Shown here piece by piece: positions 1-64,000 of a stretch of 64,000 nt of DNA (the stretch's first letter is position 1; every line of letters begins with the position of its first letter). The stretch comes from an uncultured Nitrospiraceae bacterium. GTDB taxonomy: Bacteria > Nitrospirota > Nitrospiria > Nitrospirales > Nitrospiraceae. The position numbers were made by a program, and so were the translations under genes. Location: NCBI GenBank assembly GCA_963706325.1, contig CAVPLT010000007.1, forward strand, positions 128,001-192,000, read 5' to 3'. The notes beneath the pieces were generated by a model. The model did not search any database, was not told the origin of the DNA, and was given only the letters and a program-made list of their open reading frames with translations.

Positions 1-607
1 GTCGGTCACCGGCCAAGACCACCGAACTCCCTATGACGCGCAGGCCGATCTCACGACTCAGGTGAAACAATCTTTCGACAGCTCGTTGGCCCATCTCCAC
101 ACCGACCACGTCGACTCCTATGTGCTGCACGGCCCCTATTATCGGCGAGGGCTCGCAGCGGAAGATTGGGAAGTCTGGGCCGCGATCGAGCAGCTGTATG
201 AATCGGGAAAGACGAAGATGATCGGTATCAGCAACGTGACGGCTGAACAACTCACGCTGCTGTGCCAACGGGCCGCGCACAAACCCATGGTGGTGCAGAA
301 TCGCTGTTATGCCGCGATGGGCTGGGATCAGGAGGTGCGGGAGATTTGTCGAACGCGCGGAATCATTTACCAAGGGTTCTCGCTCTTGACCGCCAATCGT
401 GAGGTGTTCGCCGAGCCGGAGGTGCGGGCAATGGCGGCGAAGTATGGCATGGGATTGGCGCAGCTGGTCTTTCGGTTTGCGATGCAGATCGGCATGCTAC
501 CGCTGACGGGTACGACCAACCCGCAACATATGACAGAGGATCTACAGTCCGACCGGTTCACGATCGGTCCCGAGGACCTGCAGCGGCTGGAGACGATAGG
601 AATGTAA
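1..607 (+). CDS. Aldo/keto reductase, 5'-truncated by the window edge
   Basis: SLAHLHTDHVDSYVLHGP, IGISN, VVQNRC, QGFSLL and LPLTGTTNPQHM match the AKR family pattern; the frame is open to the window start. Confidence 0.85.
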   Translation, partial: SVTGQDHRTPYDAQADLTTQVKQSFDSSLAHLHTDHVDSYVLHGPYYRRGLAAEDWEVWAAIEQLYESGKTKMIGISNVTAEQLTLLCQRAAHKPMVVQNRCYAAMGWDQEVREICRTRGIIYQGFSLLTANREVFAEPEVRAMAAKYGMGLAQLVFRFAMQIGMLPLTGTTNPQHMTEDLQSDRFTIGPEDLQRLETIGM

Positions 608-671
608 CCCACGGCCTGCATCGATAGTCGTTGGATGATGTGGATCTATGGACTCGACAAAAGTTTGATCA

Positions 672-2288
672 ATGGAAAGTCTGCACCAACTCGAAGTAGT
701 CATCCTATTGCTGACGGTGGTGCTTGCGCTGACGACAATCGCGCAGAAGATCAACATCCCATACCCCATTTTTCTTGTGCTGGGCGGCCTGGTGCTTGGC
801 GTGGTGCCCGGTCTGCCGCCGGTGACACTTCATCCGGACCTGGTGTTCCTCGTCTTTCTGCCGCCGATCTTATGGGCGGCGGCCTATTTCACGTCATTGC
901 GTGAATTTCGTCAAAATCTTCGGCCGATCTCACTCCTGGCAGTCGGGCTCGTGCTGGCGACTTCGGCTGGGGTGGCGGCGGTGGCCCATGCCGTCTTGCC
1001 TGGCATGGGATGGGCGGAGGCCATTGCGCTGGGAGCCATTGTCTCGCCGCCTGATGCCGTCTCCGCGACGGCGATCGGCAAACGGCTGGGAATTCCGCGT
1101 CGAGTGGTGACGATCCTTGAGGGCGAAAGCCTGGTTAATGATGCGACGGCGCTGGTGTTATATCGGGCCGCGGTTGGCGCGGTCGTCAGCGGCTCGTTTG
1201 CGCTCGGCTGGACTCTCCTCGATTTTTTGTTTGCCGCGCTGGTCGGCGTCGCCATCGGGATTGGGCTAGCTTGGCTCACCCGTTGGGCGATCTGCGCAAC
1301 GGAAGACGGGTTCACTCAGATCGGTATCACGTTGCTGGCGCCCTATATTGCGTGGGTGGTGGCTGAGTTGGTGCATGCGTCGGCAGTCCTGGCTTGTGTG
1401 GCGGGCGGTGTATATCTCCGTCAGTATTTCAGCGGCGCCGTGGCCCCGGCCACCAGAATACAAGCTCGCGCGGTGTGGGAGCTGCTCATCTTTATTTTGA
1501 ACGGCGTGATTTTTATTCTGATCGGTTTTCAGCTGGGCGCGTTGCGTGATGCGGCGCCCGCCGGACAGTTTGGCACAATTTTGTTGGCGGGAATGTGGGT
1601 CAGCGTGACCGCTATCGTGGTGCGGTTCGTGTGGGTGCCGCTGGCTGCCCTCATTCCCCGGTGGCTGAGCGCGACCCTGCGGGCGCGCGATCCGATGCCT
1701 CCGTGGTCGGGCTTGTTTCTCATTTCGTGGACCGGCATGCGCGGGATCGTCACACTCGCCGCGGCATTGGCCCTCCCGATGACGACGAGCACCGGCGTAC
1801 CGTTTCCGTTCCGATCTGAAATTATTTTGATCAGCTTTACGGTCATTCTCGTCACCCTGGTTCTGCAAGGGCTCTCGCTGCCGCCGATCATCCGGCTGCT
1901 CCGTCCGGAAGAAGATCACGGCTTGGATCAGGAAGAAACCATGGCGCGAGAACATGCGACGACGGCAGCGCTGAACCGGTTGGATCAAGTGGTGGGAGAG
2001 AACTGGGCCACGTCGGAGCAGGTGGAGCGAGTGCGACTTCAGTACAGCCGGCGGTTGGAGCGGTTCGCCCGATCCAATCTTATGGAGAAAACGGCTATTG
2101 ATGGGGTTACCGAGGTCGTTCAGCGTCTGCGGCATGAGACATTGACGGCTGAGCGGATTGCCCTCATCGGGCTTCGCAATGACGGCACGATCAGCGACGA
2201 AGTCCTGCATCATCTGGAGCAGGAACTCGATGTCGCCGCGCTTCACCTTGGCATCGGTGATCGACGCCTGGGCAGAAGCCGGAGCTAG
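672..2288 (+). CDS. Na+/H+ antiporter, CPA1 family (YjcE/NhaP-like)
   Basis: Many TM segments; LGAIVSPPDAVS, ILEGESLVNDATAL and WTGMRGIVTLAAAL motifs; C-terminal helical tail. Confidence 0.92.
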   Translation: MESLHQLEVVILLLTVVLALTTIAQKINIPYPIFLVLGGLVLGVVPGLPPVTLHPDLVFLVFLPPILWAAAYFTSLREFRQNLRPISLLAVGLVLATSAGVAAVAHAVLPGMGWAEAIALGAIVSPPDAVSATAIGKRLGIPRRVVTILEGESLVNDATALVLYRAAVGAVVSGSFALGWTLLDFLFAALVGVAIGIGLAWLTRWAICATEDGFTQIGITLLAPYIAWVVAELVHASAVLACVAGGVYLRQYFSGAVAPATRIQARAVWELLIFILNGVIFILIGFQLGALRDAAPAGQFGTILLAGMWVSVTAIVVRFVWVPLAALIPRWLSATLRARDPMPPWSGLFLISWTGMRGIVTLAAALALPMTTSTGVPFPFRSEIILISFTVILVTLVLQGLSLPPIIRLLRPEEDHGLDQEETMAREHATTAALNRLDQVVGENWATSEQVERVRLQYSRRLERFARSNLMEKTAIDGVTEVVQRLRHETLTAERIALIGLRNDGTISDEVLHHLEQELDVAALHLGIGDRRLGRSRS

Positions 2289-2406
2289 AGGATCGTAAGA
2301 TAGTTCCGCATGCGAGAAGATCCTCACTGGTCGGTAGTCTGGGTAGTGCCATCTCAGGGCCATGACAGTCGCGCCCCGGCAAGAAGCAGCGTAAAACGCT
2401 GCCTCG

Positions 2407-3714
2407 TCAGAAATATTGCGTGATTCCCACCTGAATAAGCGAATTGGGACTGGGGGACAACAACTGCGCGAAATCCACACGCAGTAACGTGTTGGCGAGA
2501 AACGTGGGCACCACTCTGATGCCTGCCCCGACATTGACTGCGCCTATCCAATTCCGTTGGTTGCCTTCTTCGGTAAAAGGTTGAAAGGCGCCAAAATCTG
2601 AGAAGAGCACCCCCTGCAGCGCCCAACGCGGCGCGAGCTGAATCGCGTGACGCAACTCCAGGTTCATATAAGTTTGTGCCCGATTGCGATAGAGATTATC
2701 GGAGAGCCCTCTGACTCCCGCGATACTCCCCATCAGCAAACTGTGATTCGGATTTCGGCTGTTGTTCACCGCCTCGGCGACCGTATTGATCATCAAGACC
2801 GTCATGGGGGCCAATGGAGCTCCTTGGATATACCGTAGCCGCAACTCGTGACGCGGCTGGTTCGCGCCGATGAAGTAACCCGGCCGGAATTCCAACGCGA
2901 GGCGATACCCGGAGGGCACGAGATCGTGCCAATGGTATCGATCCCAGGTCACCTCTGGAATAAGACCCACATAGTAGCCATCCGGTGGCCGCGCGCCTGT
3001 TCCTGTCTGATCCTGAACGAGCTCCCGATACATTTTGGCGACCACTTCGTAACGCAACGGCGATCCATACGCAAACGGCCCCTTGAGCTCGAATTCGCCG
3101 CCGATCCGGTTGCGTGTCCAGTTGGCCGTCGAATCGGCGAAACGGATGCCGTTGCTGCTGTAGGAGCCCTTTACTTCTTTCGCCCAGCGGTCCGGGCGGT
3201 ACGCATGTTCCGAGATCCACACATCCACATTCGGTCCTCGTTGGCTGTAATTGAATTGACCTCCGATCTGTGTGCCGGTACCGCCCAGGTTATATTCCAC
3301 GAGACCGGCAGTGGCATTCAGGTCTTTGACGCTCGTGCCGCTTGTGAAGCTCAAGACGGGAGAGAGCGTGAACTTCTCCTGCACATCCACGGTCATTTTT
3401 TCGCCATGTGTCGCCACGTTCACCCGATCGAAAAGGCTGAGGTTTCGGATGCGTCTCTCAAACTCCTCGACCTCTGTGCGAGTGAATTGTGCGGGGATCG
3501 GCTGCGGAAGCAATCGCTGGATCGTGTCTTCTTTGGTATGCCGCGCGCCACTGATTTCCAGGGTGTGGATAAAAATGCCCCTGTTCTCAGCGACAGTCTC
3601 AGCGGCGACTGCGGGATGTGCCATGACAGCATGGATGGTGATGACCATCGCACAAGAGAGGATGACCGGAAGAAACAATACACGCGTGTTTCGACTGAAA
3701 TGAATAGGATGCAT
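2407..3714 (-). CDS. POTRA-domain / Omp85 (BamA/TamA)-like outer-membrane protein
   Basis: GGAGG RBS before ATG 3714; signal peptide; POTRA-like segment (LEISGARHTKEDTI...RIRNLSLFDRV); GVRG motif; C-terminal GITQYF beta-signal. Confidence 0.7.
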   Translation of the reverse strand: MHPIHFSRNTRVLFLPVILSCAMVITIHAVMAHPAVAAETVAENRGIFIHTLEISGARHTKEDTIQRLLPQPIPAQFTRTEVEEFERRIRNLSLFDRVNVATHGEKMTVDVQEKFTLSPVLSFTSGTSVKDLNATAGLVEYNLGGTGTQIGGQFNYSQRGPNVDVWISEHAYRPDRWAKEVKGSYSSNGIRFADSTANWTRNRIGGEFELKGPFAYGSPLRYEVVAKMYRELVQDQTGTGARPPDGYYVGLIPEVTWDRYHWHDLVPSGYRLALEFRPGYFIGANQPRHELRLRYIQGAPLAPMTVLMINTVAEAVNNSRNPNHSLLMGSIAGVRGLSDNLYRNRAQTYMNLELRHAIQLAPRWALQGVLFSDFGAFQPFTEEGNQRNWIGAVNVGAGIRVVPTFLANTLLRVDFAQLLSPSPNSLIQVGITQYF

Positions 3715-3787
3715 CGCAGACCTCCATGGTAAAAACAGGTCCACCGTGTTGAACGATGGAACCGTCAGTGGAGAGACTGGATGTAAT

Positions 3788-4144
3788 TTAGATTCGAAGC
3801 GGAAGAAGGAGCGGAACAGGACTGCTGCGCGGCGGCCGCTCATGGGCCGGGGCCGCTCGTGTGCTTGGGAGGGACGGCAGGCAGGCGGAAATGAGAATAG
3901 CTTCGAGAGCTATCCAGGCCCAGGCCGGCCATGCCATGCCTGCCGGGCTGTCGGCTTTCTGAGAAGCCATCAGAACATGTTCAGCGGGATTGTCAGGCTC
4001 TTCCGAAATGGGCGCACCATCGACGGATGTGCTGAGATCCGGCTCCTCGAAGGCCAGGTCCATGACCAGATCCCCGGTAATCATGAAAGCGACTACCAGA
4101 GTCAGCCACGCGATGACACCGGTGTGTCGTGTCATTGTTTTCAT
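3788..4144 (-). CDS. Small membrane-anchored protein, possible leader ORF of the downstream OM protein
   Basis: N-terminal TM helix, acidic linker, C-terminal ...AHERPPRSSPVPLLLPLRI; start codon uncertain (4153, 4144 or 4135). Confidence 0.5.
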   Translation of the reverse strand: MKTMTRHTGVIAWLTLVVAFMITGDLVMDLAFEEPDLSTSVDGAPISEEPDNPAEHVLMASQKADSPAGMAWPAWAWIALEAILISACLPSLPSTRAAPAHERPPRSSPVPLLLPLRI

Positions 4145-4292
4145 CCACAGCATGAGTCCCGACTATAAGGTCGGGACGGCGGTCTGTCAATTGATGTCGC
4201 TCAGCGGGACCGCGATGGTTCCGGTACATCTTCGCATTCCGGGTGAGGGGTCCCTGCTTGACGCGCGGGCTTGCTGCGGGTAGGTTCACGCC

Positions 4293-4766
4293 ATGTCGAT
4301 TCGTGTCACACAGGCACAGCCGTCCGATGCTCCGATAGTCGCTGAATTAGTCGGCGAGTTGTTGCGCGAGATCATGACGGCAATCGGCACGCAAGCGTTT
4401 GAATTTTCTGAGTCCGCCACCGAAGAGCGAGCCAGACAGTGGACGTTGGATCAGACGTATATCGTTCTGCTGGCTCACGACGAGGATAGCGTCGTGGGCT
4501 GCCTGACCCTCACGGAAAACCGCGCACTGTATGCCGAAGGCGCCTTCGGGATCATTCCTGAAATGTATGTACGCCCGGCCTTTCGGTCGCGCACAGTCGG
4601 TGCGATGCTCCTGGCAGAGGCGAAACAGGTAGCCCGGTTGCGGCGATGGACCAGATTAGAGGTCACGACGCCCCCCTTGCCGCAGTTCGATCGGACTCTC
4701 GCGTTCTACGAGCGGCAGGGATTCAACATGTCCGGTGGGCGGAAGATGAAAGTAGGCCTGCCGTGA
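4293..4766 (+). CDS. GNAT family N-acetyltransferase
   Basis: IPEMYVRPAFRSRTVGAMLL acetyl-CoA motif and FYERQGF. Confidence 0.88.
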   Translation: MSIRVTQAQPSDAPIVAELVGELLREIMTAIGTQAFEFSESATEERARQWTLDQTYIVLLAHDEDSVVGCLTLTENRALYAEGAFGIIPEMYVRPAFRSRTVGAMLLAEAKQVARLRRWTRLEVTTPPLPQFDRTLAFYERQGFNMSGGRKMKVGLP

Positions 4767-5176
4767 AGCCTATCGTGCAGGAAGAACGAACTGGTTGTGG
4801 CATTGCGGCGGTGGCCGCGATTGCCGGGGTGTCTTACGCGAAGGCAAAGACCGCGGCCGCCTCGTTGGGCATCTCTTCGCAGGACCGAAGACTGTGGTCG
4901 GAGACCATTCATGTGCGGCGATTGCTCGCGCTGTTCGGTGTGCATGCCGCGAGGACGACAAGGCCGTTTCGTGCCTGGTCGAAGCTGCCGGATTGCGCGC
5001 TGCTCGCTATCAAGTGGCGCGTCGAACAGGAGCGGCCATTCTGGCATTGGGTGGTGTTTGTGCGAGCGAAAGATCAGGCATATGTCTTGGATTCCAAGCC
5101 GACGTTGAAGACTGCTCTGCGGACTGATTTCGGACGCATGAAGCCGCGGTGGTTTTTGCCTGTCGCCATAAAATGA
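4763..5176 (+). CDS. Peptidase C39-like cysteine protease domain protein
   Basis: GTGA overlap with the GNAT stop; QEERTGCGIAAVA (catalytic Cys), HWVVF (His), VLDS. Confidence 0.7.
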   Translation: MKPIVQEERTGCGIAAVAAIAGVSYAKAKTAAASLGISSQDRRLWSETIHVRRLLALFGVHAARTTRPFRAWSKLPDCALLAIKWRVEQERPFWHWVVFVRAKDQAYVLDSKPTLKTALRTDFGRMKPRWFLPVAIK

Positions 5177-5228
5177 TGGCCCATGTCTCGCGCCGTCTAG
5201 CTCGGGATTTCGCCAGTAGTCACTCGCG

Positions 5229-6854
5229 ATGAATTCTCCTAGAATCGCGCGCACCACCTCAGATTTCCCGCATGATATGGATCAATCGCTTCGCACGCAC
5301 CATCCATGGAAATATGTCGGTATCGGTGTAGCTATCATCGTGCTGGGAGCGTTGATAGCCATCGTGTTCATCGACGAGCCCCTACGTGGCTTCATCGAAC
5401 GGCGGGTGAACCAACGCCTGGATGGATATCGCCTCACCATCGGATCGCTCGACTTCCATCCGATCGGGTTTTCCATCGATCTTGAAAATGTGGTGCTGGT
5501 GAAGACGCAGCACCCTGATCAACCCATCCTGAAGATCCCTTTATGGAGCGCGAGTGTGCATTGGCGAGACTTGCTGCGAGGCGCGCTGGTCAGCGATCAC
5601 CGATTCGAACGACCGACTCTGCAGATCACGCGGGCGCAGGCCGTGGAGGAAGCCGATGATACTCGCGCGTTGACGGAGCGTGGGTGGCAGAAAGCCGTGT
5701 TGGCCGTCTATCCATTAGATATCAATGAACTGGATATTGTGGACGGCGAGGTCAGCTATGCCGACTCGCCGACCAGTAAACCGCTGCGGTTGCAGGCAGT
5801 TCAATTTCGAGCGGGCAATATTCGGAACATCGAGTCACCGGACAATACCTATCCGTCTCGTATCAGTCTCCAGGCACAGGTATTTGGGTCGGGACGGCTG
5901 ACCGTTGACGGCAAGGCGGATTTTCTCGCCCAACCACATGTCGGTGTCGATGCGCACGTCGAGCTGACCGATATTCCACTCACGGACTTGTTGCCGCTCA
6001 CGGGACGGGCGAATGTCATTCTGCGGGAAGGGCTACTGAAGGCCAAAGGCCACGTCGAGTATTCTCCTTCTGTGAAGAACGTGCAGGTCCAAGATTTTGC
6101 GGTGAACAATCTTCGTATGGACTATGTGCATGCCGCCGGCGCGGCGAAGAAAGAAAAGCCGGTTGTCGAGGCTGCCGTCAAACAAGCCACAGAGGTTCGG
6201 AGGGAGCCGCCTGTCAGCGTGCGCATTGAGCGAGGTCAGATCACCAACAGTGAATTGGGATTCGTGAATAAGGAAACGGTTCCCGGCTATCGGGTCTTCC
6301 TGGCCCAGATCAATATGCAGATTCAAGATCTCTCCAATACCTTCGATCGAGAGACTGCCGGGATCAATCTGGAAGGCCGCTTTATGGGAAATGGAAAGCT
6401 TACAACCCGCATCACTATTCGCCCGCAAAACCCCCTGCCTGACTTCGATCTGAAGGTCAAGATTCTGAAAACCAAGCTCGCGTCGATGAATAACGTTTTG
6501 CGCGCGCATGCGAATGCTGACGTGAAGGAAGGGAGCTTCACATTCTTCAGCGAACTGGCTGTGCAGAACGGGAAGGTGACCGGCTACGTTCGGCCCTTTT
6601 TCAAAGATGTGGATGTGTACGATCCGGAGCAGGACAAAGATAAGGGGTTTCTCCAGCAAGTCTATGAGGGGTTGCTCGAGGATCTGGCGGATGTGTTCAA
6701 GAATGTCCCTCGCGAACAGGTCGCGACGGAGGCCACCGTCACGGGGCCGTTGAGCGATCCGCGAACCAGCACATGGGAAGTTTTCGTCAATCTGGTAAAA
6801 AATGCATTCTTTAAGGCGATCGTTCCGGGTTTCAAAAAAACTATCCAGCCGTAG
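5229..6854 (+). CDS. DUF748/AsmA-like membrane-anchored periplasmic protein
   Basis: N-terminal TM then beta-rich repeats; GYVRPFFKDVDV and VNLVKNAFFKAIVPG C-terminus typical of DUF748 proteins; start may be 5276. Confidence 0.72.
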   Translation: MNSPRIARTTSDFPHDMDQSLRTHHPWKYVGIGVAIIVLGALIAIVFIDEPLRGFIERRVNQRLDGYRLTIGSLDFHPIGFSIDLENVVLVKTQHPDQPILKIPLWSASVHWRDLLRGALVSDHRFERPTLQITRAQAVEEADDTRALTERGWQKAVLAVYPLDINELDIVDGEVSYADSPTSKPLRLQAVQFRAGNIRNIESPDNTYPSRISLQAQVFGSGRLTVDGKADFLAQPHVGVDAHVELTDIPLTDLLPLTGRANVILREGLLKAKGHVEYSPSVKNVQVQDFAVNNLRMDYVHAAGAAKKEKPVVEAAVKQATEVRREPPVSVRIERGQITNSELGFVNKETVPGYRVFLAQINMQIQDLSNTFDRETAGINLEGRFMGNGKLTTRITIRPQNPLPDFDLKVKILKTKLASMNNVLRAHANADVKEGSFTFFSELAVQNGKVTGYVRPFFKDVDVYDPEQDKDKGFLQQVYEGLLEDLADVFKNVPREQVATEATVTGPLSDPRTSTWEVFVNLVKNAFFKAIVPGFKKTIQP

Positions 6855-7004
6855 TTCATACTTCCCTCGCGGTACCGTTGAGATACGCATGCCTCGCGCT
6901 TGAGCTTTTACGCCCCATTGAGATAAGGTTCGGCGCCGTTGCGGGATGGCGCTCGGAATCGATTGAAGCGCACTGTGAAAATGTGACTGGGAGATGAGCG
7001 ACGC

Positions 7005-8240
7005 ATGAACATTGCGGTGATCGGTGGTGGACCGGCTGGACTGATGGCTGCAGAGGCGGCGTTGGCGGGCGGCGCGCGGGTGGATCTGTACGACTCCATG
7101 GCCTCCATCGGCAGGAAGTTTTTGTTAGCCGGAAAGGGCGGCCTAAACCTGACCCACTCCGACCCCACCGAGCTCTTTCTGTCACGGTATGGCGACCGTC
7201 GGGAACAGGTGGCCCCCTGGCTGGTGGAGTTTGATCCCGCGGCGCTTCGCGCATGGGCACGGGGGCTCGGGGTGGAAACCTGTGTCGGTTCTTCGGGCCG
7301 GGTGTTTCCCACCGATATGAAATCCGCCCCGCTTCTGCGCGCTTGGTTGCGTCGGCTGCGTCAAACGGGGTTGACCGTTCATGTCCGGCACCGTTGGTGC
7401 GGATGGGATGATGCAGGCGCGCTCCGCTTCGAGACCGCTGGCGGACCGCTGACGGTGCGGGCCGATGCGGTCATCTTCGCGATGGGCGGAGGCAGCTGGC
7501 CACAGCTCGGGTCCGATGGCGCGTGGGTGTCTCATTTCACAGAACGCGCCGTTCCGATCGCTCCGCTACAACCGGCCAATTGCGGTTTCGACGTGTGCTG
7601 GAGCGAACACTTTCGGGCCAAGTTCGCCGGCCATCCGGTCAAAACCGTGGGGGTGGTCGCGAAGTCTCCGTCAGGTTCGGTGATGCGTCGTATGGGAGAG
7701 TTTGTGATTACGGACAGCGGCGTCGAGGGTGGCGTGATCTATGCGGTCGCTCCCTACCTTCGCGATGAGATTCAGGCGACTGGTCGAGGGACGCTCCGGC
7801 TTGACCTCGCGCCCGATCGAGAGCTCCCGCGTCTCATCAAGGACCTGTCTCAACCGCGCGGCAAAAAGACGATGGCGACACATTTGCAACGGCGCGCGCA
7901 TATCGAAGGGGTGAAATCCGGCCTGCTTCGAGAATATGTTTCGAAAGAAGATTTTACAGATCCGACGCGCCTGGCAGCGTCGATCAAATCTCTCACGCTC
8001 ACTCTAGTGGCACCGCGTCCTTTGGCGGAGGCGATCAGCACTGCCGGTGGGGTGGGGTTCGAGGCGCTGGACAGCAGACTGATGGTACGCGCCCTGCCGG
8101 GTCTGTTTTGCGCGGGAGAAATGTTGGATTGGGAGGCGCCAACCGGCGGCTATCTGCTCACCGCCTGTTTCGCCAGCGGCCGCGCCGCCGGCGTGGGGGC
8201 GGTCGCGTGGCTGAGGGAGCGTGCAGGGCGTGCCGGGTAA
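7005..8240 (+). CDS. HI0933/BaiN-like (TIGR03862-type) FAD-dependent flavoprotein
   Basis: VIGGGPAGLMAA, GRKFLLAGKGGLNLT, GSSGRVFP, AISTAGGV, AGEMLDWEAPTGGYLL. Confidence 0.92.
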   Translation: MNIAVIGGGPAGLMAAEAALAGGARVDLYDSMASIGRKFLLAGKGGLNLTHSDPTELFLSRYGDRREQVAPWLVEFDPAALRAWARGLGVETCVGSSGRVFPTDMKSAPLLRAWLRRLRQTGLTVHVRHRWCGWDDAGALRFETAGGPLTVRADAVIFAMGGGSWPQLGSDGAWVSHFTERAVPIAPLQPANCGFDVCWSEHFRAKFAGHPVKTVGVVAKSPSGSVMRRMGEFVITDSGVEGGVIYAVAPYLRDEIQATGRGTLRLDLAPDRELPRLIKDLSQPRGKKTMATHLQRRAHIEGVKSGLLREYVSKEDFTDPTRLAASIKSLTLTLVAPRPLAEAISTAGGVGFEALDSRLMVRALPGLFCAGEMLDWEAPTGGYLLTACFASGRAAGVGAVAWLRERAGRAG

Positions 8241-8790
8241 TTTAGCAGACGCAGACTCGGTGGTAGGCTTGATCGTGCCCGGAATCGGCAACTCTGGGCC
8301 TGGGCACTGGCAGACCGCGTGGGAGCGACAATATCCTGACTGGCAGCGTGTGCAGCAGCGGGATTGGGATCGTCCCGTCCGAGACGAGTGGTTACGCGCT
8401 CTCGATGACGCGATAGGTCGCCTCTCTGTCCCACCGGTGCTGATCGCCCACAGCATGGGCTGCCTCTTAGTGGCTCATTGGGCACATCGTTCGACCGCGC
8501 CTCTCCGAGGAGCCTTTCTGGTAGCAGTCCCCGATCCCGACGGGCCCCTGTTTCCTCCCACTGCGCAAGGGTTTCAGTCCGTTCCTGCGGGGATGCTTCG
8601 CTGCCCGAGCCTCGTGGTCGCCAGCAGCGATGATCCCTTCGGGTCCGTGGCCTATGCCAGACGATGCGCGGTCGGTTGGGGGAGCCTCTTCGTGGAGGTT
8701 GGTGCCGCAGGCCATATCAATGCGGACAGTGGCTTGGGCGATTGGCCCGCCGGTCTGAAGTTATTCGACGGCTGGATGAAATCGTTGTGA
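8221..8790 (+). CDS. RBBP9/YdeN family alpha/beta hydrolase
   Basis: IVPGIGNSGPGHWQ, AHSMGC nucleophile elbow, SSDDPF, GHIN. Confidence 0.9.
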   Translation: MQGVPGNLADADSVVGLIVPGIGNSGPGHWQTAWERQYPDWQRVQQRDWDRPVRDEWLRALDDAIGRLSVPPVLIAHSMGCLLVAHWAHRSTAPLRGAFLVAVPDPDGPLFPPTAQGFQSVPAGMLRCPSLVVASSDDPFGSVAYARRCAVGWGSLFVEVGAAGHINADSGLGDWPAGLKLFDGWMKSL

Positions 8791-8865
8791 CAGGCTGCGA
8801 TGAGCACCCATGAAACGAGGAGTGTGCCGTCTGGATTTCGTCGGCTTTAGAGTAACTATTCTAGA

Positions 8866-9103
8866 CAGGATGCTCAAAAAGGCCGTCCAGCCAGGCCGCA
8901 GCGAGGTCCACGGCGCGATGAATAATGAGCGCCACGTTTGTGGACGCCGGCGAGTCGGTGAGCCGGCAGTGTCCGAAAGGCGAAGCGTAGTCATTCTTAC
9001 CCGCCCTCCCTGAGCCTGCCGAGACAGGCTCTATGCCCATGGTCGGTACGTTGAGGGTCTGCACGATGCGAGAACGAAGCTGGCGGACTTTTTCAGCATC
9101 CTG
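8866..9103. mobile_element. MITE-like non-autonomous element (~238 bp) with ~25-bp imperfect terminal inverted repeats
   Basis: Left end CAGGATGCTCAAAAAGGCCGTCCAGC; right end reverse complement CAGGATGCTGAAAAAGTCCGCCAGC; CTAG on both flanks (8861-8864, 9104-9107); no transposase. Confidence 0.75.
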
Positions 9104-9886
9104 CTAGAGCAGGATGCGTTGATATTCCGAATTGGCCAGCGTTCCGGTCTTTAAGTCCCAGTCAATGACGAAAATGGCGGATCGTTCAGATGAGAGGGAG
9201 AGGAGTCGCCGTCCGTTCTGGGCGACCACTGTCTCGGCCGTCGTGAAATCCAACGTACGGTCCGGCCCCGTACGATTGCAGACGAACAACGGCAAGCCCG
9301 TATCTTTTGTGCAGCGTTCCCACTCACCGTTTGGCCCATGGAGTCCCGGAGCCCAGGCTGCCGAAGAGACCAGCATCTTCGCCCCCTGTGCCTTCAGGCT
9401 GTTGGCGATGCCGGGGCTGTAAGCATCCGCGCAAATCAGGAGGCCGACAGTGCCAAACTGCGCCAGTCGACATGCAGTGGCCTGTGTGCCGGGTGTGGAC
9501 CAGGCTTCTGATCCGACGCGCAATGCATTGATCTTGCGGTGACTGCCTGCCAACCGCCCGTCTGGGCCGATGGCAAAAACTGAGTTATACAGCAGCTCAG
9601 ACTGGGGATCCCGTTCGGGATGCGACAAAAAAATTGTGAGTCGCCGACGGGCGGCAAAGCGACACACTTTGGCCATCCAGTGATCCGGCTGCGGCTTGAT
9701 CCATTGAGTCCCGAGGCTGTCGGCGAACGTGTAGCCGGTGACCGCAAGTTCGGGAGTCAAGATCCAGGTAGCGCCCCTATTCGCGGCTTTCATGAGGGCC
9801 GTGGTGACGAGGTGCCGGTTTCGTGCGAGAGCCCCAGGGATGGGTGCGAGGTGCAAGAATGCGATTCGTAGAATAGATCCAGCCAT
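9104..9886 (-). CDS. Carbon-nitrogen hydrolase (nitrilase superfamily)
   Basis: Catalytic triad motifs TPEL (Glu), HRKIN (Lys), ICAD (Cys); start may be 9937. Confidence 0.88.
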   Translation of the reverse strand: MAGSILRIAFLHLAPIPGALARNRHLVTTALMKAANRGATWILTPELAVTGYTFADSLGTQWIKPQPDHWMAKVCRFAARRRLTIFLSHPERDPQSELLYNSVFAIGPDGRLAGSHRKINALRVGSEAWSTPGTQATACRLAQFGTVGLLICADAYSPGIANSLKAQGAKMLVSSAAWAPGLHGPNGEWERCTKDTGLPLFVCNRTGPDRTLDFTTAETVVAQNGRRLLSLSSERSAIFVIDWDLKTGTLANSEYQRILL

Positions 9887-10177
9887 GAGTCGCAAGCCGA
9901 AGGGAAGCGCGCGCCTGTCCGCTTTGGGATGTGGCACTGTATCATAGCCAGCGTCCGGGTTCGATCAGGTATAGTCGGGTGGAAGGATCAGGATCCCGTG
10001 AATCGCGGAGGAAGGTAGTCGACTCTGAAAAATGGCGTGGGCTCAAGTTCGGGAGCATCACACATAGTAGGACGACTCCGTCCTACGTGCCGGCCCTCTT
10101 GCCCCGTCCTGCCGGGGTGTCGCTCGTACGATGTCCCCTGTCGTGAATGAATAATCAGGCAGAGTCGGCACATACCA

Positions 10178-10193
10178 CTGTCAATTCTAACAG
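10178..10193. promoter_or_regulatory. Palindromic operator site 1 (CTGTCAATTCTAACAG)
   Basis: Matches CTGTnA-N4-TnACAG; TACGAT hexamer at 10217-10222 (23-nt gap). Confidence 0.75.
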
Positions 10194-10395
10194 TAGCCAG
10201 AGGAGGACGGCCCACATACGATTGCCTGCTGAGATTCCACGGTGTCACCGGACATCCTGTCTGGGCCTGAGGCTGATGGAGTTCGTGGTGCCACGCATCG
10301 CAAGACAACGGGAAACGCGCGGGCCTGTCGGCGTGGCCACTCTCTTAAACGGCGGCCAGGAGATAGACCCGATTGTTCAACACAAGGAGGAGTTC

Positions 10396-11115
10396 ATGAT
10401 ACAAGTATGCTCGAAATCCCCATCCGCCACAACCAGGCTCGGGTTGATGACCGCGGTATTGCTTGCAACGATGGCCGCGGTGACCGCCATACCCAGCGTG
10501 GCCGATGCTTTCAGGGAGCAGCAGCAATTGGTGGATAAAGCGAAAATGACGATCGAAGCCTTCGCTGCTGATCCGAGCGCGAGAGCCTGGGGCCGCGAGT
10601 TCAAACACGAGGCTAGGGCCTTGTTCATCGTACCGCAATTCTTACGGGGTGCCTTTGTGTTCGGGGGAGCGGGAGGCAGCGGTGTGCTGGTCGTCCGCGA
10701 CGAGAAGACCAACAAGTGGTCCGAGCCCGCGTTTTACACCATCGGTTCCGCCAGTTTCGGCCTGCAAATCGGAGGAGACGTGTCGGAGATGGTCTTTGTG
10801 GTGCGGACTCAGAAAGGGCTGGAAGAGTTCTATCGGAGCGATTTTAAACTCGGGGCGGACGTCAGCATGGCGGTGGGATCGGCAGGCGAAGGGGGGTCGA
10901 TGAAAGGGATTACGGCGGACATGGTCGCTTATGCGAGAAAAAAGGGGGTGTTTGCGGGGGTTTCAGCGGACGGCTCAATCATTGCGGTGTCGGATGATGC
11001 CAACGCGACCTATTACGGCCAACTCGTACGTCCGACAGACATCATCGTCAAAGCGACTGTCAGCAATCCGAGATCCGCCGACCTGCGCAATGCGGCAGCC
11101 AAGTTGGCGCAGTAA
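10396..11115 (+). CDS. Lipid-binding SYLF (Ysc84/DUF500) domain protein, exported
   Basis: AAGGAGG RBS; signal peptide; GAFVFGGAGGSGVL, WSEPAF, SFGLQIGG, YARKKGVFAGVS. Confidence 0.88.
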   Translation: MIQVCSKSPSATTRLGLMTAVLLATMAAVTAIPSVADAFREQQQLVDKAKMTIEAFAADPSARAWGREFKHEARALFIVPQFLRGAFVFGGAGGSGVLVVRDEKTNKWSEPAFYTIGSASFGLQIGGDVSEMVFVVRTQKGLEEFYRSDFKLGADVSMAVGSAGEGGSMKGITADMVAYARKKGVFAGVSADGSIIAVSDDANATYYGQLVRPTDIIVKATVSNPRSADLRNAAAKLAQ

Positions 11116-11347
11116 TGCCGGGCTTCTCCGGCACTTCTGTTTGGCGGGTGCGGGCGTCTCCGCGACCGTCGCCATTGCCCTGTTTCGGGCGCAGCCTTCT
11201 TCGATCGGCGAGGAAAAGGAGTCCGGGTTCGTCCTAACAATCACAGGCACCAGGCAAAGGAGGATGCTGATTCAATCATTTTTCATCGACCAGTAAGAGC
11301 ATGGACAGGTTCGTTGTTTTTTGCACATCACACCAAGGAGGATTCTG

Positions 11348-11833
11348 ATGAAATCAGTTGTCAGCGTGATCGCAGCGGGAATGATTCTCTGTGCCGTGCC
11401 GGCGTTCGCCGAAACGGCAGGCAATGCCGACACCAGCATGGGAATCTTGATGGAGAAGATCAAGGCGGACAAGAAGCTGTTGGTCGCCAGCAACATGGAG
11501 TTGACCGAAGCGGAAGGCAAGGCCTTTTGGCCCTTGTACGAGGCGTACCAGAAGAAGCTACACAAATTGAACGATCGGCTAGGCAAAACCATTTCGGAGT
11601 ATGCGGATGCCTATAACCAAGGCAAGGGCACGGTCGCAAACGACACCGCCAAGAAGCTGATCCATGAAGCGATCGCGGTTGAGGAGGACGAGGTGAAGCT
11701 GAAGCACACCTATGCGGATAAGATCGGCAAAGTGCTGCCGGCGGCCAAGATGGCGCGGTACATTCAAATCGAGAATAAAATCCGTACGGTCATCAAGGCC
11801 GAGCTCGCCAAACAGATTCCGTTAGTCTATTAG
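11348..11833 (+). CDS. Exported helical protein of unknown function (paralog 1)
   Basis: AAGGAGG RBS; signal peptide; NMELTEAEGKAFWPLYEAYQ...ARYIQIENKIR; highly similar to 17422..17895. Confidence 0.8.
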   Translation: MKSVVSVIAAGMILCAVPAFAETAGNADTSMGILMEKIKADKKLLVASNMELTEAEGKAFWPLYEAYQKKLHKLNDRLGKTISEYADAYNQGKGTVANDTAKKLIHEAIAVEEDEVKLKHTYADKIGKVLPAAKMARYIQIENKIRTVIKAELAKQIPLVY

Positions 11834-11845
11834 GTGCCGGACCGA

Positions 11846-11880
11846 GCTGGCGGGGTCGCCGAAACAAGGTGCCCCGCCAG
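11846..11880 (+). terminator. GC-rich hairpin after the SYLF/helical-protein pair
   Basis: CTGGCGGGG...CCCCGCCAG stem; the U-tract is not immediately adjacent. Confidence 0.4.
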
Positions 11881-12283
11881 GCGGTTGGCCGTTTTTGATC
11901 ATCGAAGAGAGAAACCACGAGCCAACGAATAACCGGCGTGATTCAGGCCAAACACCTGTGGGTCTGGTTGTTTGTGTAGAACCGCTGAACTGGCAGCTAT
12001 TATCGTTCGGACGGGCTCCCTGCCGTGCCCCGGAACTGCGGGCTCAGGCAGAACGTCCTTGCTCCGCACCTGTGAGACAGCAGAAAACCAATCGCGCTGG
12101 ATAATCTCACGAGACGAGCGGAATGGGCGACGGTTCGAGGTTTCGGAGCTTCGAACCCCGAATCGCGGATCGCGCCTTTCTCGAATGTCTCGCGTTCACG
12201 CGAAAGGGTATAGGGCCGCTCGCGTTGGGAGAACACAACATTCGTGGACCTGGGATCAGGTGAAGCATCACAAGGCACAACTC

Positions 12284-13627
12284 ATGACTAGTTGGGGACA
12301 TGTCTTAAGCGGAAAGGATGCCTGTGCGGCCAAGAAGTTGTGCCGGTCATGCGCGCCTCTTGTGTGGGCCTGTGTCTGCGTAGTCCTGGTTGCCTGTGCG
12401 GTGAGTAAAGAGCGGGAGGCGCTCCCGCCCCCGCCGGCGCCGGGACCGCTCGGATGGGAGATTCCTCCTCCATTCTCCGCACAGGCGCTGCTGCCGGCGG
12501 ACTGGCTCAAGGGGCCACACCACCTGGTTCAGGACGAAGTCGTCAACGACGGCGCCCAGCACCATTTTGTCGTGACCTCTGACTTCGGAATATTTCCCGC
12601 GACCGGCGCAGCCGTGCTTCGGACTCGCGTCGGAGAAACTGAGGCGATTGCGGCGCTGAAGGATGCGCGCAAATCGGAGGTGGTCGCCGATGCCCTCAAG
12701 TTTCAGCTTCTCCATCCCTTGCGCGGCGCGAAGATGCTGATCATGGAGCCTGTCCGTGTCGGGAGGAGTGTCGCCGGAGGGCTCTTGGAGTTTCTCGCTA
12801 TGCCGGGGCGCGCGAGCAAGTTTGAATGGAGCGACCGGGAAGATTCTGTCACGAAGTCGACGATCGGGTTTTCGTATATGAAGCGAAACCTCGCGTTTCA
12901 GTTCGGGGTGGACCCCTATTCGTCCAATCCGGAGCTGCAGGATAACCTGAACGAACTGGCCTGGATCGCCTTCACCGCTGATTTGGCCCCTCAGTTCGCG
13001 TATTTCTTTATGCCCGGAGGCGCCGTCCTCTGGGCGACCTTTAGCGGCACCCGCTGGACCTCATACCTCGATGAGCAAGTCCGCGACAAATCAGCCGGGG
13101 ATCTGCGTGCCTACAACCGTGACAAATTGGACAAGATGGGAGTCAGTGAGGAGGACATCCATCAGTTCTTTCTCAATCCGATCTACTCTCCTCGACACTG
13201 GACCATCATCACCACGGCGCTCGATGAGTTAACAGGTGTCGATAACCGTGAGGCCTTCCTCGCAGTGGCGAGGGAAGCACCTTCCGAGGACATGGCTTTG
13301 TTTTACCAGCACGTGGCGGAGATGACGCGTGGCTATCACCTGCATGTCGGCGCCGGTAATCGGCTGCTGGCGATGCCGCGCATCCCGGCACTCTATACCA
13401 AGGATCGGGCGCTCGTCGTGATGCTGCCCGTCGATTACCTGTTCTGGACCTCGCGCGTCGCGCGCGTTGCGCAGGCCCTCACAGCTTCTGTGCCTAGTCA
13501 ACCGCGTATCGCCCGGCGCGAACTCTGGATCGCGGGGAATGTTTCGCCGCGTGCCAGGCAGGAATTCGAAGCGATGGGGTGGACGGTGTATGAGCAGGTA
13601 TCGGCCCAGCTCAATCCACCGGCCTGA
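12284..13627 (+). CDS. Putative lipoprotein of unknown function
   Basis: Long ORF with lipobox-like VLVAC then a Pro-rich linker; start uncertain. Confidence 0.7.
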   Translation: MTSWGHVLSGKDACAAKKLCRSCAPLVWACVCVVLVACAVSKEREALPPPPAPGPLGWEIPPPFSAQALLPADWLKGPHHLVQDEVVNDGAQHHFVVTSDFGIFPATGAAVLRTRVGETEAIAALKDARKSEVVADALKFQLLHPLRGAKMLIMEPVRVGRSVAGGLLEFLAMPGRASKFEWSDREDSVTKSTIGFSYMKRNLAFQFGVDPYSSNPELQDNLNELAWIAFTADLAPQFAYFFMPGGAVLWATFSGTRWTSYLDEQVRDKSAGDLRAYNRDKLDKMGVSEEDIHQFFLNPIYSPRHWTIITTALDELTGVDNREAFLAVAREAPSEDMALFYQHVAEMTRGYHLHVGAGNRLLAMPRIPALYTKDRALVVMLPVDYLFWTSRVARVAQALTASVPSQPRIARRELWIAGNVSPRARQEFEAMGWTVYEQVSAQLNPPA

Positions 13628-13759
13628 GCGCTGCGGCCACGTGATGCGCAACGTGTGCTGTGGTCTTGAATCGGACCCGCAGGAGAGTGGGCGATGTCGA
13701 TCGCGGCTCACGCCATCATCCCGGTCGTACAGAGGGATGAGGGAGCGGCATGAAAGAAG

Positions 13760-15058
13760 TTGCGAAAACGAGACGTATCGATCCGATCAAGTAACCGTAG
13801 GGAAATCAGGCCGATCATTCGAGCCCTGTACGCAGATGTGAGTAGGTTTTGTCGGGCATCTGCTACGGAAAACCAGTTGCGGTGGGAATTGCCTCTTCTG
13901 AAGGGGTATCTTCGCGCGATCTCGGCTTCGGTTCTCTTCTGGGTGCTGCTGTGTATGGGTATAGCCGCTGCTGACGAGAAGGCTCCTGCTCAGAGCGACT
14001 GGCATTATGGGGCCTACCTCGACGGCAGCTATCTCCTCAACTTCAACTTCCCGGAAAACCATCGGTGGCGGAGTAAGATCACGACGCCTCGAACGAACGA
14101 ATTTGCGCCGAACATGGTCATGGGGTACGTGCGTAAAGATGTGACGCCGGACTCGCGATGGGGCCTTGAAGTGGGGGGGCAGGGAGGCTACGACACCAGT
14201 CTCTTAGTGCCCCAACCTACGCCGCAGGGGGATAAGCCCGTCCCGGGAGCGGATGTTTTACGCCATCTCCACCGGGCCAATGTGTCCTATCTGGCGCCCG
14301 TGGGGAATGGGCTGACGCTCACAGCGGGGCTGTTTAATAGCTTCATCGGGTACGAGTCGTACCTTGCCCGCAATAATTACAACTACACCAGATCTTACAT
14401 GGCCGATAATGCGCCCTATTTCATGACCGGCGTGTCCGCGCAATATGCCGTCGATGAGACCTTAAAGTTTGCCGTGTATGTGATCAACGGATACAACAAT
14501 CTTTCACGACCGAATGTGGTGCCCAGCTATGGCACTCAAGTCATGTGGAAGCCGGCGCCTCCCTGGACGCTCACGCAGAATTTCTATTATGGCCCGGATC
14601 AATTCGACACCGATTTGAGGTTCTGGCGGTTTTTCTCAGACAGCATTGTAGAGTGGAAGGATGGAGACTGGACGCTCGCGTTCGCCTACGATGTCGGCAC
14701 GGAGAACGCCGTTGAGCAGGCCGGTCATCCCAGAGTCTTTTGGACCAGCGCGACAGCGGTTGCACGGTACCATGTTCATGGCCCCTGGAGCATCGCGTTT
14801 CGTCCCGAACTGTACTGGGATCGAAACGGACGGGTGACCGCTGCAGAGCAGTTGCTCACCGCCGTGACAAGCACTCTTGAGTACCGGATCGCCGTTGGCC
14901 GCCAGACGGGTATCCTTCGCCTGGAATATCGCTTCGACCGGTCGACCGGTTCTCAGGGTGGCTATTTCGCGAGAGGGGAGATCGCGCCCGGTGTTATCGG
15001 GTTGACCCCGAACCAGAATCTGATCATCTTGGGATTACTGTGGGCGTTTGACTCATAG
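13760..15058 (+). CDS. Outer-membrane beta-barrel porin (BBP2/DUF1597-like)
   Basis: GLFNSFIGYES...NYNYTRSY, PYFMTGV, LRLEYRFD, aromatic C-terminus; the true start is probably downstream of 13760. Confidence 0.8.
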   Translation: MRKRDVSIRSSNRREIRPIIRALYADVSRFCRASATENQLRWELPLLKGYLRAISASVLFWVLLCMGIAAADEKAPAQSDWHYGAYLDGSYLLNFNFPENHRWRSKITTPRTNEFAPNMVMGYVRKDVTPDSRWGLEVGGQGGYDTSLLVPQPTPQGDKPVPGADVLRHLHRANVSYLAPVGNGLTLTAGLFNSFIGYESYLARNNYNYTRSYMADNAPYFMTGVSAQYAVDETLKFAVYVINGYNNLSRPNVVPSYGTQVMWKPAPPWTLTQNFYYGPDQFDTDLRFWRFFSDSIVEWKDGDWTLAFAYDVGTENAVEQAGHPRVFWTSATAVARYHVHGPWSIAFRPELYWDRNGRVTAAEQLLTAVTSTLEYRIAVGRQTGILRLEYRFDRSTGSQGGYFARGEIAPGVIGLTPNQNLIILGLLWAFDS

Positions 15059-15283
15059 TAACGCCCTGTGCAGGGCAGGTGAATCACGGCGAGAGGTAGT
15101 GGGTGCACGGAGGCGTTCCGTTCTTTCGGTCTCCGCCGGAGGAGGCAGCACGAACCATCCGTACTCGATTGAGTAGATGCACTTGTTCGGAGCCGCCTCA
15201 GGATTCGATCAGCGATGAACGTTCGTTGTGCGCAAGACGATTGTCATCGAACCGGCGTATTAATACCTTCGAGTGAAAATCTA

Positions 15284-16255
15284 ATGCTGCAATCGCGCGA
15301 CACCCTCAGCCGGTTATGCGCGGGGGTGCTGGGGGCAATGGCGTTGGTTGCGTCATGCCCTCTGACCGCCGCAGGAGAGGACTCACTCAGGGACTCAGCG
15401 GCGAACATCGATCAGGTGTTGCCGGAGACCGAATTGGATGAGGCGACAGAAGAATCTGAGGCCGCTCCCCGGGAAGGAGGTTTATTCAAAAGGTTGGGCC
15501 GTCAACAGGTGACGCCGGAGGAACAGGCACAGGCTGAGCATCTCCGAAAATTAGCCGCCAAGTATGGGACCGATCCCACTGCCATCGTGGGACGAATACA
15601 GTCATCGTCTGCCTATTACGACCTTCACCAAGGAGGGCACGCCGTCGATGCTACGGCCCGTATCGATTTACCGCTGCAGCGAAACTTCCTGCTTCGCGTG
15701 GATGTGCCATTTCTGAAATGGAGCGAGCCCAATCGTCTCCGCACCTCTGTCTCGAGAGGTCTGAGCGACATGGCTGTCACGGCTGCATGGCGGGTGTACA
15801 ACACCCCCGAATATGCCGTAGCCTTCGGCGTGATTTCGACATGTCCCACTGCCGCCGAGACAGCGTTGGGTCTCGGCAAGTATACAGTCGGACCAACCAT
15901 CGCCACAGTCAGATTCGTCTAGGGATGGGAGTCGTTCTCGATCGGATTATTTACACAACAGATTTCCGTCGGCGGCGATGCAAGCCGGAATTCCGTTAAC
16001 CGTTCGAAATTCCAGGCACAAGTTAATTCGTTCTAGGCTGATCGGTGGTGGAGTATTGTGCAGGCCGTATTCCAAGCCGATTGGGATCGATGCGCGAAAA
16101 CCAGTCTGACGCTGGAATTCGAAGTTGGTCGGAGTCTGGTCGGCCGCTGGGGGGTATATGTGCGTCCGTGCGTCGGGATATTCGAGCGGGATCTGATCGG
16201 AGCTACGACTGGAATGGCGAGGGCGTCGTGCGTTATATGTTCCGGAGTTTCTACC
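15284..16255 (+). pseudogene. Decayed exported/outer-membrane transporter-like gene (two in-frame TAG stops plus a frameshift)
   Basis: GLSDMAV...PTAAETALGLGKYTVGP continues in frame through TAG at 15920 and 16034 to VYVRPCVGIF, then shifts frame to YDWNGEGVVRYMF. Confidence 0.7.
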
Positions 16256-16359
16256 AGGGGCAGGCTGGGCAACAAACCGTGGCGGAAGAGTCGTCACCGA
16301 TGGATGGAATGGACCGGTCCGGAAGGCCTGGTTCTCTCAGTTGTTTGGGGGGAGGTACA

Positions 16360-16941
16360 ATGATCCCTGATGTTCCGACCGGCGGGCGTGGTCGTTCAGG
16401 CCCCTCGCGTCTGTGGTCGATCGGGCTCCTGCTCTATCTCATGACCGCGACAGGATGTCCCAGAATCGTGTCTCTCGATTATCAGCCGAGCAATCAGCTC
16501 AAAGGAGGAGGCACGATCGGGACGGCACCGTTCCGCTATCAAGCCTCCGATGAGCATCATGTTCGTCCGCGTCAGGTAGAAAGCAACTCGTCAGCCACAA
16601 GTGGCTTATTCCTTACCAAGGAAATCGGCGCCTTCTTTTCGGACGCGCTGCGGCTGGAACTCGGCCGGTCGGGGTACACCGTGAATGATTCGAGCGACCG
16701 CATTGTGTCAGGAACCATTACGCGGTTCTATCTCGACTGGAGAAGCGAAGAGGACCGCTGGTTCGAACTGGCGGCGGACTACTCGGTGCAATCGGAAGAG
16801 CGGACTCTCTTCTCCTGGCACTGTTACGTGGTTGAGAAGGGGCAGAACAGACTGATTCAAGACGGGGTTCTAATTCGCACGGGAATAGCAGACTGCATGA
16901 GTCGATTTATCGAAGCCGCGCAGGGCGCGCGGGTTCTCTGA
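16360..16941 (+). CDS. Putative lipoprotein
   Basis: GGAGG RBS before ATG 16360; lipobox ATGC; the upstream part of the 16045 ORF belongs to the pseudogene. Confidence 0.7.
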   Translation: MIPDVPTGGRGRSGPSRLWSIGLLLYLMTATGCPRIVSLDYQPSNQLKGGGTIGTAPFRYQASDEHHVRPRQVESNSSATSGLFLTKEIGAFFSDALRLELGRSGYTVNDSSDRIVSGTITRFYLDWRSEEDRWFELAADYSVQSEERTLFSWHCYVVEKGQNRLIQDGVLIRTGIADCMSRFIEAAQGARVL

Positions 16942-17088
16942 ACGGTATGGCTGGCAGCCTCCTGTTCCCTTTCGGTTCAAGTTCGTATGCTACCCTTCGC
17001 CTTCGGTGACGCCCGTGGCGGAGCGATGGTCTTCAATCTGGAACAAAGAAGAGGCGTATTGTCTGGGGGAGAAGGTTAGGGGGGAAAC

Positions 17089-17104
17089 CTGTCAAAACTA
17101 ACAG
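17089..17104. promoter_or_regulatory. Palindromic operator site 2 (CTGTCAAAACTAACAG)
   Basis: Intergenic; TAGGTT at 17128-17133 (23-nt gap). Confidence 0.8.
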
Positions 17105-17421
17105 TAGCCGGCTCGTCTTGTTGGGGCTAGGTTACTACACTCAGCAGAAATAGCCGCATAGTAGAGAGACAAAAGGATTGTCCGATGCATGGGGGCAACA
17201 AATACTCCTCGACGTGATGCATATTTACAAGCATTGTTTCACTGAATATGACGAATATCGAAGGACAGCTAGCAACGTCGGTCACTTTAGCGTCCCCACG
17301 ATCGTGGATAGGAAGTTTGTCTACTCATCGTTTTATTCCTGAGCCTAATCATGTTTTGTTGCCTGGCTGCGATTCTTAATCGGATGTGGTTCTATGGTTT
17401 AAACACAAGGAGAGATTAATC

Positions 17422-17895
17422 ATGCGTTTGTCGACAACATGTATCTTGGCTGCCGTTGTACTCTTTGGCATGGTGGGGAGCGCGCAGAGTGCTGCAGAAA
17501 CCACCATGGAAATTTTGCTACAGAAGGTGAAGGCGGACAAGAAGCTCCTCGTGGCCAGCAACATGGGGATTACTGACGAGGAAGGCACGAAGTTCTGGCC
17601 GCTCTATGAGGAGTATCAGAAAGAACTGGATCAAATGAATCGTACTCTCGGCAAGACTATCAAGGAATACGCCGATGCCTTCAACAAGGGACCTCTGCCG
17701 AACGATCAGGCGAAGAGGCTGATGGATGAGGTCATTGCGGTTGAGGAAAAAGAAGTGAAAACCAAGCGGACCTACGCCGACAAGATCGGTAAGGTCCTTC
17801 CGGCTGCCAAGACTGCCCGCTACATTCAAATCGAAAATAAGATCCGGGCACTGTTGAAGGCAGAACTTGCAAGTGAGATTCCGCTCGCATATTGA
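17422..17895 (+). CDS. Exported helical protein of unknown function (paralog 2)
   Basis: AAGGAG RBS; signal peptide; KADKKLLVASNM...FWPLYEEYQ...ARYIQIENKIR. Confidence 0.8.
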   Translation: MRLSTTCILAAVVLFGMVGSAQSAAETTMEILLQKVKADKKLLVASNMGITDEEGTKFWPLYEEYQKELDQMNRTLGKTIKEYADAFNKGPLPNDQAKRLMDEVIAVEEKEVKTKRTYADKIGKVLPAAKTARYIQIENKIRALLKAELASEIPLAY

Positions 17896-18089
17896 AGGAA
17901 CGTGCAGCGGCTACTTGTGGCCGACAAGATCGGGACGAGGGCACGAGTCGAGAATTCGACTGTCGTTTCAGAGGTTTTCGGGTGGCCGCGCGTGGGCAAC
18001 GACGCATGACCTGTAGGGGGATGGCACGCCCACCGGGGTCGAGTGGCTTGCGGTGAGAGAATTCGACATGAAGTCGGACGAGCCGATGG

Positions 18090-18345
18090 TCTGAAACGCA
18101 CCAGGCTATCGGAGGTTGTTGATAGTTTCTGGATCGACGAAACGGAGGTAACGAATGCCGAGTTCGTCAGAGCGACCAGGGTTCTTATTGTGGCCGACCC
18201 GGTCGCGCACGTGAAAGACTATCCAAATGCCAATCCTGGCGTTCTTCGCGGGATCTAATTTCTTCTCACCCCGGGATCATCCGTTTCGCTGTACGAACAG
18301 GTTTAAGCGGTGGTACGAAGCCAAAGGCGCGGACTGGAGTTTTCT
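18090..18345 (+). pseudogene. Remnant of a formylglycine-generating enzyme (SUMF1/FGE-sulfatase) gene
   Basis: VDSFWIDETEVTNAEFVRAT...KDYPNANP, then a shifted frame GSNFFSP...WYEAKGADW; resembles the FGE N-terminal half; approximate bounds. Confidence 0.65.
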
Positions 18346-18623
18346 CCTGTGGGTCTTGTCAATGTCGTGGCGTGGACGTCTGGCTGGTCCCGGCGTGACT
18401 CTTATACCCCCGCGCGAAGCACGTGAAGAGCCACCCGCAATTCCTAAGAACCATCGTCCCGGAATGCTTCAATCGACTATGCCGGGCATCACCAAGCGCA
18501 TCTGTGGATGGAAGATATTTTCCTCGCTGATCAGCCAGCACACACCAGAGAGACCGGAGAGGCCGGGAACTGGCATCTCCACAATATCCGTAAGGCCGCC
18601 CTGTCGGCAGAAGGAGGCTGACG

Positions 18624-20462
18624 ATGAGGAGCCACGCAACTATCTATCGGCTTGTCCCGATCCTGATGCTATCCCTCAGCATCGGATCGATCACGGGTTG
18701 GAAGGTGCCGTCGGTCCTCGCAGAGGACAACAGGCCGCAGCCGACGCTCAGGGACCTGATCGGCGGAAAGGCCAAGGACGAGCAGGCAACGAAACCAGTC
18801 GATCCTGATAGTCTGCAACTCGGGGTTCCCGAAGATCCTCTCGGTCGAGACGTTCCTCGCTCCAGCGTTCGCGGATTTCTCGCGGCGGTCGACAATCGCG
18901 ACTATGCGCGGGCAGCGGAATATCTCGATCTACGGAACCTGCCGACGGATGTCACTCCTGAGCAAGGACAAAAATTAGCGCGGCAGTTGAAGATCGTGCT
19001 AGATCGGGTCCTCTGGATCGATCTGGAGCTTCTCAGCACCAGCCTGGAAGGTGACCGTACGGACAACCTTCCCGTCGTGCGTGACCGCATCGGACGAATT
19101 ACCACGGATGCAGGGAAAGTGTACGACGTGCTGCTCCAGCGGATCCCACGCGGTGACGGCGCGTATATCTGGAAGTTTTCAGGCGCCACGGTGGCTGACA
19201 TCCCAGATCTTTATAAAGAGTACGGCTATGGCCCGTTCGAACGAGCCTTCCCGGCCTTCTTGTTCGATGTCTCGCTGATGGGCATTCACCTCTGGATGTG
19301 GTTGTTGGCTATCGTCATGGGTATTGCGCTGTACCCCGTCGCCATCCTGATCACGAGGTCGGCCATCTATGTCCTGAGTTACTTCAATTCTGATTTGGCC
19401 CAGAGCATCTCCCGCTTCTTCGCAGGACCAATGCAGCTCCTCCTGTGGACAGTCCTGGGGAGAAGTGCCATCCAGGCGGTCGGGCCGTCAGTTGCGGTAC
19501 GCGCTGTTGGACAGGCCCGCACCTTCCAAGTATTCGCGCTGGCCTGGCTGCTCCTACGGGTTGTAGACTTCGCTGCCCACCGGGCAAGTTCGAACCTTGA
19601 TCGCAAAGGTCTGGCAGGAGCCTTGGTGCTTCTGAAGCCATTGGCCCAACTCCTCAAGGCAGTCGCGGTCACGGCCGCCGTGCTGCTCTGGTTGGACAAT
19701 ATTGGCTTCAAGGTGACCACCCTGCTGGCCGGTCTCAGCATCAGTGGAGTGGCCGTCGCGCTCGCTTCGCAGAAGTCGCTAGAAAACATCTTCGCGGCCT
19801 TCACCCTTTTTGCCGCGCAACCGGTCAAGGTGGGCGACTTCTGCCGGTTCGGCGACAAGATGGGGATTGTAGAAGAAATCGGGCTCCGGGCCACCCGTAT
19901 CCGCACCTTGGAACGCAGCGTCATCACCATCGCCAATGCCGAGTTCGCCGGCATGCATCTCGACAATCTGTCCAAACGCGACCGCTTTTGGTATCACCCG
20001 CGACTGGCGCTGCGGTACGAGACGACGCCCGATCAGATCCGCTACATCCTGGTCGAAGTCCGAAAAATGCTCTATGCCCACCCGAAAGTCTTATCGGACC
20101 CCATGCATGTCCGCTTTTCGGGGTTCGGCGAAAGCGCGCTCAACATAGAGCTCTTCGCCTATATCGGGGTGCCCGACTATACCGAATCTCTCGAGGTCGC
20201 GGAGGATCTGAACCTGCGGATCATGGAAATCATCGCCGCCGCCGGTTCCGATTTCGCGCTCCCCGTGGAGATTCAGTACGAGTTGCCGGGGAAACCGTTT
20301 GATGATCAGCGGGCGCAGGCCATTGCAGCGCAGGTGAAGGAGTGGGAAACGAACCGGGCGCTCTACTTGCCGAACTTTCCGAAGGAAAAGATCGCGGAGA
20401 TCAAGGGGTCCCTGGACTATCCGCCGAAGGGGTCACCTCACTATGCCAACACACCGACCTAA
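18624..20462 (+). CDS. MscS family mechanosensitive channel with periplasmic N-terminal domain
   Basis: DPLGRDVPRSSVRGFL; LLAGLSISGVAVALASQKSLENIF; PVKVGDFCRFG; VEEIGLRATRIRT. Confidence 0.92.
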   Translation: MRSHATIYRLVPILMLSLSIGSITGWKVPSVLAEDNRPQPTLRDLIGGKAKDEQATKPVDPDSLQLGVPEDPLGRDVPRSSVRGFLAAVDNRDYARAAEYLDLRNLPTDVTPEQGQKLARQLKIVLDRVLWIDLELLSTSLEGDRTDNLPVVRDRIGRITTDAGKVYDVLLQRIPRGDGAYIWKFSGATVADIPDLYKEYGYGPFERAFPAFLFDVSLMGIHLWMWLLAIVMGIALYPVAILITRSAIYVLSYFNSDLAQSISRFFAGPMQLLLWTVLGRSAIQAVGPSVAVRAVGQARTFQVFALAWLLLRVVDFAAHRASSNLDRKGLAGALVLLKPLAQLLKAVAVTAAVLLWLDNIGFKVTTLLAGLSISGVAVALASQKSLENIFAAFTLFAAQPVKVGDFCRFGDKMGIVEEIGLRATRIRTLERSVITIANAEFAGMHLDNLSKRDRFWYHPRLALRYETTPDQIRYILVEVRKMLYAHPKVLSDPMHVRFSGFGESALNIELFAYIGVPDYTESLEVAEDLNLRIMEIIAAAGSDFALPVEIQYELPGKPFDDQRAQAIAAQVKEWETNRALYLPNFPKEKIAEIKGSLDYPPKGSPHYANTPT

Positions 20463-20635
20463 TGGCCTGATGTCACGACTAGTCGGATGGTTGGTTGCCG
20501 GATTCGAGTCGGCGTCAACGTATCAGCGTAACGATGTGACCTGATGCCGCCAAGAAAGCCGGCAGCGCGACCGAGTGCGCGAAAAGTATGAATGAAACAC
20601 GGGGACTGATCGCTGCGAGTAATAAGGAGCTGAGC

Positions 20636-21529
20636 ATGACGACAATGGAACTCATCGACTACCCTCTCTTACAGAATGTGTTTCATCCCTCCGACTTCAG
20701 CGCCGAGAGCGAAACGGCGTTTGCGCATGCCTTGAAGGCCTCGCTGACTGCCAAGGCGGCGCTGACTATCCTTCACGTGTCGCCGCAACGGGAGGGGGAG
20801 TGGATGGAGTTTCCGGGAGTACGTGAAACGCTTGAACGATGGCACCTCCTTCCCAAGAACAGCCTGCGGTCCGATGTTTCCAAGCTGGGTATCGACGTAA
20901 AAAAAGTCAAAACTGTTCATAAAGACCCCGTAGAGTCCGTCACCGAATATCTGTCCACGCATGCCACCGACCTGATCGTTCTTGCCACCGATCAGAGTAA
21001 AGGGTCTGTGCCGTGGTTCAGCAAGTCGGTTGCGGTTCCAATTGCCCGCGCGTCGCGGCAGATGACCCTCTTTGTCCCTAAAGGCGTGGAGGGATTCGTC
21101 TCCCTAGAGGACGGCTCCATTTCGCTGAAGAATATTTTGATCCCCGTGGCGTCGAATCCAGCGGCCCAGCCATCTATCCAGGCTGCGGTTCGGATGGCGT
21201 GCCGGCTTAACTGCACCTCCGGCGTATTTACAGTACTGCACGTGGGTGAGCGCGAAGGTATGCCTGAAATACGCCTTCCTGAGGTGGCCGGATGGCGGTG
21301 GGACAAGGTGACTAGGCAAGGCGATGTCATCGATGTGATCTGCAAGACGGCGTTGGAGACAGAAGCCGGCTTAGTCGTTATGTCCACCGACGGCCGCAAC
21401 GGCTTTCTCGATGCCTTGCGAGGCAGTCATAGCGAGCGGGTGCTTCGGGAGTGCCCATGTGCACTATTGGCCATCCCTGCCGGCGGGTTCATCGCGACAG
21501 GTTCTGGAGAGCGAACTCAAAAGAAGTGA
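20636..21529 (+). CDS. Tandem universal stress protein (USP)
   Basis: VFHPSDFS, DLIVLAT, ILIPVA, LVVMSTDGRNGF...GSHSERVLRECPCALL. Confidence 0.9.
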   Translation: MTTMELIDYPLLQNVFHPSDFSAESETAFAHALKASLTAKAALTILHVSPQREGEWMEFPGVRETLERWHLLPKNSLRSDVSKLGIDVKKVKTVHKDPVESVTEYLSTHATDLIVLATDQSKGSVPWFSKSVAVPIARASRQMTLFVPKGVEGFVSLEDGSISLKNILIPVASNPAAQPSIQAAVRMACRLNCTSGVFTVLHVGEREGMPEIRLPEVAGWRWDKVTRQGDVIDVICKTALETEAGLVVMSTDGRNGFLDALRGSHSERVLRECPCALLAIPAGGFIATGSGERTQKK

Positions 21530-21664
21530 CGCGCCGTGACGCTACGCCGCGGCGGATCTTCGCTCGGCTCTCCGCGCATGGTCTGGAATTTGGCCGGCCT
21601 GTTCGCTGTATGAGGCAATGATTGTTGACCCCAGCGCCGAAGATCATGCCAGGGCGAGACAGTG

Positions 21665-22240
21665 TTATTTCGGCGGGAAATGCGTCAACATGTCATGGAT
21701 GGCTTCGCGAAGGAGCTCCTGCCTTGCGTGCGGATCGCGGGAAGGGTCCACTTCGGCCTGGGCGATTCCCCGCCAGACAAGGCGATTCGTTTGTCCATTG
21801 ACGACATCGAGAATCAAGGTGCCTTCCTTATAAGACTGGACATCCGTGACCGTTCGACTTCCTGCCGGCCATCCTCCTCCGTATCCCGGGCGTTCTCCCA
21901 CCCCAAAACCATCGTAATGGCTGATACTGGACATATTGAGCAAATCCTTCAGCGAGGCATAATAAGAAACGTAGAAGTCCGGCTTTTCGGCATCAACTCT
22001 TCTATAGCCCTTTAACGTTAACTGGCCCTCCACCGTCCCGCGAACGCGAATATCGGTTAGGGAATTATCAAGCCGCGGGTCACCGGTCGGTTCTTGATGA
22101 CTCGCCACCCAATCAAACGTTCGGAAAGTTGAAAATTCAGCCCCTGGGTCATGGTCATAAGTCACCTTCAGAGAGGAGCAGCCGAATTGTAGAGTGATGA
22201 GTAACAGGAAAGATAAAACACGCTTCATCATTGACACCAT
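21665..22240 (-). CDS. DUF4136 domain lipoprotein
   Basis: Lipobox FGC; YDHDPGAEFSTFRTFDW; YKEGTLILDVVN...LVWRG; FPPK end. Confidence 0.85.
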   Translation of the reverse strand: MVSMMKRVLSFLLLITLQFGCSSLKVTYDHDPGAEFSTFRTFDWVASHQEPTGDPRLDNSLTDIRVRGTVEGQLTLKGYRRVDAEKPDFYVSYYASLKDLLNMSSISHYDGFGVGERPGYGGGWPAGSRTVTDVQSYKEGTLILDVVNGQTNRLVWRGIAQAEVDPSRDPHARQELLREAIHDMLTHFPPK

Positions 22241-22446
22241 TGTATCGCTTGAGATATTCCCATCGTCATGCGCATGGGCCTCCTCGAAGATTCAGCCTGT
22301 TGATCCGGTCCGTGCAGGGCGTGGAGACCTTGCATTGCGATATGGCCGACGAGAGCAGGGCCGAGAGGCGCGGACACGATACCTCACTCCTTTCTGAAAG
22401 TAAACGAGTGACGCTCCGCGAGCTCAGTTGCGGCTCCCCCGTGCAC

Positions 22447-22462
22447 CTGTTAGTTTTGACAG
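22447..22462. promoter_or_regulatory. Palindromic operator site 3 (CTGTTAGTTTTGACAG)
   Basis: Exact reverse complement of site 2; lies between divergent DUF4136 genes; TAAGAT at 22485-22490 (22-nt gap). Confidence 0.8.
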
Positions 22463-22538
22463 TCTCTGCATCTGTTTCAAACAGTAAGATTTGCCCCTCT
22501 CACCGATGGGGGGTGACGTGAAGGAGGGAGCGAGGGTT

Positions 22539-23108
22539 ATGTTGTTTGGCTGGCGGACCGGTCTGATTATCTTTATTCTCACTAGTGTCATCGGGTGTAC
22601 GAATATTGATGTCCGGACTGACTTTGATCGAACGGCGGATTTCACCAAATTTCAGACGTTCGCCTTTGAGGGCATGTCCGATCTTAATCAAACCGGTGTA
22701 TTGAGCAATAATCTTACTCGCAAACGCATTGAGACGGCCATCACGCGAGAACTGACGAATAAAGGGTTGAGGCTGGTCGGCTTGGAGCAGAGTCCGGATC
22801 TGCTCGTTCACTATTGGATTGGAATCAAAGAAAAACAAAGACTGGACACGACCGGTCCGTCCATGGGGGCCGCCTATGGCTGGCGCGGCAGGTATGGATA
22901 TGGGGCGGGCTACAGCGGTGTAACCACCTATGAATATAGGGAAGGGACCTTGATCACCGATCTCATCGAATCAACGAAGAAGGAACTGGTTTGGCGAGCC
23001 ACGACAGTGGCGAATTTGGAAGACACCACGGAAGAGAATATCGAGCTGGGCAATAAGGCGATTGCCAAAGCATTTGAAAGTTTTCCGCCCTCCAAAACTC
23101 AGCCATGA
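22539..23108 (+). CDS. DUF4136 domain lipoprotein
   Basis: Lipobox IGC; DFDRTADFTKFQTFAF; YREGTLITDLIE...LVWRA; FPP. Confidence 0.85.
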   Translation: MLFGWRTGLIIFILTSVIGCTNIDVRTDFDRTADFTKFQTFAFEGMSDLNQTGVLSNNLTRKRIETAITRELTNKGLRLVGLEQSPDLLVHYWIGIKEKQRLDTTGPSMGAAYGWRGRYGYGAGYSGVTTYEYREGTLITDLIESTKKELVWRATTVANLEDTTEENIELGNKAIAKAFESFPPSKTQP

Positions 23109-23148
23109 GGAGGGCTTGGACAGAGTCATTTTATTCGAGGAGGACGAG

Positions 23149-23889
23149 ATGAGAAAGTCATTGAAAGAGTGGGGTCAATTTGGTCGCCGTTTACTCATGA
23201 TCGCGGTCGTCATGGGATTCGTGTCCATGGGTACGACGCAATTGGCGTGTGCCGATGATGTGGAAAATATGAAGGAGGCTGAGCTGATTCTTAACAGTGC
23301 CCTGGAGACGTGGCAGAACTTCACGGACGACCCGGCCAATTCCGGTTTCCGTGCCCATGTCAAGGAAGTTAAAGGAGTGTTGATCCTTCCCAAGCTCCTC
23401 AAGGGGGCTTTTCTGTTCGGTCTTGAAGCGGGAAACGGCGTGTTACTTGCTCGGGACGAAAAAACCAACACGTGGAGCGAGCCGGCTTTCTATGAGACCA
23501 CGACCGTCGGCTTCGGTTTGCAAGCGGGTGTAGAGAACACGGAATCGGTACTTCTCATCCAGACGGTGGAAGGAATCGAAAGCTTGATGAGCAATAGTTT
23601 CAAATTCGGCGGAGATGTGTCGGCGGCCCTCGGCTCGCAGGGCACCGGCATGGAGGGCTCTACCTCGGCCAATCTCGGAAAAGATTTCGTCACGTATTCC
23701 AGAACGAGCGGCTTGTTCGCCGGTGTGTCGGTTGAAGGCGCCTCCATAAGAACGCGAGATGATCTGAATAAATCCTATTACGGGTCCGCCGTGAGACCGA
23801 CCGGCATCCTGACCGTTCGGGATGTTAAACCGAATCCCCGATCACAGGCACTTCATGACGCAGTGGTGAACGTTGCCGGTGGAAAGTAG
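23149..23889 (+). CDS. Lipid-binding SYLF domain protein, exported
   Basis: GAFLFGLEAGNGVL, WSEPAF, GFGLQAG, YSRTSGLFAGVSVEGA. Confidence 0.88.
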   Translation: MRKSLKEWGQFGRRLLMIAVVMGFVSMGTTQLACADDVENMKEAELILNSALETWQNFTDDPANSGFRAHVKEVKGVLILPKLLKGAFLFGLEAGNGVLLARDEKTNTWSEPAFYETTTVGFGLQAGVENTESVLLIQTVEGIESLMSNSFKFGGDVSAALGSQGTGMEGSTSANLGKDFVTYSRTSGLFAGVSVEGASIRTRDDLNKSYYGSAVRPTGILTVRDVKPNPRSQALHDAVVNVAGGK

Positions 23890-24003
23890 CAGTTGCAAAG
23901 GGACAGCGTTGATTCTTAGGAGAACGACCGATATGGCCGCGGGCAGTAAGCGGAACATGATGCGCGTGGCCGGCATCTGCGCCTCAAGATAAAGGAGACC
24001 GGC

Positions 24004-24447
24004 ATGAAATTCTCGGGCATGATGCAGGGTCTCGTACTGATAGCGGCGATCGGGCAGGCCTTGACGGCTTGCAGCACGGTGGAGCAGGCCCCTGCTTCAC
24101 CGTTAGAGGAGGTCGCAGTGACAGATTTCCACAACGTGGCAGGGAATTGGGAAGGTGTGCTGGTGCAGTCTCCGCCGGCCCGATCACGATATGACGATTG
24201 GGTCCGTCTCACTATTAAGGAAGATGGAGCGTTTCATTTTGAAGCGTACCGCACCATCGGAGTATTCAGCGGAGCGGGTCAGTTCACGCTGGACCAGGGC
24301 GCACTCCTCGCTAAATCAGAGAAAGGCAGGATTTCTGCTCGACTCTACCGGCATGCCGGCCAGCGTGATCGACGCTTGAAGGCTGAAGGGACATCGGGAG
24401 ATGGGATCACCTACTACGCTGACCTGACCCCCGCCCGCCGACGCTAG
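24004..24447 (+). CDS. Putative lipoprotein
   Basis: AAGGAG RBS; lipobox LTAC; small beta-rich domain. Confidence 0.7.
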   Translation: MKFSGMMQGLVLIAAIGQALTACSTVEQAPASPLEEVAVTDFHNVAGNWEGVLVQSPPARSRYDDWVRLTIKEDGAFHFEAYRTIGVFSGAGQFTLDQGALLAKSEKGRISARLYRHAGQRDRRLKAEGTSGDGITYYADLTPARRR

Positions 24448-24842
24448 TGGTATGTTCGAGGCAGTGCAGACGGCTGCGGAACGACCGCAAAATATGTTCG
24501 GTGGCGCTCACCTTCGTAAACCCCTTTCAGCATGACGACCTTCTGCTCGCGGACTGCGGAGTAATCCCCTCCCATCCACTATGCGGCGTGGGTCTGACCA
24601 TGTCGCGACTGCTGAATCCGGTCAGGATTCAGGAAATACTTGTTTATGAAGGAACAAGCATGCGAGAGCACCAGTCATGAATGACTGGTCCGAGTAGCAG
24701 TATTAAGCTTCGGTAAAATGCTACCGCGGCCATTGCAAATCGTCCCAGCTTCGCCCTATGCTGGTGCCCACGTCGCGTTCTGGCAGGCTATTTCGTCGGT
24801 AGCGCGGTGCGGAACCACGACTGAGCAAGTTCGCGTGATGCT

Positions 24843-26735
24843 ATGCGACCAAGCCAACCTCAGAAGCGCAAGTTTGCCCTTGTTCTACCACGCTGTGCGT
24901 CTTCCAGCTTGAGCGTGGTGAGAAAACCGCAGCACCTTCAATCAATCATCGATGCCTATCCGGTCTCTGTCGTCGTCATCGACGAACAGAAAGTGATCCG
25001 GTATGTCAACGCGGCCTGGCGCCGGTTTGCCGATCAATACGGCTGTCAGGCTCATTCATTTGGAATTGGACTCCCTTATCTACAGGTCTGCCGGAAGTCT
25101 AAAGGTCGGCTCGGCAGTGCCGGACGGCCAATCGCGAAGGGAATTGAGCGTCTGTTTTCAGGGGCTATCGAAGAATTTTCACATGAATATGCATGTGGCC
25201 CGGCCGCAAAACGCCTACGGTTCATGTCGAATGGACGCTGCTTTGCCGAGGGACGAACCCTCGCCCGCCGCGTCCTGTTGATACATCAATCGGTCGCACC
25301 AGCCAAACGCGCCATCGAGTTAATTAAGAGACGGGAGAGCAGCCTCAAAAAGTTGTTGGAGTCGACTCCGTTTGTCCCGTGGGAGGCAGATGCCAAAACG
25401 TGGCGCTTCACGTATGTTGGCCCTCAAGTCCAGGCGTTGCTGGGATATCCTCGTGCGGAGTGGTACGAGCCGAATTTTTGGATTACTCACCTGTATGCCG
25501 AAGATAGTGAGCGGACAATAAAGGCATACCAGGAGCTGGTGACCAACCGATCGCACTACGAACTCAAGTACCGAATGGTGTCGAAATCCGGACGGCCGGT
25601 ATGGTTGCGCAATTTTGTGATCGTGGATGGAAGGCATGGGAAGTCCAGAGTGTTCCGAGGCTTTTTCTGCGATGTGACCGCAGACGCGCAAGTGCAAGAA
25701 CGCGACACCTTGCTGCGTATGTTATCCGAGTCCATCGACGAAATCTTTTGGTTTGTGGGGCTGAACCCTTTACGCTTTATTTATCTCAGCCCCGCCGTCG
25801 AGCGGATCATGGGACGGGAAGCAGGTCAATTCTATAGCCGTGACGATTTTTGGTTACAGTGCATCCATGAAGAAGATCGCCAGCGGGTGCAGGAAGCCTT
25901 CTCCGGTTGGTTGAATGGAACATTTGCTGAGTACAAGGTTGAATTCAGAATCGTATTGCCCGATGGCCGGATTCGGTGGCTTGCTGACCATGGCGCATTG
26001 GTCTATGACGGCGGTGGACGTACAAGCTTTGCGACCGGCGTCGCCAAGGACATCACCGCAGAAAAGCAGAATAAAGAAAATTCGCGTCGGTTAAGTGGCC
26101 AGTTGATTTCTGCCCAAGAAGAGGAGCGCAAACGGATCGCGCGTGAGTTACATGACAATGTGAGTCAGGGATTGAGCCTGCTGACCGTCGAGTTGGAACA
26201 GTTGTGTCGACATCAGGACGCCACGTCACACCAACAGGATGCCCTGGCTGCCATGAAACGGCAACTGAAAGTTCTGTCGTCGGACGTCCATGCATTGTCG
26301 CATCAATTGCATCCAGAAAAACTCAAGCACCTTGGACTGGTGTCCGCTATGCGGGCCATGTGCCGAGATGTAGATCGGGCCGGGCTGAGGGTACATTTCG
26401 CTGACCATAGAATTCCACGCCAGGTGCACGACGATATATCCCTCACCCTCTATCGCGTCATGCAAGAGGGGTTGCATAACGTGAGAAAACACAGCGGGAC
26501 CAGCGAAGTTGAGGCAGACTTGTCGAAAGTCTCAAACGCTTTGATTCTTCGTCTGCGTGACCATGGTAGAGGGTTTGATCGGAGCAAGGCGGAATCCGCC
26601 GGAGGGCTCGGATTATCGAGCATGCGGGAACGGCTCTCCTCGGTAGGGGGATCGCTGCTCATCCAATCTGCTCCCGGTGAAGGCACCCTGCTTGAAGCCA
26701 GGGTGCCATTGTTCGATGATGGGCTCCTTTCGTAA
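24843..26735 (+). CDS. Soluble PAS-PAS-PAS sensor histidine kinase, HisKA_3 (NarX/UhpB/NreB class)
   Basis: Three PAS folds; QEEERKRIARELHD H-box; LYRVMQEGLHNVRKHS; DHGRGF; GLGLSSMRER; no TM helix; start could be GTG 24915. Confidence 0.92.
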   Translation: MRPSQPQKRKFALVLPRCASSSLSVVRKPQHLQSIIDAYPVSVVVIDEQKVIRYVNAAWRRFADQYGCQAHSFGIGLPYLQVCRKSKGRLGSAGRPIAKGIERLFSGAIEEFSHEYACGPAAKRLRFMSNGRCFAEGRTLARRVLLIHQSVAPAKRAIELIKRRESSLKKLLESTPFVPWEADAKTWRFTYVGPQVQALLGYPRAEWYEPNFWITHLYAEDSERTIKAYQELVTNRSHYELKYRMVSKSGRPVWLRNFVIVDGRHGKSRVFRGFFCDVTADAQVQERDTLLRMLSESIDEIFWFVGLNPLRFIYLSPAVERIMGREAGQFYSRDDFWLQCIHEEDRQRVQEAFSGWLNGTFAEYKVEFRIVLPDGRIRWLADHGALVYDGGGRTSFATGVAKDITAEKQNKENSRRLSGQLISAQEEERKRIARELHDNVSQGLSLLTVELEQLCRHQDATSHQQDALAAMKRQLKVLSSDVHALSHQLHPEKLKHLGLVSAMRAMCRDVDRAGLRVHFADHRIPRQVHDDISLTLYRVMQEGLHNVRKHSGTSEVEADLSKVSNALILRLRDHGRGFDRSKAESAGGLGLSSMRERLSSVGGSLLIQSAPGEGTLLEARVPLFDDGLLS

Positions 26736-26742
26736 GGATGAC

Positions 26743-27396
26743 ATGAATAATCTCCGGTTGCTTCTTGCCGACGACCACCTCCTGCTCCTCGATGCGTTCA
26801 AGCGTTTACTTGAGGAACGGTATGACGTCATCGGGACGGCGGTCAACGGTCTGGAGCTGGTTACGTCGGCAATTCGTTTGAAGCCGGACATCATTATCGC
26901 CGATGTGGCCATGCCTCTTCAAAACGGATTGGACGCGGTCAAGCGTGTGAAGAGGTTTCTACCGCATGTCAGAATCATTATCTTGACTGCCATCGAAGAT
27001 CCGGACCTCGCCCAGCGCGCGCTCTCTTCCGGTGTTTCCGGGTATCTGCTGAAGAGCTCCGCAGCCGCGGAATTGTTCGAGGCGCTGCAGGCTGTCTGCT
27101 CTGGCCGACTCTATGTGTCGGGGTCTATTGCCAAGATGCTTGAGGATTGCTCCGCAACCGGCCGAAAAAAACAATCCCCGGAACGAACCCTTAGCGCCCG
27201 TCAGCGTCAGGTCCTGCAATTGTTGGCTGAAGGACATACCATGAAGCAGGCGGCGGCGGAGTTGGGGGTCACGCCGCGTACGATCGCGTTTCACAAATAT
27301 CATGTTATGAAGCTGTTTCGAATGAACTCCAACTCCCAGCTGATCCAGTTGGCTCTGACTGAGCGTCTAATCTCAAATCCCCCTCAATCCTGTTAG
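26743..27396 (+). CDS. NarL/FixJ family DNA-binding response regulator (REC + LuxR-type HTH)
   Basis: LLADDH, DVAMP, GYLLK; LSARQRQVLQLLAEGHTMKQAAAELGVTPRTIAFHK. Confidence 0.93.
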   Translation: MNNLRLLLADDHLLLLDAFKRLLEERYDVIGTAVNGLELVTSAIRLKPDIIIADVAMPLQNGLDAVKRVKRFLPHVRIIILTAIEDPDLAQRALSSGVSGYLLKSSAAAELFEALQAVCSGRLYVSGSIAKMLEDCSATGRKKQSPERTLSARQRQVLQLLAEGHTMKQAAAELGVTPRTIAFHKYHVMKLFRMNSNSQLIQLALTERLISNPPQSC

Positions 27397-27405
27397 TTTT
27401 GACAG
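27390..27405. promoter_or_regulatory. Palindromic operator site 4 (CTGTTAGTTTTGACAG), overlapping the regulator stop codon
   Basis: Identical to site 3; TAATGT at 27429-27434 (23-nt gap). Confidence 0.8.
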
Positions 27406-27470
27406 TTCCACATAGTCGGCATTGTGCGTAATGTGTCAGGACATCCACTGATCACATACAAAGGTGCAAT

Positions 27471-27927
27471 GTGTGCGCTTCGTTCCGGATTCCTGCTACT
27501 CCGGGGCCGGGAAACAAAGAGGTTCGGCCTCGGCCCAGCGTCGTACTGGCCGACGACAATGCTTTGTTGCTGGATCGAGTAGCAAACCTGCTCGCTGAAG
27601 ATTTCGATGTCGTGGGCCTGGTGTCAAATGGCCGCGATTTGCTGGAGTTTGTCGACCGCTGCCATCCGGACCTGATCGTGTCCGATATTACGATGCCGTA
27701 TGTGGACGGGTTAGAAGTGGCACGCCAACTTCATGAGCGCCGGCGCGACCAGCAAAATCATCTTTCTAACCGTACACGACGATTCGGATTATCTACGGGA
27801 GAGCTTCTTAGTCGGGGCGATGGGATACGTCATTAAAGACAGACTTATTCCAGACCTGCTGCAAGCCATGCATGAAGTCCTGGCAGGACGGCCTTATGTG
27901 TCGGCCTCACCGAATCTACGCCTCTAA
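27471..27927 (+). pseudogene. Receiver-only response regulator with a +1 frameshift near 27735-27738
   Basis: VVLADDN...SDITMPYVDGLEVARQLHE in one frame; AGATSKIIFLTVHDD...GYVIK in the next. Confidence 0.8.
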
Positions 27928-27958
27928 CGGTGCACATTTCTCCTCCGGCGGTACGCAC

Positions 27959-27974
27959 CTGTCACTTTTGACAG
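27959..27974. promoter_or_regulatory. Palindromic operator site 5 (CTGTCACTTTTGACAG) upstream of the Rieske-nirK-cytochrome b operon
   Basis: Intergenic; TAGCAT at 27998-28003 (23-nt gap). Confidence 0.8.
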
Positions 27975-28063
27975 TATATATCTGCCCTGCGGACTTGTAG
28001 CATTGGCTGCAATTTTCAGGGGGACCACCGTCCTTATCATCCTTAGGGAGACGCAGGTGATCC

Positions 28064-28612
28064 ATGCCAGATACTCATGAGAACGTCACACATCCAGAGG
28101 CAATCTTTACACCCCAAGGCTCACGACGGCGGTTTTTTCAATGGGTCACGAGGGGAGTGATGGGTATCATTGGATTTGCCGTAGGCATTCCGCTGATCGC
28201 GTATGTCGTGTCTCCTGCCCTCACGCGTCGCGAAAAAACCTGGGTTGATGTCGGAGGCGTGAACGAAGTGTCGGTTGACGAACCATCGCAACTTGAGTAC
28301 ATCGCGACCATTCGTGACGGGTATGTGGAAACCAAGACTCAGAAAGCGATATGGGCGATCAAACAGTCGGACGGACAGGTTACCGCCTTTTCTCCAATGT
28401 GCACGCACCTCGGATGCGGGTATACATGGGATAGAGGGGATAAGCATTTCAAGTGTCCCTGCCACGGCAGTGTGTTCGATGCCTCGGGGCATGTCCTAGC
28501 CGGCCCGGCGCCACGGAGCTTGGACCGGCTGCCGTCCAAAGTGGAGAATGGACGGCTCTTGGTTATCTACAAAGATTTCAAATCAGGCGTCCGGGAACAG
28601 ACCGAATTGTAA
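28064..28612 (+). CDS. qcrA: Rieske 2Fe-2S subunit of a Rieske/cytochrome b complex
   Basis: Tat-like SRRRFF plus TM; CTHLGC and CPCHGS boxes; GPAPRSL. Confidence 0.92.
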   Translation: MPDTHENVTHPEAIFTPQGSRRRFFQWVTRGVMGIIGFAVGIPLIAYVVSPALTRREKTWVDVGGVNEVSVDEPSQLEYIATIRDGYVETKTQKAIWAIKQSDGQVTAFSPMCTHLGCGYTWDRGDKHFKCPCHGSVFDASGHVLAGPAPRSLDRLPSKVENGRLLVIYKDFKSGVREQTEL

Positions 28613-28657
28613 ACAAATGAAATGTTCGAGAGAAAGACAACTCAGGGGGAGGACAAT

Positions 28658-30157
28658 ATGGATGTACGCGCCTTAGAGATCCGGGTCCGGAGGTTCACGG
28701 CAATCCTGGTTGTCGTCTTCGCCGTGGGGATTGGTGATCGATCCGCACTTTCGGCGACGCCCTCTACGAAGGGAGACCAGAAAACCGGAACCACCACGGC
28801 GAAATCCAGCCGTGCTCCCACGTCAATGCTGAAGGCGGTCCTGACCGACGCGCCGCATGTTCCTCCTCCGATCACACGTAAGCAACCTGCGAAGCTCATT
28901 GTGGAATTGGAGGTTACGGAGGTCGATCTTCCCATCTCCGAGGGAGTGGAGTACACGTTCTGGACCTTTGGGGGGAAGGTGCCGGGAAAGTTTATCCGTG
29001 TGCGGCAGGGCGACACGGTGGAGTTTCATCTCATGAACCATCCCGACAGCAGATTTCCGCACAACATTGACCTCCACGCCGTGACCGGTCCGGGAGGTGG
29101 AGCAGCCAGCAGCAATACGGCACCAGGGCGCCAGACGCAGTTCACCTTTCAGGCCCTCAACCCCGGCCTCTATGTCTATCACTGCGCGACCGCACCGGTC
29201 GGTGAACATGTGGCCAATGGAATGTATGGCCTGATTTTAGTCGAACCGACAGCGGGGTTGGCTCCGGTCGACCGGGAATACTATGTGCTCCAAAGCGATT
29301 TCTACACCGCGGGAAATTATCGCGAGCAGGGACACCAGGCCTTTGATATGACCAAAGCCATCGATGAACATGCGACCTATGTCGTATTTAACGGGGCCGA
29401 AGGAGCGTTGCTGGGCGAACATGCGCTCAAGGCCAAGGTTGGAGAGCGTGTACGTCTGTTCGTCGGGAACGGCGGACCGAACCTCGTGTCGAGCTTTCAT
29501 GTGATCGGCGAAATCTTCGATCGCGTATACCCCGAAGCCGGAATGCGTCCTCAGGAACAGGTCCAAACGACGCTTGTTCCAGCGGGCGGCGCTGCCATTG
29601 TCGAGTTCAAGGTTGAGGTTCCCGGCTCCTATAAGCTGGTGGATCACTCTATTTTGCGCGCGTTCAATAAAGGCGCCCTGGGAGAGCTAAAGGTCGAAGG
29701 GCCGGAGAACACATCGGTGTACTCAGGTAAGCAGGTCGAATCTGATTACAATGCGGCGAAATCCCTTGGCGTCCACACGGCGGCATCAATGACCCCTAAA
29801 GCGCCTCCCACGGATGATCCATCTGCACGTCTCGTTGCAGGGGGGACCCTGTACAAGACCTATTGCATGGGGTGTCATCAGGCAGAAGGACAGGGACTGC
29901 AAGGAACGTTTCCGCCGCTAGCGAAGTCGGACTACTTGACGGACAAGTCACGCGCAATCGAAGCGATCGTCAATGGTCTGACCGGGGGCATCGATGTGAA
30001 TGGGCAGCGCTACAACGGAGTCATGCCGCCAATGGGGCATCTGAAGGACGATCAGATCGCCGACATCTTGAGCTACGTTCGCCACTCGTGGGGAAATGAC
30101 GGAGAGGCCGTGTCGGCGGCGGAGGTGGCAGCGGTGCGGGCGAAAACCTCGCATTGA
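28658..30157 (+). CDS. nirK: Copper-containing nitrite reductase with C-terminal cytochrome c domain
   Basis: [23 protein letters not shown] and LVDHS Cu-ligand motifs; C-terminal CMGCH with MPPM. Confidence 0.95.
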
Positions 30158-30233
30158 GGCGTGGTCTTTTCTCGGGTCATGCTGAGGAGAGTGTTGAGGG
30201 GCGGAGAAACGACCGGCATCCCGGAGGGTCACG

Positions 30234-31559
30234 ATGGCGTCCCGCATATACGAGTGGTTTGACAGCCGCTTGAACTTGAAAGCGATGCAGAAAACGCTGC
30301 TGGACGAAGCGATTCCCGGCGGCGCCAGCTGGATCTATGTGTTCGGGTCTGCCACGCTCTTTATCTTCGGGCTCCAAGCCCTCACCGGGATGTTTCTGGC
30401 CCTCTATTACGCTCCGACGCCAGACCACGCGTATGACAGCGTGCAATTCATCGAAAACCAGGTGACATTCGGCTGGTTCGTGCGCGGCCTGCACCACTGG
30501 GGCGCCTCGGGGATGATCATTGCCGTGGGTCTGCACATGCTGCAAGTTTTCTTGTACGGTGCCTACAAACCGCCGCGCGAACTGATGTGGATGGTGGGCG
30601 TGGTGTTGCTGCTGATCGTCCTGGCCTTTGCGTTCACCGGTTATCTCTTGCCTTGGGACCAGACTGCCTACTGGGCCACGCAGGTCGGGATCAACATGGT
30701 CGGCACGGTGCCCCTGGTGGGTGATGTGCTCATTAAAGTGTTGCGCGGCGGCGAGACGCTGGGGATGCTCACCCTTTCACGGTTTTTTGCCGTGCATGTC
30801 TTGTTTCTTCCGGCGGTGATCGTCACAGGAATTGCGCTCCACCTGATCATACTCCGGCTGGTGGGACCGGCCGGTCCGTGGGATGAACGGAAAGCGGCGT
30901 CGCGCCGTGAAACTTTCTACCCCCGGCAGGTCTATATGGACGCCGTGGTGATGCTCTGTGTCTTTCTTGGGTTGGCGGCATTGGCGACGTGGGCGCCGTT
31001 CCCGCTAGCGGATAGGGCCAATCCGTCCGACACCAGCTTCGTGCCGGTGCCGGAATGGTACTTTCTCTTTTACTATGAGCTACTCAAACACATTCACGGA
31101 CCCTTTGAGCCTTTGGTCACATGGGTCTTGCCGATCGTGTTCGTGCTCATTGTCCTCTTCTGGCCATTGCTCGATTGGAAGAAAACAGTCCGGGCTCCGG
31201 CGTCGCGTCCCATCGGAATGGCGCTCGGCGTTGTGTTTCTGCTGATTGTGTTCTCACTGCTGGGCGTATCCTTGAAAAATCTGTACGCGGTGAAGCGCGT
31301 GGATCCAGGGATAGCGCACGGCAAGGCGCTCTATACCCAGTTCGGCTGTGCGGGGTGCCATCGGATTCATGGGGAGGGCGGGGCCTTGGCGCCGGACTTG
31401 TCCTACGTTGGTGATGTGCGTCCCGATCGCGAATGGCACGTGACACACTTGCGCGATCCCCAGGCTGTTTCACCCGGAAGCATCATGCCGAAGTTTCCTC
31501 TGACAGAGCCGGAATTGAATGACCTGACAAGCTATATGCTGAGTCTTAGACGCTCTTGA
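30234..31559 (+). CDS. qcrB: Cytochrome b (b6-like plus subunit IV) fused to a C-terminal c-type cytochrome
   Basis: RGLHHWGAS, LHMLQVF, FTGYLLPWDQ, FFAVHVLFLP, LHL, PEWYF; C-terminal CAGCH...GSIMP. Confidence 0.92.
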   Translation: MASRIYEWFDSRLNLKAMQKTLLDEAIPGGASWIYVFGSATLFIFGLQALTGMFLALYYAPTPDHAYDSVQFIENQVTFGWFVRGLHHWGASGMIIAVGLHMLQVFLYGAYKPPRELMWMVGVVLLLIVLAFAFTGYLLPWDQTAYWATQVGINMVGTVPLVGDVLIKVLRGGETLGMLTLSRFFAVHVLFLPAVIVTGIALHLIILRLVGPAGPWDERKAASRRETFYPRQVYMDAVVMLCVFLGLAALATWAPFPLADRANPSDTSFVPVPEWYFLFYYELLKHIHGPFEPLVTWVLPIVFVLIVLFWPLLDWKKTVRAPASRPIGMALGVVFLLIVFSLLGVSLKNLYAVKRVDPGIAHGKALYTQFGCAGCHRIHGEGGALAPDLSYVGDVRPDREWHVTHLRDPQAVSPGSIMPKFPLTEPELNDLTSYMLSLRRS

Positions 31560-31689
31560 CTTGATAGCCAATGGAGGACGATTTTTGGAACGAATGCGCC
31601 GGGAGGGTAGGCGAAAAGCAAAGGGCGCTGCATCCAAGCCCGCTCGCGCGCGTGCGCAGACCGGCATGAAAGCGCTGCCTCAGGCGGGA

Positions 31690-32397
31690 CCGTCGGATGC
31701 CCTGGATGAGACGGGCGCAGTTCGAGACGTCGTCCAAAATCATCTCCTGCAGGTCGTGGCATTTCTCGCGATGGAACCCCCGACGACGATGTACCCGGAT
31801 TCCCTTCGTGACGAACGGGTCAAGGTCTTGCGCATGATCCCTCCTCTCACCAGCGGGAACATCGTGCGAGGACAGTTTAAAGGCTATCGTGATGAGCCAG
31901 GAGTGGCCCCGAAGTCGCGCGTTGAGACATACGCCGCAGTTCGATTCAGCATTGACTCATGGCGCTGGGCAGGCGTACCGTTTCTCATCAGGGCAGGGAA
32001 GTCTCTCCCGGTCACCATTACGGAAGTGTTGGTCAAGCTACGGAAGCCGCCGCTGAGCAGGTTGAGCGTCGACCGGAACTTCCTACGGTTTCGGCTCGGT
32101 CCTGATATAGGCATCAGTCTCGGCGCACGCGTGAAGAAACCAGGGTTTGAAATGGTCACGATGCCGGTAGAGCTATCGGTGGTCAAAAAACCGCAAGGCG
32201 ACGAAGTCGACGTGATGAAGGGGGATTCTATGTTGTTCGTGCGCGAAGATGGAGTCGAAGCCGCCTGGGCGATCGTCGATCCCATCCTCAACGGCCAAGA
32301 CGCACATGAGTACACTCCGGGCAGCTGGGGACCTGTGGAAGCCGATCATCTGGCTGCCGACCTGGGGGGTTGGCACAACCCTCAGAAGTACGAGTAG
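31690..32397 (+). pseudogene. zwf: C-terminal fragment of glucose-6-phosphate dehydrogenase
   Basis: GAVRDVVQNHLLQ, RGQF, ETYAA, RWAGVPFLIRAGK, YTPGSWGP; NADP-binding domain absent; conserved YERLL segment missing. Confidence 0.85.
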
Positions 32398-32571
32398 TCG
32401 GTACCAATGCCTAACTGGGCAGACGGCATTTTTTCAGCATAAAGAAGCGGATCAAACGTATTGACCACATTTGTTCAGAATGGCGAGCAAGACCCCATGG
32501 CAGTTTGAGAATACGGGCTTGAATGTCGAAGTACGAGAGTGCGCCTCCCACAACACGAAAGGAGAGATCCG

Positions 32572-33723
32572 ATGTCTAGTTCAATGCATCATGTATTCGT
32601 TTCAGCAGCGACAGGTCTGGTTCTAATCTGCAGCGGAGCGGCGTGTGCGAAACAGAAGGCCGCCGTCGTTACGGTTCCTGAGGCTCAACGACCCGAGGCA
32701 CGACCTTCAGACATGAAGCACAAGGGTCTGGCCGGAGGATTTTATGCCGACAGAGACAAGAGTGACGATTGGTACTATGACTTCTATGAGGGTCCGTCAG
32801 CCGAGCGGACAAGCGATCGCACGGCAGTGGACGGGGGTGGTAGCAAGGTTAGGCCGGATGCGATAAAAGTTGCGGACAAGACCCACTTCGTTGATGCCGC
32901 GAAACCCGTCGATGCTCGACCATCCGATACCCAAGGACAGGAGTCGGCCGTCAATCAATATTACGATGACCCCTGGTTCTACGAGCCGCGGGATACCTCG
33001 TACACGATGCCGGTGAAGGCGGCGAGCGATACTCCGCGTCCTTCCGCCACTCCGGCCCCGCAAGTGCTCAAGGGAAATGTCACGCACGTGAAACAGGTGC
33101 GGAATGCAACCAGCGGAGGTCAAAATACGGTTGTGCAAATCAAGCCTGTGAAGGGCAATCCAGCGATCGCCGATCTCGGCCCGACCCAGCCCCTTCTCAA
33201 TCTCGCCCTCGCCAAGGGAGATCCTATCGCGGTCGGCGGAAAAAACGAGAACATCGGCCAGTATTCAGTCCTGATGGCCAAGCAGGTGAAGTCCGGGGCC
33301 AACGAGGTCAGCGTAGAAAGAGTGGACACGGCAGCCGCATCTGATCGCAAGGAGGCCACCGGGCGGATCGAGCGAATCAGTGATGTCCGGATTCGCGGCA
33401 CTGAACAGATGCATCGCGTCGCTGTCATTAAAGGCGCCGACGGCCGTCTCATGTTAATCGATCTGGGAGCTGCAACACCGTCGGGAAACGTTCCCGCCAC
33501 CGGCGCTACCGGTGATCAAATGAAGGCCAGCGGGCCGGTCGCCACGGTTGGAAATTATCCCGTGCTCTTTGCCGACCACATGTCCATCGACAATGGTGTG
33601 CCAATAGCAATTGCCAGGCCGGATGGAGCGCACCCTGGGGCGCCGCGTCATGACATGCAATCTCCTCAGGTTCCCGAGAGTGCGAACGCCCCGCAACCTG
33701 TAAATCAGGTGCCAGCCAAGTAA
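32572..33723 (+). CDS. Putative lipoprotein with acidic-aromatic motifs and two OB-fold-like repeats
   Basis: AAGGAG RBS; lipobox GAAC; DDWYYDFYE and YYDDPWFYE; two repeats with xDLGx...GD.I/M...G. Confidence 0.7.
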   Translation: MSSSMHHVFVSAATGLVLICSGAACAKQKAAVVTVPEAQRPEARPSDMKHKGLAGGFYADRDKSDDWYYDFYEGPSAERTSDRTAVDGGGSKVRPDAIKVADKTHFVDAAKPVDARPSDTQGQESAVNQYYDDPWFYEPRDTSYTMPVKAASDTPRPSATPAPQVLKGNVTHVKQVRNATSGGQNTVVQIKPVKGNPAIADLGPTQPLLNLALAKGDPIAVGGKNENIGQYSVLMAKQVKSGANEVSVERVDTAAASDRKEATGRIERISDVRIRGTEQMHRVAVIKGADGRLMLIDLGAATPSGNVPATGATGDQMKASGPVATVGNYPVLFADHMSIDNGVPIAIARPDGAHPGAPRHDMQSPQVPESANAPQPVNQVPAK

Positions 33724-33741
33724 TTGAGGCAGACCATTGGA

Positions 33742-33769
33742 GCAGCGGGAAAATAACTCTTCCCGCTGC
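33742..33769 (+). terminator. Hairpin after the lipoprotein gene
   Basis: GCAGCGGGAA-N8-TTCCCGCTGC perfect 10-bp stem. Confidence 0.5.
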
Positions 33770-33907
33770 CCCTCTCCATTCGCGATTCATCTCGCGGTTT
33801 GAGCAATGGAGTTCGTCAATCGATATATACTTGCAAGATCAGGGGACGCTTTGATACAACGGGGCGGCAAAAAAATCCTGATCCCTTTGGCTTCAAGAGA
33901 GAGGCTC

Positions 33908-34219
33908 ATGAACCGCTATCTCGCAATTTTTTTCGTGGTGTTGGGTACAACGGGCTGCACGAGTGTTCAGTACAACGGGACCGACTGCGGCACGCTCCCA
34001 AGTGACACCTTCTGGTCGGGAAATATCGCCCTTCAATGTCAGGAATACCGAAGGCTCCAGGCCGAGACGGTGTATCGAACTGAAGTAGCCCAAATGCTCA
34101 AACAGTACCGAGAATGTGTGACTAAACAGGAAAGTTCACCGTCCGGGAACAAAGAGCGTTGTTCGGTCTACGCTCAAGGTTTCCCCAATCCACCAACGGG
34201 ACAACCTCCATCGAAATAG
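33908..34219 (+). CDS. Small putative lipoprotein
   Basis: GAGG RBS; lipobox TTGC; paired cysteines. Confidence 0.6.
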   Translation: MNRYLAIFFVVLGTTGCTSVQYNGTDCGTLPSDTFWSGNIALQCQEYRRLQAETVYRTEVAQMLKQYRECVTKQESSPSGNKERCSVYAQGFPNPPTGQPPSK

Positions 34220-34319
34220 GCCAAGGTAAGCGCCTAGCCGGACTTGTTTCCTTCTTGAGGAGCTATAGACTTGTGCAAACGCGGTCACGTATTCGGGGTC
34301 CCCACCTCATCCTCTCCAA

Positions 34320-35411
34320 TTGCCCGCACAGTCTAAGAGGCTGACCGTCCCGGTGAGAAACGTAAGGAAAGTTGAACTGGCTGAAACTCCCGGCATCGAG
34401 TATTCGTTCCGTGGTTCCATAATCAGGACGCTGACTCTGTGGTCGATGTTGGTCGCCTGTACTGCCGGCTGCACAACGTTTTCTCTGCCCACAAATGACC
34501 CTCAGGAAATTCGTCAACAGACGCCTTCCGAGAGTCCGGTGTTTCTCCCTTCCGATGCGACCGTTACCCAGCCTCTCACCGGTACCGAGACCGGGAATCC
34601 AATTATCCTTCCTCGGCGCGGCACATCGGATCTACAAGGTCGACGTGAACCCACGTGGTCGCCTATGGTTCGGGAAAATGATCTGACGCTACGCGCGCCT
34701 CTTCGGCAGACGTGGGCTCCCCATCCCCGGCTGGTCCCGCTTGGGAGCGATGTCGAGTTGGAACGACCTGACAGCGAAATCTTTGCGCATCGGGACCATG
34801 TCACATCAGGGCCGTTCCGAAATCCCTACGCCGGTTCTCGCGACCAGCCGCTCTTTTATCGCGACAACTCGCACGCACTTGCGAGTAATTCAACGCTATC
34901 GGGGGTCGGCCCCCCTCCGCCCCACCACACGGTCAAGACCTTCGGTACGCTCACGGCCATCAGCTTCATCGGCATCGGCGTATACGCATTTGCTCCAGAA
35001 TCCTTCACTGGTGTGAGCAAGGCCGGTGCTCTCAAGGAGGCAAAACAGGACTTCAAAGACGCATGGACCAAACCTCCCGTGTTCGATAAAGATAATGGGA
35101 TGTACAACTATGCGGGGCATCCCTACGTAGGAATGAATTTCTATCTCTCCCAGAGAAATTACGGGGAGAGCCCCTTGTATTCCTTTCTCTTCGCAGCCCT
35201 CTCTTCGACCTGCTTTGAATATTTCGTTGAAAGCTGGGCAGAACGGCCGAGCGTTCAAGATCTGCTCATCACTCCGATTGTGGGGTCCATCCTTGGAGAG
35301 CTCGTGTTCCGCGCCACCCAAGAAATGCGAAAGGACGGCTTCACAAAGACGGAGAAGGTTATCTTGACTATCATCAACCCGCTCTATGTCATGCAAAACG
35401 GGTATCGATAG
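34320..35411 (+). CDS. DUF3943 domain protein
   Basis: DKDNGMYNYAGHPYVG, FEYFVESWAERPSVQDLLITPIVGSILGE; start uncertain. Confidence 0.78.
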   Translation: MPAQSKRLTVPVRNVRKVELAETPGIEYSFRGSIIRTLTLWSMLVACTAGCTTFSLPTNDPQEIRQQTPSESPVFLPSDATVTQPLTGTETGNPIILPRRGTSDLQGRREPTWSPMVRENDLTLRAPLRQTWAPHPRLVPLGSDVELERPDSEIFAHRDHVTSGPFRNPYAGSRDQPLFYRDNSHALASNSTLSGVGPPPPHHTVKTFGTLTAISFIGIGVYAFAPESFTGVSKAGALKEAKQDFKDAWTKPPVFDKDNGMYNYAGHPYVGMNFYLSQRNYGESPLYSFLFAALSSTCFEYFVESWAERPSVQDLLITPIVGSILGELVFRATQEMRKDGFTKTEKVILTIINPLYVMQNGYR

Positions 35412-35657
35412 CTGTTTTGCGTCGTATCGCCCGTCGAGGTCTGGATTGCAGCTGACAGGACTATTGCAGTGTCACTCCCACATCGAGAGTTCTCGAGTGT
35501 ATCCACTCTTTGCGATGTTAGTCGGATGCGGCGTGCCCGGAAGCAGCGCTGAACATGGAGTGGAAGAATGTCAGCTATCCGTCGAGTGAAAATGAAAGGG
35601 GCTTGTTCCGGGAGCAAGGGCGGATGGAAGGTAGGGTTGTGCGCAGAAGGCACTTAA

Positions 35658-36554
35658 CTATTTCAGGGCTTCGGCGCCTCCCACGATATCCATGAGTTCC
35701 CTGGTGATCGCTGCCTGCCTGGTCTTGTTGTAGTAAATGGTCAATTTTTTAATCAGTTCGCCGGCGTTCCGCGTTGCGCCGTCCATGGCCGCCATACGGG
35801 CACCTTGTTCGGCGGCGGTTGATTCCAGCAGAATGCGATACGATTGGACGTGGAAATTGCGGTGCAGGAGTTCGTTCAACAACTCGTCTTCACCCGGCTC
35901 GTATAGGTAGCCGCCAGGCATGGTTTCGGTAGCTTGATCAAGATCCTTTGGGTCGGAAATCTCCACGAGCCAGTCGATCGGCAGGAGCTTTTCGACGACG
36001 ACCCGTTGCTGAAGGGCTGATTTGAATTCATTGTAAATGACATAGACCGCATCGATTCGTCCTGCGATATAGTCATCGACGGCTTGCAGTTCGGAACCCA
36101 GCAGCATCCCGTGCTCAAAGGTCAACTTGTCGAAGAGGTCGACGACCTCTCGGCGCACCTTCCAGGCGCGTCGTCGAAAAAAATCACGGCCTTTCCGGCC
36201 GACGACCGCCACCTCGACCTGCGCGCCGTGGGCTTCAAATTCTTTCAACGTCGCGGCCGCCGTGCGGAGAATGTTGGAGTTGAAGGCCCCGCACAATCCA
36301 CGGTCACTTGTGATGACGGCAATCACGATGCGGTTGCCCTCTCGCTTCCGGAGCAGGGGATGCGCCTCTCGGTTCACACGCCGGCTGAGGTTGCGGATGG
36401 TATCCCGCATCTTGTAGGCGTAAGGCCGCGCGGCGAGAATGCGGTCCTGCGTGCGCTTGAGTTTCGCCGCCGCCACCATTTTCATGGCTTTCGTGATTTT
36501 CTGGGTTTTCTTAACTGAGGCGATCTTCCGTCGGACGGATTGCAGGCTAGGCAT
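35658..36554 (-). CDS. atpG: F1 ATP synthase gamma subunit, stand-alone
   Basis: RRKIASVKKTQKITKAMKMVAAAK, TSDRGLCGAFN, AEQGARMAAMDGATRNA, YNKTRQAAITRELMDIVGGAEAL. Confidence 0.96.
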   Translation of the reverse strand: MPSLQSVRRKIASVKKTQKITKAMKMVAAAKLKRTQDRILAARPYAYKMRDTIRNLSRRVNREAHPLLRKREGNRIVIAVITSDRGLCGAFNSNILRTAAATLKEFEAHGAQVEVAVVGRKGRDFFRRRAWKVRREVVDLFDKLTFEHGMLLGSELQAVDDYIAGRIDAVYVIYNEFKSALQQRVVVEKLLPIDWLVEISDPKDLDQATETMPGGYLYEPGEDELLNELLHRNFHVQSYRILLESTAAEQGARMAAMDGATRNAGELIKKLTIYYNKTRQAAITRELMDIVGGAEALK

Positions 36555-36870
36555 GTAGTTGTACCACCGTAGTCATCGAAGCGAAATCTTAGGGTTGTCT
36601 TTGTATGAATAGAACGCGGCAGGCTACCATCAGTGGTCACAGTACGTCAAGACGGCTGCCAACCGGTATGCTGCTGTTTGCCTATCGTACTGTGTGTTCA
36701 GGCCGATCCCCTGTCTGCTGACGGTGAATATCGAGAAAACATGCGATATCACGAGTTTCTTGGTGCTCGACCGGCGGTCTTCCCCCAATCATTTCTGTGC
36801 CGTGATTCGTCCTCAAAACTGGAATCATACGGGATATCGACTGCATGCTACACGCGGTTCTAATCAGAAC

Positions 36871-36886
36871 CTGTAACTTTTGACAG
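36871..36886. promoter_or_regulatory. Palindromic operator site 6 (CTGTAACTTTTGACAG) between divergent atpG and ppk2
   Basis: Intergenic; TATAAC at 36910-36915 (23-nt gap). Confidence 0.8.
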
Positions 36887-36998
36887 TTATGAATCAGACC
36901 GGGTCAGTCTATAACATCACAAGAGCGAAGTACGGTCCGAGGGCTTAAATGTATATTGATGAAAAAGCACAACACCCGCGCGATGCCATATCAGATGG

Positions 36999-37831
36999 GA
37001 AACGGAGAAAATAATGGTGAAAGAGAAGCTGCCGGAAGGCAATGGCAAGGCCAAACTCAAGGGCAAAGAATATGAAAAGGAAATACGCCGGCTTCAGGCC
37101 AAGCTTTGCGACCTTCAGGCCTGGGTGAAGCATAAAGGGCTGCGCGTGATGGTCTTGTTTGAAGGCCGTGACGGCGCGGGGAAGGGCGGCACGATTCGAG
37201 CCATCACGGAACGCGTGAGTCCGCGCGTGTTCCGTGTGGTGGCGCTCCCGGCGCCCACGGATCGCGAGAAGACCCAGATGTACATGCAGCGGTACATGGC
37301 GCACTTCCCGGCGGCCGGCGAGATCGTCATTTTTGACCGCAGCTGGTATAACCGCGCGGGGGTCGAACACGTCATGGGGTTTTGTACGAAAGAGCAGTAC
37401 CGCGGCTTTCTGGAGCACTGTTCGGTTGTCGAGAAGTACATCGTCGACGCCGGAATCATCCTGGTCAAGTATTGGCTGGAGGTAAGCAACCAGGAGCAGG
37501 AACGGCGATTCGAAGCTCGCATCGAAGACCCCTTGCGCCAGTGGAAGCTCAGTCCGATGGATTTGCCGTCCCGCGAGAAATGGTACGACTACTCCCATGC
37601 CCGCGACCGCATGCTGGAGGCGACCGATACGACGCACGCCCCCTGGCATCTGGTGCATTCGGATGACAAGAAACGAGCGCGCCTCAACTGCATCAGCCAT
37701 TTGCTCTCACGGATCCCTTACAAGGACCTTCGGCGGGAGAAACTCAAGATACCCCAGCGATCCAAGAAAGGCGCCTACGACGATCACGCCACCTTGCAAA
37801 GTAGAAATTTTGTACGAGAGGTGTATTGATG
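36999..37831 (+). repeat. 833-bp direct repeat, copy A (ppk2 with RBS)
   Basis: Matches 54957-55789 (offset 17958); translations within the repeat agree in all reported frames. Confidence 0.92.
37014..37829 (+). CDS. ppk2: Polyphosphate kinase 2, class I
   Basis: Walker A EGRDGAGKGG, Walker B FDRSWYN (class I signature), WKLSPMD, SDDKKRARLN. Confidence 0.95.
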   Translation: MVKEKLPEGNGKAKLKGKEYEKEIRRLQAKLCDLQAWVKHKGLRVMVLFEGRDGAGKGGTIRAITERVSPRVFRVVALPAPTDREKTQMYMQRYMAHFPAAGEIVIFDRSWYNRAGVEHVMGFCTKEQYRGFLEHCSVVEKYIVDAGIILVKYWLEVSNQEQERRFEARIEDPLRQWKLSPMDLPSREKWYDYSHARDRMLEATDTTHAPWHLVHSDDKKRARLNCISHLLSRIPYKDLRREKLKIPQRSKKGAYDDHATLQSRNFVREVY

Positions 37832-38395
37832 ACTGGTTGGGCTTGATTTGCTTAAGGAACAAGAACTCACTGGAACGATCCGATTAGTGGGTAGGGGATG
37901 TTTCCTGACGTTCCGAACGCTCTTCGAAACATGCCAGTTAATGTGACAGGCTCAGCTCAACAGGAGTGGAACAAACCGAGGAGGTGGAGCAGTCCGTCAA
38001 TCTGGTTTGGGTAGAGGGCCCCAGGACCTTTCTGCCCTCCATCAGCCAACGAATCGTCGCTTCGCTGATACACCATTGATGCCTGGCGCTGGACGTCCGC
38101 CGACTATGATGGCGACCGCTTCGACCATCGCGATTCGTTTACTGTCCTTGTTGCATTCATCCTATGGCAAGCCTCGAATCCTCGTGTCCACGCATGCGAG
38201 GTATACGAAGAATACATGTACCATTCGCGCGCATGAAGAAAGAAAAGGACCCTGTCCTCTCAGCCGGACAATTCGATTTCACGGAGATGACGCAGCAGAG
38301 TGGTGTCATTGGGGCTTATAGGGGGACAGGCTGTGCCGTTTCTTCCTGGGTGAAGTAGGTCGGCTACATCGGTATTGCGGGAAAAGGAGCGTGTT

Positions 38396-39424
38396 ATGAC
38401 AGCAGCACAAGAACTGGAACAGACGGCGGGCGCATTGGTCGCCGGGGGGAAAGGCATCCTGGCGGCAGACGAAACTGTCGCCACCGTCACGAAGCGACTG
38501 AACGCGCTCCAGATCGAATCCACCGCCGACAGCCGGCGGACCTACCGCGAAATGTTTTTTACGACACCCGGCGCAGCAGAGTTCATCAGCGGTGCCATCT
38601 TATACGACGAAACTATCCGTCAGAACAGCTCCTCCGGCATTCCGCTTGCGGAGGTGCTGAGAAAGCAAGGCATCATCCCTGGGATCAAGGTGGATACGGG
38701 GGCCAAGGCGCTGGCCGGCTCGCCTGACGAAACCGTTACGGAAGGGCTGGACGGTTTGCGCGACCGCCTGAAGGAATACTATGGCCTTGGCGCGCGCTTT
38801 GCGAAGTGGCGCGCCGTCATTCGGATTACAGAGCAACTCCCGAGTCCCAGGTGCATCAACGTGAATGCGCATGCGCTGGGCCGTTACGCGGCGTTGTGCC
38901 AGGAGGCGGGGCTTGTGCCCATCGTGGAGCCCGAAGTCCTCATGGACGGAGGGCATACGATCGAACGGTGCAACGAGGTAACCGGTTCCGTCCTTCACGC
39001 GCTCTTCAACGCTCTGTGCGAGCAACGGATAGTCCTGGAACAGATGCTGCTCAAGCCCAGCATGGTCATCTCGGGAAAGTCCTGTCCGGAGCAGGCTTCG
39101 GTCAGCGAAGTCGCCACGGCGACACTGCGCTGTCTGCGCCAGTATGTTCCGGCCGCGGTTCCCGGTATCGTGTTCCTGTCCGGCGGTCAAAGCGATCTCC
39201 TTGCAACCAGGCATCTCAACGCCATTAATATGCTTGACAGGCCGCATCCCTGGACAGTCAGTTTTTCCTATGGTCGTGCGCTTCAGGACCCGGCGCTGCA
39301 TGCGTGGCAGGGCAAGGCGGAGCGATTTAAGGCAGGCCAACAGGCGTTCCATCATCGGGCCAAGTGCAACGGCGCCGCCGCTCTTGGACGATATACCGAG
39401 GCGCTGGAGGGGGTCTTGCCGTGA
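38396..39424 (+). CDS. Fructose-bisphosphate aldolase, class I
   Basis: GKGILAADE, GIKVDTG, FAKWRAV, VPIVEPEV, LLKPSMV, FLSGGQS, SFSYGRALQ. Confidence 0.95.
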   Translation: MTAAQELEQTAGALVAGGKGILAADETVATVTKRLNALQIESTADSRRTYREMFFTTPGAAEFISGAILYDETIRQNSSSGIPLAEVLRKQGIIPGIKVDTGAKALAGSPDETVTEGLDGLRDRLKEYYGLGARFAKWRAVIRITEQLPSPRCINVNAHALGRYAALCQEAGLVPIVEPEVLMDGGHTIERCNEVTGSVLHALFNALCEQRIVLEQMLLKPSMVISGKSCPEQASVSEVATATLRCLRQYVPAAVPGIVFLSGGQSDLLATRHLNAINMLDRPHPWTVSFSYGRALQDPALHAWQGKAERFKAGQQAFHHRAKCNGAAALGRYTEALEGVLP

Positions 39425-39573
39425 ATATCAGCGCAGAGGAATCGGGCTTGGCGGTCTATGTGGTCGCGGCGGACGAAGAAACATGGATTGCCAGGGAGAC
39501 GGTAGGGCGCGTGCGAAGCATACATTCGTCATAAGCCAATAGAGCCGACTATAAGAGCGGGAAAGGAGAGGTC

Positions 39574-41982
39574 ATGGCAAATCCGATATCGCAGAAGGAG
39601 CTGAAATTGATCGACGCCTACTGGAGGGCGGCCAACTACCTTTCAGTGGGACAGATTTATCTGCATGATAACCCGCTTCTGAAGAAGCCGTTGAGTAAGG
39701 AGCATGTGAAGTCGAGGCTTCTGGGTCACTGGGGCACCACCCCGGGTCTCAATTTCATCTATGCGCATCTGAACCGAGCAATCAAGGCCCGCGACCTCAG
39801 CATGATCTACATCATCGGTCCGGGCCATGGCGGTCCCGGCATCGTCGCCAATACCTATATGGAGGGCACCTACTCGGAGGTCTACCCGAACATTGCGCAA
39901 GACGAAGTGGGCATGCAGCGGCTATTCAAACAGTTCTCGTTCCCCGGAGGCATCCCCAGCCACGTAGCGCCCGAGACCCCCGGCTCAATACACGAAGGCG
40001 GCGAATTAGGGTACGCGGTCTCTCACGCCTACGGGGCTGCATATGATAATCCCGACCTGATCGTCGCCTGCGTCGTCGGCGACGGCGAGGCGGAAACCGG
40101 ACCGTTGGCAACCTCCTGGCACTCCAACAAGTTCCTCAATCCGGCGACCGACGGAGCAGTGCTGCCGATCCTCCACCTGAATGGGTACAAGATCGCCAAT
40201 CCCTGCCTGTTGGCTCGTATCAGCCACGAAGAATTGGATCATCTCTTCCGCGGCTACGGCTACACGCCCCATTTCGTCGAGGGCAGTGATCCGGCCAAGA
40301 TGCACCAGCTCATGGCTGACACCGTCGACACTTGCATGGAGGAAATCCGTAGCATCCAGACGCAGGCGCGGACGAAAGGTGTGAAGGAGCGGCCGCGTTG
40401 GCCAATGATCATCCTCCGTTCTCCCAAGGGGTGGACTTGCCCGAAGGAGATTGACGGTAAACGAACCGAGGACTACTGGCGGAGCCACCAGGTGCCGATG
40501 GGTGAGATGCACGAAAAGCCCGAGCATGTGAAGATCCTTGAAAAATGGATGAAGAGCTACAAGCCGGATGAGCTGTTCGACAAAACCGGCCGGCTCATCC
40601 CCGAGCTCGCTGATCTTCCGCCGAAGGGTGAGCGCCGCATGAGCGCCAATCCGCACGCCAACGGCGGCTTGGTGCTCCGTGACTTGCGTCTGCCGGACTT
40701 CCGTGACTATGCCGTCAAGGTTACGTCACCCGGCGCCATTGAGGCCGAGTCCACCCGCCACATGGGAAAGTTCCTGGCCGACACGATGAAGCTGAACATG
40801 GAGAGTCGTAATTTCCGTCTGTTCAGTCCGGACGAGAACAACTCAAACCGGTGGCAAGATGCGCTGGAGGTCACCAACCGCGCTTGGATGGCGGATCGCT
40901 ATCCATACGATGACCATTTGGCCCCTGACGGACGCGTCATGGAAATGCTCAGTGAACACCAGTGTCAGGGGTGGCTGGAAGGGTATCTTTTGAGCGGACG
41001 GCACGGGTTTTTCTCCTGCTACGAGGCCTTCATCCATATTATCGACTCAATGTTCAATCAGCATGCCAAGTGGCTGAAGGTCTGCAATGATATTCGGTGG
41101 CGGCGGCCGATTGCCTCGCTCAATTATCTGTTGTCCTCGCACGTCTGGCGGCAGGATCACAACGGGTTCAGTCACCAGGACCCCGGCTTCATCGACCACG
41201 TCGTGAACAAGAAAGCGGAGGTTGTGCGCGTATATCTGCCGCCGGACGCGAACACCCTCTTGTCGGTCACCGATCACTGTCTGCGCAGCCGCAATTACAT
41301 CAATGTGATCGTCGCTGGCAAGCAGCCTGCTCCGCAATGGTTGACGATGGACCAGGCCGTCAGGCACTGCACAGCGGGCATCGGAATTTGGGAATGGGCC
41401 AGCAACGACAGGGGAGGGGACCCCGACGTCGTCATGGCCTGCTGCGGCGACGTCCCCACGCTCGAAACGCTGGCTGCGGTGGATCTGTTTCGCCAGCATC
41501 TCCCGGCGCTGAAGATCCGTGTGGTGAACGTCGTCAACCTGATGAAATTGCAGCCGCAGAGTGAGCACCCGCATGGCCTGCCGGATCAGGACTTCGATGC
41601 ACTCTTTACGAAAGACAAGCCCATCGTGTTCGCCTTCCACGGCTATCCATGGTTGATCCATCGGCTCACGTACCGGCGGACGAACCATAAGAATCTGCAC
41701 GTACGCGGCTACAAGGAAGAAGGCACGACGAGCACGCCATTCGACATGGTGGTGATGAATGATCTTGATCGGTTTCATCTCTTTGGCGACGTGATTGATC
41801 GGCTACCGCAACTTGGGTCCCGCGCAGCCTATGCCAAGCAGGCGGTTCGCGACAAGTTGCTCGAGCACAAAGAATACATCTCGAAGTACGGCGAAGATAT
41901 GCCCGAAATCACAGACTGGCAATGGGGTAAGGCGAAAGCGGCAACGAGGCGGAGGACCACGACAGAAGGAGACAACGTCTAA
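39574..41982 (+). CDS. xfp: Phosphoketolase (xylulose-5-P/fructose-6-P)
   Basis: [49 protein letters not shown]. Confidence 0.96.
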
Positions 41983-42069
41983 GCGGCGACTCAAATACAT
42001 GATGAGACCGGAATAAGGAAGTCGCGTCGGCGAATAAACCGGGTCCTTGAGCCGCATCGCGGAGGTTGT

Positions 42070-44553
42070 ATGGAACAGGAGACCTCGAAAAAAATTCTTC
42101 AACAATACGGAGTCGGGCCTATCCAATTTTCCGGCACGAATGATGCGCTCTATGAGCGGCATCTGACTTTCGACCACGTCGTGGATGTCAAGAAGGCCGA
42201 TGTGCAGGAGCAATTTGAAGCGGCGGCACGTGCGATCCGCGACATCATTTCACAACGCTGGATCCGGACCGAAGACACGTATGCAGAGAAGAACCCGAAG
42301 CGCGTGTATTATCTTTCGATGGAATTTCTTCTCGGGAGATCGTTTGTCAATAATGTGACCAATGCGTTGCTCCGCCCATTGACGCTAGAAGCCGCGAGAA
42401 AGAAGGGCATTGACCCGCTGACAATGCTGGCCATAGAGGCAAGGGAGCCGGATGCCGGGCTGGGGAACGGGGGGCTCGGCAGGCTGGCGGCCTGTTTCAT
42501 AGATTCGATGGCGACGATGCAGATTCCCGGGATGGGTTATGGCCTCCGCTACGAATACGGAATCTTCAAGCAAACGATCAAGGACGGCTGGCAATGCGAA
42601 CAGCCGGATAATTGGTTGCGTCGTCCCGATCCCTGGGAAGTGGCACGGCTCGAGGAATCGGTCGAAGTGAAGCTGAGCTGTTCGTTCGAGCTGCACGACG
42701 GCATATTGCGGTTGGTGCCCGGGCGGCCGTCCAGCATCATCGGCATCCCGTTCGACCGTCCCGTCGTCGGCTACGGCGGCAAGACGATCAATACGCTTCG
42801 GCTGTGGGCTGCGACGGTACCAAATTACTTCGACTTTCAACGATTCAGCAGCGGGGATTTCGTGGCCGCATTGGCCGGAACGCTGGCGGCCGAGTCGCTG
42901 ACGCGTGTGCTTTATCCCGACGACTCCACAGTTCGGGGCCAGGGGTTGCGATTCCTGCAGGAATACTTCCTGGTCGCCTGCTCGCTGGGCGATCTCGTGC
43001 GACGCTTCCGGCGTGGCAATTCCGACTGGAACGTTCTTCCCGAGAAAGTCGCCATCCAGTTGAACGACACGCACCCGACAATGGCAGTTCCAGAGCTGAT
43101 GCGAATTCTGCTGGACGACGCGCATCTCAGTTGGGACCAGGCCTGGGATCTGACGCAACGATCACTCGGGTATACAAACCATACGCTGCTGCCCGAAGCT
43201 TTGGAGAAATGGCCGCTTGAATGGTTCGAGCGCTTCGTGCCTCGGTATGCGGAAATTATCCACGAGATCAATCGCCGGCATCTTGACCAAGCGCGGGCGC
43301 GCTTCGCGGGCGACCAAGAGCGTCTCGCGTCCGTGAGTCTCATCGAAGAGGGCGCGACGCGTAAAGTCCGTATGGCCAACCTCGCTATCGTCGGAACGCA
43401 TAGCACGAACGGCGTGGCCGCCATCCACTCAGAACTGCTGCGCACGATGACGGTCAAGGATCTGGCCGAAATGTTTCCTGAGCGGTTCAACAACAAGACC
43501 AACGGGGTCACGCCGCGAAGGTGGTTGCTGTTGGCGAATCCGGCGCTCTCGGACGTTATCACCGCAGCCATTGGAGACGGATGGATCACTGATCTCGGCC
43601 AGCTGAGCAAGCTCAAGAAACTGGCCGGTGACAAGGCCTTTCGGGGCGCAGTTCGCAAGGCCAAGCGCGAGGCGAAATCGCAGTTCGCGCAGTGGCTCAA
43701 GACGACATCCGGGCAGACGGTCGATCCGGACAGCATCTTCGATTGCCAAGTGAAACGTATCCATGAGTACAAACGCCAACTGCTCAACGCCCTGCGCATC
43801 GTGGTGCTGTACAACAGGCTGAGGGAGAATCCGGACCTCAAGATGGCCCCGCGGACATTTTTCTTTGCCGGCAAGGCGGCGCCGGCATACCACTTGGCCA
43901 AGATCATCATCAAGTTCATCAATAATCTGGCCGGCACTATCGATGGAGATCCGATCGTCCGCGGACGACTGAAGGTCGTGTTTCTACCGGAATACAGCGT
44001 GTCGCTTGCCGAGCGGCTGATTCCGGCCGCCGATGTCTCCAACCAGATTTCGACGGCCGGCTACGAGGCCAGTGGTACGAGCAATATGAAGTTCATGATG
44101 AACGGAGCCCTGACGCTGGGGACATGCGACGGCGCGACCATCGAAATGGCGGAAGAAGTGGGTGAAGAACACTTCTTCATGTTCGGCCTCACCGCGGACC
44201 AAGTGGCCGCCAGCAGGGGCTGGTACAGCCCGGGCTGGCATTATGACAACGAAGCGGAGACTCGCGCGGCGCTGGACCTCCTCTTCTCCGGTCACTTCAG
44301 TCAGTATGAACCTGGCGTCTTCGAACCGCTGCGGCACACGTTGTTGACCGGTGGAGACCACTACATGCACCTGGCGGACCTCACGGCCTATCTCAGGGCC
44401 GACCGGAAGCTGTGCGATCTGTACGGCGACTCGGATGGATGGACGCGTAAAGCGATCTTGAATATCGCCGGCTCAGGGAAGTTCTCCAGTGACCGCACGA
44501 TCGCCGAGTATGCAGCCGACATTTGGAATGTGAAGGCCTGTCCCGTCTCCTGA
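42070..44553 (+). CDS. glgP: Glycogen/alpha-glucan phosphorylase
   Basis: DAGLGNGGLGRLAAC, QLNDTHP, KRIHEYKRQ, EASGTSNMK, KFSSDRTIAEYA. Confidence 0.96.
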   Translation: MEQETSKKILQQYGVGPIQFSGTNDALYERHLTFDHVVDVKKADVQEQFEAAARAIRDIISQRWIRTEDTYAEKNPKRVYYLSMEFLLGRSFVNNVTNALLRPLTLEAARKKGIDPLTMLAIEAREPDAGLGNGGLGRLAACFIDSMATMQIPGMGYGLRYEYGIFKQTIKDGWQCEQPDNWLRRPDPWEVARLEESVEVKLSCSFELHDGILRLVPGRPSSIIGIPFDRPVVGYGGKTINTLRLWAATVPNYFDFQRFSSGDFVAALAGTLAAESLTRVLYPDDSTVRGQGLRFLQEYFLVACSLGDLVRRFRRGNSDWNVLPEKVAIQLNDTHPTMAVPELMRILLDDAHLSWDQAWDLTQRSLGYTNHTLLPEALEKWPLEWFERFVPRYAEIIHEINRRHLDQARARFAGDQERLASVSLIEEGATRKVRMANLAIVGTHSTNGVAAIHSELLRTMTVKDLAEMFPERFNNKTNGVTPRRWLLLANPALSDVITAAIGDGWITDLGQLSKLKKLAGDKAFRGAVRKAKREAKSQFAQWLKTTSGQTVDPDSIFDCQVKRIHEYKRQLLNALRIVVLYNRLRENPDLKMAPRTFFFAGKAAPAYHLAKIIIKFINNLAGTIDGDPIVRGRLKVVFLPEYSVSLAERLIPAADVSNQISTAGYEASGTSNMKFMMNGALTLGTCDGATIEMAEEVGEEHFFMFGLTADQVAASRGWYSPGWHYDNEAETRAALDLLFSGHFSQYEPGVFEPLRHTLLTGGDHYMHLADLTAYLRADRKLCDLYGDSDGWTRKAILNIAGSGKFSSDRTIAEYAADIWNVKACPVS

Positions 44554-44685
44554 TGCAACGACGTGCTGTCATAGGGGGAGGATTGCGCCATGGAATCCGA
44601 ACAGCTCATGAATATTGGTTGAGGTCACGTTGGATGGGGGACTCTGGGTAGGACCGGAAGTCATGAAAAAACCCGGGAGGTTGTT

Positions 44686-45457
44686 TTGACGAAGGATGGG
44701 GTACAAGGTGATCAAACAAAAGATCGCAGTCCGGCTGGACTCCCTGATTCCGGCGAGGCGATAAGTCTCGACGATCAAACGCAGGTTATCCAGATTCTCG
44801 GGCAATCCGTGCAGGGACTGTGGGAGGTGGTCAATAATCTTACACGGCTTCGGCCGAAGAAACGGGCGGAGTTCCGCGTCACGATTTTCGGATCGGCCCG
44901 CATTCCACGCGAACACTGGGTGTTTGGCGCGGTTCGCGACCTGGCTAAGGAATTGGGTCGGATGGGCTGTGGCATTGTGACCGGTGGCGGGCCGGGTTTG
45001 ATGGAGGCGGCCAATGAAGGGGCAGCGTTAGCCGGACCGGCCGCGCAAAGGTGGAGTGCTGGCATTCGCGTGCATCTGCCCTTCGAGCAGGAAGCCAATC
45101 CGTTCGTTGGTCAAGCCTACGAACACCGTACGTTCTTTTCGAGACTCCATCATTTCGTCCTGGTGTCGGACGCGTTCGTTGTCGTCCCGGAGGAATTGGC
45201 ACGGTGTTGGAGCTCGCTATGATCTGGCAACTCCTTCAAGTGCGCAAATTGGACCAAACGCCTCTGGTTTTGATCGGACCCATGTGGGCAGAATTCATCA
45301 AGTGGGGGCAGCAGTATTTCCTGAGGCCGGAGTTTGAACTGGCCGGACCTGCAGATCGCAAGATTCCTCAATGCGTGGAAACCGCTGCAGAAGCAGTGGC
45401 GATCATTCGTCCTCACTACGAACAATGGCTATGTGATTCGGGTTTGCAGGCGAAGCC

Positions 45458-45461
<4 letters not shown>
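44686..45461 (+). pseudogene. LOG family (Rossmann-like, lysine-decarboxylase-like) protein with a 1-nt deletion at ~45189
   Basis: VTIFGSARI, TGGGPGLMEAANEGA; the PGGxGTxxE motif is restored only by adding a G in GTCCCGG-AGGA. Confidence 0.82.
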
Positions 45462-48250
<2,789 letters not shown>

Positions 48251-48358
48251 AGCCGGTCACGGTCCCCCTGGTTGAATGGGGGTCGCAATCAATGCTGCGG
48301 ACGCAGCTGATGGCGTCCGCACGGCGCAGTAGTCGCGCTCAGGTTCGGTAGGCTTCTA

Positions 48359-48943
48359 ATGGCTGTTCCAGCGCAACAGGTGTTTCTCGTACGTCACGGT
48401 GAAACGGAGTGGAGTCTCAACGGACGACACACCGGTACCACCGACATTCCGCTGACCGAACACGGACGGGAGGTGGCCAGATTGTTGCGACCCATCCTCG
48501 CAAAGGAGTCGTTCGCGCTGGCTCTGACGAGTCCTCTCTTGCGAGCCCGGGATACCTGCCAGCTCGCAGGTTTCGGAGAGGTGGCAAAAGTCGAGCCCGA
48601 TCTGATGGAGTGGAACTATGGGAGCTATGAAGGATTGACGCCTGCTCAGATTCATGCGACGGCACCGGGCTGGCTGCTCTTTCGAGATGGCGGCCCGGGG
48701 GGAGAACAGCCAGGGGAAATCGGCGCACGGGTCGATCGTGTGATTGAGAGCGCGCGAGCCGTCGAGGGCGATGTCATATTGTTCGCCCATGGGCACGTGC
48801 TCAGAGTCCTTGCTGCTCGTTGGTTGGGCCTCCCCCCTTCACAGGGCCAACGCTTTTTGCTCGGTACGGCGACCATGAACATCTTGAGCTATTATCGCGG
48901 CGTTCCGGCGATCAAGCGATGGAACGCACCGGTTCAGTTCTGA
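48359..48943 (+). CDS. Histidine phosphatase (phosphoglycerate mutase-like) family protein
   Basis: VRHGETEWS, SPLLRA, EWNYGSYEG, AHGH. Confidence 0.9.
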   Translation: MAVPAQQVFLVRHGETEWSLNGRHTGTTDIPLTEHGREVARLLRPILAKESFALALTSPLLRARDTCQLAGFGEVAKVEPDLMEWNYGSYEGLTPAQIHATAPGWLLFRDGGPGGEQPGEIGARVDRVIESARAVEGDVILFAHGHVLRVLAARWLGLPPSQGQRFLLGTATMNILSYYRGVPAIKRWNAPVQF

Positions 48944-49008
48944 GCGCGCGACGGCGTCAGTGAGAAGAGCCACATGCGGAACCGTTGGAATGCTAAGGAG
49001 GTGATGCG

Positions 49009-50649
49009 ATGACGAGCGGTGCCGGTCCACTCACGCAAGGCGCTGCCTGGAATGCCCTTCGCGAACATTACGAAGCGATCAGGGCCGTGCATATGCGGGA
49101 TCTGTTTGCGAAAGATCCCGGGCGCGGCGCCCGCTTGGTGTGCGACACGCAGGGGATCTACCTCGACTATTCAAAAAACCGCCTCACGGATGACACGATG
49201 CGGCTGCTGCTCGATCTCGCGGGCGCGGCCGGCTTGCGCTCGGGTATCGACGCGATGTTTCGCGGCGACAAGCTCAATGTGACGGAGAACCGCGCGGTCC
49301 TCCACGTCGCGCTGCGTGCCCCTTCCGGCGCCACCATTAAAGTGGGCGGCGAAAACGTGGTGCCGAAGGTCCACGCGGTGATCGAGAAAATGGCCGGTTT
49401 CGCAAACCGCGTCCGCAGCGGCGAGTGGAAAGGTCATACCGGCAAGCGCATTCGGAATGTCGTGAACATCGGCATCGGAGGCTCGGATCTTGGACCAGTT
49501 ATGGCCTATGAGGCGCTACGGGCGTACAGCGATCGCGCGCTGACGGTTCGTTTCGTCTCCAACGTTGATGCGACCGATGTCGCCGAGTCGACGCGGGACA
49601 TCGATCCGGCGGAGACTCTGTTCATTGTCTGCTCGAAGACCTTCACCACGCAGGAGACCCTTGCCAACGCGCAGACCGCGCGTGCCTGGTGCCTCCAAGC
49701 GCTCAAGAGCGACAAGGCCGTGGCCCGCCACTTCGTGGCCGTGTCCACGAATGCGGACGAAGTCGCGAAATTCGGAATCGATCCCGCCAACATGTTTGAA
49801 TTCTGGGATTGGGTCGGAGGCCGCTACTCGCTGCCCTCGGCCATCGGTCTCTCGCTGATGGTCGCCATCGGACCTGAACGGTTTCGTGAAATGCTGGCCG
49901 GGTACCATGCAATGGACGAGCATTTCAGGACCGCCCCGTTCGACAAGAACCTGCCGGTGCTGCTGGGACTCATCGGGCTTTGGTACGTGAATTTCTTCGG
50001 CGCCGAGTCCCAAGCGATTTTGCCCTATGATCACTACCTCGGCCGGTTGAGCGCCTATCTGCAACAGCTCGACATGGAGAGCAACGGGAAGCGCGTGGAC
50101 CGGGATGGGAGCGTGGTGAATTACCAGACGGGCCCGGTCATCTGGGGGCAGCCCGGCACCAACGGCCAGCATGCGTATTACCAGTTAATCCATCAGGGCA
50201 CGCGGTTGATCCCATGCGACTTCATCGGTTTCTGCCGGTCGCTCAATCCCATGGGACAGCATCACGATCTGCTGGCGTCCAATCTCTTCGCGCAGACAGA
50301 GGCGCTGGCCTTTGGCAAAACCGCCGCGGAAGTGGAGGCTGAAGGAGCGCCTCCGGCTCTCGTGCCGCACCAGACGTTTCCGGGCAACCGCCCGACGAAT
50401 ACCATCCTGATTGAGCAACTGACACCGGAGATGTTCGGGAAGTTGATCGCGCTCTACGAACACAAGGTTTTCGTCCAGGGCACGATCTGGCGTATCAACT
50501 CGTTCGACCAGTGGGGCGTGGAGCTCGGCAAAGTGCTGGCCAAACGGATCACGCCGGAATTGACGAGCGTAACGGACTCCGAGCTCCGGCACGACAGCTC
50601 GACCAACGCGTTGATCCGGCGTTACCGTCGGCTTCGCCTGCCGAGCTGA
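49009..50649 (+). CDS. pgi: Glucose-6-phosphate isomerase
   Basis: [44 protein letters not shown]. Confidence 0.97.
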
Positions 50650-50691
50650 CACCTCGTTCCGCTGGCAACACCTTAATCCGAAAGGCTTGCG

Positions 50692-52755
50692 ATGACTCGT
50701 GAACAGCTCGACCAACTCTGCATCAACACCATCCGGACATTGTCCATGGATGCCGTTCAGCAGGCCAACTCAGGCCATCCCGGGACGCCCATGGCCTTGG
50801 CGCCTGTGGTCTATTGTCTGTGGCAGCGATTTCTGCGTTTCGATCCGCAGGACCCGATCTGGCCCAATCGAGACCGTTTTGTCCTGTCCGTCGGCCACGC
50901 CTCGATGCTCTTGTACTCCCTGCTTCATCTCACCGGGGTGAGGGCCGTGAGCAAAGAATACGAGACCCTCGGTGAACTGTCGGTCCCGTTGGATGCGATC
51001 AAGCGGTTTCGTCAATGGGAGAGCCGCTGCCCTGGTCATCCGGAGTACCGGTGGACCTCCGGGGTCGAAACCACAACCGGACCTCTCGGGCAGGGGATTT
51101 CGAACAGCGTGGGCATGGCCTTGGCCGGCCGCTGGATGGCTGAGCATTTCAATCGGCCCGGCTTCGAAGACATGATCAATTTTAACGTCTACGCCTTGTG
51201 CGGGGACGGTGACATGATGGAGGGGATTTCGCACGAGGCCGCTTCGATGGCCGGACACTTGGGCATCTCGAACCTCTGCTGGATCTATGACAACAATCAC
51301 ATCACGATCGAAGGCAACACCGCGCTGTCTTTTTCGGACGATGTCGCAACACGGTTCGTCGCCTATGGCTGGAATGTCACTCGCGTCGGTGACGCCAACG
51401 ACCTCGTGATGCTCGAGCGGGCATTCCGCACCTTCCAGAGGACGACAGATCGGCCGACGCTGATCATCGTGGATAGCCACATCGCGTATGGGGCGCCCAA
51501 CAAACAAGACACCTCGGCGGCTCACGGAGAACCGCTCGGCGAAGAGGAAATCAGACAGACCAAGAGACATTACGGATGGCCGGAGGACGCCAAATTCCAT
51601 ATTCCAGACGGTGTCTATGAGCACTTTCGGCAAGGGGTCGGCGCTCAAGGGAAGGTGTCCCGCGACGCATGGTTCACGCGCATCAACGAGTACAAAGCCA
51701 AGTATCCGGAGCTGGCCGATCAATTGTACCGGATGCAACACCGGCAGTTGCCCGATGGATGGGACAAAGACCTGCCTGCTTTTCCAGCCGACGCCAAGGG
51801 CATGGCCACGCGGGTCTCGTCCGGGAAGGTGTTGAACGAGCTGGGAAAACGCGTGCCCTGGTTGATGGGCGGGTCGGCGGATCTGGCTCCTTCGGCAAAA
51901 ACGCGGTTGACGTTTGAGGGGGCGGGCGATGTGTCTGCCGAGACTCCCGGCGGCCGCAATCTTCACTTCGGTATTCGCGAGCATGCGATGGCGGCAATCC
52001 TGAACGGGATGGCCCTGGTGAAAGTCAGGGCCTATGGTTCCGGTTTCCTGATTTTCAGTGATTATGCCAGAGGTGGGATCCGGCTCGGCGCAATCATGGA
52101 ATTGCCCGTCATTCATATTTTCACGCACGACTCGATTGCCGTGGGAGAAGACGGGCCGACACATCAGCCGGTCGAACATCTCGCCTCGTTGCGCGCGATG
52201 CCCGGGCTGATTGTCCTAAGGCCGGCCGATGCGAATGAGGTGCTGGAAGCCTGGCGCGTGATCATGAATTTGCATCACAAGCCGGTGGCTCTCCTCCTCA
52301 CCCGCCAGGACGTGCCGACATTGGATCGGAGCAAGTATTCCTCTGCCTCGGGCTTGGCGCAGGGAGCCTACGTCCTGGCCGATAGCCCGGATGGACAACA
52401 GCCCGACGTCATCCTCATCGGAACCGGTAGTGAAGTCTCGCTCTGTGTCGCGGCCTACGAACAGCTCAAGTCCGAACGAATCAAGGCTCGGGTCGTGAGC
52501 ATGCCCTCGTGGGAACTGTTCGAGCAGCAGGAACAATCCTATCGCGACAAGGTGCTGCCGCCGGCGGTGAAGGCTCGCGTAGCGGTTGAACAGGCGTCCA
52601 CGTTCGGATGGGAGCGGTACGTCGATAAGTCGGGTCGGATCATCGGGATGAACTCGTTCGGCGCGTCGGCTCCGCTCAAGGAGCTTCAGAAGAAGTTCGG
52701 GTTTGAGCCGGAGCAGGTCGTGGCGGCGGCGAAAGATGTCCTTGGCAGGGAGTGA
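50692..52755 (+). CDS. tkt: Transketolase
   Basis: SGHPGTPM, GVETTTGPLGQG, GDGDMMEG, HFGIREHAM, GEDGPTHQP. Confidence 0.97.
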   Translation: MTREQLDQLCINTIRTLSMDAVQQANSGHPGTPMALAPVVYCLWQRFLRFDPQDPIWPNRDRFVLSVGHASMLLYSLLHLTGVRAVSKEYETLGELSVPLDAIKRFRQWESRCPGHPEYRWTSGVETTTGPLGQGISNSVGMALAGRWMAEHFNRPGFEDMINFNVYALCGDGDMMEGISHEAASMAGHLGISNLCWIYDNNHITIEGNTALSFSDDVATRFVAYGWNVTRVGDANDLVMLERAFRTFQRTTDRPTLIIVDSHIAYGAPNKQDTSAAHGEPLGEEEIRQTKRHYGWPEDAKFHIPDGVYEHFRQGVGAQGKVSRDAWFTRINEYKAKYPELADQLYRMQHRQLPDGWDKDLPAFPADAKGMATRVSSGKVLNELGKRVPWLMGGSADLAPSAKTRLTFEGAGDVSAETPGGRNLHFGIREHAMAAILNGMALVKVRAYGSGFLIFSDYARGGIRLGAIMELPVIHIFTHDSIAVGEDGPTHQPVEHLASLRAMPGLIVLRPADANEVLEAWRVIMNLHHKPVALLLTRQDVPTLDRSKYSSASGLAQGAYVLADSPDGQQPDVILIGTGSEVSLCVAAYEQLKSERIKARVVSMPSWELFEQQEQSYRDKVLPPAVKARVAVEQASTFGWERYVDKSGRIIGMNSFGASAPLKELQKKFGFEPEQVVAAAKDVLGRE

Positions 52756-52822
52756 TCAGCGGGGCCATCGAGGCACTCGAAGACGCAGGGATGATCGCGG
52801 ACCGGGCCGCGGAAGGGCGACC

Positions 52823-54895
52823 ATGAAGACCATTGGTAACAGCTCACCCCTGGGCGCAACGATCGGTCGTGGCGGCGTTAACTTCAGTCTCTTTTCGCGT
52901 GACGCGACAGGCGTGGAGTTGCTCTTGTTTGATGGGCCGGAGGACGCCAAACCGGGGCGCGTGGTCAGCCTTGACCCGGTTACCAACCACACCTACCATT
53001 ACTGGCATGTGTTCGTGCCTGACGCAGGGCCCGGACAGATTTACGGCTATCGCGCTCAAGGCATGTTTGATCCTGCAAGAGGAATGCGATTTGATCCAGC
53101 CAAAGTCCTGCTCGATCCATACGGCCGCGGCGTCGTTGTGCCGAAGGCCTACAGTCGGGACTCGGCCGCTCGGGAAGGTAACAATGCCGCGATGGCCATG
53201 AAGAGTGTGGTGATCGACCCATTGGCTTACGATTGGGAAGGTGATTCGCCGCTCAAACGGCCCGCTTCGCGGACGATAGTCTACGAGATGCACGTGCGGG
53301 GATTCACCCGCCATTCCAGTTCCGGCGTCGCTGAGAACAGACGGGGCACTTATGCCGGTTTGATCGAGAAGATACCGTATCTTCAGCAACTCGGCATCAC
53401 CGCCGTCGAACTTCTTCCGGTCTTCCAGTTCGATGCTCAGGACTGCCCGCCGGGAAAAATCAATTACTGGGGCTATGCCCCGGTTTCGTTCTTCGCCCCT
53501 CACCAGGCCTACAGCTCGCGGCAGGATCTGCATGGCCCCGTTGATGAATTTCGAGATATGGTCAAGGCGCTGCACCGAGCCGGCATCGAGATCATTCTCG
53601 ATGTCGTGTTCAACCACACGGCAGAAGGCGACCACTCCGGGCCGACTCTAAGCTTCCGTGGTCTGGACAACAGGACCTACTATCTTCTGGATCAGGATCA
53701 GGCGCGGTACGCCGACTACACCGGCACGGGGAACACGCTGAACTCGAATCAGCCGATCGTCCGCCGCATGATCGTCGACAGCCTCCGCTATTGGGTCGAT
53801 GAGATGCATGTGGATGGATTCCGGTTCGATCTCGCGTCCATCCTCGCGCGAGGCGAGTCGGGTGCAGTGATGGCGGATGCGCCGGTCCTGTGGGATATCG
53901 AAACGGACCCGTCTATGGCCGGTGTGAAGTTTATTGCCGAAGCCTGGGATGCGGCGGGGCTCTACCAGGTGGGTAGTTTTATCGGGGATAGTTGGAAGGA
54001 ATGGAACGGACGGTTCCGCGACGATGCCCGCAGTTTCTTCCGCGGTGAAGACGGTTCGCTGGCGCGCTTTGCCGACCGCTTGGCCGGAAGCCCGGAGATC
54101 TACGGACACAAGCAGCGTGAGCCCGAGCAAAGCGTGAACTTCGTGACCTGTCACGACGGGTTCACGCTCAACGACCTTGTCTCCTATGATCAGAAGCACA
54201 ACGAGGGCAACGGCGAACGCAACCGGGATGGAGCCAACGACAATCGGAGCTGGAACTGCGGCGTCGAAGGTCCGACAGACGACCCCGTGGTGGAACGGCT
54301 GCGGAACCGGCAGGTGAAGAATTTCCTGACCGTCACGCTGCTTTCTCTGGGGCTGCCCATGATTCTCATGGGAGACGAGGTGCGGCGCACCCAGCGCGGC
54401 AACAACAATGCCTACTGCCATGACGATGACACGAACTGGTTCGACTGGACGCTGGTCGCCAAACATGCAGACGTGCATCGGTTCGTTACACTGCTTAACG
54501 CACGCCGAGTCTTGCGGGACGAGGAGCATGAGCGCCAGCGCTTGAGCCTGACTCAGCTGATCCGGCAGGCTAACAAATCCTGGCATGGCGTCAAGCTCGG
54601 CCAGCCGGACTGGAGTCCCCGGTCGCATAGCATTGCGCTCAGCGCGGAGCTGCGGAAGGAAGGGCTCCTCTTTTGCATGATCTTGAACGGCTACTGGGAA
54701 CGGCTTGAGTTCGAGCTCCCCCCTTCGAGCAACGGCCGCGTGAATCAGTGGCGCCGTTGGATCGACACGGCGCTCGACTCACCTCTGGACATCGTTCCAT
54801 GGCGAACCGCTCCGTCGATTTCCGGCTCGACGTATCGGGCGGAGGCGCGCTCTGTGGTGGTGCTGTTCGCCGATTTGGCAGGGGGAGGAAGGTAA
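52823..54895 (+). CDS. glgX: Glycogen debranching enzyme (isoamylase, GH13)
   Basis: YEMHVRGFT, NYWGY, DVVFNHTAEG, DGFRFDLA, AEAWD, TCHDGFTL, QRGNNNAYC. Confidence 0.95.
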   Translation: MKTIGNSSPLGATIGRGGVNFSLFSRDATGVELLLFDGPEDAKPGRVVSLDPVTNHTYHYWHVFVPDAGPGQIYGYRAQGMFDPARGMRFDPAKVLLDPYGRGVVVPKAYSRDSAAREGNNAAMAMKSVVIDPLAYDWEGDSPLKRPASRTIVYEMHVRGFTRHSSSGVAENRRGTYAGLIEKIPYLQQLGITAVELLPVFQFDAQDCPPGKINYWGYAPVSFFAPHQAYSSRQDLHGPVDEFRDMVKALHRAGIEIILDVVFNHTAEGDHSGPTLSFRGLDNRTYYLLDQDQARYADYTGTGNTLNSNQPIVRRMIVDSLRYWVDEMHVDGFRFDLASILARGESGAVMADAPVLWDIETDPSMAGVKFIAEAWDAAGLYQVGSFIGDSWKEWNGRFRDDARSFFRGEDGSLARFADRLAGSPEIYGHKQREPEQSVNFVTCHDGFTLNDLVSYDQKHNEGNGERNRDGANDNRSWNCGVEGPTDDPVVERLRNRQVKNFLTVTLLSLGLPMILMGDEVRRTQRGNNNAYCHDDDTNWFDWTLVAKHADVHRFVTLLNARRVLRDEEHERQRLSLTQLIRQANKSWHGVKLGQPDWSPRSHSIALSAELRKEGLLFCMILNGYWERLEFELPPSSNGRVNQWRRWIDTALDSPLDIVPWRTAPSISGSTYRAEARSVVVLFADLAGGGR

Positions 54896-54956
54896 GCGAT
54901 GGGGCTGACCTCTTGATACGGCGGAGAGTAATCAATTCGCTGATCTGATACGAGTA

Positions 54957-55789
54957 GAAACGGAGAAAATAATGGTGAAAGAGAAGCTGCCGGAAGGCAA
55001 TGGCAAGGCCAAACTCAAGGGCAAAGAATATGAAAAGGAAATACGCCGGCTTCAGGCCAAGCTTTGCGACCTTCAGGCCTGGGTGAAGCATAAAGGGCTG
55101 CGCGTGATGGTCTTGTTTGAAGGCCGTGACGGCGCGGGGAAGGGCGGCACGATTCGAGCCATCACGGAACGCGTGAGTCCGCGCGTGTTCCGTGTGGTGG
55201 CGCTCCCGGCGCCCACGGATCGCGAGAAGACCCAGATGTACATGCAGCGGTACATGGCGCACTTCCCGGCGGCCGGCGAGATCGTCATTTTTGACCGCAG
55301 CTGGTATAACCGCGCGGGGGTCGAACACGTCATGGGGTTTTGTACGAAAGAGCAGTACCGCGGCTTTCTGGAGCACTGTTCGGTTGTCGAGAAGTACATC
55401 GTCGACGCCGGAATCATCCTGGTCAAGTATTGGCTGGAGGTAAGCAACCAGGAGCAGGAACGGCGATTCGAAGCTCGCATCGAAGACCCCTTGCGCCAGT
55501 GGAAGCTCAGTCCGATGGATTTGCCGTCCCGCGAGAAATGGTACGACTACTCCCATGCCCGCGACCGCATGCTGGAGGCGACCGATACGACGCACGCCCC
55601 CTGGCATCTGGTGCATTCGGATGACAAGAAACGAGCGCGCCTCAACTGCATCAGCCATTTGCTCTCACGGATCCCTTACAAGGACCTTCGGCGGGAGAAA
55701 CTCAAGATACCCCAGCGATCCAAGAAAGGCGCCTACGACGATCACGCCACCTTGCAAAGTAGAAATTTTGTACGAGAGGTGTATTGATG
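54957..55789 (+). repeat. 833-bp direct repeat, copy B
   Basis: Matches 36999-37831. Confidence 0.92.
54972..55787 (+). CDS. ppk2: Polyphosphate kinase 2, class I (second copy, identical protein)
   Basis: Protein identical to 37014..37829. Confidence 0.93.
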   Translation: MVKEKLPEGNGKAKLKGKEYEKEIRRLQAKLCDLQAWVKHKGLRVMVLFEGRDGAGKGGTIRAITERVSPRVFRVVALPAPTDREKTQMYMQRYMAHFPAAGEIVIFDRSWYNRAGVEHVMGFCTKEQYRGFLEHCSVVEKYIVDAGIILVKYWLEVSNQEQERRFEARIEDPLRQWKLSPMDLPSREKWYDYSHARDRMLEATDTTHAPWHLVHSDDKKRARLNCISHLLSRIPYKDLRREKLKIPQRSKKGAYDDHATLQSRNFVREVY

Positions 55790-55838
55790 CTTGAAGCGGT
55801 CAGCCGATGTCCCGGGTAAGAAAGCATCGCATCTCTCA

Positions 55839-56255
55839 TCAGCGGCTGAGGATCATGGGCGAGAGCTTATCGAGTCTCAGACGGCGGTCGATTCCGTGAT
55901 AGAGATGGTAGCCGCCGATGACTAAGCCGACCGTAATGACTCTAGCCAATGCGACGTTGAGATCAACCTGCGCCCACGCTTCCGAGACAGCGTCGCCGAG
56001 CGTCCCGGTGTCCCGGTAGACATGCCATATCCTCTCGGCGAACAGGATGGGGGCGCTGACGGCGCAATAGACCAGCGTCTTGCACAGCGTGGCCACCCAG
56101 ATTGGGTGGCTGGCGTCCAGAGGGGTGGCGATGGGGGTCATGTCGAGGAGCATAATCACCTTCGCGAGGGCAAACGCGCCGATCACCGTCGGCCCGAGGG
56201 CTGAGAACTCGATCTGATAACTCGCCAGAACTAGTTTCTTGAGCGTCGTGAAATA
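55839..56255 (-). pseudogene. 5'-truncated copy of the membrane-protein gene at 62968..63462
   Basis: Aligns from FTTLKKLVLAS to ILSR with the intact paralog; first TM helix and start replaced by unrelated sequence. Confidence 0.72.
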
Positions 56256-56329
56256 CCAAAACCACCCCATCCTGCGGAAGCACTTGCTTCCAGACGTGCG
56301 AATGGCCCTGCGTCTTGAGACGCTTACAG

Positions 56330-56575
56330 AGCATTGCTGCCTCTGCAGAAACGTCCGTTGACATAGATAGACATGTTGGGCAAGCACATGCGCAGGATTC
56401 GGCCAGCGCTTTTCTCTGTACGTCCATCATACAGACGCGGAGCGTGAATGGGTTGTATGATCGCACCCCTATCGGTTACTTGGACAAAGGTCTCGTCGAA
56501 GCCGAGGCCAAGAGATGGACGGTCGTGGGTATGAAGAAAGATTGGAATCGGGTGTGTCCATCCAAGGAGCCGTGA
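56330..56575 (+). pseudogene. C-terminal remnant of a HAD-family (NapD-like) hydrolase
   Basis: Across a frameshift: LYVHHTDAEREW / LYDRTPIGYLDKGLVEAEAKRWTVVGMKKDWNRV, the characteristic C-terminus of this family. Confidence 0.65.
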
Positions 56576-56791
56576 TCGGACCAGTCGTGAGTAGATGCGT
56601 GCATTATATTCAAGCTGTCAAACGGGCATGAACGCATCGATGACAAGCAACAATGATTAAACGAAGGAGAGAGACGTGAGACGAGTCGCGAGGTGGTTGC
56701 CCCTACAGCCGGTCCGCATCACGCTTGGTTTAAGCCGATCCGGAGTGAATGAATCGCTCCATCAGCCATTGAAATGCACGGTGAGGATGTT

Positions 56792-58252
56792 ATGACGACT
56801 CGAAATGGGTTCTTAATCAACGTTGATGCACCACACGGCTTCACAACCGGGATCAGGATGGGGATAGTCCTGTGCCTGCTATCGGGATGCGTGGCTTCTC
56901 CAACCTATACGGTTCCGCCGCCAAAGCCGGGCCAGACATCCTGCAGTCATGTGATGAAACCAAGTGACACACTGATCGGAATCGCGATATCGGGAGGGGG
57001 AAGTCGAGCGGCATTGTTCGGGGCGGCCGGCCTGGAAGCGCTGGCGAAGCTGCAAGTCGGTCCGCCTGCACATTCCCTGTTGGAAGACGTCTCGATGATT
57101 TCCAGTGTCTCTGGCGGCAGCATGGCGACGTCCTACTTTGCCGCCGTGAAACCGCGAAAGGACGTGCCGATCCTGACTTCTTCAAGAGAATTGAGCGGAG
57201 AGTATGAGTCGTTCTTCGCGCAGTACAAAAAAATCATGAACCAGGATTTTGAGGGTCCGCTCTTTTGGCGGAACATGCTGCGATTGCGGTGGTTCAATCC
57301 GGCTTGGACGGCTAAGTCCCTCAGTGAACATCTCAATAATCAGTTCTTGGACGGCCTGACATTTAAAGAGGTTCGCGAGCGGGAATTGAACGGCGATATA
57401 CCGCGACTCCTTATTAACACTACCCTATACAACGATGGGCGTCGATTCGTGATCACGACATTGCCGCATGAACAGACTCAATACGACTTATTGAAAGATG
57501 TGAGTCGGTCGATGGGGACGAGCCCTCGTTCGAAGGAATACCTCGAACTGATGAAAGTGAAATGGGCGTCGCTGCAGTCGGTGACTCCTGAGGCGCTGAA
57601 CCTCGACCTGTGCGGCATTCAACTAGGTGCGGCAGTTACCGCGTCCATGTCGTTCCCTCCAGTAATCGGCCCCATTACCTTCAAGGTTGAGGGGGAGGAT
57701 CGGTACTGGCATGCAGGGGACGGGGGATTGTCCGACAATATGGGGCTGGAGTCATTGACAACCGTGGGGTTAAACGCCCTCCAGCAGAATGTGGCTCGTC
57801 GGGTACTCATCATCGCGTTCGATAGTTCGTTCCCCTTCCAGATAGGGTCGGATCGCCTGGATCACTTTCCCGAGGGTTTTACATTATTTAATTATGACTT
57901 CGGCCGCATCCCCGGCATCATGGAAGAACGGGCGGTAGCGTATCGGACACTTTATATGCGCACGTTGGCGGAGCAGGGCGTGTTGCCAGACGAGAGTCGA
58001 TTTAAATTCATTCAGCTGAGGCACGTTGACGCGGTGTGGCTGGACGATCTGAGTGATCTCCCAGAATCATGTAAGAATGAAAAGGTGAAGCTGACGAACC
58101 CGCTGATGGTTCAAAAGCGCCTCTCGAGCGTCGTAACCAGGCTCTGGCTCGAATCCGATTGCGATCGTGATTTGGTGTCCATGGCCGCGGTGAAGCTGGT
58201 GGAAGCGAAAAAAGCCGAGATTCAACAATTCTTGCAACAGCCGCATCCATAG
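56792..58252 (+). CDS. Patatin-like phospholipase lipoprotein
   Basis: Lipobox LSGC; ISGGGSRAA oxyanion motif; SSVSGGS nucleophile; DGG. Confidence 0.88.
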   Translation: MTTRNGFLINVDAPHGFTTGIRMGIVLCLLSGCVASPTYTVPPPKPGQTSCSHVMKPSDTLIGIAISGGGSRAALFGAAGLEALAKLQVGPPAHSLLEDVSMISSVSGGSMATSYFAAVKPRKDVPILTSSRELSGEYESFFAQYKKIMNQDFEGPLFWRNMLRLRWFNPAWTAKSLSEHLNNQFLDGLTFKEVRERELNGDIPRLLINTTLYNDGRRFVITTLPHEQTQYDLLKDVSRSMGTSPRSKEYLELMKVKWASLQSVTPEALNLDLCGIQLGAAVTASMSFPPVIGPITFKVEGEDRYWHAGDGGLSDNMGLESLTTVGLNALQQNVARRVLIIAFDSSFPFQIGSDRLDHFPEGFTLFNYDFGRIPGIMEERAVAYRTLYMRTLAEQGVLPDESRFKFIQLRHVDAVWLDDLSDLPESCKNEKVKLTNPLMVQKRLSSVVTRLWLESDCDRDLVSMAAVKLVEAKKAEIQQFLQQPHP

Positions 58253-58488
58253 ACGGCCACAAGTCTTTCATTCCGACAAGACCCCACGTGTCAAGTGCTT
58301 CCTGGCCAGGTCCTACGCGTCTTGGACAGGGCAGAGCCGCTGATGACGGGCGGCTCTGCCCTGAGGGGCTGATGGTGGGTCAGCTTCATGAAAGGTGCTA
58401 CCCCATAGCTAGTTATGATTCCCCCCCGGCATTGGAAGGGCCGCGACATTCATCGCCCAGGGAAACCGGTACTCCTCGAAGCCGGAGA

Positions 58489-59055
58489 TCATTGGCGCCG
58501 GAACGTCGGGTCGGTGAAGGTGCCGGGGTTGCTGGTACTGTAGGAACCCGTAGGGATATAGATCGCTTCGTAGGTTGCGAACGAGAAGTTCCCACCGAGT
58601 TTCCAGGACAGATAGGCGGGGATCAGGCCTGATTGGCCGATGCCGAAATTGCTCTTACTCGACTGCGTCGATCCGCCGGCGGTCGTCAGCGTCGTATCCA
58701 AAGACGCCCAGGGAAAGGCGAGCCAACCGCCGACAGAGAACAACGCACCGCCCAGGACCGGAGTCGTAAAGGTGTACAGGCCCAACGGCGCGTCAAACAC
58801 TTGTATGCTGTCGACATTAGTCGCCGCCCTGTTGTTCAAGACAGCTCTCTCAACAGTGCTCGACACGTAGCCCAAATAGTTGATCACGGCGAACGAACCC
58901 GGCGGAGGCTGCATGGCCACAGCCAGATTGCCGTACGTTCCCGGCGCGTAGTTGCTGCTCGCGCCTTCGGCCGCCTGCGCGACCGGACACGCCCACGACC
59001 TGATTATCGCCAGGATGACCAGCATCAACAAGCCGATTGTGAGAGGCGGACGCAT
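58489..59055 (-). pseudogene. 3'-truncated SphA/Phenol_MetA_deg-type outer-membrane transporter
   Basis: Signal peptide then AEGASSNYAPG...QPPPG...IYIPTGSY; ends about halfway through a typical barrel with no C-terminal Phe. Confidence 0.65.
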
Positions 59056-59308
59056 CCTCGGACTCCTTTGTAGCTGCCCGGGGGTTGAGAGATCCTTCAG
59101 TTCCCGAATTCCATGGCCTTAAGCGCTTTGGTATTGGGTACTTCGCCTGTGGCTTCTGGCACTAGCGATCAGCTTCACATATGAGCCCTTTCGCTGTTCA
59201 ATGGACGGCACACGCGGATGACGTCTGCTGCCCTCTCGCATACGTTGTGGTTCTCAGGTGACACGTACCCGCCCCGGCACGAGCGGGAGCGGATGGGGAT
59301 GCCTTCGA

Positions 59309-61727
59309 TTACTCCCCGGCCTTTCGGGCGAGCTTGGCCTGCTCCTGCTGTTCCATCTCTGCAGCGCCGAGTTTGATCGGCGTTACTTCGACGGTCACCT
59401 TGTCGATCTTGCCGGTGAACTTGTTGTCGCCTTCCTTGTAGTCGTCCGTCACCGGCGTCTCGCCGTCCAGGCCGACGTCCGCGCCTTCGTCGGCCGAGAA
59501 GATGATTGGCCTGCGTGCGGTCGATCTGCCCTTCGGCGACCTTCTCGCCGTTGACGAAGATCGTGCCCGTGCCGCCCTTGCCGAGCCCGCCGCCGTCGTA
59601 GGCGAACTCGTAGCGGATCGTCACCTTGCCCTCGGGCAGCGCCTCGGTCGCGGCGACCTTGGACGAGCTGAGGCCGAGGAAGTTGTAGGCGTACATCGGC
59701 TTGCCATCCTTGACGTACAGGCTCCAGCCGCCGAAGCGGCCCGCCTGGGACGAGGATCACGCCGTTGGCCCCGCCCTTCGGGATCGTCACCTCGGCGGTG
59801 ATGGTGTGCGACCGGTTCTTGGTGTTGATGAAGACGTTCTCCGTCATCCCGATCATGCCCTCGTAGACCGTCAGCGAGGTGCGGCCGGCCATCAGGTCGG
59901 GACGGCCGACGAGGGCGGCGTTGGTCCGCTCGAGCGACGCGATCGTCGAGCGGCAAGACATGGTTCTTGACCGCTTCCTTCAGGAACAGCTCCTGCAGTT
60001 CCTTGAGCTTCTCGGGGTTCTTCGCGGCCAGATCGTTCGCCGAGCTGAAGTCCTCATCGACGTGGTAGAGCTCCCACTTGTCTTCGAGGAACGGGCTGCC
60101 GCGGCTTGCATCTCCCAGGCGGCGCGGTGGACGGTGTGGGCCAGCCAGCCGTCGTGGTAGATGCCGCGGTTGCCGAAGATCTCGAAGTACTGCGTCTTGT
60201 GCCGGTCCTTCGCCTTGGCGTCGGCGAAGGTGTAGACCATGCTCACGCCTTCGATGGGCGTCTGCGGCGTGCCGTTGACCGACCTTGGGCTCGGGCAGGC
60301 CGGCCGCTTCGAGGATGGTCGGCGCGATGTCGATGACGTGATGCCACTGCGACCGCACCTCGCCCTTGGCCTTGATCCCCTTGGGCCAGTGGACGACCAG
60401 CGGGTTGCGGAGCCGCCGTAGCTGCCGGCGACCTGCTTCGTCCAGGCGAACGGCGCGTCGCCGGCCACGGCCCAGCCGGCGGCGTAGTGGCGGGTAGGAG
60501 TTCGGGCCGCCCAGGTCGTCGAAGTGCTTGAGGATCTCCGGCGACGGTTTCGGGCACGCCGTTGAAGTAGGTCATCTCGTTGAACAGGCCGTTCATGGTG
60601 CCTTCGGCGCTCGCGCCGTTGTCGCCGACCTCGTAGAAGATGAGCGTGTTGTCCAGCTGGCCGAGGTCCTCGATGGCCTGGATGAGCCGGCCGATCTCGA
60701 AGTCGGCGTACTCGCCGAAGCCGGCGAAGACTTCCATCTGGCGGGCGAAGAGCTTCTTCTCGTCGGCGCTCAGCTTGTCCCAGTCCTTGATGGCCTCGGG
60801 CTTGGGGGCGAGCTTGGTGCCGGCGGGAACGACGCCGAGCTTGATCTGGCGGGCCAGCGTCTCCTCGCGGAGCTTGTCCCAGCCCTGGTCGAACTTGCCC
60901 TTGTACTTGGCGATCCACTCCTTCGGGGCGTGGTGCGGGGCGTGCGTGGCGCCCGGCGCGAAGTAGGTGAAGAACGGCTTGTCCGGCGTCAGCGACTTCT
61001 GGGCGCTCGTCCACTTGATCGCCTGGTTGGTCATGTCGGTCATGAAGTGGTAGTTCGGGTCCTTCGGCAGCTCGACGCGGCTCATGTCCTCGTAGATGGC
61101 CGGCGCCCACTGGTTCGTTTCGCCGCCGATGAAGCCGTAGAACTTGTCGAAGCCGGAGCGGGTCGGCCAGCGGTCGGTCGGGCCGGACGGGCTGACTTCC
61201 CAGGCGGCGGTCTCGTGCGACTTGCCGAAGGCGGCCGTGCTGTAGCCGTTGAGCCGCAGCATCTCGGCCAGCGGCGCGACGCTGTTCGGGCGCTGCCCGG
61301 TCTGGCCGGGGAAGGCGGTGGCGGTCTCGGTGATCGAGCCCATGTTGCAGACGTGATGGTTGCGGCCGGTCAGCAGCGCCGCGCGGGTCGGCGAGCAGAG
61401 CGCCGTGGTGTGGAACTGGTTGTAGCGCAGCCCGCCCTTCGCCAGCTTCTCCAGCGTCGGCATGTGGATCGGCCCGCCGAAGGCGCTGGACTGGCCGAAG
61501 CCCATGTCGTCGATCAGGACGATCAGCACGTTCGGGCGCCTTGCCGGCGCCTTGACCTCGAACCGCGGCGGGGCCTTGGCGTTGCGGGCGTCGAGCGTCG
61601 TGATCGGCGCGAGCTTCGGCTCCGGGATCGGCAGGACCGTGCGGTCGAGCGGCACTGTCTGCGCAAGAGCGGTCGTGGCGCCTACCGCGAAAACCAGCAT
61701 CGCCGCGAGGCAGGGTCTTGTTCTCAT
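59309..61727 (-). pseudogene. Cys-type arylsulfatase with many single-base frameshifts
   Basis: AAAGGAG RBS; signal peptide; PNVLIVLIDDMG, CSPTRAALLTGRNHH, GKSH, GDNG; the C-terminal half is spread over three frames; ends KLARKAGE-stop. Confidence 0.85.
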
Positions 61728-61952
61728 GATTCTCTCCTTTTTATGAACTGACCGGTGTGCTGACTTCGCCCGCGTCAGCTCGGCGCCGGCCAGCAGAGAT
61801 AGCGTGTGTGCAGCTTCATGGTTGTCCTCCCACGGTCCACATAAATTCTCGAAACCTCCCCAGAGCCAGCTCTTATCGAAGAGCTTCTTGATTGTAGAAG
61901 CGGAAGAGGAAATGCTTGGCACATATATAAGGGGAAGGGGAGGAGGTGGAAA

Positions 61953-61968
61953 CTGTCAAAACTGACAG
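61953..61968. promoter_or_regulatory. Palindromic operator site 7 (CTGTCAAAACTGACAG) upstream of the sulfatase
   Basis: Perfect 6-bp arms; TATATA on the minus strand at 61929-61924 (23-nt gap). Confidence 0.75.
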
Positions 61969-62473
61969 TAAGAGGAATGTTTGCGGGTAGAGCAGTTCGA
62001 GGCATCGTTAAACCACTCCTCGAGCAGATGTTTGATGGCGACCTTTTTCGTGAGGAAGTTACATGCGGCCTATGCGGCTTTTGTACAGTTGAGCCGAATC
62101 AGCTAGTAGGCATTAGCAGCTCCGAGAAAAGTTCATCTGTCCGGATATTCTGACAGACTACAACACAACGTTACTCATGGCTCCGCTGCGCAAGTCGTTT
62201 ATAGGTCTCGATATTCTAAGGCTTGGTCGGCGGTTAAATTCGTTGGTCGTCCATGCGCAGACCTATCCCTGATATCGCGAAGCCTGTTAAAAATCTCATA
62301 GGTTTGTCGGCCCACCTTTCATGGCATTCGAATCTAATATTTTGATGTCAGAGTCACGGTGAGCTTGTTTAGCTTCTGGGTCTCAGATATTCGTCGTCTA
62401 TAATGCTTCGAGCAAACTGCGGAACTGGTTCAGTTGGAGTGGTATGACTATTAATTCCGTACAGAGGTCCGCT

Positions 62474-62655
62474 GATTGTCGGTCCAGTCAAAATCTACCT
62501 CAGGACATTTATCAGGCCGGCCAAGCCTTGGCGCGCGCGAATCGTTCGTGGTTGGCAAGGGCTGTTAACGCGGCGCGAACGACCGGAAAACTTCAATACG
62601 GCCCTGCACCGGAAACGGGAAGACATCAAGGTGGTCATTCAATGTGCCGACGCAT
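62474..62655 (+). pseudogene. Possible C-terminal remnant of a Zn-dependent glucose 1-dehydrogenase-like gene
   Basis: YQAGQALARANRSWLAR then, in another frame, PENFNTALHRKREDIKVVIQ; recognised from memory of this family. Confidence 0.45.
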
Positions 62656-62679
62656 TGCCGTGGGCGAGATAACCAAGCT

Positions 62680-62916
62680 TCGTCGCGCCCCGACGGCATG
62701 CTGGAAGCCACCGATACGAAGCACGCCCCCTGGCATCTTGTGCATTCGGATGACAAGAAACGGGCTCGCCTCAACTGCATCAGCCATTTGCTCTCACAAA
62801 TCCCTTACAAGGACCTTCCGCGAGAAAAACTCTCGATACCTAAGCGATCCAAGAAAGGCGCATACGACGATGACGCCATCTTGAAAAGCAGGAATTTTGT
62901 ACGGGACCTGTATTGA
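62680..62916 (+). pseudogene. ppk2: 3' fragment of a third, diverged ppk2
   Basis: MLEATDTKHAPWHLVHSDDKKRARLNCISHLLSQIPYKDL...NFVRDLY; Walker motifs absent. Confidence 0.88.
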
Positions 62917-62967
62917 TGCTTGAAGCGGGCAGCACATCTTCTAGGGAAGAAAGCGTCGCATCTCCGA

Positions 62968-63462
62968 TCAGCGGCTGAGGATCATGTGCCAGAGCTTACC
63001 ATGTCCTAGACGGCGGTTGATTCCGTGGTAGAGATGGTAGCCGCCAAAGACTAAGCCGACCGTGATGACTTTGGCCAACGAGACGTTGAGATCAATCTGC
63101 GTCCACGCTTTCAAGATAGCGTCGCCAAGCGTCCCCGTCTCTTGGTACGCATGCCATATCCGCTCGATGAATAGGATGGGGGCGCTGACGGCGCAATAGA
63201 ACAAGGTCTTGCACAGCGTGGCGACCCAGATTGGCTGCCCCGCGTCGAGACGGGTGGCGACTGGAGTCATGTCAAGGAGCACAACCACCTTCGCGAGGGC
63301 AAACGCGCCGACCACGGTCGGCACGAGGGCGGAAAACTCGATCTGATGACTGGCCAGAACCAGTTTCTTGAGCGTCGTAAAAATGCCAAAGCTAATGAGC
63401 AAATAGAGGGCGATGCCCCCGACGTGCCGGACTTCGCGCTTGAGGACGGAGAGCATCCCCAT
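62968..63462 (-). CDS. Four-TM membrane protein of unknown function
   Basis: GGAGG upstream; four hydrophobic segments; GAFALAKVV and KTLFY motifs. Confidence 0.78.
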   Translation of the reverse strand: MGMLSVLKREVRHVGGIALYLLISFGIFTTLKKLVLASHQIEFSALVPTVVGAFALAKVVVLLDMTPVATRLDAGQPIWVATLCKTLFYCAVSAPILFIERIWHAYQETGTLGDAILKAWTQIDLNVSLAKVITVGLVFGGYHLYHGINRRLGHGKLWHMILSR

Positions 63463-63779
63463 ACTATGACCTCCAGCCTGTCAGCCTCTGGGCTGATCTT
63501 GGTTCATCTTGCACAAAGGAGAGGAAACTGAAAGAGCGGTAAGTGGCTTTCCGAGCTGAACTTTGCGAACTCTTCAATTTGAGGTCTCTAAGGTCGTCCC
63601 ACCCGCGGATCAGGTAAGCGTTTTATGACCCTACTCCGCCCATTCACGCCAAGTCTAGCCTAGAGATAGGGAAAAACGAAAAGGGCGGAGCTTGCGTCTC
63701 GCCAGATTCCCCGGTCATGCCTTGGCACACGACCGAGTCCTCCGGAACCACCGTGCGGGCACATGGCCGGGTGTTCCGC

Positions 63780-64000
63780 TCACTTCGCCGCATTGGCTCC
63801 TTTGACGCGCAGGTTGACTCCATACAGTCCGGTGCTAGCTGTAATAAAGAGGGTGTGTTTATCCTTGGCGCCAAAGCTCACGTTCGCCGTCCAGCCCTCA
63901 TTAAGCACCTTAAGGTGGTCAATCTGCCGGCCTGTCTTGTCAAAGACCAGCACCCCCTTGCCCGTCAGATAAAGATTACCTTCGTTGTCTAGTGTCATGC
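63780..64000 (-). CDS. SMP-30/gluconolactonase family protein, 5'-truncated by the window edge
   Basis: MTLDNEGNLYLT, GVLVFDKTG, TANVSFG...TLFITASTGLY. Confidence 0.85.
   Translation of the reverse strand, partial: MTLDNEGNLYLTGKGVLVFDKTGRQIDHLKVLNEGWTANVSFGAKDKHTLFITASTGLYGVNLRVKGANAAK

Follow-up and report, generated by a model that had tools for sequence, protein, structure and literature searches.

A haem c-tethered copper nitrite reductase nested in a Rieske/cytochrome b operon of Nitrospiraceae: a candidate quinol-to-nitrite electron line

INTRODUCTION

In Nitrospira, the ONR-petBC locus places a Rieske/cytochrome b pair beside a periplasmic nitrite reductase that yields ammonium for assimilation, and coupling to the quinone pool has been proposed (PMC6606698, PMC12342949; here and below, statements on these papers, PMC3509893 and PMC13324648 refer to parts of each). 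Nitrospira moscoviensis also encodes CIII_2, composed of a Rieske protein, a fused cytochrome b/c and a dihaem cytochrome c; the portions of PMC6606698 that cover this cluster describe no nirK. In haloarchaea, a Rieske/cytochrome b complex is likewise encoded with a nitrogen-oxide reductase (NarB/NarC with NarGH), and Q-cycle-coupled reduction has been proposed (PMC3509893). For haem c-tethered NirKs, electron donation by complex III or by a membrane haem c has been raised only as a possibility, with the in vivo donor left open (PMC13324648); for nitrite-oxidising Nitrospira, both what NirK does and where its electrons come from are described as unsettled (PMC6606698).

We analysed a 64,000-nt stretch of an uncultured Nitrospiraceae genome (hereafter, the window) in which nirK lies between the genes for a Rieske protein and a fused cytochrome b/c. 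Its operon and ONR-petBC belong to the same organism family, and for both the coupling is a proposal; however, the acceptor here is an NO-forming copper enzyme encoded between the subunit genes, and the cytochrome b of ONR-petBC, at 33-37% identity, is a remote paralogue without a fused haem c. The operon has the two subunits and the fused b/c architecture of CIII_2, a match by architecture rather than by sequence comparison. The haloarchaeal system differs in being archaeal, in its molybdenum nitrate reductase, in its cytochrome b clade and, in the parts of PMC3509893 that describe it, in having no NirK. Precedents for such a coupling are thus known, whereas neither a NirK version of the Rieske/cytochrome b-reductase module nor a fusion of the kind described below was found in the literature searched, which included part of the PMC12342949 supplement.

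RESULTS AND DISCUSSION

Locus architecture and subunit motifs

The three ORFs are intact and occur as the initial annotation described them, in the order qcrA, nirK (with haem c) and qcrB (with haem c), separated by gaps of 45 and 76 nt (Table 1). The first gap depends on the nirK start, for which ATG codons at 28622 (9-nt gap) and 28658 (45-nt gap) are available; a GGAGG ribosome site precedes the latter. A five-pair hairpin across the nirK stop (30147-30159) is weak and was not accepted as a terminator.

Table 1. Features of the nested operon and its upstream region (window coordinates)
Feature	Position	Strand	Basis or remark
PAS/HisKA_3 sensor kinase and LuxR/NarL-type response regulator	24843..27396	+	Pfam
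Palindromic operator CTGTCA-N4-TGACAG, 16 bp	27959..27974	.	~105 nt 5' of Rieske start
qcrA, Rieske [2Fe-2S] subunit	28064..28612	+	182 aa; ORF call, Pfam Rieske
nirK, RpNiR-type copper nitrite reductase (three domains, haem c at the C-terminus)	28658..30157	+	TIGR02376, 3ziy, ligands
nirK-qcrBC spacer, 76 nt; most homologous operons have an extra cytochrome c gene here	30158..30233	+	
qcrBC, cytochrome b (b6-like part and subunit IV, PEWY) with C-terminal class I haem c	30234..31559	+	441 aa

Pfam matches at the locus were Rieske, Cytochrome_B, Cytochrom_B_C and Cytochrom_C. The qcrA product carries a twin-arginine signal (S-RRRFF) and one membrane helix, and is of the S..F type. Its sequence contains the Rieske ligands C113, H115, C131 and H134 and the disulfide cysteines C118 and C133; this combination of box, disulfide and Tat-type anchor is that of Rieske/cytochrome b complexes of the PEWY-cyt c clade (defined in PMC4122944). 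QcrB falls in the same clade, as it combines four haem b histidines (H87, H101, H188, H203), a PEWY Qo motif (273-276) and a fused class I cytochrome c (CxxCH 372-376, M418), all invariant across 22 aligned operon copies. The haem ci cysteine (CxGG) was absent, with YVFGS in all 70 aligned sequences, and the cytochrome b is unsplit; the complex is therefore not of the b6f/b6c type. The Rieske and QcrB motifs are compatible with Q-cycle proton translocation.

NirK scored 356 bits against TIGR02376 (cut-off 296) and 617 bits against PDB 3ziy across residues 58-496. The type 1 copper ligands (H135, C176, H184, M189), type 2 copper ligands (H140, H175, H330), catalytic residues (D138, H281) and haem residues (C403, C406, H407, M456) are invariant in 84 homologues. 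The linker residue Y364, at least 90% conserved, aligns with Tyr323 of RpNiR (3ziy). The protein thus has the copper ligands, class I haem c and gatekeeper tyrosine of RpNiR-type enzymes, and shares its domain order, copper and haem ligands and linker tyrosine with RpNiR and PhNiR-type (2zoo) proteins. Judged by these motifs, NirK is a three-domain haem c-copper nitrite reductase of the RpNiR type. Hydropathy analysis identified an N-terminal signal and no membrane anchor. All 2Fe-2S, copper, haem b and CxxCH ligand motifs that had been read as intact were found in the sequences, and those of QcrB and NirK are invariant in the alignments.

Conservation of the nested order

A synteny search bore out the qcrA-nirK-qcrB order. 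Among 371 family genomes scanned, 22 carry the nested-type NirK, with both flanking genes in 18, one flank at a contig end in three and neither in one. In a separate set of 80 genome loci, all 13 from Nitrospiraceae show the upstream Rieske gene, the downstream cytochrome b gene or both (10 both; three cut by contig ends), whereas none of the 67 three-domain, RpNiR-type loci outside Nitrospiraceae has a Rieske or cytochrome b neighbour; at least 2 kb is visible on both sides of 51 of these 67. Metagenome contigs contributed 79 loci, many of them near-identical, of which 25 have both flanks and 13 have one at a contig end. P0059, a 72%-identical protein, carries the name Nitrospira sp. KM1 in its source record. 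Because the order is conserved, including in two single-contig genomes, chance insertion or misassembly of nirK was ruled out. Conserved co-location with a nitrogen-oxide reductase, as expected of a Rieske/cytochrome b complex dedicated to that enzyme, is seen here. NirK can also leave the operon: G098 has nirK without Rieske or cytochrome b within 17 kb, and in L154 and L215 there is no Rieske gene upstream.

Origin of the operon and its nirK-free relatives

Trees were inferred with quick IQ-TREE or FastTree runs, with SH-type support only; frameshifted loci without a full ORF were excluded, and the NirK tree included 45 of 118 distant rows, randomly drawn. Nested NirK proteins formed a single clade (support 100, 39 rows), as did nested QcrB proteins (support 99, 24 rows), the latter having as its sister clade the fused b/c copies that occur without nirK in the window's genus (30 rows). 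As resolved by these protein trees, a NirK nesting among Proteobacteria and Myxococcota sequences entered the second Nitrospira complex III operon one time.

Most Nitrospiraceae have the same Rieske/cytochrome b complex without nirK. The nested operon could accordingly be one in which nirK is a passenger: a general forward complex III would feed a periplasmic cytochrome c pool, and nirK would sit there for shared regulation and draw from that pool. The nirK-free orthologous qcrAB is the rule in the genus, where it adjoins other redox genes. The closed genomes G135 and G137, as well as G114, have a core complex III but no fused b/c copy besides that of the nested operon, and the usual NirK donors are soluble carriers fed by bc1 (PMC13324648). 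On the other hand, the window genome retains its own nirK-free fused b/c copy, with the nested operon added as a second; G094 likewise has an extra copy. We consider this explanation rather unlikely, in part because of the second recruitment and the fusions described below, which regulation alone would hardly explain. Since nirK-free orthologues occur in most Nitrospiraceae and the nested copy is the sole one in G135 and G137, the nested complex may serve other acceptors too. The earlier description of the complex as dedicated is thus tempered: NirK was tied to such a complex twice, but the complex is orthologous to the usual second complex III of Nitrospira and is the sole copy in two closed genomes. 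Only two of the 17 clade-diagnostic QcrB positions fall in the haem c domain, which gives no clear indication that the docking face has been remodelled; convergent surface changes in this domain were likewise not found.

A second recruitment and single-chain fusions

In eight genomes (G022, G281, G296, G327 and G400, plus G475, G479 and G514 from another family), we identified a second arrangement, qcrA-qcrB-nirK. Its NirK is a lipoprotein without haem c, and both this NirK and its paralogous QcrB fall outside the nested clades. The trees thus show a different NirK lineage, on protein sequence evidence, recruited independently behind a paralogous qcrAB.

This second lineage also supplies the NirK domain, distinct from that of the window, of single-chain cytochrome b-haem c-NirK proteins. 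Full-length fusions (P0124-P0127) are 784-817 aa long and represent clusters of 37, 3, 1 and 5 members (46 sequences, some partial); P0123 and P0245 are partial. The haem and copper motifs are retained across the spans covered, with one catalytic-His motif variant in P0245. Of the P0124-cluster members listed, 11 of 15 are 784 aa long on separate contigs, and the four clusters share the fusion at 64-74% identity; we therefore rejected a read-through artefact. Open frames of 844-860 codons near qcrB and nirK were not fusions, as stops separate the two genes. When P0124 was searched against protein representatives, none of the top 150 had a best-matching stretch that spanned both halves, a result uninformative for fusions elsewhere. 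A structure predicted for P0124 from a 17-row alignment had a mean pLDDT of 45 and was discarded.

That NirK can be tethered directly is evident from the fusions, which lends some weight to a stable complex in which a NirK trimer would be bound to Rieske/cytochrome b and receive electrons directly from the fused haem c without a mobile carrier. NirK enzymes generally form trimers and cytochrome b complexes dimers. Given these oligomeric states, a stable complex would have mismatched symmetry, and the fusions pose the same structural puzzle, joining a trimer-forming domain to a dimer-forming membrane protein.

An additional cytochrome c at the junction

A separate gene for an exported monohaem cytochrome c of ~117 aa occupies the nirK-qcrB junction in 14 of the 19 family genomes in which the junction is visible, leaving the initial annotation's proposal of electron transfer without a diffusible carrier unsupported. 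Several distinct branches, the window's among them, lack the gene, as a stable complex would allow, and next to its cbb3-type oxidase the window genome encodes a homologue with 60% identity. The soluble cytochrome c and this homologue would suit a passenger nirK drawing on a common pool. Retention of a mobile carrier in most copies, together with a window NirK that has its own haem c and no membrane anchor, argues against the stable complex, which we regard as quite improbable. The hard-wired quinol-to-copper chain proposed earlier thus survives in part: the conserved order, two NirK recruitments, fusions in relatives and downhill potentials (below) favour it, but not its carrier-free form.

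Energetics and proposed electron flow

Quinone potential is +57 to +59 mV (PMC12324825), the S..F Rieske type correlates with 200-230 mV (PMC3509893), and the haem, type 1 and type 2 copper centres of RpNiR are at +290, +266 and +255 mV (PMC13324648); by these published values, flow from quinol to NirK would be downhill.

No NO reductase was found among 30 window proteins scanned by Pfam (most of the long ORFs), in line with the earlier reading of the window, nor by a genome-wide PF00115 search of the 96% complete genome. Neither Hcp nor a globin was found in this genome. NirA is present; the L231 octahaem protein query had no match in the genome, and no such protein is encoded at the locus. 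An amoA search gave no match, as did its control queries. The genome also encodes a separate core complex III.

These absences would also suit a reverse use, in which NirK oxidises NO to nitrite and the complex runs backwards, providing NO scavenging and reverse electron transport. In ammonia oxidisers, NirK has been suggested to catalyse the oxidation of NO. Reverse operation of a complex III takes place in Nitrospira (PMC12324825). We judge this reading highly unlikely for the operon: the estimated Rieske potential is lower than the potentials of the haem and copper centres in the RpNiR homologue, so that forward flow is favoured, and the window genome has its separate core complex III.

Because the order recurs in ~20 related genomes and relatives have a cytochrome b fused to a different nitrite reductase, a dedicated quinol-to-NO line is likely. 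We consider it probable that the operon encodes a co-expressed quinol-to-nitrite electron line that forms NO and works through transient contacts. The three genes would be co-transcribed as one unit. The Rieske/cytochrome b complex would oxidise membrane quinol, probably via a Q cycle with proton pumping, and the high-potential electron would pass from the fused haem c of QcrB to the haem c and then the copper centres of NirK, where nitrite would be reduced to NO. The last hop would most likely occur by transient contacts, via the small exported cytochrome c where encoded; in copies like the window's, it may be a direct haem c-to-haem c hop or proceed via another periplasmic cytochrome c. Because NO reductase was not found, NO would be released. 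Under oxygen shortage, the line may act as an electron sink through which turnover of the quinone pool continues.

More tentatively, nitrite oxidisers of the Nitrospiraceae may twice have built a proton-pumping, NO-forming quinol:nitrite oxidoreductase from NirK and Rieske/cytochrome b-c, with the single-chain protein as the end point and the window operon as the three-gene form. In that case, the fusion would be a membrane-integral, NO-forming respiratory enzyme, an architecture absent from the literature searched. The operon offers a concrete candidate donor chain for the NirK of nitrite-oxidising Nitrospira and for haem c-tethered NirKs, and the fusions offer a single-gene model for complex III-to-NirK transfer. 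If this donor chain is right, an energy-conserving path leading from carbon stores to NO would exist in nitrite oxidisers in which no NO reductase can be detected, and this would bear on NO release by nitrifying communities.

Regulatory sites

A scan of the locus found promoter-like sites no more frequent than expected by chance. The operator upstream of qcrA, previously listed as site 5, was confirmed (TGTCA-N4-TGACA at 27960) as the fifth of seven window sites with at most one mismatch; 1.7 ± 1.3 were expected, and none of 100 shuffles reached seven. In L031, L032, L033 and L141, a matching operator precedes the Rieske gene by 104-111 nt. Most deeper-branching operon copies lack it, and qcrA there comes directly after a peptidase gene. 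A further copy at 27391 lies directly behind the response-regulator gene, and the PAS kinase/LuxR-type regulator pair is a candidate reader of the palindrome. The same operator also precedes ppk2, which is itself trailed by genes for fba, xfp and glycogen phosphorylase.

Operon structure and cofactor motifs

The source genome (G000; 4.2 Mb, 96% complete) carries the window at G000:C7:128001-192000, and the named relatives of the window genes are from Nitrospira/Nitrospiraceae. The three open reading frames described in the initial annotation, which encode a Rieske protein (qcrA), a NirK with a fused heme c, and a cytochrome b with a fused heme c (qcrB), were recovered at the same coordinates, with gaps of 45 nt (Rieske/NirK) and 76 nt (NirK/cytochrome b). 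The ligand motifs are intact, as had been claimed: all cofactor ligands were found, and those of cytochrome b and NirK are invariant across homologs. NirK matched the three-domain structure 3ziy over its entire mature length, linker tyrosine included, and its only hydrophobic stretch is N-terminal. The cytochrome b contains the PEWY motif and lacks the Cys for heme ci; its heme c domain follows helices A-G and is predicted to be periplasmic. Neither nirV nor sco/senC was found in the operon (window 28064-31559). For an ORF starting 1 nt past qcrB, the sole match is to the glucose-6-phosphate dehydrogenase C-terminal domain; it is probably a gene remnant at the operon edge.

Features in and around the nested operon (window coordinates)
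Feature	Position	Strand	Remark
LuxR/NarL-type regulator	26677-27396		
Receiver-only response regulator gene	27471-27920		Split by a frameshift near 27750 (mutation or assembly error)
Putative operator palindrome CTGTCA-N4-TGACAG	27959-27974		1 of 7 window sites
Rieske	28064-28612	+	ORF
NirK + fused heme c	28658-30157	+	ORF; alternative in-frame ATG upstream, at 28622
Cytochrome b + fused heme c	30234-31559	+	ORF
Partial glucose-6-phosphate dehydrogenase ORF	31561-32397		
Lone ATP synthase gamma subunit gene	35658-36554	-	Divergent from ppk2, with which it shares the palindrome at 36872

The operator reported upstream of the operon is indeed a palindrome, with seven sites observed in the window (10179, 17090, 22448, 27391, 27960, 36872, and 61954) versus 1.7 expected; 14 of the 25 sites in the genome lie inside an island of ~100 kb (G000:C7:138-238 kb). 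We take its CTGT-N8-ACAG geometry to resemble that of LuxR-family boxes. The palindrome is found, too, ahead of ppk2 and of the aldolase, phosphoketolase, and glycogen phosphorylase genes that lie farther downstream, a shared element that would fit a low-oxygen, storage-carbon program.

Conservation of gene order

Among 80 genome loci encoding this NirK, all 13 from Nitrospiraceae/Nitrospirota had a Rieske gene upstream and/or a cytochrome b gene downstream (both flanks at 10; 3 cut by a contig end), and neither gene was found beside NirK at the remaining 67. Metagenome loci (n = 79) had both flanks in 25 cases, one flank at a contig end in 13, the small cytochrome only in one, and neither in 40; two of these 40 (L154 and L215) are ~74% identical in the N-terminal part and lack an upstream Rieske gene. 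Our scan of 371 family genomes identified 22 NirK carriers, counting G000 and one frameshifted copy. The synteny check suggested in the initial annotation showed a conserved qcrA-nirK-qcrB order, with both flanks in 18 carriers, one flank at a contig end in three, and none within 17 kb in one (G098). Carriers are concentrated in two genera (g19, 5 of 6 genomes; g39, 13), and G000 is the sole carrier in its own genus, in which 38 others were scored. Because the carriers are kin and not independent, these counts reflect a single insertion, kept while NirK diverged to ~70% identity. Four operon copies (L035, L041, L058, and L324) have multiple frameshifts in all three genes, which suggests sequencing error in those assemblies.

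Evolutionary history of the operon

Nested NirK sequences form one clade (support 100), placed in the tree among Proteobacteria and Myxococcota sequences. Nested QcrB sequences also form one clade (support 97-99); its sister group consists of the fused b/c copies that occur without nirK in the window's genus, among them the copy on contig C1 of G000 itself. The window QcrB shares 93% identity with the g19 copies versus 74% with this resident copy, and the DNA match between the window and loci L031 and L141 spans the operon and stops at the operon's stop; the operon was therefore probably acquired as a unit. Two closed genomes, G135 and G137, have no fused b/c complex other than that of the nested operon; they also carry the core complex III and a third, distantly related paralog. 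Together with the sister placement of QcrB, this content indicates an ordinary second complex III with an inserted nirK, not a new complex.

Predicted electron flow and fate of NO

Where visible, the nirK-qcrB junction holds a gene for a ~117-aa exported monoheme cytochrome c in 14 of 19 family genomes and in 16 of 32 metagenome loci, many of them redundant. This argues against the earlier proposal, taken as a general rule, that no diffusible carrier is involved. The gene is missing from the window copy and several separate branches, so the carrier is dispensable or replaceable.

The literature gives +57 to +59 mV for Nitrospira methyl-plastoquinone (PMC12324825), 200-230 mV for S..F Rieske proteins (PMC3509893), and +290/+266/+255 mV for the RpNiR centers (PMC13324648). 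Nested copies have the S..F type in 18 of 24 cases and S..Y in 6. With these borrowed potentials of quinone, S..F Rieske, and RpNiR, flow from quinol to the NirK heme would be downhill; reverse use of the chain is very unlikely. We moderately favor a co-expressed electron line, which would lead from membrane quinol to NirK via transient contacts. That nirK is a passenger of the operon is improbable in our view, albeit a reading of some weight.

The sole PF00115 match in G000 (L286, G000:C4:978320-981759) is not an NO reductase; it is a frameshift-interrupted gene in which cbb3-type oxidase subunit I is joined to FixO and to a further two hemes. A small-cytochrome homolog (60% identity) follows it. 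Hcp and globin searches found none in G000, with working controls, and none of five other carriers had a PF00115 match above the cut-off. With no NO reductase, Hcp, or globin found, NO is likely released.

Second NirK lineage and single-chain fusions

Precedents include the Nitrospira ONR-petBC pair (PMC6606698, PMC12342949), the haloarchaeal Rieske/cytb-Nar cluster (PMC3509893), and the PEWY-cyt c clade (PMC4122944). The mostly non-subscription literature covered, including the accessible parts of PMC7522533, PMC12516955, PMC12542776, PMC9714041, PMC8756737, PMC5600118, and PMC6349771, yielded no description of a Rieske/cytochrome b operon with nirK within it or fused to it.

The striking part lies in relatives, where cytochrome b-heme c is fused to NirK. 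A second NirK lineage, with a lipoprotein signal and without heme c, occurs in 8 of the 371 family genomes and lies directly behind qcrA-qcrB in five; in G128 (L333:2107-3780) it forms an in-frame fusion with QcrB, in G082 it has only a qcrB remnant ahead of it, and in G404 it has no partner inside 12 kb. Three genomes of another family also have the qcrA-qcrB-nirK order. A search for long QcrB homologs identified four full-length cytochrome b-heme c-NirK fusions (P0124-P0127; 784-817 aa; 64-74% mutual identity; clusters of 37, 3, 1, and 5 members) and two partial ones. All four retain intact heme and copper motifs and have a low-complexity linker in place of the signal peptide. The NirK halves are of the second lineage, and the QcrB halves occupy two separate tree positions, suggesting that fusion occurred more than once or that recombination took place.

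Such fusions provide evidence that the QcrB heme c can serve NirK directly, but they do not prove that the window's NirK is part of a stable complex, and we regard such a complex as quite unlikely. The operon itself is confirmed, and its interpretation as a hard-wired chain is partly supported: the conserved order and the fusions, which would allow direct transfer, agree with it, whereas its carrier-free rule is not supported.

Database annotations of P0124-P0127, P0245, and the G128 copy name only one half or the other. At L221-L226, L331, and L368, an accessory fused b/c complex III paralog lies directly behind or near a pyridine nucleotide-disulfide oxidoreductase gene and near transketolase-like genes, with nirK behind it present or absent.
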